From Candidatus Saccharimonadota bacterium (GTDB taxonomy: Bacteria > Patescibacteriota > Gracilibacteria > BD1-5 > UBA2023), in NCBI GenBank assembly GCA_046350815.1, contig JAXLZO010000001.1, positions 1,230,001 to 1,262,000 of the forward strand: 32,000 nt of DNA, in the 5' to 3' direction. Shown here piece by piece: positions 1 through 32,000 of this stretch. The position numbers and the translations under genes were made by a program. How positions within the stretch are numbered: the stretch's first letter is position 1; every line of letters starts with the position of its first letter. Under the pieces are notes generated by a model. That model did no database searches. It was not told where the DNA came from and worked only from the letters and a program-made list of their open reading frames with translations.

Positions 1-67
1 TCTCAGATACCTCTTGTTGTATCAGGAGCCATCAGAACCGTCTCACTTGTTGGGGCGGTTCCCGCTT

Positions 68-553
68 TTATCAGGATATATCTATCTTATAATGCTCATA
101 CTCTTTGAGCATTTTTTGTTTGTATCTATTCGAATCTATAGGAAATGCAGAAATAAGTACGATATAATCTTTTCTCTGAGACAAGACTACCAGGTAATCA
201 AAATTTTCATCTGAAATATAGTATTTTTGTTCATTATTTTTTGCTCTTTGCCAAACTTTCAAGGTGTCTACGCTGTCTATATAGTGTCGTGGGAATCGTA
301 TTCTTTTAGCTCTTGGAAGACAAAATTCTCGATCCTCAGATCATAGTTTTTCGATCGTTATAATATGGTGAAATCACCATTCGTACATTATGCCATCAAG
401 ATCCAAATATGGTTTTTTCTTGAGATTTACAGGAAAATCAAGGAAAATTGCCGATTTATTTCAGAGGGTAGATCGAAATATAGGATAAATCCTCCCGAGA
501 AAATTATGGAGTCACTCAGTATCGAGTTTTTGTTCAAGATTTGGCAATGGCAT
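68..553 (-). CDS. hypothetical protein (161 aa), last visible gene of the hsdM-DUF3800 cassette
   Basis: The frame is open from ATG (551-553) to TAA (68-70) once 5 in-frame TGA are read as Gly. The track fragment 71..262 is its C-terminus. The ATG lies 2 nt after the DUF3800 stop. No family was recognised. The C-terminus reads YLVVLSQRKDYIVLISAFPIDSNRYKQK. Confidence 0.5.
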
Positions 554-555
554 AA

Positions 556-1278
556 TTAACAGCTTATATTTTGAGGTTTCCAGAAAAAGAGATTAAATTT
601 CTTTTCTCATCTTAGTGTACTTTTTCTGAGTGAATACTTACTTCGTTCTTCAATCCGTTTTATAATTTCTATTTTCGCGGAACTGGTTTCAAGGTCTCGA
701 TTAACATAGGCAAGTGCTCACGCAAATATATCAGTCAGTTGCATTATTTCAACCTCGTGAGATCGTATGAGTTGTATTTTCTTTATGATCCTATGATTAA
801 AGTCATACATCGAATTTATAAGAACATCATTGAGTTTTTGTATTTTTTCTCAACCATTTGTATCTTTTATGTCTATATAGAAATTATAGCTATATTCAGG
901 ATCAATAATAGATAAAAGTTGCCAGTACATCTTATAGTACCAATCATTATATGTTTGATTGAATTGAGCGTGGTCGAGAGTGTCTTTATCTGTTATGACT
1001 AAGGCTCGAAGTACAATATCATCATCATCAAAAAAATAGTCTACCAAATCCAGATAAAAATCTTTTTTTGAATCCGATATTTTTGTCCATTTAACTTCTT
1101 GAAATTCTGATATTCAATGCTTTTTCTTGATTTCTTTTATCCGTGTAAAGATTTCAAATCTCTTATCTTGAGGCACTTGTACACCTGCAAGAACCATTAC
1201 TTTTTTATTTTGTCCATTGAGAGAATTATCATTCTCAAGGTGACAGCTTTCATCACAATAAAAATTGTATGTTGTCAT
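556..1278 (-). CDS. DUF3800 domain protein
   Basis: It runs from ATG at 1276-1278 to TAA at 556-558 (240 aa) and includes track ORF 850..1047. The N-terminus is MTTYNFYCDESCH, the DUF3800 Y-x-DES motif, followed by EVKWTKIS. The C-terminus is SHEVEIMQLTDIFA-G-ALAYV, and the motif Gly is encoded by TGA. Confidence 0.75.
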
Positions 1279-1282
1279 AGAT

Positions 1283-3025
1283 TTATTGGATTATCGCAGA
1301 TAAAACCCCATCCGTTTCTGCTTCGAGAGCGAGTATATCTCTCGTGATGTCTTCGAGACTTCGAGGTGGAGTGTATTCGTAGAAGTATTTATTGAAGTTG
1401 ATCTCATATCCTACTTTTTTCTCCTTCTCGCTGATCCAAGCATCAGGAGCAAATGGGAGGACTTCTCGTGCGAAGTATTCCTGTATATCTTCTTTGAGTG
1501 GGATATTTTCCTTATCTCTCAGGTCTGCATCTGGTTCTGGTTTTCCTTTCTTTGTGATGATATTTCCATTCTCATCCCTCTTTGGTCGTTCGACGATGAT
1601 CTGAGTGTAGCCGAAGTCTTCATTATCAAATATCTTTGAGTATTCTGTTTCCTTGAATCCATCAAAAAGCTCATAAATTTTCTGGATTCCTGCATCTTTT
1701 ATCTCATTTCTCTTGCTTCCGAGACTCTTCGTCATCTTCGTGAAGAACTCACTACTTGTAGCATTGATGAGTTGGATTTTACCTTTCTTGTGAGTAGGTT
1801 TTCGGTTCGTCATTACCCAGATATATGTCCCAATTCCAGTATTATAGAAGAGTTCTTTTGGGAGAGCAATGATGGCTTCGAGATAGTCATTTTCGATTAT
1901 ATGTTTACGAATCTCACTCTCTCCGCTTCCTGCATCTCCTGTGAAGAGAGCAGAACCATTGTGTACTGAGGCGATACGAGTCCCGAGTGGTGTATCGTGT
2001 TTCATTTTCGAGAGCATATGAAGGACGAAGAGGAGCTGTCCATCATTGATACGAGGAGTACCTACAGAGAATCTCTGGTCGAGTATTTCCTTTTTCTTAC
2101 CTGTAGCGAGCTTATCTTCGTCAGTCTTCCAAGACTTTCCATAAGGAGGATTCGTGAGGATAAAATCAAATCTCTCATTAGGAAATCCATCAGCCGAGAG
2201 GGTTGAACCATAGGCAACTTTATTATCTCTTTCTCACTTGAGGAGCATATCAGCCTTACAGAGTGCGTATGTCTCAGGATTTACCTCTTGTCCGAATGTA
2301 AATATATTTCCACTTGATTGAATCTTGCTCTCATCTCACTGGATAAACTCTTTTGATACCGAGAGCATACCACCACTTCCTACACACGGATCATAGATAG
2401 TGATGGGCTTATCTTTAATCTGACTTTGTACAGGGAGGAAGAGTATATTTGTCATCAGACGGATTACCTCACGAGGAGTGAAGTGCTCTCAGGCTTCTTC
2501 ATTGTTTTCTTCATTGAACTTTCGGATCAGTTCTTCGAATACATATCCCATATCGTGATTGGAGAGATTTTTTGGAGAGAGCTTTTCACTTTCACCACTG
2601 AACTCTTGGATAAGTCGGAAGAGTATATCTGCTTCTTCGAGTGTCTGAATTTGATTCTCGAATTTGAATTTTTGAAGAATATCTTGGATATTTTGACTAT
2701 ATCCATTGATATACTGTTTAAAGTTTGCTCTAAGATTGATAGGATCATTGAGAAGTTTCTTGAGCGTAAAAGGAGAAGTATTATAAAAAGCGTATCCTGT
2801 AGCACGCTCCAGAATTGGCTCGATATTGGTGATCTTGTCTTTGAATTTTTCATACTCTGCAAGAACTTTTTCTTTTGTCTCGATAAGCTCACTATCTATG
2901 CGAGTGAGGACGGTCATAGGGAGGATAACATCTCGGTACTTTCCTTTCACATAGATATCTCGAAGGACATCATCAGCGATTTTCCAGATAAAATTGATGA
3001 TAACTGAGTTGTTCTGTTGAGTCAT
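1283..3025 (-). CDS. hsdM: type I restriction-modification system, N6-adenine DNA methyltransferase subunit M
   Basis: Track ORFs 2489..3025 and 1283..2017 share a frame, and the gap between them reads through TGA. It has an HsdM N-terminal domain (IWKIADDVLRD), AdoMet motif I (IYDPCVGSGGML) and motif IV (FILTNPPYGKSW). It is 580 aa and ends in TAA. Confidence 0.9.
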
Positions 3026-3291
3026 ATAGTGACAGTAAAGTTGAGGAAAACATTATGAAAATCAGTATATAGAAGATTAGATTTGCACCAAGTTTGAGGA
3101 TAATTTTCCCAAAACATTTTGATGTATAAATGAAGATTTCCCCATTATTGAATCAATCTTACTGTATTTGATAAACTCCCCAAGATCTAAAATCTCACGT
3201 GAATATTTCGTTCGAAACAAGTCCGCCAAGGACAGCCATTCTACAAATCATCTCACCAATTAAAAAGAACTTTCTTATAAGCTCTTTTTTG

Positions 3292-3978
3292 TTATTTTTC
3301 TATAAATTTATTTTGCAGAAGTGCATCATAGACCGTTTGTGCAACGATTGTATATCCTGCCTCATTCGGATGTATTCGGTCTGCGAGATTGAGCTCTGAA
3401 CGAGTTGCTACTCCCTCCAGTAAAAATGGTATGTAACCTTTGACAGTTGGATGCTTTGAGAGATCTTGGTATATTGTTTCAAAACTCGATGTGTACTGTA
3501 TTCAAAGATTGAGTGGAGTTTTCATACCCACAAGAAGCACAGGAATGCCTCTTTGTTCGATTCGATCGAGGATCTTGACAATATTTGCCTTGATATCTGC
3601 TGGATTTTTTGACTGAAAAGCATCATTGGATCCAATAGTCAGGATGATAGCTGTAATATCATCACCTGCCAATACCCATTCTATCCTATCAAGCAGCTGT
3701 GCTGTCGTATCTCCTGATACGCCTGCATTTTCTACTGAATAAAAATACCCATTATCACGAAGTTTTTTCTCGAGCTGACTTGGATAACTCTGACGCATAT
3801 CAAGTCCATATCAAGCAGTGAGTGAATCACCCAATGCTACTATGCGTGCTGGTTTATCAACTGAGAGAGGAGTGATATTATTAACACTTTGATTTTGAGA
3901 GAGACTGCAACCACTGATGAAAAGTATGAGTGAGATGAGAACGAAGAGTCTGACTACCCATGATGAGAAAAATGACAT
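3292..3978 (-). CDS. tesA: SGNH/GDSL esterase-lipase lipoprotein (TesA-like)
   Basis: The signal peptide with lipobox is MSFFSSWVVRLFVLISLILFISGC. The catalytic block is IVALGDSLTA-G-YG, with the Gly encoded by TGA at 3811-3813. Later blocks are GSNDA and DRIHPNEAG. It ends in TAA at 3292-3294. Confidence 0.85.
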
Positions 3979-6268
3979 AAAAAGAAAAAAGTGCAAACAG
4001 TATAGCGATAATAATTCACTGTGATTTTATATCCCAAATAATCAGACTCACTCGAGCAAATAGCCACCAAAGCAAGATCATACCTATAATTATACCAGAT
4101 CAAATCGAAAGTCCGATCGGCACAATACGAGTAGTAAGACGAATTTCATCCAAGAGAAACCTCGAGGCACCCAGAAGTCGATACTGACGAAAACGGATCT
4201 CTTCTCGAGATCGATAATCTGCAAAAAGAGTGTAGAGTGCTCCTGCGAGAGCAATAACAAAAAGTATACTTACAACTCATAAAACTCGCAAAATATCAGA
4301 TGTAATTATCTGAATTTGCTTCACAACACCACTCACATCTATAAATGTAATAGCACTCGAACCATTTTTGAGAATACGTGCTTTTGTCTCCTCAATATTA
4401 TTCGTCTCAAAAGTAGCAAAATATGATCGGGGTGCAGAGGAAAAAAACTCAGGATCAACTCGAAAATAGAAAAATGGCGTCACTCCTGATCGTACGCTCT
4501 CATAGAGTGCTGATACCTCAAGAGTAATGTTTCGTCCAGCAACCAAAAATTCAATACTATCTCCTATCTTCACTCCTAGTCGATCTGCAAACTCTTCATC
4601 TACTCAAATATATGCTCATGAAGGTATATCGCCAGAATGAAGAAGCTCTGGTGCGAGCTGCGGCGTAATATTAAACTCTCTACGAAACTCTCATGTATCG
4701 GACCCATTCAGGTGATCAATAAGTGATTGTTTATTGATTTTCGTAATACGACCACGAATGATTGGATAGCTATTCGTCTCATCAATGAGTCATGCTGCAT
4801 TCAGCGATTCATAGTCACGACTTGTGATATTGAGAGCAAAAAGCTGAACACCAAGATCATCACTTGATTGAAGTGTCTGGTAAAAACTGGCACTCAACCC
4901 ACCAACACTCACAATCAAAAGGGCAGAAAGAAAAAATGACAATGTTAAGAAGACGGCTGGAAATCATCTACGACTCAAGGTGCGTATGCCATCTCTGATA
5001 CCAAAACTCAATCGAGTCTTCATTACTCAAACCCCAAGGAAACGATAGAGAGAAACTATACCCCAACCAAAAATAAAGAACAAAATACAAGCAATGAGAA
5101 AAACTCAAAGAGCAAAAAGTGTAGGAAATAATAGTGCTACAATGCATGCTATAATAGAAGCAAAAAAAATGATCAATCCTATTTTTGATCGCTGAGAAAG
5201 CAGCCCATGACCAATCCGCAAAAATATTATAATTGATATATAAACCAAACAGATGAGAAGAGTAGCTCTACTCGTTGCAACCATTACTCCCTCACTATCA
5301 AAAACAATCGGAAGTGACATTGTCGATGCTCACACAAAAAGTATGAACACAATAGCACTAGCGAGTATTGACGAGATAATCAGTAAAGTCGTATGCAAGA
5401 ATATCTCACCATAGACTATACGAGAGGAACGCATACCCAAAAGAAAAAATTGACGATATGGGCGAGTGAGTCGATCCTGAATGCGAGCAGAGAGAGAATG
5501 TATAATGATCCCACTCGAGAGAAGAATAGCAACAAATACCGCAGTAATAACACTAAATACCTCATTTACACGCTCCAAAAGTCGGTCTGATCGAGCATCA
5601 ATAAATCGTGGCTTAAATCCTGCTGACTCAATCTTCTCTGATGCACCTACCCTATCAAAAACCATCTGATCTCGAGGAGATACCAGTACGCTGTCGCTGA
5701 ATCGTGAAGATCACTCAAAAAGTGAAGACCCACTCAAAAAACTATGTGAAAGGATGACCTTACCAGTATCACCACCAAACCCTGTAAATCATCCAATCGT
5801 TGTATCGAGAATTTCATGAGTGACAGGAATCGATTTTTGGTCTATCATGAGCATGCCACTCATGACAATCGGTAATACTCAAGGAGTAACACTTGCCCCT
5901 TTTTGTCATGTAGTTATTATTCTCTCATCAAGTCGTGCATACTGTGGAAAGTCCCCATCATACGTGATGAGTTGAACCCCATAAGTATTGCCTTGTGCTC
6001 AGAGAAGAGTGGTATTGAGGGATCGGACCCGTGCAACACGGTATCAGTCACTCTTGAGCGAGGTAATCACATCTTCAGTTCAGCTCGACCCATAAGGTAT
6101 ATCAAACTGCACTTCGCTCCCAAAAATAGGTCTGTATTCTTTATCAATCTCTTTCGTGATGCTAGACTGTATTGCGCCAAGTATGGAGAAAATGATAATC
6201 GAGAAAATAATCGCAACGGACATCAAAGAGAGTGAAGCGAAAAATGATCGGTAAAGACGAAAGAGCAT
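3881..6268 (-). CDS. ybbP: ABC transporter permease with two FtsX-type domains (YbbP-like), 795 aa
   Basis: Four track fragments (6080..6268, 5330..5665, 5105..5320, 4277..4573) share one frame. I walked the gaps I checked codon by codon (3881-4277, 4574-5104, 5321-5329, 5666-6079) and found only TGA, no TAA or TAG. The ATG is 3 nt after the ATPase stop. The first TAA in frame is at 3881-3883, so the 3' end overlaps the tesA-like start by 98 nt. The length is close to E. coli YbbP (about 800 aa). Confidence 0.8.
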
Positions 6269-6271
6269 ATC

Positions 6272-6931
6272 TTATACATGATGAAGTGAAAGAGCGGAAT
6301 CATGCATAAGATAAATGCGATCAGCGAAAGATGCAATATGATGATCATGTGTGATCATGACAGTTGTGACTTTATGCTCACGAGATAACTCTGAGAAAAT
6401 AGACATGATTGGCTCTGCTGTTTTTTCATCGAGATTACCTGTCGGTTCATCAGCAAGAAGAAATGGGGCATCTTTCACAAATGCACGTGCAATACCAACT
6501 CGTTGTTGCTCACCACCAGATAAATCACTTGGATATCTCCCCGCTTTATCGCTCAGACCTACTCGATCGAGTATATCAAGCGTTGCATATCGACGTTTTG
6601 CATTTCATATCTCGATAGAGAGTTCAATATTTTCGTATACTGTGAGATGATCAAGAAGTTCAAATGACTGAAAAATCATTGATACATTCATTGCTCGAAA
6701 ATCGGAGAGTTCATCACCAATAATGGTAGTGATATCTTTTGAACCAAGTAATACTGAACCACTTGTGGGTGTCTTGAGTCCTGCCATAACTGAGAGAAGA
6801 GTCGACTTTCCAACACCGCTTGCTCCCATCAAGGCAACAAAATCACCTGATGGAATCACAAGGTCAAGATTATGAAAAAGGTCAGAGCCATCAGATTGGT
6901 GTCGGTATGAAAGATTGCTAATATGGATCAT
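6272..6931 (-). CDS. ybbA: ABC transporter ATP-binding protein (YbbA/LolD-like)
   Basis: It has Walker A (GASGVGKST), the signature LSGGEQQR, Walker B (FLLADEPTGNLD) and an H-loop (ITHD). Track ORFs 6605..7000 and 6272..6478 are joined across one TGA. The start was chosen at MIHISNLSY. Confidence 0.9.
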
Positions 6932-7316
6932 GAAATAATAATAATAATAACGAATATACGAGGCAACAAGCCATTCTATGAAATCTTGGCGAGAGAACAA
7001 GTAAAATCATAAAAAAGAATTCCATTAAAATTATATACATGCCCGATGAAAAATAGTGCGAACAAAACAGGCTGTACATCGAGTGATTAATTATTCATAA
7101 GTCGCAAGAAATAGATGGTATTCTTCAAATAGAATCATGCGAGTAAAAGGTTTGGACACATCCCAACAATTCTATCTCTTTTTTCATTTCCCTCATTTCA
7201 TGGCAAGAAGGGAATGATGTAAACCTAATTGCGGCAATTGTAACACTTTTTCCGAACGGAGGAGTTTCTTTTTTTCATTTTTCTATAGAATAGAACACAT
7301 TTACCATTTTTTGCTT

Positions 7317-8309
7317 ATGGAACTTTCCCTTCCCCTCGCCCTCCTTGCAATCGCTGGTGGACTATGACTCCTTACTTTTTGAGGCAATATCCTCGTCGAT
7401 GGAGCTGTCAGCATTGCCAAGCGATTCAAAATTTCACAGGCAATCATTGGTCTCACCATCGTTGCGATTGGTACAAGTCTGCCAGAACTCATAGTCTCCG
7501 TAACAGCCAGTCTGCAAGGCAATACAGAGATTGCTATTGCAAATGTCACTGGATCGAATATCGCAAATATATTTCTCATCCTTGGTTTGAGTGCTTTGAT
7601 AGCACCGGTGATGATATCAAAAACTGCGCGCCGATTCGATATTCCATTTGTCATCCTTACTACCCTTCTGCTTCTCCTCATGACCAGTGATAAGCTGATT
7701 GACGGAGCAGGTAGCAATTTTCTGAGTCGTATTGATGGTATCATACTCCTCTCTGTAGCTATTGCATACATCCTTTATTCTATCAAGCATCACAGTTTTG
7801 ATCATCAAGATGAAGAGCTCATCGAGGCAAGTTACTCTCTCGGAAAGACACTCATATGGATTGGCGGAGGCATAGTAGCACTCCTCATCGGAGGTAAACT
7901 CCTGGTCGATGGGGCAGTCACGGTAGCTACGAGTTTTGGACTTTCTGAGACAATTATTGGACTCACGATCGTAGCCGTAGGGACAAGTGCTCCAGAGCTT
8001 GCAACTTCGATCATTGCAGCAAGAAAATGAAATAGCGATATTGCACTCAGTAATGTTGTTGGGTCGAATATCATGAATATCCTCATCATACTTGGGGTAT
8101 CTAGTGCGATTGCTCCGCTCCCTTTTCTCGAGTCGGGAGTTCGAGATGTTCTCATTGGGCTCATGGCACCAATCATGATACTCATCCTCGGATACCTTGG
8201 ACGCAGTCATCTGACAAAGCATCACACCCTCACTCGTATCGGGGGTGGAGTCCTTGTGAGTATTTACATAGTTTTTCTTGTGATGCTTATCCTACAAGAA
8301 ATTGCATAA
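7317..8309 (+). CDS. Ca2+/Na+ antiporter, CaCA family (YrbG-like)
   Basis: Two alpha-repeat motifs are present: GLTIVAIGTSLPEL with GSNIANI, and GLTIVAVGTSAPEL with GSNIMNI. Track ORFs 7587..8030 and 8073..8309 share a frame with the ATG at 7317. TGA codons are read through. Confidence 0.85.
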
Positions 8310-8322
8310 TGACAAATGAATC

Positions 8323-8353
8323 AAAAAATCCCTCAAAATTGAGGGATTTTTTT
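8323..8353. terminator. bidirectional intrinsic terminator between convergent genes
   Basis: The sequence aaaaaatccctc-aaaatt-gagggatttttt forms a perfect 12-bp stem with an A-tract on the left and a T-tract on the right. It lies between the antiporter stop (8309) and the cyclophilin stop (8368). Confidence 0.8.
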
Positions 8354-8367
8354 AATATCTCTACGTT

Positions 8368-8853
8368 CTATATCTCATCCTCTAAAACTATCGCCCGTTC
8401 AATCACCACATCATTCATTGGACGATCAGATCGGTCAACTGGAACATTTGCAATGTCATCTACCACTTCCCATCACTCAACAACCTTTCCAAAGACACTA
8501 TGGCGACCATCAAGATAGTATGTATTATCCGCATGTACAATAAAAAATTGACTTCCATTGGTATTTGGCCCAGCATTTGCCATAGATATAACTCAGCGAT
8601 TATGGCGAAGAGACGGATGGAACTCGTCATCAAATTTTTCCCCAAAAATACTCTCACCCCCACGTCCTGTACCGGTAGGATCACCTCATTGAATCATAAA
8701 ATCCTTGATAACACGATGGAAAATAACACCATCGTAATACCCTTTGCGAACAAGTCCAAGAAAATTCTCTACCGTTCGAGGAGTGAGATCATCGGTGAGT
8801 TCAAGAGTAATATCACCATAATTGGTGCGGAGAATAACGCGTGAATGGTTCAT
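8368..8853 (-). CDS. ppiB: cyclophilin-type peptidyl-prolyl cis-trans isomerase
   Basis: Recognisable blocks are [42 protein letters not shown] and [11 protein letters not shown]. Three TGA fall on conserved cyclophilin Gly positions. The ATG is at 8851-8853 and the TAG at 8368-8370. Confidence 0.9.
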
Positions 8854-8934
8854 AAGAGGGAAAATGATGAATGAATCAAGAGAAAATACAAGTCTTCTCA
8901 GAAAATATGTGGTAATATACCCAAAATGACACTT

Positions 8935-10122
8935 ATGCAAAACGAATTATCCGAACAAACTAAAATAAATGCAGTTCTATCCTACTTCTTACTAGGACCT
9001 ATTTTTCTTTTGGCTCATTCAAATCCAAACCTTGCTCATCCTTTTGTGCGATCACATGCAAAGAACGCTTCAAAAATACTCATCATCGGGGCAATCTTAT
9101 GGTGACTTTTTCTCTTTGCATTTAGCAGCTCTCTTGCTCAATTTCATATCCCCATCATTGCACTGAGCCTCGCAAAGTGTGGAAATATGGTTATTAGTAT
9201 CTCAATCATCACTATGCTTTTTCGTGGAGCATACCAAGCATTACAAGGACTCATGACAAAAGAGGTAACGACTGAATCAATATTCACCCAAGAGGAAAAC
9301 AACCATCTATCTCAAATAGATCTCCCAACTGAACAATCTCGAACTTTGACACTTCTCTCATATATTCCATTTGTCTCTGCAGCCCTCTTCGATCGTAGAG
9401 ATATACGAGAAATCATCCGGACAGGTTATATAATTTCCTCATATTTTATTACTATCTTTCTCATACTTTTACTTTCAAGCTCAGTATCAAGTGCTGCTGT
9501 GATTCTTGGGTTTTTCTACTGTGCCTTTGCGAGCTATATGGTTATTCATGCTTTTTTCCTCCACAAACAAAGTTTTAACGAAATTATTACCAAGATTCCC
9601 ACTCGTCAAGAAATCGAACTTATTTTCCTGAGTCTCATTCCCTATATTCGATCGAGTATCCAAGAGCACACGAGTCCAGTATCTCTGAGACAAATCACAA
9701 CAAATATATATCAACAATATACGGAAACAAGCAAATCCTACCTAGAACAGTTTCCAAAAATCAGCACTCATATACTCATTCCTCTTCTTCATATTCCAGT
9801 TATATCCATTATTGCCGCGATGGTGACGAAACACCGAAAAATGCGTCTCTATCGATCTCTCTTTGCGTCAAGTGTAATAGGAGTTCTCACAATACTCTTT
9901 TGGTATTTTGGACTTCGATGATTTCTTGCACTCTCTGTAAGTTATCTCATCATTATGTCACTGAGATCTCACCTAAATAATGATGTCACGAGTGAGGTGT
10001 GTGAGTCATTCCGATTATTCCTCTCAAGAGTTCTCTTCCATGCTGGAACGCAAAAAACTAGAATACAAGCAAAGATGGAGCAGACAGAAGAGGTGGTGTT
10101 TATGAAAAAAGAACAAAAGTAA
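8935..10122 (+). CDS. polytopic membrane protein with two DUF4870-like modules
   Basis: The ATG at 8935 is in frame with track ORF 9187..9921, and the frame continues through TGA at 9919 to TAA at 10120-10122. The first module is [15 protein letters not shown]...[11 protein letters not shown], which resembles DUF4870. A second [12 protein letters not shown] module follows. Confidence 0.6.
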
Positions 10123-10159
10123 TTTGATTTATACGTAAAACGCAAGAAATTGATGTAAA

Positions 10160-10876
10160 TTGAAAAATTATGAACAACCAAAAACAACACTATTTATGCT
10201 CATGAGCGTAGACGGAAAAATATCCACAGGAGATATCGATGAGCGTGATTTTGACAAAGATTTACCCCAAATACCAGGAATTCAAGAGGGACTTCATCAA
10301 TACTATGAACTGGAAGAACAAACAGATCTATACTCATTCAATTCAAGCAAAGTACTAGCAAAAGTCGGATGGAACAACCAGAAAGAAAACATTGAGAAGC
10401 TACCAGTCAACTTCATCATTGTAGATAATCAACCGCATCTTACTTCAGTTGGAATAAGGAATTTATGTGCAAGGACGGAGTGATTATTTATTGTTACCAC
10501 AAATAAAAATCACCCAGCACTCAAAGAACTATGAGCAAATATTGAAGTTATTTACTACGAAAAAGAAATTAACTTTATAGATCTTTTTGAAAAGCTAAAA
10601 ACAAAATATCAAGTTGAAAATCTTACTGTTCAAAGTAGTGAGGAACTCAATAGTGTTTTACTGAGAAACAAACTAATTGATAAGATCTCAATAGTTATAG
10701 CCCCAGCACTCATAGGAGGAAGAAATACATCGACTTTAATAGATGGAAGTTCTCTCAATTCTCAGAAGGATCTAAGTAATATAAAAGCATTGAAGTTTGA
10801 ATCAATTACTACGCTAGATAATTCGTATATACATATAAAATACTGCGTCAAAAATGATATAGAGATACAAAAATAA
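10160..10876 (+). CDS. RibD C-terminal domain / dihydrofolate-reductase-like reductase
   Basis: The N-terminus LFMLMSVDGKISTG and the later block ISIVIAPALIGG are typical of RibD_C. Two internal TGA are read as Gly. The start is uncertain (TTG at 10160 or ATG at 10196). It ends in TAA at 10874-10876. Confidence 0.7.
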
Positions 10877-10878
10877 TT

Positions 10879-10908
10879 AAAATACGCAACTTATAAGTTG
10901 CGTATTTT
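10879..10908. terminator. bidirectional intrinsic terminator
   Basis: The sequence aaaatacgcaac-ttataa-gttgcgtatttt forms a perfect 12-bp stem flanked by A and T tracts. It lies between convergent stops at 10876 (+) and 10933 (-). Confidence 0.8.
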
Positions 10909-10932
10909 AATTATGAGCAAGGCAAATATTCT

Positions 10933-11403
10933 CTACGTGGAAATATCAACCTGCACATATCTCTCCAGGTGTTGATCTGCTCAAAAATAAAATTCAAATT
11001 CTACCTTCTCACCATCAATTACTCTTGGGAGCCAATATATATCATCTTCCCACATATCATGATATGGGATTTCATCAAGAGAAAACCATTGAGGCCTCAT
11101 TTCATCTGTCTCAACAAATGCACCACTGTAATTATGTATGAGAAACACACTCACATCTTGATTCCACTCTGGATGATCAGAAAAATAGAAGTGCAGAAGT
11201 GCTGATGATACAAGATTCTCGGGAGCTAATTGAATAGCTGTCTCCTCCAAAACCTCTCGAACCGCTGCAGCAACGAGTGTTTCTCCTGGCTCTACCTTCC
11301 CTCCTGCACCATTCCATTTACCCACGCCAAAACCACGTTTTTTCATAGCGAGAAGAATCTGATTTTTTTCATTGAAGACAAAAACAAGTGTGGATTGACG
11401 CAT
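10933..11403 (-). CDS. MTH1 (NUDT1)-like NUDIX hydrolase, probable oxidised-dNTP pyrophosphatase
   Basis: The Nudix box is LLAMKKRGFGVGKWNGAGGKVEPGETLVAAAVREVLEETAI. The C-terminal block is DEMRPQWFSLDEIPYHDMWEDDIYWLP...FYF-G-ADQ, which resembles human MTH1 as I recall it. The start was chosen at MRQSTLVF, 29 nt after the rsmF-like stop. The frame reads through TGA at 10981 to TAG at 10933. Confidence 0.85.
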
Positions 11404-11432
11404 AAACAAAAGATGAGTAAATAGCCCTCTAT

Positions 11433-12851
11433 CTATCGTGGTTTCTTTGTATCGTATTTCTTGATCTGCCATTCTCTCGGTACTCGTGCAACGAGTATTC
11501 ACTTATCCTCTCGAGCAATACCGAGATTCACACCATGTTCCGTCTTGAGAAGTGCAAGATCACTCTCTCATACTAAAGGAGCAGACAGATCAGGCATAAG
11601 ACGATCTGTATATATTTCCTCACCCATCAGCCACGCGATCGTATCAGTTTCTGAGAGAATATAAGTCTTCATTGGCTTATAGATATCATCGCGCCCAGAA
11701 GTATAGAGGACCTCTCCCCCGCCTTCTTGCTTTCGAGCGATGCTCGCACCACAACGGATAAAACTTACACTATCAAGAATCCTCTTCATATCTCCAGAAT
11801 AACTCGTTGCAAGGAGGGTATTTGCATGCTCCATATATTGCATGCCCGAGCGAATGGCAGGTACTAATCTCTCAAAAGCATGGCTCAATGATCGTATGGG
11901 TGAAATATGAGTCGATGGTTTGAGTGATCGATCTCAGTTTTCACCGAGAGATTTTGTTTTCTTGAGAACTGCAACGAAGAATCAACCATTGTCACCTTTA
12001 TGCGGCCAAGATCGTTCCTGAGAAAGCACTTCGAAAGTTCCAGGAAAAAGATCTGCCACCTCCTGAAGCACTCACTCATTCTCAAAACGATTGAGAGTAC
12101 AAGTCGAGTAGACAAGAGTTCCACCTACTTTCAAAGTTGTAAGCGCAGCAACCAAAAGTTTAGACTGAAGTCGTGCGAGTGTTTTGACAGATTTGAGTCT
12201 CCAATATTGAAGTGCGCTTGGATTCTTGAAGACGGTACCCTCTCACGAACATGGAGCATCAAGAAGCACATGATCAAAGAACTCTGGAAGAGAAGAATAT
12301 GTGAGACCATTATACGGAGTAATACCGATGCGGAGATTCCCCATTCGCTCGGTATTTTCGATGAGCTGTGGCAGCCGATCTTTTGATGGCTCATTCGCGA
12401 TAATAAAAGAATTTGGAAATGTTTCTGAGAGTTGAGTCGTCTTGCCACCTGGAGATGCAGACATATCAAGAATCACGCTTGGAGAGGCAAGTTCTTCAGG
12501 AGAAAGCGTCTTTTCAAAAGCCTGAACCGAAAAAGATGCAGCAAGCTCCTGAATATAGAAATACCCCGAAAGATGCTCTGGGGTGGATCCAAGTGCTAAT
12601 CTCATATCTATTCGATCAATTCGATAGACACGAGGGTTGGCTGTGGGAGTGAGACTCCATTTTTTCTTCTTAGCAAGCTTTTCAAAATCAACAAGAGAAA
12701 TACGATTTGTATTGATACGGATCGTCTTGGGGAGTGGTTTTTTGAGAGCGCTTACAAATTGCTCAAGTTCGCTTGGGTCCTTGAAAAATTCCTCACCGAA
12801 ATACGAGAGGAATTCTGGGGAAATAAGCGATGTGTTCTGAGGAGATGACAT
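11433..12851 (-). CDS. rsmF: rRNA cytosine-C5 methyltransferase, RsmB/RsmF (NOL1/NOP2/Sun) family
   Basis: Recognisable blocks are ILDMSASPGGKTTQL, DHVLLDAPCS-G-EGT (TGA at 12243-12245 on the DAPCSG Gly) and GGTLVYSTCTLN. Track ORFs 12243..12851 and 11568..11888 share a frame. It is 472 aa and ends in TAG at 11433. Confidence 0.85.
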
Positions 12852-12853
12852 AA

Positions 12854-13300
12854 TTATTCGCTACGGTTGAGAGAGTGTATCGATCCGAGAAGCTTGTTTT
12901 CAATGACTTGTACGGCACGTGGCGTCATATCATCAGGCATATCTACTTCCGTAAAAAACCGAATCTCCTCAAATGTTTTTGTGTCGCCGATGACAGGAGC
13001 CCCAGCATAAGTATCAACAAGAATTCCAACACTATACGAAAAACCCGTAGATTCAATAGGATCTGCAAAAGAAAGTATGGAGAATTTCTTGAGATCGAGA
13101 GCAAGTGTTTCTTGTGCGATTCGCTTGGCTCCTGCTGCAATTGATTCAGCATTTTGAAGAGTTCCACTTGGGAGATCCCATGCTTCAGATACAATTTCTG
13201 GGTGTTTTTTTCGAAGCATCAAAAATGAATCAGCACGAGTAACAAAGAGAACGATTTCAAGAGTATTCGCGAAGCTAATAGGTTTTGTGAGTTTTGACAT
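12854..13300 (-). CDS. NUDIX-fold protein with a degenerate Nudix box
   Basis: The block WDLPSGTLQNAESIAAGAKRIAQETLAL follows the G-x5-E-x7-R spacing, but the REUxEE core is degraded to RIAQET. The start was chosen at MSKLTKP (13298-13300). Its stop lies 2 nt upstream of the rsmF-like ATG. Confidence 0.55.
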   Translation of the reverse strand: MSKLTKPISFANTLEIVLFVTRADSFLMLRKKHPEIVSEAWDLPSGTLQNAESIAAGAKRIAQETLALDLKKFSILSFADPIESTGFSYSVGILVDTYAGAPVIGDTKTFEEIRFFTEVDMPDDMTPRAVQVIENKLLGSIHSLNRSE

Positions 13301-13443
13301 AATCAAGAAGAAAAAGAGCGTGCAAAAAATTTCCAAAAATGGCTCTTGATTATAGCAAAATGAGCGTTTCTCGCAATTGTTTTTCAAAAACTTTGCAATT
13401 CATGGAAAAATATATAATGCTCTCGTATTTATTATTTCAATAT

Positions 13444-14379
13444 ATGGAAGGGTTTATGAATGAAATTATGCAGAGTCTTGCGCACGGTTGGCACGATCTC
13501 TTTACTCCTGCGGGATTTGCTATGCTCGTAAATGTCATCATGATTGATATCGTCATGAGTGCAGACAATGCTATACTCATCGGTCTTGCGACGCAAAAGC
13601 TCGCACAAAAAGACAAGAAAAAAGCAATTTTTTTTGGTATTGCATGAGCGACTGTCTTGCGTATTTTTCTTTCTATCATTGCTCTTCAGCTCCTTGCAGT
13701 CAAATGACTCGTACTCTTCGGTGGACTCCTCCTTGCCTATGTTGTCTTCAAATTCTACCAGGAACTCCGTGTTGGCACAGAAGAACATCATGACAGCGTC
13801 AAAACTCCAGCAACACTTGGTGCAGCACTCTGGACAATTATCATAGCAGATCTTTCTATGTCACTCGATAATGTACTTGGAGTTGCTGGGGCTGCTCATG
13901 GCAATTTTCTCGTACTCGTCATTGGTCTTTTTGTATCGATCATACTTATGGGATTTGCAGCCACTGCTATGGCAAACCTTCTAACAAAATATCCAGCTAT
14001 TAGTTGGATCGGTCTCATGATGATATTCTTCGTTGCTATGGAAATGATCCTCAAAGGAACCGGTGACATCAGCGGACTAACGTTTGGCGCAAACATCTTC
14101 CCAATGGTCTTCGGCATGCTCACCATTGCACTCTATATTCTTCAAGAACGTCTCACTCCACCAGCAGCACAGAAGAAGATTGAGTGATTCATATTCGCAA
14201 AAAGTCCGGTTATTATCTTTGCTCTCGTTGGGCTACTACTCGTAAATACATTCGCACATAATCTCACGGCACACTTCCTCAATGAACATCCTGCAATCAA
14301 TTATTCTCTCCTCTTCATACTCATATTCGCCAGTATCGAGACCATGCGAGTACTTATCAATACACGAAAAGTTCAATAA
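13444..14379 (+). CDS. TerC family integral membrane protein
   Basis: The duplicated block MSADNAILIG ... LSMSLDNVLGVAG is typical of TerC/YjbE. Track ORFs 13339..13647 and 13858..14187 share a frame. The frame reads through TGA at 14185 to TAA at 14377-14379, directly before a terminator. The start is uncertain (13402, 13444 or 13456). Confidence 0.8.
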
Positions 14380-14392
14380 CTTCACTTCATAG

Positions 14393-14420
14393 AAAAACTC
14401 ACCGATTCCGGTGAGTTTTT
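14393..14420. terminator. bidirectional intrinsic terminator
   Basis: The sequence aaaaactcaccg-attc-cggtgagttttt forms a 12-bp stem with a 4-nt loop. It lies between the TerC stop (14379) and the TMEM43-like stop (14423). Confidence 0.85.
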
Positions 14421-14422
14421 GA

Positions 14423-15634
14423 TTATAGCTGTGTGGGTGGAAGGTTGGAATTTGATGTTGTAGGTACATCAGTTGAAGTAAGTATTCGAGTATTTTCTCT
14501 CTGTTTCATACGAAGCACATAGATAATTCCTCAAGCAATAATGCCGACAATCGTCAGTATAAGTAAGGCGAGCAAAGGTCGATATACAAACCAAGCTGTA
14601 ATAACCACTCATCCACCGAGCACAACGGTCGCAAGAAAAGCCAGCAAGGATACTCCAAAGTTAACAACATGCCCAAGAAATGGCAAAAACATAGCGAGCA
14701 TTGGCAGAATCGAGAGAAACAAGCCAAATCCGAAGAAAATAAGAAAGAATCAGAGACCGCGAAATATCCACGTCATAAGAGTATTTTCTGATTCCATATC
14801 TGCAAACATCTCTTGTGCGCTCTTATTACCAGCTGATACACGAGTGATATCCGCATCAGAACTTGCAATATAGGTAGAGAGAGAATTTTGTGTTTGTTTT
14901 GCAAGAATGCTGAGTTTGAGAGGACTCTCGGCAACTTTATAAGTAACACGAAGGTCTCCTATAGTAGGACTATTTTGATTCGCGCCAACATAGAGCGTAT
15001 TTCCAGAAATGATTTCACCACTCTGCGTCATCATCCCATGAGATGCAAGATTGATAGGAGTAGTCGGATCAATCTTGCCAATCAATTCTGATGTGAGATT
15101 GTATTGGTCTATATTGACTTGGGTGGCATGCCACATCTGTGAATCATACTTCCAATCTTTTGGATTCTCATGACCAGTTGTAGTATTGAATGAGGAAGAA
15201 TTATGTTTATCAGAATCCCATACTTTTGAATACGTATAAGTCGTCGTCGTAGTTTCACTTCATCCGACATTATCATGTGACTCGGTATGCTTCTTCTCTT
15301 CCCACTGATACATCTCTACGTGACGATCGAGGACAATACCCGTAATACTCAGGCCAACTTCCGGATCACGAAGTATATCAGAGGTCGTCGCATCACCCAC
15401 AAGATGAACAAGTTTTCATTCATTTGTTGGATCGATAGAATTTTCTTGGATCTCCACAACAGACTTGCGTCCTTCATTCATACCGGCAATCATTCGAGCA
15501 TTGTTTCCTTCGTTCGTCCAGAGTAGTACAGAACCACCAATGATGAGAATTGGCCCAACAATAATTCCAGCAAGCGCTGATTTGATACGAGATCCCCAGG
15601 ATTTCGTAGTTGTAACGGTAGTAGTATCAGACAT
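14423..15634 (-). CDS. TMEM43 / DUF1625 family membrane protein
   Basis: The N-terminus SWGSRIKSALAGIIVGPILIIGGSVLLWTNEG matches the pattern I recall for bacterial TMEM43 homologues. A long extracytoplasmic middle region is followed by C-terminal TM helices. Track ORFs 15416..15634 and 14750..15136 share a frame. It ends in TAA at 14423. Confidence 0.7.
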
Positions 15635-15696
15635 AAAATGATCAAAAATATAATTACCTCTTAAGCGTAGCAGAACTCAGAAATATTGTCAAAAAT

Positions 15697-15726
15697 AAAA
15701 GCAGTAAAAATAGTTTTACTGCTTTT
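15697..15726 (-). terminator. intrinsic terminator of the DUF817/GIY-YIG transcription unit
   Basis: The sequence aaaagcagtaaaa-atag-ttttactgctttt forms a 13-bp stem. Its right arm overlaps the GIY-YIG stop codon. Confidence 0.75.
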
Positions 15727-15964
15727 GTATGATTTTTAGCTTTTCTCCCCTCTTCATCTTCTTAATAATAATCTCTCGCTTGAGTGCCTCGGAGTGTGTA
15801 TATCATCCCTCGCTATGTACGAGAATACATGGTCTGCGAGAGTGAGTATACTTAGCACCGAGATTAGAGCTATTGTGCTCGATGAGGCGACGAACAATAT
15901 CGGTCGTGATACCAGTATAGAGCGTGTTATCCGCACAACGGAGGATATAGAGAGTATACGACAT
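15716..15964 (-). CDS. GIY-YIG nuclease family protein (UPF0213/YhbQ-like), 82 aa
   Basis: This gene is absent from the ORF track because TGA splits it below 60 aa. My translation is MSYTLYILRCADNTLYTGITTDIVRRLIEHNSSNLGAKYTHSRRPCILVHSEG-G-YTHSEALKREIIIKKMKR, which contains the GIY-YIG hallmarks. Confidence 0.85.
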
Positions 15965-15965
15965 A

Positions 15966-16754
15966 TTAGATACTTTTTGGCTTATGAATGAGGCTCACGA
16001 GAACAAAGCTGAGAATGATCAGCAAAAACCATGCAAGTATCTTCTGAGGACTCACGAGTGTCCATGAGATTGATTGATTCGGATAGATCCATACATTCAT
16101 AGCAGTTGCGATATTCTCAGCAAACCAGATAAATATTGCTACCAAGCCAAATCACAATACCAAATTCATCGAATAAGGAGTTTTGCGTGGAGTAAAATAG
16201 ATCCTTGTTCTTCAAAAAAGGAATAATACTCATAAGACCAAAAAATATCGAACATCAGCAATAAAATGATGCGTGAAAAAATTCACATAAATTCCGAGTG
16301 CGAGAGCTACAGACCAAGATATGTTCGGATAGTTCACAAATCGAAAATCAAATATCCTCCATACACGAGCAAGATAACTCCCGACAGCGCTATACATAAA
16401 TCCAGCAAACAGTGGAACACCTAAGATCCCAATCACAAACGGCTCAGGATACGACCAAGAAGCAATCGATGGAAGGGTCTTGAATATCTCCATACAGAGT
16501 GCAACGAGATGAAATATCCCAATAACTATCACCTCTCTCCATTGTTCAAGCTTGAGAGCAAGGAGTGCTATCTGAAAACCGAGAGCCAATAGAAGTAAAG
16601 CATCATATCGATAGAGAAAATCTATTGGGTAGAAGAATTTAGTGATGATAAAGCAGAAAAGCAGAAACCCTCAAAAAATACATGCATATCCTTGCTTCCA
16701 GACGAATGCGGTGAATTCTTTGAGGATAAAAGAAAGTCTCGATGATATGGCCAT
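15966..16754 (-). CDS. DUF817 family membrane protein
   Basis: The block [46 protein letters not shown] matches my recollection of DUF817. Extending through TGA on both sides of track ORF 16230..16589 gives ATG at 16752-16754 and TAA at 15966-15968. Confidence 0.75.
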
Positions 16755-16836
16755 AAAATAGAGTAATATTCTTTTTATGAGCAAAATAGTTCCCCTTGGG
16801 ATAGATTCAAATTCATTACGACGATATAATATGTAC

Positions 16837-17649
16837 CTATGTTTTTATTCCAATATTTTTTTGGATATTCTCAAAATTTGCAAGATAGACCTCCATTCGT
16901 TTTTTTGCATCAGGTAGCAAAACTTTATCCTGTTGTTTTTCTAACTCATTAATACCCATCTTGAGATTCACAATGGATGATTCTATCTGAATAGCTATCA
17001 TATCCGTCACATCTTGCAGTGTTTGATGGATTATTGGAATGAGACGTTGTATCACATCAGGAAGATACTCCATACTCTCTGGTGTAAGGTCATCAGCATG
17101 ATCACAAAGTGCTATTGTATGTCAGTAGAGCCACTCTGTATCATCCATAAGTGATGATATCTGGGCGAAATCTTGTTCTGACACAATCGACTGAATACGA
17201 AAAAAATAGCCACGAAAAAATAATAACCAACTATATCAAGCATTGTGATCTATCATTTTATAAAGACTGTGCGTTATTATAAGCTTTATGACAACGACCA
17301 CAAATTTGATAATGATAACAATATATATAACTAAAAATGCAAGTATCGAATATTTGCCCGACTCTCCTAAAAATAACATAGGATAGTAAGTCTGTAGCAT
17401 AGCCCCACCAACTCCAAATAGTCATGGAAATGCAAAAGCCAAAATACCCCAATGCAGCACCGGAGCAAAAATAAATGACTTAATGATTTGAGCGAAATCT
17501 TTTTGATTCTGACGAAGTAAGAGTGGATACTTACTAAATATCGATTCTACCATCTCCAATCTCTCTTGATACTTTTGATTCAATACTCATTGAATTGACA
17601 ATCATTTGAAATTATTATTTATTTCATTTTGATTATATATTTTTTGCAT
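16837..17649 (-). CDS. hypothetical membrane protein with a helical / coiled-coil C-terminal half
   Basis: One frame is open from ATG at 17647-17649 (alternative ATG at 17551-17553) to TAG at 16837-16839 when 6 TGA downstream of the ATG are read as Gly. Two predicted TM helices (FAPVLHWGILAFAFPGLFGVGG and ILAFLVIYIVIIIKFVVVVI) precede the region covered by track ORF 16837..17073. No family was recognised. Confidence 0.5.
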
Positions 17650-17670
17650 AAAGTTAAATATTTCCGAGTA

Positions 17671-17699
17671 ACCATAACATACTTATGAATATCATGCAA
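17671..17699 (-). promoter_or_regulatory. putative sigma70-like promoter for the 16837..17649 gene
   Basis: On the minus strand the elements are TTGCAT, a 17-nt spacer, then TATGGT, ending about 22 nt upstream of the ATG at 17649. This is pattern-only evidence, and promoter consensus in this lineage is not established. Confidence 0.3.
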
Positions 17700-17719
17700 G
17701 TATTCTAGATCAAGAAATT

Positions 17720-17754
17720 AAAAAAAATATCTCATAAAATGAGATATTTTTTTT
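17720..17754 (-). terminator. intrinsic terminator after the ABC-F gene
   Basis: The sequence aaaaaaatatctcat-aaa-atgagatattttttt forms a 15-bp AT-rich stem that abuts the ABC-F stop codon. Confidence 0.7.
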
Positions 17755-19216
17755 AATCCAAATCCAAATAGTCATCAATCCTTACCTGCCATACAAATTC
17801 ATCCACATGCGATACAAGTATCATCGCACCCTCATACTGATCAAGTGCCTGAGCAATGATAGGGATATGTCGGAAATTGATATGATTGGTTGGCTCATCG
17901 AGGATGAGGAGTCCTGGCTTGAGGAGAACAAGTCGCGCAAACGATACAAGACCTTTTTGTCCTTCGGAGAGATCACCGATACGAGACATGATGAGCTTGC
18001 TATCGATGAGAAACCCAGCTGCAGTCTTACGGATTACCTCTTCTTTGACGGGATCACCCGACGCCTTGAGTGCATCTGAGAGACATTGATGAACACTCTG
18101 GTTAAAATCAAGCGTAGAGAAATCCTGACGATAGTACCCCACTCGCACGGCAGAACTCATAAACATCTTCGGAGCCGTACCATTCGCGATCGACTCAAGA
18201 AGGGTAGATTTACCAATACCATTTGGCCCAGAGAGAAGAAGGTGACGATCTTTTCCAAGTGATACCTCGACAGTCTTTGGGGTAGGAGTATGGTTTTTAA
18301 TAATGTTTACTTCCTTAAGTGAAATAATCACTCCACCAATATCTTCTTGCATCGGGATCGTGAATTCGCGAATAGTCTTATCTTCACGACGAACATCTAC
18401 CATAGACTCTTCGAGTTCTTCTGCTTTTTCGCGCATCTTCTTTGCCACAAGACGAAGTTTTCAACCCTTATGAGCGAAGACATTTGCTTGCTCTTTGTTT
18501 GCGATTGCTTCTTTTTCAAGGCGTGCATTCGCACGATTTTCCTTCTCAATCTGTGCAGCAATATCCTCTACTACTTTGTGATAATTCCCCATGTAGGTCT
18601 CCACCTTTTTGGTAAACACATCGAGATAGTAGACTCCATCCGTAAAGGCATTGAGAAATTCTGCATCATGGGAAATAACTACCACTGTTTTTTTGTATGA
18701 TTTGAGAAAATCTGTCAGATGCTCAATACCAGCTGTATCAAGATTGTTGGTCGGCTCATCGAGGAGAAGAACATCTGGATCCTGAACAATGGCAGCAGCA
18801 AGGAGGAGTCGTGCCTGTTGTCCTCCAGAAAATGACTTTACAACACGATCAAGTGGCGCAGAGAAATTCACCGCCTGAAGTGCCTTATTGATATCACGAT
18901 CCACATTATGAGCCTCTTTATCAGGGTGGTATTTGCGAAAATACTCTTGAAGAGTCAACTCTCTATCCTCATGAGGCATGACCTGACGAGCGATGGCAAT
19001 AGTCGCACCAGCCTCGCGATTTACTCGACCCTTAAATGGAACAAGCTCTCAAAGAATGAGCTTGAACATGGTTGATTTTCCAGCACCATTTTGCCCCATC
19101 ACAGTCATCTTTGCACCATCTCTCAGAGAGAAGCTTACATTCTCCATGAGGAGACGATCTTCACTATGACCAAAATAAACATCCTCGAATCTCAAGACTG
19201 AATTCCCACTCGACAT
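17753..19216 (-). CDS. ABC-F family ATPase (translation factor / ribosome-protection type), 487 aa
   Basis: It has two ABC cassettes and no TM domain. Cassette one has GQNGAGKST, FSGGQQARLLLA and LLLDEPTNNLD. Cassette two has GPNGIGKST, LSEGQKGLV and LILDEPTNHI. A charged linker joins them. Three same-frame pieces are joined across TGA, for example KLIL-G-ELVP. Confidence 0.9.
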
Positions 19217-19330
19217 AACAAACAAATCAAAAATAATGCGCGGATTATATTGAAAAATAGGGAAAATGGAAGAATTTTGACAAAATTATGTATCTATGTA
19301 TTTTATATACAAGAATTCTCATCTACAAAA

Positions 19331-19836
19331 ATGAAGAGCCAAAGAAGAAATTGATTCGATCTCGATGATACACTCATTGAATTTACTCCAGCATTTTTGA
19401 AGTTCTATAACGAAAAATACGGAACAAATCATGAGAAAAGAGAATTTCATAATTATCGATTCTGGGAGATTCTTGGTGGTACACGAGAGCGTATGACCGA
19501 GATCATACTCGAATATCATGAAACATGATTTTGCAAAAAATGTAGAAATCATCGATGGTATATATGAAGTGATTCAATCGCTCTATGAACGTGGTGAAGA
19601 CAACTATATTATCACATCGAGACCTGAATATATGGAACCCCATACTCAGGCAATCATCGAAAAACTCTTTGGTAAGAATATCAAGGATATATATTTCGAC
19701 AACCATTTTTCCATGCGTGGAACACCAAAAAAAGAAATCATAAATATGCGCATATTTATGAATAGATCGTATAGCCGAAGATTCTCTTGAATATACAGAA
19801 GATTGTACACAAGTTGTCCAAAAAATTCTTCTCTAA
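19331..19836 (+). pseudogene. HAD-superfamily hydrolase (NT5C / 5'(3')-deoxyribonucleotidase-like) interrupted by two +1 frameshifts
   Basis: The sensible protein sequence is spread over three frames. Frame one (19331-19522) reads MKSQRRN-G-FDLDDTLIEF...ILEYHE, which carries the DxDxT motif. Frame two (19524-19742) reads HDFAKNVEIIDGIYEVIQSLYERGEDNYIITSRPE...TPKKEII. Frame three (19744-19836) reads ICAYL-G-IDRIAEDSLEYTEDCTQVVQKILL*. Each switch needs one A to be skipped (about 19523 and 19743). Confidence 0.6.
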
Positions 19837-19859
19837 AAAAGCTCACGAAATTCGTGAGC
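19835..19859 (-). terminator. intrinsic terminator at the end of the surface-protein transcription unit
   Basis: On the minus strand the sequence is GCTCACG-AATTT-CGTGAGC followed by TTTTTT. It starts 18 nt after the TGA at 19877-19879. Confidence 0.75.
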
Positions 19860-19876
19860 AAAGTGGTATAGCTGTA

Positions 19877-20212
19877 TCAAATATGAGTAATATCAAGTTT
19901 CATTTTACGAGTACAATTTAGCAGTATGGTGAGTGCTAAATCTGCCTGAGATGACTCTTGTTTTTTCTTCTGCTCAAATTCGATACGAACTGTGAGTTTT
20001 TTACAATTTGCTTTAAAATCATCTCCTTTTGTAATGATATTAAGGTATTGTAAAACGATAACATAGAATGAATGTTGAATATCTTCCGGGACAGTCTTGT
20101 ACAGTTCTTGCGGACTTGCAAGCTCTGACTTAAAAAACGACTCAAGGTATCCATCAAAACATCTACGTTGGATCTCAAGATCTTCATAACCCATAGCAAG
20201 TGGCATATTCAT
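19877..20212 (-). CDS. hypothetical protein (111 aa up to UGA; the true 3' end is ambiguous)
   Basis: The ATG at 20210-20212 is preceded by AAGGAG with an 8-nt spacer, the clearest Shine-Dalgarno-like site I noticed among the start regions I inspected. There is no internal TGA. The frame ends only in TGA at 19877. Under table 25 it would read on to TAG at 19604-19606, through the terminator and antisense to the HAD gene. Confidence 0.5.
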   Translation of the reverse strand: MNMPLAMGYEDLEIQRRCFDGYLESFFKSELASPQELYKTVPEDIQHSFYVIVLQYLNIITKGDDFKANCKKLTVRIEFEQKKKQESSQADLALTILLNCTRKMKLDITHI

Positions 20213-20342
20213 TGGTCTGACTCCTTGTTTCAAAAACCAAACACATTCATCATATAAAATTTTATATTTTTACAAGAAGAATGCATTTCTGAGCAAAATA
20301 AGATCCCGATCAAATAAACTGAATTTTCTACAAAAATAAATC

Positions 20343-21062
20343 CTAATTATTTCCTCGTTCTATTTTGTTTACCTCTAATGAAAGAGTCATACTTTTTCCA
20401 GCAAGAGGATGTCAAGTAGGATAAGACACGGTAACATACTCTCATTCGATTTTATCAATGCGAATTTTTCATCCATTCCACTCCCCTTCAGATCAAACCT
20501 TCAAGACAGGGTCACGAAAAGGTGAGAGTGGATTTGAGATTCGGAGAGTAGCTTTTCCATCTTTTATTTTCATAACAAGCACATCAAATCAGTTTTTCGT
20601 CCCACGAGATCAGACACGAATTTTTTCATCAGAAAAAGTATAAGCACTTCCGCTCGCATTCAAAGATTCAAGAGAGACAGCCTCAGATATACTTGGGAGT
20701 ATCTGACTCAAACGCAGTATCTTTGTTTCGCGAACATCACCATATAATTTATCTGGTGAGAGTTTTATCTCTCTTTTTTCTCACTCTTTCATTCCGATAA
20801 GTGATTCATGAAGTCCAATAAATGGAAGTGATCAACTTCAAACGATGATAGTTTCTGTAAGGAGCTCTCATGTTTTTCACTCTTCAGATAGGGAATATGT
20901 AGTCAAAACTTGATCTCATGAATGAACTTTTGCAGGAATGTTTTCAGAGATAGTGACACTATCACGCTGATAGTAAGTCTGCCTATATACCATGAACATC
21001 CCTAGTAAAACGATCACAAAGATACATATGAGACTGATAACGGTGATCTTCTTTGTATTCAT
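20343..21062 (-). CDS. membrane-anchored FKBP-type peptidyl-prolyl isomerase (SlyD/FkpA-like), 239 aa
   Basis: The N-terminal anchor is MNTKKITVISLICIFVIVLLGMFMV. FKBP core blocks are IIV-G-S-G-SLPFIGLHESLIGMKE-G-EKREIKLSPDKLYG and the C-terminal -G-HPLAGKSMTLSLEV. I walked it codon by codon and found 12 in-frame TGA and no TAA or TAG until TAG at 20343. The ATG is 4 nt after the upstream gene's stop. Confidence 0.8.
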
Positions 21063-21066
21063 AGAA

Positions 21067-23388
21067 TTAATAAGGATTAGTAAAAGATGAAGTCGTTGTC
21101 GGTGCGCCACCAGCACCTCATGCATCTCCCCTACTATGAACAACAATACAAAATCTTCCACTCGGTGCTCTAAATTCACCACGAAGACAGGTGTCTCGAA
21201 GTGGGGTTGGAGTTATTGTTGGACTTGATGGCGGCGTATCTGAAGAGGCTGCACTACAATGAACTCGCTCAACTGAATTTGTATTACCAACGCAATACCA
21301 TGACCAACTCCTATAATAGAGTTGATTATTTACTGTTCGAAAATCTTGCACAGTATTTCCTTCAGCACAATTACCAACTGATGTAGCCGTTGCCGACTGT
21401 CCAGAACCGATTTCTCATATTCGGTAACCACATGCAGCAGCAATAACAATACCGGTACAACTACTATTACACGAGCCAGCTATTCCATTTTGCAATCCAT
21501 CATCACACACCTCTGTTCATCCGACCGTACCATCTCAACATTGATGAGTGGCGGATATTTTGATATGAACCGAAGAATCACCTAGTTGAAGTGGAAAAGT
21601 TGTATTATCATCAGCAATCTGGTAACAATTTAAAGTATGTATAATTTCTTTTGGATCTGGATCGATAGGCCATGATAAGGCATAATAAGTACCTCATCAA
21701 TTCGATTGACCATTGCAAATAAGGCTATCATCAGCCACATCTGATGTCCATAAAACATATGCATGTATGGGATCTAATGAATTTAATTCAGATTTAGTAA
21801 GGCTCTTATTTATTATAGGAATAGAATCATTGGGAAGTTTCGTCCATGATAATTCAGCGGTTCATAATTCATCTCTTGGTTTAGATAAATTATACGCGAC
21901 AGAATCCCGAGCAAACTTCACAGCAACTTCAATAGTAGGAGGCAAAAATACATATATATTTTTGGTTACAGTATGCTCACCATTGTTGACATCAATACAT
22001 GTAAAAACATAGGACTTCATTTGACCAATCTTATAATGACGAATCGGATCATACGATCGCTGAATCCATTCTGGTTTAACGGTAAAATTTGGATACTTAT
22101 CTTGAGGTACAAATCAACCTGTTGCCGTATAAAAAATATGTGTATCTGATGAGCTATTACCAGTCGTTTCATTCAGAGTTGTTGTGCATGATTTCATACC
22201 ATTGGCCAACAGGCTCACTTGTATTGGCTGACCACTCATAATTTTATCTCATCCAGCTGAAGTTTGCATAGTTACAGAAAGCTGTGTCCTAATATATAAA
22301 CTCACATATGCTTGAGATGATACAGTTCTTGTCTCTGATCCTATTCTTTGAGTATGAAAACATTCAAGAATATAATCTCTTCTTTTATCAGGAGTAACTT
22401 GTTCCATTCATATAGGTTGTTTGGATCCACTCCATCAGCCACCCGATGCTTCGCACGTATCTGCATTCGATGCCATCCATACCAATGTTCGGCTCTCTCA
22501 GAGATCCATCTCCGTACTCGTCGTACTTCATGTCATACCGAAGAGTATCGTGGGAGTAGTCGGATGGATAACTTCTATTTGCGGCGTACTTCGAACAATA
22601 CTATCTCCTTGTAGCGACGTGCAAGAGAGAGTGAAGTAGGTACTACTACGAAGTGGACTACTCGAATACGTACCTCCCGTAGCACTCACTGCTCAAGATG
22701 TATAACTTCCACTTCCTGTGATTCATGAACATGATCTCAGATTTGCACCAGTCCATGTAAGTGCAACAGTCTGACCAGAGAATATCTGCGTTGCCGAGAC
22801 CTCAAATGTTAGGGAAGGTGGTCATGGGATCATCTCTACACGAATAGTCCGATCTCCGGTATTCGTCCCATCCAATCATACGCAGCTCATAGTATACGTT
22901 TGAGAGATGTTGGATGTTACGGAAGGTACAACGATACTCATACTGCTTCTAACACGTAGCAGACTGCCAGAATTTGCACCCAAAGAACTTACATCCCAAT
23001 CCACACGACACGACCGAACATACTGTGGATTCCACGTGATCGTAAAAGTCTCACCTCAGCGAACCACACGGCTCGGATCGTTATCAAGACGGTTGCCATC
23101 GTTATCATTCGCCTGAAGTGTCAGTGTCGGAGAAGGTGGGGTCACCAAATTTTCAAACTTCTCACAAGCAGGCGTTCCATCATTCGAAAATCCCATCACC
23201 ACTCCACCCGTCGCACCCATAAGAGAATCACATGAAGAGTTTAAAATCTTCTGAAACTGAGAAACAATGGGATTTCACTGAATATTTGATCCAGTTGGAT
23301 AAGAGATTATCGGTGTTGCAAAAATTGCATTTGAATAAATCAAACTTATAAGAACTATCAATACTGATAAGGATAAATATTTATGCAT
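21067..23388 (-). CDS. secreted multidomain protein: Ig-like two-Cys repeats, CGDG/CDDG cysteine-rich repeat and a Pro/Thr/Gly-rich tail (773 aa)
   Basis: One frame is open from ATG at 23386-23388 to TAA at 21067-21069 with 19 TGA read as Gly. The hand translation gave exactly 773 aa and hits track ORF 21118..21351 in register. The signal peptide is MHKYLSLSVLIVLISLIYSNAIFA. Confidence 0.8.
21553..23139 (-). repeat. five tandem, divergent Ig-like domain repeats of about 90-125 aa (protein level) in the 773-aa protein
   Basis: A recurring pattern is P-x-L/I-T-F/L ... T/L-W ... N-x-x-S/T-C ... Y-x-L/M-S/E-C ... V-x-V/I. Examples are TITWNPQYVRSC...YTMSC, ALTWTGANLRSC...YFTLSC and LVWMASNADTCEASGGGWSG...YILEC. 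Two further copies occur in the upstream gene (aa 100-170 and 241-318). Confidence 0.6.
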
Positions 23389-23409
23389 AAAATTAAATAT
23401 GATTTAAAG

Positions 23410-25503
23410 TTATTTATTAATATAGTTAGGAAAAACATATTTATCAAATTGAGAAAGTGAATTTAAATCATACGTGCTTTTAACATAACCAGAAGATGGT
23501 CAATAAACAATTCAATTTCGAAACGATCCATGTGTGCTTGTTCAAAATGCATAGCTTCATATAGAAACAATACCATTTCAAAGATTAATAGATTGCAGTT
23601 TGTTTTCATAAAAAGCTCAATTTCAAATGGACTCAACCCCATTTGGAATTACTACTCATGTTAAGGAATTATTTGAGAATGCGGATTCACCAATATAACG
23701 AATATTATTTCATAATGAAAGTGATTCAAGTCAATTTCCATAGAATGTATATTTTGGAATAGTATATATGTTATCTGGAATATTTAGTGAGGATATGTTA
23801 TTCGCCATAAATGCTCAATCAGACAAAGTAATACTAGGTCGGCTTAAGAGAACTTGATCAACTGATTTAATATTATTCAACTTAAATGCATATTGCCTTA
23901 TCGTTAAAGGCACCAATGAAGGACGTATAATTAATGAAATATTGAATGACGAAGAAAATGCTCTTTCGTCAATGAGTTGGACATTAGTTCAAATAGTTAC
24001 TCATGAAAAATAATTAGCTGCAAACGCTTTTGTTCCGATATATTTAACACTATCTGGAATTACCAAATCTCAACTCAAATGTGCACCACGGAATGCTTCT
24101 TTTCAAATCCATACAAGACTAGATGGAAGAATGATCGAGTCAAATCATAAAAGGTCAGAAAAAGCATCATCTCCAATAGAAACAATTGGATATCACTCAA
24201 CTAACGATGGGAATCTAAGTGTTATGGATGATGCTCCACATAATAAATTCCCATATTGATTTTGTGGCGCAGAATCAATATGTACACCAATTGTTGAAGA
24301 AGACTTATTGATCCAATAAGAACTCCGACCATCAGTAGGGGAAATGTAATCAACAAAGCTATACGTAAAACATCGTGGATCAATAAAACTACACTGACCA
24401 TCATTACAACTGACCGTAGCACCACCTTGAGCATCATTTTGACATGTCAATCATCCATTTTGAGGTGTTGGATTCGTACAGGTACGAGTTTTGGTGCAAC
24501 TCGTCTGACATGCACCAAAACTTGACCAACCACCAGGAATAGGTGGAGGTGTCACAGTCACTGAAACACTTTTTTGCATTTGGCGACCAGCATCATCGGA
24601 ACAAGTGATACGATAGGTGGAAGTTGTTGTTGGATTGATCAAAGCAGATCATGAGGCACTTCCATTGACCGCAAAGGCATCACTCGTCGTACAGCTCGTG
24701 AGATTTCCAGCTTGCCATGCAAGTGTGACTGGATCTCATGGGGCAATATTTGATGGTGTGGCAGTAAAGTTAATATACGGATCACTGGAGCCAGGACAGC
24801 TACCTGCGGACATCAATGAACTCGCCACAACGCATTTTGGTTTACCATTTGCCTCAAAACCAACAATCACCTCATTGCTCGAGCATTTTCCTATTTCTCA
24901 TCCAAGATTCGAGAGATAGTTACCAAAAATTCCTCATGTAGATTCGCCACCTGGATTCATTGTAGGCCATACAATACCACCACCAATTGCTCAGATAGAT
25001 GCTGTGTTCATTGTCTGAGATACGGTTGATCCATCTGTACCAGAACAAGAGAGAGTATAGGAGCTACCATTCGCAGGAACATCAATACTTCATCCAGTAG
25101 CAGTCGTTGAAATGCCAGAGATAGAACACTGCGTGGTATTCTCAGATGACCAAATCAAACGAATTTTGGATGATACAGGACTACTACCAAATGTAAAATC
25201 AAGTTTTGGGTAAGAGTTAGTAGCTGGACATAGACCAAAATTTGCTACAGATATGAGTGAGTTTGCATTCGCACATTCCTTTATGCCCGTTGCTTTGTTA
25301 ATAGCGACAAGTACTTTATTTCCATCACATCTCCCGAGAAGATTCTGAAAATATGTCTTGAGTACACCACCAGGCACCTCTCAAGTGGGTGGATGGTTGG
25401 GCCATGAAGTACTCGCGGTTGCTGCAAATGCAATAATACTCATCATAAGGACGACAAGAAAAACGGTACTTATTCTTCCTATTATCTGAAAAAAACGCTT
25501 CAT
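23410..25503 (-). CDS. secreted protein: Ig-like domains, thrombospondin-type-1-like repeat and C-terminal BspA-type leucine-rich repeats (697 aa)
   Basis: One frame is open from ATG at 25501-25503 to TAA at 23410-23412 with 25 TGA read as Gly. It stays in register with track ORFs 25090..25377, 24451..24642 and 24193..24450. The signal peptide is MKRFFQIIGRISTVFLVVLMMSIIAFA. Confidence 0.8.
23509..24198 (-). repeat. BspA-type (LRR_5-like) leucine-rich repeat array
   Basis: Units of the form I-P-x-S-V-x-x-I-G-x-x-A-F recur. Examples are VIPDSVKYIGTKAFAANYFSGVTIGTNVQLIDERAF, NIPDNIYTIPKYTFYGNGLESLSLGNNIRYIGESAF and [37 protein letters not shown]. Most of the conserved IG glycines are TGA codons. 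Confidence 0.7.
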
Positions 25504-25564
25504 ACAAATATGGAATATACGATCAATATGGAATCATTGTACTGAAGAAAAAAAATGAAACAAT

Positions 25565-25593
25565 AAAAATACGTGGATATCCACGTATTTTTT
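25565..25593 (-). terminator. intrinsic terminator after rpoC
   Basis: The sequence aaaaatacgtgg-atat-ccacgtattttt forms a 12-bp stem with a 4-nt loop, 19 nt after the rpoC TAG. Confidence 0.85.
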
Positions 25594-25611
25594 ATTGCTA
25601 TGGGAATAAGA

Positions 25612-28600
25612 CTAAAGGGAAATATATTCATCTTCACCTGCGTCATCAAATGCAGCAACTAATTCACCACTATCCAAATCATCATCACCTACCGATTCAA
25701 TCGCCATAGGACCGTCATAAACGGTTTCTGGAAGATAGTATGGAGTTTCCTCGAGATCTTCTTGACCAAAGTATTCACCGACATTTCGATTATTCTGAAA
25801 ATAATCAAGAGTTGGAATAAGTCGACCAATGATCACATTTTCTTTGAGACCTTCCAGTTTATCAATCTTTCGAGCTGTTGAAGCCTCAACCAACACACGA
25901 ACCGTTTCTTGGAACGATGCAGATGAGAGCCAACTTTCCGTAAAGAGAGAAATCTTCGTGAGACCAAGAAGAAGTCGAGTACCAATTGCCTGACGTTTCT
26001 CATCTTGCATGAGATTGTTGTTTTGTTTTTTGAACTCAATTACATCAACAATGTCACCAGGAAAGAATGTTGAATCACCAGCATTCGTAATCTTTACCTT
26101 TGAGAACATCTGACGAACAATGAGCTCAATATGCTTTGAATTTACCGTCTGACCCTGAGATGCATAGATCTCTTTGATGTCATTAACAATATAGAGTTCT
26201 GTCGAGAGAGGATCAGTAAGTTCCATGAGTCGCTGAAGGTTGATATGTCCTTCTGTCAGTTTGGATCCAACCTTTACGGATTCCCCTTCTTTCACAAGGA
26301 TAGAGCGAGATGCATCGATAGAATATTCGATCGTGCGAGGTGCCTCATCAACTATCACAATCGTATGCTTCGATACCTCTTGAATGATACCAGTATGCTC
26401 AGAGAGGAGTTTACCTTTATGTTCTGTAGATCGAGCAAGTGCTTGACGGGGGTCAATATGAGCTCATTTCTTCACAACAACTGAGTATGTATCATCAGGA
26501 ATATAATATTCATAACGATTCACTTCATCAGCCTTGATAGTCACAATAACAACCTGTCAATCATAGCGAAGTCCAACGACCTTTCCGGTCAACTCAGACA
26601 TAACCGCTTCACCCTTTGGTGCGCGTGCCTCAAGAAGTTCTTCTACACGAGTAAGACCCACCGTGATATCACCACCTTGTGTCGCAACTCAACCCGAATG
26701 GTATGTACGCATCGTGAGCTGTGTACCTGGCTCACCAATAGACTGAGCTGCAATAATACCTACTGGAGTACCCATGATCGCTCGAGCATTCGAAGAAAGA
26801 TCGAGACCATAACATTTTTGACATACACCCTCTGCCGTCTCACAAGTGAGAATCGATCGAACGTGTACCTCAGGGATCTCATGTTCGTTGAGTATAGCAA
26901 GAATTTCCTTCGTAACCAACTCCCCAGATGGAACAAGTACCTGTCCATGAAGCATAATATCACGAGCAACATGCTTTCCTTTGATTTTATCATCAAATGA
27001 TTCTCGGAACACAGATTTTGAGAGCTCTCGAGTTACTGTCTCATATTGGAGAGTTCCACAATCTTCTTCACGAATGAGAATATTTTGAGCAGCATCGACG
27101 AGACGACGTGTCAAATAACCAGATTGTGCTGTCTTGAGCGCCGTATCTGCCTTACCTTTACGACCGGAATGCGTATTGATAAAATACTCAAGCACTGAAA
27201 GACCTTCTTTATAGTTACCCTTAACTGGAAGCTCGATAGTTTTACCAGTTGGAGATGCTACCAATCATTTCATTCCACACATCTGAGCAACGTTACCCCA
27301 ATCTCAACGTGCACCAGAATCAATGAGATTGAAGATGGAGTTTTGTTGATTGAACGATGTTTTCATCTCAGCGGAAACCTGATTTTTTACGATATTCCAC
27401 ACCTTGATAGTCTGTTCATATCGTTCTTTGTCAGTCAGAAGACCATGCCAGTAAGCACGCTGAATAAGCTTGATTTTATCTTCCCCATGTCGTACAAGAT
27501 CATCTTTGTTTGCCGGAGTAAACATGTCAGATTTTGAGATTGAAAGACCAGAAACAGTTGCATATTTAAAGCCTGTATTCTTGATACGATCAGCAAAGAA
27601 TGCTGTCTCTTCGCCACCCTTAAGATCAAAAGATCGAGAGAGAAGTTTTTTAAGAGCTTTTTTATTGAGGGTCTCATTCACAAACCCAAGAATAGGATCA
27701 ACAACCTCATTGAACAAGACACGACCATATGTTGTCTCAAGAATCACACCTTCGATACGAATCTTGATAGGCATATGGAAGGTAATAACTCCGTTGTCAT
27801 ACGCCATGGTTGCATCTTCCTTGTTCGCAAAAACATGCTTTGCCTCCGTATCTTCATCCTTTCGAGTCAAATAGTAACACCCAAGTACCATATCCTGTGA
27901 AGGTGATACGATCGGTTCACCATTTGATGGATTGAGTATGTTCTTCGAAGTAACCATGAGTCGCGCTGCCTCCTCCTGTGCTTCATCAGTTATTGGTACA
28001 TGTACCGCCATCTGATCACCATCAAAATCGGCATTAAACGCACCACAACAAAGTGGATGAAGTTGAATTGCTTTTCCTTCGATGAGCCGTGGACGGAAAG
28101 CTTGAATACCAAGACGATGAAGTGTCGGAGCACGATTGAGAAGTACATGTTTACTTTTAATTACCTCATCAAGTGCATCCCACACCTCTCGTCCACCATC
28201 TTCGATAATTTTCTCGGCCATTTTCGGGGTAAATGCAACTTCATCTTCGATAAGTTTTCCGATAACAAAAGGCTTGAAGAGCGTGAGTGCCATAGATTTT
28301 GGCAATCCACATTCGTTCATCTTAAGTGTTGGACCTACGACGATTACTGAACGACCAGAGTAGTCAACTCGCTTACCGAGAAGGTTCTGGCGGAATCGAC
28401 CTTGTTTTCCCTTGAGAATATCTGCGAGGGATTTGAGCTTCTTACGATTTGCTGCAGTGTAACCTGGACGATTTGAGCGAACATCACCACTAATAAGTGT
28501 ATCAATAGACTCCTGAAGCATACGCTTCTCATTCTTGAGAATCACATCCGGAGCACCAAGTTGAGTTAGTTTTCTCAGACGATTGTTTCGATTGATAACG

Positions 28601-29688
28601 CGACGATAGAGATCATTGAGATCAGACGAAGCATATCGTCCACCATCAAGCTGAATCATTGGTCGAAGATCCGGCGGAAGAATTTGGAGTGCTTCAAGGA
28701 TAAACTGTCCTGGTTTTTGATCAGATTTAAAGAGAGAAGATGCAAGCTTCAATTTTTGAAGAATTTTCTTCTGACGAGATTTTGGAGCAGCCTTAAGTTC
28801 TGCTTGGTTTTCCGCTATGAAAGCACGAAGATCAATGCGATCAAGGAGAATCTTGATATACTCAGCACCCGTTCCACCCTTGAATACATGAGGGAACTTA
28901 TCATAGAGATGACGATAGTCCAATTCACCAATGACGACCGCTGGAGCGAGATCTTTAAGGAGTGTTTTAAGACCTTGATACTCTGCTTCAAGTACATCGA
29001 GTTGAGACATGAGACCAGCCTCAACTTCTGAGAACATCTTCTTTGTAATCGCTTTTTCCTCGAGTTTGAGTTTTGCCTCAGAGAGAGATGATTGGATTTT
29101 TCTCTGGAGCTCCGTCTTGTGAGTTTTATAGGCATTATCCAAATTTGAAAGAGCCTCATCACGCTTATCCTCATAAACATCAGTGATGATATAGCTCGCA
29201 AAATAGACAACTTGGTCGAGCTTCTTTGCAGAAACATCAAGAAGAAGGCCAATACGTGAAGGAACGGATTTGAGATACCAAATATGGACAACTGGAGCCG
29301 CAAGTTCAATATGACCAGTTCGTTGGCGTCGCACTTGTGATGTCGTAACCTCTACTCCACAACGCTCACAAATCACACCCTTATATCGAATACGCTTGTA
29401 TTTACCACAAGCACATTCGTAATTCTTGCGAGGACCAAAAATTTGTTCACAGAAGAGACCACCACGTTCAGGTCTTTGAGTACGATAGTTGATCGTCTCA
29501 GAGATGAGAACTTCACCATAGGAAAGGGAGCGAACTTCTTCTTTTGAAGAGAGCCCAATCGCAATACCCACAAGATTATCAAGAGTTTTACCTGCAGTAA
29601 TATCCTTCTTACCAGCATTTTTTCCAATCTGTGTATAATCGGTGATTTTATCATTGAGGAGATTCTCGAGAAGCTTATCAGAAAACAT
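25612..29688 (-). CDS. rpoC: DNA-directed RNA polymerase subunit beta-prime (1358 aa)
   Basis: Track ORFs 27304..29688, 26689..27264 and 25612..26358 share a frame. Recognisable blocks are the zinc-binding element [23 protein letters not shown], the catalytic [18 protein letters not shown]- (TGA at 27304), GMK-G-L (TGA at 27265) and YHSG-G-VA (TGA at 26689). It ends in TAG at 25612. Confidence 0.97.
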
Positions 29689-29709
29689 AGATTTTGAGAA
29701 ATGAGAAAA

Positions 29710-32000
29710 CTAAACTTCATCACTGAGTGCACCAGATGTCACTGGAATAGCCGCACTTTCCTTGTTATCACCCGTTGGAATATCGACTTCAATATCAAAT
29801 TGTCCCTCAAGGCGTTCGAGCTCATCATAGCGAGCTGCTTGTTCTGTCTCAATCGTTTCAATTCCTTCTTTATCGAGAAGTTCGATCTGAAGATTAAGTG
29901 CCTGGAGTTCACGCAACAATACATTGAATGATTCTGGCATATTTGGACGCTTGATTGGCTTCTTTTTCACAACCGCTTCATATGCCTGAGCACGACCATT
30001 GATGTCATCAGACTTGATCGTGAGCATTTCCTGAAGGATATTTGCCGCACCATATCATTCGAGAGCCCACACTTCCATTTCTCCGAGACGCTGACCACCA
30101 CGTTGAGCTTTACCTCCGAGTGGCTGTTGTGTTACCATCGAATAAGGACCGACGCTACGAGCATGGATTTTATCTTCAACAAGGTGATGAAGCTTGAGCA
30201 TATAGGTGAGACCTACAAATGTTCTCTCCTTAAATGGTTCGCCCGTTCGACCATCGAAGAGTTGAGTCTTTCCATCACTATCAATACCAGCTTCTTCCAT
30301 AAGCTTATCGATCTGCTCGATAGAGAGACCATTAAGTACTGGGGTCGCTACCTTAATACCGAGTTTTTTCGCTGCGAGACCGAGGTGTGCCTCAAGAATC
30401 TGTCCAATATTCATACGAGATATGACACCATGTGGATTGAGCACAATATCAATAGGCGTTCCGTCTGCCATATGTGGCATATCTTCCAGAGCCATGATAC
30501 GAGAGACAATACCCTTGTTTCCATGACGACCCGCCATCTTATCACCAACCTCAATTTTTCGAGTTTGAGCTACGAATACTTTCACTTCTTCGAATACACC
30601 GGTCGAGAGACTATCCCCATTCTCACGACGAAGAATATGAACACCGATAACCTTACCAGATGTTCCGATAGGCATAACCAGTGATGAATCCTTTACATCC
30701 TTTGACTTGTCACCAAAGATAGCTCGAAGGAGACGCTCTTCAGGAGAGAGTTCCATTTCACCCTTTGGAGTAACTTTACCAACGAGAATATCACCAGCCT
30801 CAACCGTACTACCAACTCGAATAATACCATTTTCATCAAGATTTCGAAGCTTTGTTGCTGATACATTTGGAATATCAGAAGTTGTCTGCTCAGGGCCAAG
30901 TTTCGTCTCACGAACATCCATGATGTACTCAGTAATGTGCACTGATGTATAGTAGTCATCCTGCATAACACGAGAAGAGAGGATGATTGAATCCTCAAAA
31001 TTATAACCACCCCATGGCATATATGCTACAACGAGATTGCGACCAATCGCAAGTTCACCATCTTCAATAGATTGACCATCAGCAAGAATATCACCCGGCT
31101 CGATTCGCTGACCAGCGGAAACGAGTGGCTTTTGATGAACGAGCATATCATGATTTGATCGCTCAAAAGTCATGAGCTCATGAGTCACTTTCTGGCCATT
31201 ATCATAGATAACAGTGATATGTTTGCCATCTACTCCAATAACTTGTCCATGATCGATTGCCTTGATCACATACCCAGAAGCCTCACCAATTTGTCGCTCC
31301 ATACCAGTACCTACCACCGGCGCCTCAGCACGAATGAGTGGAACTGCCTGTCGCATCATGTTTGTCGCCATTTCCGCACGAGTTGCATCATCATGTTCCA
31401 AGAATGGAATAAGAGAAGATGATTCAGAGAATATTTGCTTTGGAGAGATATCAATATGTGTTACCTGACGAAGGTGCTCTGTTGTTGCTTCAAAGTGGCG
31501 ACGAGCAGCTACGCGAGTCTCAAGGAAATTCCCATGTTCATCAACAGGAGCATTTGCCTCCGCAATGATAAGATCCTTCTCTTCATATGCATCAAAATAC
31601 TCAACGGTATCAGTAAGATAGGCTCTCACCCAAAGTTCTTCATGAGGATATCGAGATTTGATCTCCTGCGCAATCTCTGCTGTAATGAGCATCTTTTCAT
31701 CGATAATCATCTCGCCCTTTGCATCCAAGAGAGCCTCTCGAGTCACACGATGTACTGACGATATTCCATCATTTACGACACTATGACCGAGCTTACGAAA
31801 TGGAGTTGTAATAAATCCATATTTATCGACGCGTGCATAGCTCGCAAAGTGAAGTACGAGACCGATATTCTGACCTTCTGGAGTTGCAAGAGGACAGATT
31901 CGACCATACTGTGTCGGATGAATATCACGAACCTCGAACCCAGCACGTTCTCTCGTGAGACCACCATTACCGAGGGCAGTCAGACGACGCTTGTTAGCAA
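29710..32000 (-). CDS. rpoB: DNA-directed RNA polymerase subunit beta (5' end outside the window)
   Basis: Recognisable blocks are [53 protein letters not shown] and [32 protein letters not shown]. There is one TGA, at 30055. The TAG at 29710 lies 21 nt upstream of the rpoC ATG. Confidence 0.97.

What the first reader, a model, noticed from the sequence alone, without database searches (positions are those of the whole stretch)
19835..25593. Terminator-delimited four-gene unit downstream of rpoBC: two Cys-rich secreted multidomain proteins, an anchored FKBP and a small unknown protein
The unit lies between the rpoC terminator (25565-25593) and the next terminator (19835-19859). All four genes are on the minus strand.
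- a 697-aa signal-peptide protein with Ig-like domains, a TSP1-like repeat and BspA-type LRRs
- after a 21-nt gap, a 773-aa signal-peptide protein with five Ig-like repeats, a CGDG/CDDG Cys-rich repeat and a Pro/Thr/Gly tail
- after a 4-nt gap, a membrane-anchored FKBP isomerase
- after a 130-nt gap with AAGGAG, a 111-aa unknown protein

I saw no internal hairpin terminator. Neither large protein has a recognisable cell-wall or membrane anchor. For an organism of this lineage, where many members are obligate episymbionts or predators of other bacteria, an adhesin-like pair with a dedicated foldase is a plausible host-attachment or surface-recognition module. I do not recognise the combination as a described system.
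Basis: partly seen in the sequence, partly recalled or inferred. Interest (0 to 1): 0.75.

Follow-up and report, generated by a model that had tools for sequence, protein, structure and literature searches.

The report
Strain-variable secreted protein pair with FKBP
Next to the RNA polymerase genes, a UGA=glycine Gracilibacterium has two secreted, cysteine-rich, Ig-like-repeat proteins and a membrane-tethered FKBP foldase that stay together in relatives, while one protein's outer end is swapped for unrelated domains between near-identical strains; this fits a surface-recognition locus, and the fourth small "gene" is only a strain-specific insertion.

Summary
The coordinates, gene order, gaps (21/4/130 nt), both terminators and most domain calls are correct. 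The genome reads TGA as Gly (code 25).

The conserved unit has three genes, not four:
- **A:** signal peptide, two Ig-like domains, a TSP1-like repeat and a BspA-type LRR.
- **B:** signal peptide, five Ig-like repeats, one Cys-rich repeat and a Cys-rich tail.
- **C:** an N-terminally anchored SlyD-like FKBP.

A–B–C recurs in every relative whose contig reaches that far. This includes a distant contig (A 38%, B 36%, C 56% identity) that lies in a different neighbourhood and has a second FKBP.

Gene D sits on a ~420-nt insertion that three relatives lack, and a fourth allele (L017) replaces its 5' part. D is an orphan, is the only one of 22 genes with a Shine-Dalgarno motif, and "ends" at a TGA that this genome decodes as Gly.

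The new result is hypervariability. Flanking genes are 96–100% identical between strains, but B is 74–88% identical and the A stalk 79–87%. A's C-terminal ~330 residues are replaced by at least four unrelated domain types. In this window the cassette is low-GC and TGA-rich.

Function is inferred, not shown: most likely surface recognition or attachment with a dedicated extracytoplasmic foldase. Structure predictions failed.

The parts
25565..25593 (-). Intrinsic terminator after rpoC; upstream boundary of the unit
   Evidence: Found by the scan. Folds at dG -18.8 kcal/mol, z -7.1. Conserved in L009. L013 and L014 carry a compensatory stem change.
25535..25546 (-). Conserved block TTCAGTACAATG containing a -10-like TACAAT; putative own promoter of A-B-C (inferred)
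   Evidence: Identical in the window, L009, L012, L013 and L014. In L012, homology to the window starts exactly here. It is not listed by the promoter scan, whose thresholds it does not reach.
23410..25503 (-). Gene A, 697 aa (NCBI MFO0764402.1, 'leucine-rich repeat protein'): signal peptide, then twice (Cys-hairpin N-module + Ig-like domain), a TSP1-like repeat and a BspA-type LRR tip
24397..25503 (-). Conserved 'stalk' of A (residues 1-369), GC 43%
   Evidence: 79-87% amino-acid identity in L009, L010, L011 and L013. dN/dS is 0.39-0.41.
24388..24543 (-). TSP1-like repeat of A (residues about 321-372); the recombination junction lies at or just before its end
   Evidence: Sequence hits in the PDB to TSP1 domains of UNC5B (2.9e-5), UNC5D, C7 and thrombospondin-1. 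The L011 allele hits Pfam TSP_1 at 1.2e-6. Breakpoints are at 24397, 24407 and 24517.
23326..24396 (-). Replaceable cassette: the A tip (residues 370-697, LRR_5 in this strain), the A-B spacer and the first ~20 codons of B
   Evidence: No DNA homology to L009, L010/L013 or L011/L012 across this span. The A tip has GC 31.5%, and 57% of its Gly codons are TGA. The alternative tips are unrelated in sequence.
21067..23388 (-). Gene B, 773 aa (MFO0764401.1): signal peptide, N-module, five Ig-like repeats, one CxDG/CDDG Cys-rich repeat, a Cys-rich C-terminal domain and a Pro/Thr/Gly tail
21675..21920 (-). Internal variable segment of B (residues about 490-571), GC 34%
   Evidence: No blastn-detectable DNA homology in L003, L005, L010 or L011/L012, although both flanks align. 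These are the poorly conserved columns 500-600 of alignment A1.
21457..21540 (-). Cys-rich repeat CGDGTVGGTEVCDDGLQNGIAGSCNSSC in B (DUF4215-like)
   Evidence: Read directly from the translation. It matches the Cys-rich repeats of the L010 tip at 3e-5. Those repeats hit Pfam DUF4215 at 4e-4, below Pfam's cut-off.
20343..21062 (-). Gene C, 239 aa (MFO0764400.1): N-terminal membrane anchor plus a SlyD-type FKBP with an enlarged inserted domain
   Evidence: Pfam FKBP_C scores 22.2 bits against a cut-off of 21.1. NCBIfam PRK15095 scores 2e-6, far below that model's cut-off. Two-block alignment to Thermus SlyD, including the HPLAGK motif. The only hydrophobic segment is residues 1-30. The L001 orthologues carry lipoboxes.
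19863..20284 (-). Strain-specific insertion of about 422 nt carrying ORF D, flanked by an imperfect 13-nt direct repeat (19850-19862 and 20285-20297) that duplicates the left arm of the terminator
   Evidence: The site is empty in L003, L012 and L013. Direct repeat found. L017 has a third allele that shares only the last ~105 nt.
19877..20212 (-). ORF D: 111 codons followed by TGA. It is probably not a working member of the unit
   Evidence: Orphan: homologues only within its own cluster at 90% identity or more. The only gene of 22 with a Shine-Dalgarno motif. TGA is Gly here, so the frame reads on to 19604. dN/dS is 0.38 and 1.83, based on few substitutions.
19835..19859 (-). Intrinsic terminator ending the unit. 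In strains without D it lies about 30 nt after the stop codon of C

Best explanation
**What it is.** The conserved unit is a three-gene module, A-B-C, in a code-25 Gracilibacterium. It probably has its own promoter just after the rpoC terminator, and it ends at a terminator after C.

**The parts.**
- A and B are exported by Sec signal peptides. Both are disulfide-rich strings of Ig-like beta-sandwich domains.
- Each begins with a strongly conserved ~55-residue one-disulfide module (twice in A, once in B).
- C is a SlyD-type FKBP prolyl isomerase/chaperone. A signal-anchor helix holds it on the outer face of the membrane here, and a lipid anchor does so in the distant relative.

**Proposed mechanism (inferred).**
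1. A, B and C are made from one transcript.
2. C helps the proline- and cysteine-rich domains of A and B fold as they leave the Sec channel.
3. The conserved N-terminal parts keep A and B at the cell surface or bound to each other.
4. The C-terminal tip of A (a BspA-type LRR in this strain) and the variable parts of B contact a ligand on another cell or surface.

**How it varies.** Homologous recombination at conserved junctions exchanges a ~1.1-kb cassette among code-25 strains. The junctions are the end of the TSP1-like repeat in A and the 5' part of B. Each strain therefore has its own binding end.

**Shown versus inferred.**
- Shown: anatomy, genetic code, synteny, hypervariability and the insertion status of D.
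- Inferred: co-transcription, outward topology of C, the client relation between C and A/B, surface retention and the binding function.
For: **Code and gene models**
-.

**Synteny**
- A-B-C order is kept in L013, L012, L010 and L005, and in the contig pair L009 + L006 of one assembly.
- It is also kept in L001, where A is 38%, B 36% and C 56% identical.
  - There the flanks differ, and a second FKBP lipoprotein precedes A.

**Export signals**
- A, B and C each have one N-terminal hydrophobic segment.
- Cys counts are even (18 in A, 22 in B).
- Both L001 FKBPs carry lipoboxes.

**Binding-type domains**
- LRR_5 scores 8e-41.
- The LRR hits BspA-like structures, TpLRR and PcpA, and partly the NCBIfam adhesin HupY/LrrG model.

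**Divergence island**

| Gene | Amino-acid identity to relatives | dN/dS |
|---|---|---|
| rpoB | 98.7-100% | not computed |
| rpoC | 95-99.7% | 0.05 |
| ABC-F | 98-99.6% | 0.02-0.05 |
| A stalk | 79-87% | 0.39-0.41 |
| B | 73-88% | 0.35-0.40 |
| C | 71-94% | 0.19-0.31 |

**Tip replacement**
- At least four unrelated C-terminal domain classes sit behind the same stalk.
- GC drops sharply from 43% to 31.5% at the junction.
- 57% of the tip's Gly codons are TGA, so the donor also used code 25.

**N-module**
- It is nearly invariant even at 36-38% overall identity.

**D**
- D is 94-97% identical in strains with different tips and is absent from others, so it is not a cognate partner of the tip.
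Against: - There are no expression, localisation or binding data.
- AlphaFold2 gave unusable models: pLDDT 40.6 for B and 37.0 for A. Domain folds therefore rest on sequence patterns and repeat homology.
- No cell-wall or membrane anchor is recognisable in A or B, so they could be released rather than surface-bound.
- FKBP membership is marginal: 22.2 bits against a 21.1 cut-off, and a PDB E-value of 1e-4. Catalytic residues were not checked.
- Overall dN/dS of 0.35-0.41 shows relaxed or mixed constraint, not demonstrated positive selection.
- The module was found only in a narrow clade, on about a dozen contigs. Pattern scans of GTDB species representatives found none. The Ig-like repeat itself occurs in unrelated contexts without an FKBP.
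Confidence: 0.55

Rival explanations
1. A and B are envelope or S-layer-type structural proteins, or exposed phage receptors or decoys. Their variability would reflect escape from phages or predators rather than choice of a host ligand. C would be their foldase, as in the main explanation.
For: - They are strings of beta-sandwich domains without an anchor. The low-confidence fold search returned only generic multi-domain beta-sandwich arrays, including the SbsB S-layer protein and macroglobulins.
- They form a divergence island with cassette replacement.
- Phages of Gracilibacteria are documented (PMC10746230).
Against: - BspA-type LRR and TSP1-like modules are typical ligand-binding modules, not lattice-forming ones.
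- Replacing the distal end with unrelated folds suggests changing specificity rather than only changing antigenic surface.
- Nothing here tests abundance or lattice formation.
Confidence: 0.2
2. This is a polymorphic toxin or contact-dependent competition locus. A would be a delivery protein whose variable C-terminal domains are toxins, as in polymorphic toxin systems and the VARTIG-like modules of Thermococcales.
For: A has a conserved N-terminal region and unrelated C-terminal domains exchanged by recombination. This overall layout is the one described for polymorphic toxin systems and VARTIG (PMC8416519).
Against: - The tip in this window is an LRR binding domain.
- None of the other tips hits a toxin family in Pfam or a solved structure.
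- No small variable immunity gene follows A. The next gene is always B.
- D does not co-vary with tip type.
- PADLOC returned no hits.
Confidence: 0.07
3. The genes are adjacent but not functionally linked. C would be the cell's general extracytoplasmic foldase, and A and B unrelated secreted proteins that happen to lie in a recombination-prone spot after rpoBC.
For: - Only synteny links the genes.
- The D site and the NT5C gene next door also show rearrangements, so the region is generally unstable.
- The Ig-like repeat occurs without an FKBP in other organisms.
Against: - A-B-C stay together in L001 at 36-56% identity, although both flanks differ. There the FKBP is duplicated on both sides of the pair.
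- The gaps are 4 and 21 nt, with no terminator between the genes.
Confidence: 0.13

Closest known systems
BspA-type LRR surface proteins (Pfam LRR_5; Tannerella BspA, Treponema TpLRR/LrrA, streptococcal PcpA and HupY/LrrG)
   Same: A residues ~426-657 are a confident LRR_5 array (8e-41). It hits solved LRR_5 structures and, in part, the NCBIfam adhesin HupY/LrrG model. These proteins are secreted binding modules.
   Different: - The score is far below the HupY equivalog cut-off (84 against 1250 bits), so A is not an orthologue.
- The LRR is only one of at least four interchangeable tips on a stalk of N-modules, Ig-like domains and a TSP1-like repeat.
- There is no Big_2 domain, choline-binding domain or sortase anchor.
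VARTIG modules of Thermococcales (Makarova et al. 2021, PMC8416519) and polymorphic toxin systems
   Same: Both have a large secreted multi-Ig protein whose C-terminal part is hypervariable through recombination between strains, within a small conserved gene module.
   Different: - The lineages and sequences are different.
- In VARTIG the downstream genes are variable. Here they are a conserved second Ig-repeat protein and an FKBP.
- No toxin or immunity pair is present.
Hypervariable PTD-repeat surface gene of a Gracilibacterium (Sieber et al. 2019, PMC6851277)
   Same: It is in the same phylum. It is a predicted extracellular protein with extreme within-population variation, interpreted as an attachment factor.
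   Different: That locus varies in the nucleotide sequence of a tandem repeat while keeping the peptide. Here there are no tandem repeats, and whole domains are exchanged.
Extracytoplasmic membrane-tethered foldases (PrsA parvulin lipoprotein of Firmicutes; FKBPs Mip and FkpA of Gram-negatives) and SlyD (my own knowledge for the first three)
   Same: C has an FKBP core with an inserted chaperone-type domain, like SlyD. It is tethered to the membrane, as PrsA is, and the L001 orthologues are lipoproteins.
   Different: - SlyD is cytoplasmic and has no anchor.
- Mip and FkpA have a dimerisation helix instead of an inserted domain.
- C's insert is larger than SlyD's (~85 against ~60 residues).
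- C is encoded inside the operon of its presumed clients.

Membership tests
BspA-type leucine-rich repeat (Pfam PF13306 LRR_5) | Match to the family HMM above the gathering score | tested here: met
   139.3 bits against a cut-off of 27.7, E 8.2e-41, in two stretches. Solved LRR_5 structures such as 4fs7 score 2e-21.
Thrombospondin type 1 repeat (TSP_1) | Match to the TSP_1 profile with the WSxW-like motif and six-Cys pattern | tested here: inconclusive
   - The window protein gives no Pfam hit at E <= 0.01.
- Residues 306-384 hit TSP1 domains of UNC5B (2.9e-5), UNC5D, C7 and TSP-1 in the PDB.
- The allele in L011 passes Pfam TSP_1 with 29 bits against a cut-off of 21.6.
FKBP-type PPIase, SlyD subtype | FKBP_C domain above the gathering score | tested here: met
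   The margin is small: 22.2 bits against a cut-off of 21.1, E 1.8e-4. NCBIfam PRK15095 scores 2.3e-6, which is below its cut-off.
FKBP-type PPIase, SlyD subtype | FKBP core split by an insert-in-flap chaperone domain, with the C-terminal HPLAGK strand | tested here: met
   Residues 50-118 and 194-235 align to Thermus SlyD residues 6-76 and 97-136, including HPLAGK.
FKBP-type PPIase, SlyD subtype | Intact catalytic pocket and PPIase activity | not tested
   The alignment is too weak to score individual residues. An enzyme assay is needed.
Polymorphic toxin system | Variable C-terminal toxin domain | tested here: not met
   The tip here is an LRR. The other tips have no toxin-family or PDB hits.
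Polymorphic toxin system | A cognate immunity gene directly downstream that co-varies with the tip | tested here: not met
   The next gene is always the conserved B. D does not track tip type.
Diversity-generating retroelement target | Reverse transcriptase plus a template/variable repeat pair | tested here: not met
   The 32-kb window has no long direct repeats, and none of the window genes I annotated resembles a reverse transcriptase. The variation is whole-domain replacement.
Sortase-anchored adhesin (MSCRAMM type) | C-terminal LPXTG motif, hydrophobic segment and charged tail | tested here: not met
   No such motif and no C-terminal hydrophobic segment in A or B.
Single operon (A-B-C) | One transcript spanning the genes | not testable with these tools
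   The evidence is indirect: gaps of 21 and 4 nt, no strong internal terminator, strong hairpins at both ends and a conserved -10-like box upstream.

The most novel reading that the evidence does not exclude
A-B-C is the host- or prey-range determinant of this Gracilibacteria clade. It would be a two-protein surface receptor-binding device whose distal domains are shuffled between strains like phage receptor-binding cassettes, and which needs its own membrane-tethered SlyD-type FKBP to fold outside the cell. Tip type would then predict which bacterium a strain attaches to.
Probability: 0.3. Interest if true: 0.75.

Novelty: new variant of a known kind. Interest (0 to 1): 0.55.

Why it matters
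How episymbiotic or predatory Gracilibacteria recognise partners is unknown, and none of this clade is cultivated.

- **A concrete candidate.** A small locus next to rpoBC has a conserved stalk, interchangeable binding ends and a linked extracytoplasmic foldase. Tip alleles can be typed in metagenomes and correlated with co-occurring bacteria. The tips can also be expressed, after recoding TGA, for binding tests.
- **An annotation trap.** A close relative in NCBI is annotated in code 11 under another phylum name, and its proteins are fragmented. Several homologues in the protein collection (ENA/Logan gene calls) are translated with Trp at TGA.
- **Genetic-code logic.** ORF D shows why it matters: a neat "stop codon plus terminator" is not a stop in this organism.

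Tried and rejected
- **Structure prediction.** AlphaFold2 of B (4-sequence alignment) and A (6 sequences) gave pLDDT 40.6 and 37.0.
  - The PDB fold search with the B model returned only generic beta-sandwich arrays at TM 0.11-0.19.
  - I treat that as uninformative and ran no further fold searches.
- **Sequence search of B against solved structures.** No hits.
- **Wider distribution.**
  - Two pattern scans of GTDB species representatives, with the B profile and the C profile, found nothing.
  - The metagenome scan added one contig, L012.
  - The profile search of 1.84 billion representatives found one full-length cluster. The other listed hits match only through the Ig-like repeats, which Pfam did not detect in four top hits. 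One such protein sits in an unrelated Gram-negative context without an FKBP.
- **Other mechanisms.**
  - A DGR or slippage mechanism is rejected: no template-like or tandem repeats.
  - Silent cassettes in the window: none.
  - Phage or defence origin: PHROG hits only to the LRR and Ig repeats, and PADLOC none.
- **D as a fourth member or immunity protein.** Rejected, because it is an insertion/deletion polymorphism, an orphan and a mosaic.
- **D's origin.**
  - There are no phage or plasmid matches.
  - I recalled that the alternative 5' part in L017 resembles DUF2130. Pfam did not confirm this and gave only sub-threshold zinc-ribbon hits.
  - I briefly considered that D is a non-coding RNA because its dS is low. 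The mosaic identity profile explains the low dS, and Rfam has no hit.
- **The Gracilibacterium hypervariable gene in the literature.** It is a different locus.


Full report
**1. Genetic code and gene models**

Under table 11 the window breaks into short ORFs. With TGA read as sense it gives long ORFs, including rpoC (25612-29688, minus strand) and the 3' part of rpoB.
- In the stretch compared with solved RpoC chains, three rpoC TGA codons align with conserved Gly (DSGARG, GMRGL, HTGG). The organism therefore uses code 25.
- Exact look-up identifies the source as an NCBI MAG, 'Candidatus Gracilibacteria bacterium', on a 1.28-Mb contig with locus tags U0518_06160 to 06170 for D, C and B (A is MFO0764402.1). 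A is annotated as a leucine-rich repeat protein, B, C and D as hypothetical, and D as 200 aa.

**2. The observation**

- A is 23410-25503 (697 aa), B is 21067-23388 (773 aa) and C is 20343-21062 (239 aa). The D ORF starts at 20212.
- The gaps are 21, 4 and 130 nt, and AAGGAG lies 8 nt upstream of D.
- The two boundary hairpins are the two best minus-strand terminator-like sites in 17.5-30 kb.
  - They fold far better than shuffles: -18.8 kcal/mol (z -7.1) and -12.3 kcal/mol (z -4.5).
  - The only internal minus-strand candidate is a 5-bp stem inside B (z -2.9).
  - The total number of terminator-like sites is not above chance (9 against 6.8 +/- 2.4), so the case rests on these two hairpins.
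  - They lie right after stop codons and are conserved in relatives. The rpoC hairpin has a compensatory C-G to U-A change in L013 and L014.
- Directly after the rpoC terminator lies a block TTCAGTACAATG with a -10-like TACAAT. It is identical in five strains and marks the point where homology begins in L012. I read it as the unit's own promoter. This is an inference.

**3. Domain content**

A:
- LRR_5 scores 8e-41. It hits BspA-like structures, TpLRR and PcpA, and partly the NCBIfam adhesin HupY/LrrG model.
- Residues 306-384 hit the TSP1 domains of UNC5B (2.9e-5), UNC5D, C7 and thrombospondin-1. The L011 allele passes Pfam TSP_1.

B:
- No Pfam, NCBIfam or PDB sequence match.
- Its profile finds 2561 proteins among 1.84 billion representatives. 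The listed hits other than its own cluster match only through the Ig-like repeats at profile positions about 155-355. Just one cluster matches over the full length.
- Pfam did not detect that repeat in four top hits.

Shared features:
- By alignment, B has five such repeats and A has two, each with a conserved Cys pair.
- B 617-644 is a CGDG...CDDG Cys-rich repeat. It is related to the repeats in one alternative A tip, which weakly hit DUF4215.
- A ~55-residue one-disulfide module (WP..P.GE..GG...Y..N...C...V.GF...G.P.C) precedes the Ig-like domains, twice in A and once in B. It is the best-conserved part of both proteins even at 36-38% overall identity.
- A and B each have one N-terminal hydrophobic segment, no other membrane segment, no LPXTG, and even Cys counts of 18 and 22. 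A's hydrophobic core is long (~18 residues), so an uncleaved signal anchor cannot be excluded.

C:
- It has an N-terminal anchor helix.
- It scores just above the FKBP_C cut-off.
- It aligns with Thermus SlyD in two blocks around a larger insert, ending in the HPLAGK strand.

**4. Relatives and synteny**

| Locus | Arrangement | Identity to the window |
|---|---|---|
| L013 (NCBI GCA_020632315.1) | rpoB-rpoC-A'-B'-C'-terminator-NT5C-ABC-F | rpoB 98.7, rpoC 96.3, A stalk 86.9, B 74.4, C 83.3, ABC-F 99.2% |
| L009 + L006 (GCA_964536125.1) | Same order, split at the A/B boundary | rpoB 100, rpoC 99.6, A stalk 87, C 94, D 97, ABC-F 99.6% |
| L012 | A'-B'-C'-terminator-NT5C-ABC-F | |
| L005 | A'(LRR)-B'-C-D-NT5C-ABC-F | |
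| L010, L011, L003 | Parts of the same arrangement | |
| L001/L002 (distant) | PPC-domain protein, FKBP lipoprotein, A' (38%), B' (36%), FKBP lipoprotein (56% to C), terminator-like hairpin | Also code 25 (13 and 18 in-frame TGA in A' and B') |

A-B-C is therefore a conserved set and order. It is independent of rpoBC, and the FKBP link persists, doubled, at deep divergence.

**5. D is not part of the unit**

- In L003, L012 and L013 the terminator follows C about 30 nt after its stop codon.
- In the window, L005 and L006-L008, a ~422-nt segment sits between C and that terminator. It is flanked by an imperfect 13-nt direct repeat that duplicates the terminator's left arm.
- L017 has a third allele. 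A different 5' ORF, with only sub-threshold zinc-ribbon hits, shares just the last ~105 nt, the TGA and the terminator with D.
- D has no homologues beyond its own near-identical cluster, and no phage or plasmid match.
- D is the only one of 22 genes in the window with a Shine-Dalgarno motif.
- Its 111 codons are followed by TGA, which this genome reads as Gly. The frame then runs through the terminator to TAG at 19604, antisense to NT5C.
- The extension is not conserved, because L005 has an 88-nt indel there.
- With few substitutions, dN/dS is 0.38 and 1.83.
- The simplest reading is a mosaic, probably non-functional ORF at a rearrangement hot spot.
- A foreign, standard-code origin is possible. 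Code-11-compatible phages of Gracilibacteria are reported (PMC10746230). This remains unproven.

**6. Hypervariability**

- dN/dS against relatives is 0.02-0.05 for rpoC and ABC-F, 0.39-0.41 for the A stalk, 0.35-0.40 for B and 0.19-0.31 for C.
- At the DNA level, homology in A stops at 24397 (L009), 24407 (L010) or 24517 (L011/L012).
  - It resumes only inside B, at 23325, 23227 or 23320.
  - In the LRR-bearing L005 it resumes at 23519.
- The replaced ~1.1 kb encodes A residues ~370-697, the spacer and the B signal peptide.
- Behind the same stalk (79-87% identical to the window's), eight alleles carry at least four unrelated tips:

| Tip class | Alleles |
|---|---|
| LRR_5 | Window; L005 (only 33% identical) |
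| Unknown 210-aa domain | L009 |
| Two Cys-rich repeats plus a ~255-aa domain | L010/L013; a diverged version in P0052 |
| Canonical TSP1 plus a ~365-aa domain | L011/L012; P0054 |

- None of the non-LRR tips hits Pfam or the PDB.
- B has an internal variable segment (21675-21920) with no blastn-detectable homology in L003, L005, L010 or L011/L012. Its last ~140 residues are replaced in L012.
- In the window, GC falls from 43.1% in the stalk to 31.5% in the tip. TGA makes up 57% of the tip's Gly codons, against 5-6% in rpoC and ABC-F. The cassette therefore circulates among code-25 genomes.
- No DGR-type repeats, tandem repeats or silent cassettes occur in the window.

**7. Interpretation**

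I favour, at about 0.55, a co-transcribed module for extracytoplasmic surface recognition or attachment.
- A and B are exported.
- The membrane-tethered FKBP folds them.
- Their conserved N-terminal modules hold them at the surface or to each other.
- They present strain-specific distal domains.

Rivals:
- Envelope, S-layer or phage-receptor proteins that diversify under phage pressure (0.2).
- Fortuitous adjacency with a general foldase (0.13).
- A polymorphic toxin-like system (0.07). The LRR tip, the absence of toxin hits and the lack of a co-varying immunity gene argue against it.

Literature:
- The closest described analogue in logic is the VARTIG module of Thermococcales (PMC8416519).
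- The known hypervariable surface gene of a Gracilibacterium is a different locus with a different mechanism (PMC6851277).
- A metaproteogenomic study of Gracilibacteria does not mention such a module: a term search for leucine-rich, BspA, immunoglobulin and peptidyl-prolyl found none of these words (PMC11452946).

**8. Limits**

- Both AlphaFold2 runs failed, and the fold search was generic.
- The clade is narrow. GTDB representatives gave nothing in two pattern scans.
- Co-transcription, topology, localisation and binding remain untested.

**9. Verdict**

I class it as a new variant of a known kind (a variable surface-protein locus) with an unusual linked SlyD-type anchored FKBP. Interest is 0.55.

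Noticed in passing
window 19331-19836 (+): The convergent NT5C/HAD-type 5'-nucleotidase gene is broken in this genome. It is read in three different frames (shifts near 19525 and 19742, the second at a T7/T6 homopolymer). It also lacks 88 nt of its 3' end compared with L005. It is one intact ORF of 227-228 aa in L005, L012 and L013. It is either a pseudogene or the result of homopolymer assembly errors.
   Followed up: partly
window 19850-20297; L017 1-420: The site between C and its terminator is a rearrangement hot spot with three allelic states: empty, D-type, and a different zinc-ribbon-like 5' ORF fused to the last ~105 nt of D. The insertion duplicates 13 nt of the terminator's left arm.
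   Followed up: yes
whole window (22 gene starts): None of the 21 other gene starts I examined has a Shine-Dalgarno-like motif. For three of them (ABC ATPase, Nudix, ABC-F) my assumed start coordinate did not fall on a start codon. Only the inserted ORF D has one (AAGGAG, 8-nt spacer). This genome seems not to use SD-led initiation.
   Followed up: partly
L013 (NCBI GCA_020632315.1, JACKFT010000001.1) and the protein clusters: A close relative (rpoC 96% identical) is deposited as Candidatus Peribacteria/Peregrinibacteria and annotated in code 11, so rpoB, rpoC, A and B are split into fragments. Several homologues in the protein collection (P0003, P0048, P0049, P0052-P0055; ENA/Logan gene calls) are translated with Trp at TGA, as in code 4.
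   Followed up: partly
window, genes rpoC to ABC-F: The share of Gly codons that are TGA varies about tenfold between genes. It is 5-6% in rpoC and ABC-F, 18% in the A stalk, 27% in B, 52% in C and 57% in the A tip.
   Followed up: no
window 17753-19225 compared with L005 and L006: Identity to related strains is mosaic inside the ABC-F gene: blocks of 100% alternate with blocks of 83-90%. This suggests frequent homologous recombination between strains in general.
   Followed up: no
window 556-3025 (-): A DUF3800 protein (6.5e-13) sits next to a type I restriction-modification methylase HsdM (N6_Mtase 1e-62, HsdM_N 3e-21). An unannotated 161-aa ORF lies at 68-553.
   Followed up: partly
L001 2-1911: In the distant relative, the module is preceded by a Thr/Pro-rich secreted protein with two PPC (pre-peptidase C-terminal) domains and by an extra 180-aa FKBP lipoprotein.
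   Followed up: partly
window 14423-15634 (-): A 403-aa protein matches TMEM43 (2e-71), a family best known from eukaryotic nuclear-envelope proteins.
   Followed up: no
B C-terminus, window 21067-21200 (-): The motif PLRDTC..GEF.APSGR.CI.V near the end of B is invariant down to the homologue at 35-39% identity, which ends right after it. The Pro/Thr/Gly tail that follows in this strain (which contains an RGD) is not conserved.
   Followed up: no

Follow-up and report, generated by a model that had tools for sequence, protein, structure and literature searches.

A short thrombospondin type-1 repeat as the putative neck and recombination junction of a candidate strain-variable adhesin in a bacterium that reads UGA as glycine

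Introduction

Thrombospondin type-1 repeats (TSRs) are textbook adhesion modules of animals and apicomplexans, the groups from which they are best known (PMC3417536). Among solved structures, TSR2 and TSR3 of thrombospondin-1 (1LSL, 3R6B, 7YYK) share with the bacterial module described here the order of the cysteines, a strand-A Trp, a strand-B Arg and a CxxPxPxxGGxxC core, and the profile of the family to which our module belongs matches the thrombospondin-1 TSRs at E 4e-11, the model of the module at a Foldseek probability of 0.95–0.98. In the TSP-1 group the disulfides pair C1–C5, C2–C6 and C3–C4, an arrangement reportedly given in the structure paper for 1LSL. The machinery that C-mannosylates and O-fucosylates eukaryotic TSRs is not expected in bacteria. 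Canonical TSP_1 sequences carry W-x-x-W-x-x-W, C-G-G-G and R-x-R; in our copy the first is W-x-x-F, the last K-x-R, the GGG is lacking, and the score lies below the Pfam threshold. TSR2 of the netrin receptor UNC5 (6OOL, 4V2A) is the best match in the PDB to a profile of the short form: like our module, it reads W-S-x-W/F-x-A-C-x-x-x-C-(short)-R-x-C-x-x-P-x-P-x-N-G-G-x-x-C and does without the CGGG turn. It is nevertheless a domain of an animal receptor with an Ig-Ig-TSR-TSR ectodomain, unlike the protein studied here, and relative to it strand B of our module is two residues shorter and about four extra residues lie between Cys4 and Cys5.

Our literature search for type-1 TSRs in prokaryotes found no paper; only type-3 repeats were mentioned for bacteria. 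Those repeats (Pfam TSP3_bac) have the name alone in common with the module described here, being an unrelated calcium-binding, Asp-rich repeat and not a Cys-rich three-stranded fold. Prokaryotic proteins with TSP_1 domains can be found in sequence data, in loci of Paceibacterota (L007), Minisyncoccia (L005), Bacteriovoracaceae (L008, L010) and a Gammaproteobacteria MAG (L003) and in the pilin-like protein P0081. Like the family described here, they have a short A strand with two aromatic residues (W-S-x-W-x-x-C) and are secreted surface proteins that also carry Ig-like, PKD, fn3 or InlB-repeat domains. Their TSRs, however, are of canonical length and often stand in tandem arrays of 3 to 17, whereas our family has a single TSR, short in most alleles, placed at a junction between stalk and head and partly encoded by TGA read as Gly.

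The third point of comparison is the BspA-type leucine-rich repeat (LRR) surface proteins, whose LRR_5 repeats match the C-terminal ~250 residues of our protein. The classical BspA architecture is not known to include a TSR, and the LRR block in our family, unlike that of classical BspA proteins, is an exchangeable head. Candidate phyla radiation (CPR) bacteria that use code 25 have been described as living as epibionts or predators, with elaborate surfaces for attachment (PMC8080830; PMC6851277).

Results

The gene and its genetic code

The stretch of DNA that was analysed (the window) is 32 kb long, and the features discussed here all lie on its minus strand (Table 1). The open reading frame of 697 codons runs from an ATG at 25503 to a TAA at 23410–23412, and the database protein P0001, called under code 25 with Gly at TGA, is the same 697 residues (100% identity). 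Translated on the minus strand, 24391–24528 gives WSSFGACQTSCTKTRTCTNPTPQNG[UGA]LTCQNDAQGGATVSCNDGQC, residues 326–371 of this protein; the residue numbering of the original prediction is correct for the frame that starts at 25503. A reading of the same segment on the plus strand yields a meaningless peptide and was rejected.

Table 1. Positions of the features of the locus and the basis on which each was assigned.
Feature	Position	Strand	Basis
Whole gene, predicted 697-aa secreted protein	23410..25503	(-)	Open reading frame and code 25 translation; 26 in-frame TGA read as Gly
Probable N-terminal signal peptide or signal anchor, aa 1-28, MKRFFQIIGRISTVFLVVLMMSIIAFA before AT	25420..25503	(-)	Read from sequence
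Conserved stalk, aa 33-321	24541..25407	(-)	Two copies of a Cys-loop module plus Ig-like domain; module repeat aligned
Short-form TSR, aa 326-371	24391..24528	(-)	Six Cys, profile searches, alignment, model
BspA-type leucine-rich repeat head, aa ~437-690	23434..24195	(-)	Pfam LRR_5
In-frame TGA read as Gly351, second Gly of the GG pair	24451..24453	(-)	Translation and TSR alignment
rpoC, upstream flank	25612..29709	(-)	Translation; calibrates TGA=Gly, anchors synteny
Terminator-like hairpin after rpoC, upstream of the 697-aa gene	25565..25592	(-)	12-bp stem and T-rich tail
Upstream recombination breakpoint, F329-Cys332 codons	24508..24519	(-)	blastn; homology to L001 and L002 ends
Second breakpoint, between Cys366 and Cys371 codons	24397..24408	(-)	blastn; homology to L012, L017 and L016 ends
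Resumption of homology, 5' end of downstream gene (distal edge of variable block)	23227..23320	(-)	blastn

The reading of UGA as Gly was calibrated on the adjoining rpoC and rpoB, where in-frame TGA codons fall in the motifs SGARxDWGN, MCGMKxLVA and TYHSGxVA at positions that are conserved as Gly among RpoC orthologues. In-frame UGA where universal proteins have a conserved Gly, seen here in both genes, is a feature by which the code 25 lineage (Gracilibacteria / Absconditabacteria) is recognised. No tRNA genes were found in the 32-kb window, and hence no tRNA-Gly(UCA) there. The rpoC-equivalent gene of a syntenic relative (L012) carries Pfam RNA_pol_Rpb1 domains, and the hairpin that follows rpoC recurs in that relative as a conserved inverted match.

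Inside the TSR, the UGA codon that had been pointed out as the second Gly of the GG pair occupies a column that is invariantly Gly across 26 aligned TSRs. The sister allele L001 has an ordinary GGN codon at this position, and placing Trp there abolishes a weak Pfam TSP1_spondin match. Because TGA codons read as Gly occupy conserved Gly positions inside TSRs, the repeat is, on the evidence of its codons, unquestionably native to the bacterial genome and not contamination.

Architecture of the protein

The protein appears to be a Sec-exported surface protein of a candidate-phyla bacterium that uses UGA for Gly (code 25). Its first 28 residues, with a basic n-region, a 17-residue hydrophobic core and an AFA motif, probably form a signal peptide or anchor, and from there the predicted order is a two-unit stalk, the TSR and, at the C-terminus, a head, which in this protein is an LRR solenoid of the BspA type. 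The Cys-loop modules of the stalk span residues 33–80 and 185–232, and the Ig-like domains residues ~96–176 and ~240–321. The BspA-type assignment of the head holds well: residues in two stretches match Pfam LRR_5 (PF13306) at 139.3 bits (E 8.2e-41), against a gathering threshold of 27.7.

In a search of representative sequences with residues 1–385, the second Ig-like domain (residues ~240–323) resembles thousands of multi-repeat proteins. That domain dominated the search, in which P0018, P0070, P0081 and a few others were the only informative matches.

Homology of the short module to TSRs

The six cysteines of the module are residues 332, 336, 342, 354, 366 and 371 (codons at 24508, 24496, 24478, 24442, 24406 and 24391). 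W326 (TGG, 24526–24528) and F329 stand in strand A and K338 and R340 in strand B, and the core C-x-x-P-x-P-x-x-G-G-x-x-C is present, with P345-x-P347 and G350-G351. In the 26-TSR alignment the columns of all six cysteines, P345, P347 and G350-G351 are invariant. Of the W-x-x-W and R-x-R ladders the module has the reduced forms W326-x-x-F329 and K338-x-R340, aromatic and basic still but with only one Trp and one Arg. The shortening of the central strand, anticipated in the original prediction, is real: relative to the C-G-G-G-x-Q-T-R-x-C of the sister alleles there is a three-residue gap, the GGG after Cys2 being missing, and some four residues are added between Cys4 and Cys5.

A match to Pfam TSP_1 had been proposed as the check on this assignment, and the outcome differs between alleles. 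The window copy does not match TSP_1 (PF00090; gathering threshold 21.6 bits), an outcome that the original prediction had named as the first of two signs against a TSR, and reaches 10–13 bits with TSP1_spondin, against a threshold of 41; the short module of P0018 has no Pfam match. The sister alleles P0005 and P0006, which read C-GGG-x-QTR-x-C and whose TGA codons were verified, score 25.5 and 33.2 bits with TSP_1 at the same position. Pfam matches to Haemadin and DUF5885, sub-threshold and arising from Cys-rich sequence, were rejected.

All 24 matches of a 64-residue segment in the PDB (phmmer) are TSR proteins, UNC5B at E 6.8e-7, as are all 19 matches of the family profile (E down to 5e-12); a profile of short forms only finds UNC5B TSR2 as its best domain (i-E 5e-5) and aligns with a canonical TSR profile at 99.3% (hhalign, E 3e-20). 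A word-indexed homologue search with the 64-residue module found nothing. An HMM built from 24 TSRs outside the family gives the module 48.7 bits, against at most 14.7 for 2000 full shuffles and at most 15.9 for 2000 shuffles that preserve the Cys positions, with the qualification that the comparison TSR sets (A2, A4) were gathered by similarity to the window protein's family and their scores are somewhat inflated. Run against the six code-25 frames of the window, the same HMM has a sole hit, 24388–24537 on the minus strand (42.9 bits, E 1e-12), the next score being 6 bits. Taken as search statistics, these results show the segment 24391–24528 to be a homologous TSR, as the original prediction held for this six-Cys pattern in an LRR protein, and not a chance arrangement of cysteines. 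Since the similarity to TSRs is statistically homologous, the convergent origin that had been offered as an option is not supported.

Structure prediction is compatible with this assignment, and no fold at odds with a TSR emerged. An AlphaFold2 (AF2) model built with the 26-TSR alignment has a mean pLDDT of 70 (75–80 over residues 1–40), values to be read with the bias toward a TSR fold that an alignment of TSRs brings. All 38 Foldseek matches of this model in the PDB are TSR structures (probability up to 0.99), at modest TM-scores of 0.43–0.54 and with no E-value at 1e-3. The single-sequence model of residues 239–444 has a pLDDT of 48.9, about 40–47 over the module, and only the Ig-like domain exceeds 70.

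Heads exchanged at the edges of the TSR

Five syntenic relatives (L001, L002, L012, L016 and L017) share the stalk at 86–92% DNA identity (blastn), and rpoC lies upstream in four of the five (L012, with rpoB-rpoC, L016, L017 and L001). Their DNA homology to the window is lost within the TSR, either near Cys1 (24508–24517) or near Cys5–Cys6 (24397–24407), and resumes in the following gene at 23320 in L002, at 23257 in L017 and at 23227 in L016, the three contigs that reach downstream. At least four mutually unrelated C-terminal heads occupy this locus, the LRR head being one; it is absent from P0002–P0006, five of the six closest relatives, and is retained in P0018. What is new here is that strain-variable heads replace the LRRs, with the breaks in homology at the edges of the TSR. 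P0018 (49% identity) retains the Trp, all six cysteines, T-R-T-C, P-x-P and GG; its head is again of the LRR_5 type and its C-terminal tail is the same, a comparison that shows the short TSR form and the LRR head to be conserved jointly. About 20 nt beyond the end of the gene begins the next one, which encodes a 773-residue paralogous, secreted, Cys-rich protein that is conserved between strains.

Discussion

We propose, with a probability of roughly 0.8, that the segment is a genuine single short-form TSR that serves as the putative rigid neck and recombination junction of a candidate strain-variable adhesin. A TSR of this kind is expected to fold as an elongated three-stranded rod in which three disulfides hold the strands, the N-terminus lies at one end and the C-terminus at the other, and W326 and F329 engage in aromatic-cation stacking with K338 and R340. 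The TSR would act as a rigid neck on which a ligand-binding head is displayed and can be exchanged. Since it forms an island of conserved sequence where stalk and head meet, it could also serve as the junction for homologous recombination by which heads are swapped. We infer the roles of neck and junction, and the function as an adhesin, from the domain order and from the comparison of relatives. The original prediction placed adhesion or glycan binding in the fusion of TSR and LRRs; adhesion may still be the business of the protein, but the fusion is one of at least four alternatives at the locus, and the reading of the TSR therefore shifts from an adhesion module toward a neck or junction in an adhesin that varies. 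A basic groove on the TSR may contribute further affinity, for anionic glycans, as it does in eukaryotic TSRs. The whole protein would be a strain-variable adhesin or recognition protein with which an epibiotic or host-dependent cell attaches to partner cells or surfaces. The locus is compact, lies beside rpoBC and, across closely related strains, joins a conserved stalk to one or another of at least four interchangeable heads, which makes it a concrete candidate for a determinant of host or substrate recognition in an uncultivated, host-dependent lineage.

TSRs in prokaryotes are less rare than the original prediction had implied. Other Patescibacteria, Bacteriovoracaceae, Gammaproteobacteria and Oscillospiraceae MAGs have Pfam-positive TSRs within architectures typical of bacteria, and a TSR-like module in a Nanoarchaeota MAG gets no Pfam match at E 1e-3. 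Their proteins include InlB B-repeats, a subtilase with CBM60, fn3 and PKD domains, and P0081, with its pilin-like N-terminus, has about 17 TSR motifs. Identity to the TSR of our family is 47–58% for loci from CPR, Nanoarchaeota and Gammaproteobacteria and 36–40% for the Bacteriovoracaceae, L009 and Oscillospiraceae loci. A wider generalization, which we regard as speculative and on balance unlikely, is that type-1 TSRs are a widespread, undescribed prokaryotic module for cell-cell attachment, used preferentially by microbes that live attached to surfaces, depend on a host or are predatory (CPR/Patescibacteria, DPANN archaea, Bacteriovoracaceae, pilin-borne arrays); that the code-25 family has co-opted the TSR as a joint where recombination exchanges unrelated binding heads to switch host or substrate specificity; and that the eukaryotic TSR could share ancestry with, or derive from, this prokaryotic pool. 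If so, the transfer of TSRs need not have gone from eukaryotes to prokaryotes.

The opposite direction is assumed by a second explanation, in which an animal or protist host was the fairly recent source of the TSR, which would act jointly with the BspA-like LRRs in binding the matrix or receptors of a eukaryotic host. BspA-type LRR proteins of oral bacteria do bind host matrix proteins, the module is 36–40% identical to the TSRs of UNC5, TSP-1 and properdin, and animals and apicomplexans are the best-known bearers of the repeat. The nearest TSRs that we found are prokaryotic, however, at the higher identities given above for the Patescibacteria, Nanoarchaeota and Gammaproteobacteria MAGs, and they sit in typical bacterial architectures, including one with a pilin-like N-terminus; TGA read as Gly at conserved Gly positions argues in addition for long residence in a recoded genome. 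Such mimicry by recent acquisition we consider quite improbable.

A third explanation starts from the organization of the locus. In polymorphic toxin loci, as here, the N-terminus is conserved, the C-termini are unrelated to one another and the change from one to the other is abrupt and falls at a conserved motif, so that the conserved N-terminus might deliver variable effectors or toxins and the TSR might be a pre-toxin linker marking the exchange point. The head in the window is nevertheless an LRR solenoid, a binding fold and not an enzyme, and no allele matches a toxin family at E up to 1. The neighbouring position, where a small immunity-like gene would be looked for, is occupied by the conserved 773-residue secreted paralogue, and a search of the window with tblastn under code 25 found no silent cassettes of alternative heads. 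With neither toxin matches nor an immunity gene, we rejected the toxin reading of the variable heads as very improbable.

That the module is a Cys-rich motif arisen by chance or convergence, or the remnant of a TSR that no longer folds as one because a deletion destroyed the B strand and left a disulfide-rich linker, could draw on the failure of the window copy and P0018 in Pfam, the reduced ladders and the low pLDDT obtained without an alignment, and it is nonetheless hardly credible against Cys-fixed shuffles that never exceed 16 bits, the hhalign result, diagnostic residues that are all kept between proteins 49% identical, and a best PDB match, the solved UNC5 TSR2, whose B strand is only two residues longer. 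Standard Pfam annotation misses the short TSR form; with GGG re-inserted, the window copy scores 22.5 bits with TSP_1.

Coding strand, genetic code and protein architecture

The original prediction placed a six-cysteine thrombospondin type-1 repeat (TSR) at 24391-24528. These coordinates are right and the coding strand is the minus strand: the reverse complement translates as WSSFGACQTSCTKTRTCTNPTPQNG*LTCQNDAQGGATVSCNDGQC, where the asterisk is a TGA at 24451-24453. A plus-strand reading of the interval was rejected because its frame is meaningless. The open reading frame that results when TGA is read through contains 26 in-frame TGA codons and, from the ATG at 25503, encodes a 697-aa product in which the module occupies residues 326-371, as first stated. 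Exactly the same protein, Gly-decoded, is found as a protein database entry (P0001, on a 1.28-Mb contig). The rpoC and rpoB genes have few in-frame TGAs, located within SGARxDWGN, MCGMKxLVA and TYHSGxVA of the translation at what we take to be conserved Gly positions of RpoC orthologues; the genome therefore reads UGA as Gly (genetic code 25), like those of Gracilibacteria and Absconditabacteria. No tRNA genes were found in the 32-kb window. The hairpin that follows rpoC is kept in L012, a locus of a syntenic relative, where it is seen as an inverted match, and the TSR gene probably forms a separate transcription unit.

Features of the TSR locus and its surroundings (window coordinates)
Feature	Position	Strand	Remark
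rpoB	29710 to window end	-	upstream of rpoC, same strand
rpoC	25612-29709	-	directly upstream of TSR gene, same strand
Terminator-like hairpin	25565-25592	-	12-bp stem; directly after rpoC, between rpoC and TSR gene
TSR gene, TGA read through	25611 to 23410	-	start ATG 25503
First two-Cys loop module	25264-25407	-	aa 33-80; by alignment
Second two-Cys loop module	24808-24951	-	aa 185-232; by alignment
TSR	24391-24528	-	aa 326-371
Homology to L002 stops	24517		F329-Cys1 codons; blastn
Homology to L001 stops	24508		F329-Cys1 codons; blastn
Homology to L016 stops	24407		between Cys5 and Cys6 codons; blastn
Homology to L012 and L017 stops	24397		between Cys5 and Cys6 codons; blastn
End of TSR protein	23413-23430	-	...FPNYINK
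Homology resumes	23227-23320		inside 5' end of downstream gene
Downstream gene	21067-23388	-	773-aa paralogous secreted Cys-rich protein
Non-aligning block between strains	about 21675-21920		downstream gene
Non-aligning block in L002	21015-21497		downstream gene
580-aa ORF	1283-3052	-	contains LTNPPYGKSW

Read from the sequence, the N-terminus (MKRFFQIIGRISTVFLVVLMMSIIAFA followed by AT) resembles a signal anchor or a signal peptide of the Sec type. Beyond it, a two-Cys loop module followed by an Ig-like domain is present in duplicate. The loop module (about 48 aa; pattern W/Y-P...G...C...V-x-G-F...G-x-P-x-C), for which no Pfam family was found, occurs twice here and once in the downstream neighbor (aa 25-86). 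The second Ig-like domain (aa ~240-323) gave 3630 matches at E<=1e-3 in a protein search, with thousands of multi-repeat proteins, and is succeeded by the TSR, a short Cys-containing linker and a block of BspA-type LRRs, whose earlier assignment is borne out by Pfam LRR_5 (139 bits, E 8e-41).

The module is a homologous TSR

Pfam TSP_1 does not match the window copy, and TSP1_spondin, whose threshold is 41 bits, scores it at only 10-13 bits. The original prediction had named such a miss as the first of its grounds for refutation, but all other tests (PDB searches, sister alleles, sequence repair, profiles, shuffle controls and conservation in a distant relative) support a TSR. Five sister alleles (P0002-P0006; 76-85% protein identity in BLASTP, counted over the covered stretch of the query) carry the module at the same position, and P0005 and P0006 have three more residues after Cys2 than the window copy. 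The DNA of these two modules reads C-TGA-G-TGA-IQTRSC and C-TGA-GGFQTRQC, which with TGA as Gly becomes the canonical C-G-G-G-x-Q-T-R-x-C and passes TSP_1 with 25.5 and 33.2 bits, respectively (threshold 21.6). In the public records of P0002-P0006 and of the more distant relative P0018, TGA is translated with code 4, as Trp, instead of the Gly of code 25; so decoded, P0005 has no TSP_1 score and P0006 has 17 bits, because spurious Trp residues stand at conserved Gly positions (e.g. CWGWIQTRSC). Reading the window copy's TGA as Trp also loses the weak TSP1_spondin match. Since in silico re-insertion of GGG alone restores a TSP_1 pass (22.5 bits), the Pfam miss is explained by one 3-residue deletion, which defines what we call the short form.

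A phmmer search of the PDB with a 64-aa segment matched 24 chains, every one from a TSR protein (UNC5A/B/D, thrombospondin-1, C6-C8, properdin and ADAMTS). A profile of six modules matched 19 PDB sequences, again all TSR proteins, with E down to 5e-12, and one made from just the five short-form modules matched UNC5 and TSP-1 only. The best domain for the latter was UNC5B TSR2 (i-E 5e-5), a solved TSR with a B strand only two residues longer than that of the window module. Against 17 canonical TSRs, the short-form profile reached 99.3% probability in hhalign (E 3e-20). A control HMM trained on 24 TSRs from other families than the window's scored the window module at 48.7 bits, and none of 2000 full and 2000 Cys-fixed shuffles exceeded 15.9 bits; across the six code-25 frames of the window, its single match was 24388-24537 on the minus strand (42.9 bits; runner-up, 6 bits). 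Structure prediction is consistent with a TSR fold, not decisive. From the single sequence, AF2 gave an uninformative model (pLDDT ~40-47 across the module), and a 26-TSR alignment, which biases the model, raised mean pLDDT to 70 (75-80 over the first 40 residues). A Foldseek search of the PDB with the AF2 model returned TSR-containing structures in 38 of 38 matches (probability up to 0.99), with TM-scores of 0.43-0.54 and no E-value reaching 1e-3.

P0018 shares the short form (WSNYGSCQTSCTQTRTCTAPTPLNGGADC...) with the window protein, along with the LRR_5 head and the C-terminal tail. Because it does so at only 49% overall identity, the short form is being preserved and is no remnant in decay. 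The window module is a homologous TSR with a short B strand and reduced ladders (W-x-x-F and K-x-R); it is no novel type of domain but belongs to a known family, in a short-form variant that standard annotation overlooks. The suggestion of a convergent origin is contradicted by this statistical homology and is not tenable.

TSRs in other prokaryotes

A search with only two narrow peptide patterns taken from the window's family, run on one genome for each GTDB species, yielded nine further loci, so that the rarity first ascribed to bacterial TSRs was overstated. The loci lie in Minisyncoccia, Paceibacterota, another Patescibacteria MAG, a Nanoarchaeota MAG, two contigs of one Bacteriovoracaceae MAG, two Gammaproteobacteria MAGs and an Oscillospiraceae MAG. 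The loci in Gammaproteobacteria, Minisyncoccia, Nanoarchaeota and Paceibacterota share 47-58% identity with the family's TSR, and the remaining four share 36-40%. TSP_1 was passed by five of the seven ORFs tested, and the joined domains are typically bacterial (InlB B-repeat/Flg_new, subtilase S8 with CBM60, fn3, PKD). The TSR-like Nanoarchaeota module (WSAWSAWSTCTNNLQTRTRTCTNPTPQCGGAAC; L006:5029-5151, JBFYLR010000019.1), in a Cys-rich 692-aa DPANN protein, had no Pfam match at E 1e-3. An exhaustive protein search also retrieved P0081 (1392 aa), which has ~17 tandem TSR motifs by regex and an N-terminus whose sequence resembles that of a type-IV pilin. By eye, the Bacteriovoracaceae proteins (L008:3088-5511; L010:2267-11713) have about 13 and 4 TSR-like repeats. 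Our literature search on prokaryotic type-1 TSRs found no paper, with type-3 repeats alone mentioned for bacteria, and type-1 arrays on surface or pilus proteins of bacteria appear to be undescribed.

A recent eukaryotic origin of the TSR, as a mimicry module, is unlikely, given that its closest TSR relatives are prokaryotic and that recoded codons lie within it. These TGA = Gly codons of the window's family occupy conserved Gly positions of the TSR, which rules out contamination with eukaryotic DNA and speaks for a long history within the recoded lineage.

Variable heads and homology breakpoints

The six close proteins share their N-terminal ~325-370 aa, which include the stalk of loop modules and Ig-like domains, and are unrelated beyond them. 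The head is LRR_5 in the window protein and P0018, a ~200-aa domain of no known family in P0002, DUF4215-like Cys repeats plus a domain without known family in P0003 and P0004 (27% identical to each other), and a ~350-aa domain of no known family in P0005 and P0006 (70% identical). Upstream synteny covers rpoB and rpoC in L012 and the end of rpoC in L016, L017 and L001; the L002 contig extends upstream of the start codon of the window gene by only 15 nt. The alleles' flanks are 86-92% identical to the window at the DNA level, and homology breaks off in clusters at both edges of the TSR and is back within the next gene on contigs reaching that far. It follows from these breakpoints and the resumed homology that the region comprising the TSR and everything up to where the next gene begins is an exchangeable cassette, in which the TSR either stays with the stalk or is swapped together with the head. 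In the window, silent copies of other heads were sought and not found.

Similar tails end mutually unrelated heads: ...FPHYVNQ in P0018 and ...VDYINN and ...VDYINY in P0005 and P0006 resemble the window protein's end. The shared tail may be a C-terminal sorting or anchoring signal.

Proposed role

The established layout is that of a secreted multidomain protein in which a genuine TSR sits where the conserved stalk meets the variable head. Known TSR structures are elongated, disulfide-stapled rods with termini at opposite ends. By analogy, we propose that the TSR would act as a rigid neck holding the head away from the Ig-like stalk and, as a conserved island, could supply the homology for recombinational head exchange. 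It is also possible that its K/R-aromatic face contributes directly to binding anionic glycans. The whole protein would be a strain-variable adhesin or recognition protein, which agrees with the reported life of code-25 CPR bacteria as epibiotic or predatory cells whose elaborate surfaces are thought to mediate host attachment (PMC8080830; PMC6851277). A polymorphic-toxin-like system is very improbable, as there are no toxin matches and no immunity gene, and the window head is an LRR block. A chance or decayed motif is excluded by the shuffle controls, the hhalign probability, the conservation in P0018 and the UNC5B TSR2 match.

A bacterial TSR alone would not astonish a domain specialist; the added value lies in the head-swapping locus, and the missing literature together with a candidate host-recognition locus merits follow-up.

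Neighboring genes

The downstream protein has the same N-terminal Cys-loop module as the TSR protein, plus Ig-like repeats and a DUF4215-like Cys repeat below the Pfam threshold (E 0.012). Judging from its non-aligning blocks, this gene may also be strain-variable. Elsewhere in the window, the LTNPPYGKSW of the translated 580-aa ORF corresponds to N6-adenine methyltransferase motif IV, and the ORF looks like the HsdM subunit of a type I restriction-modification system.
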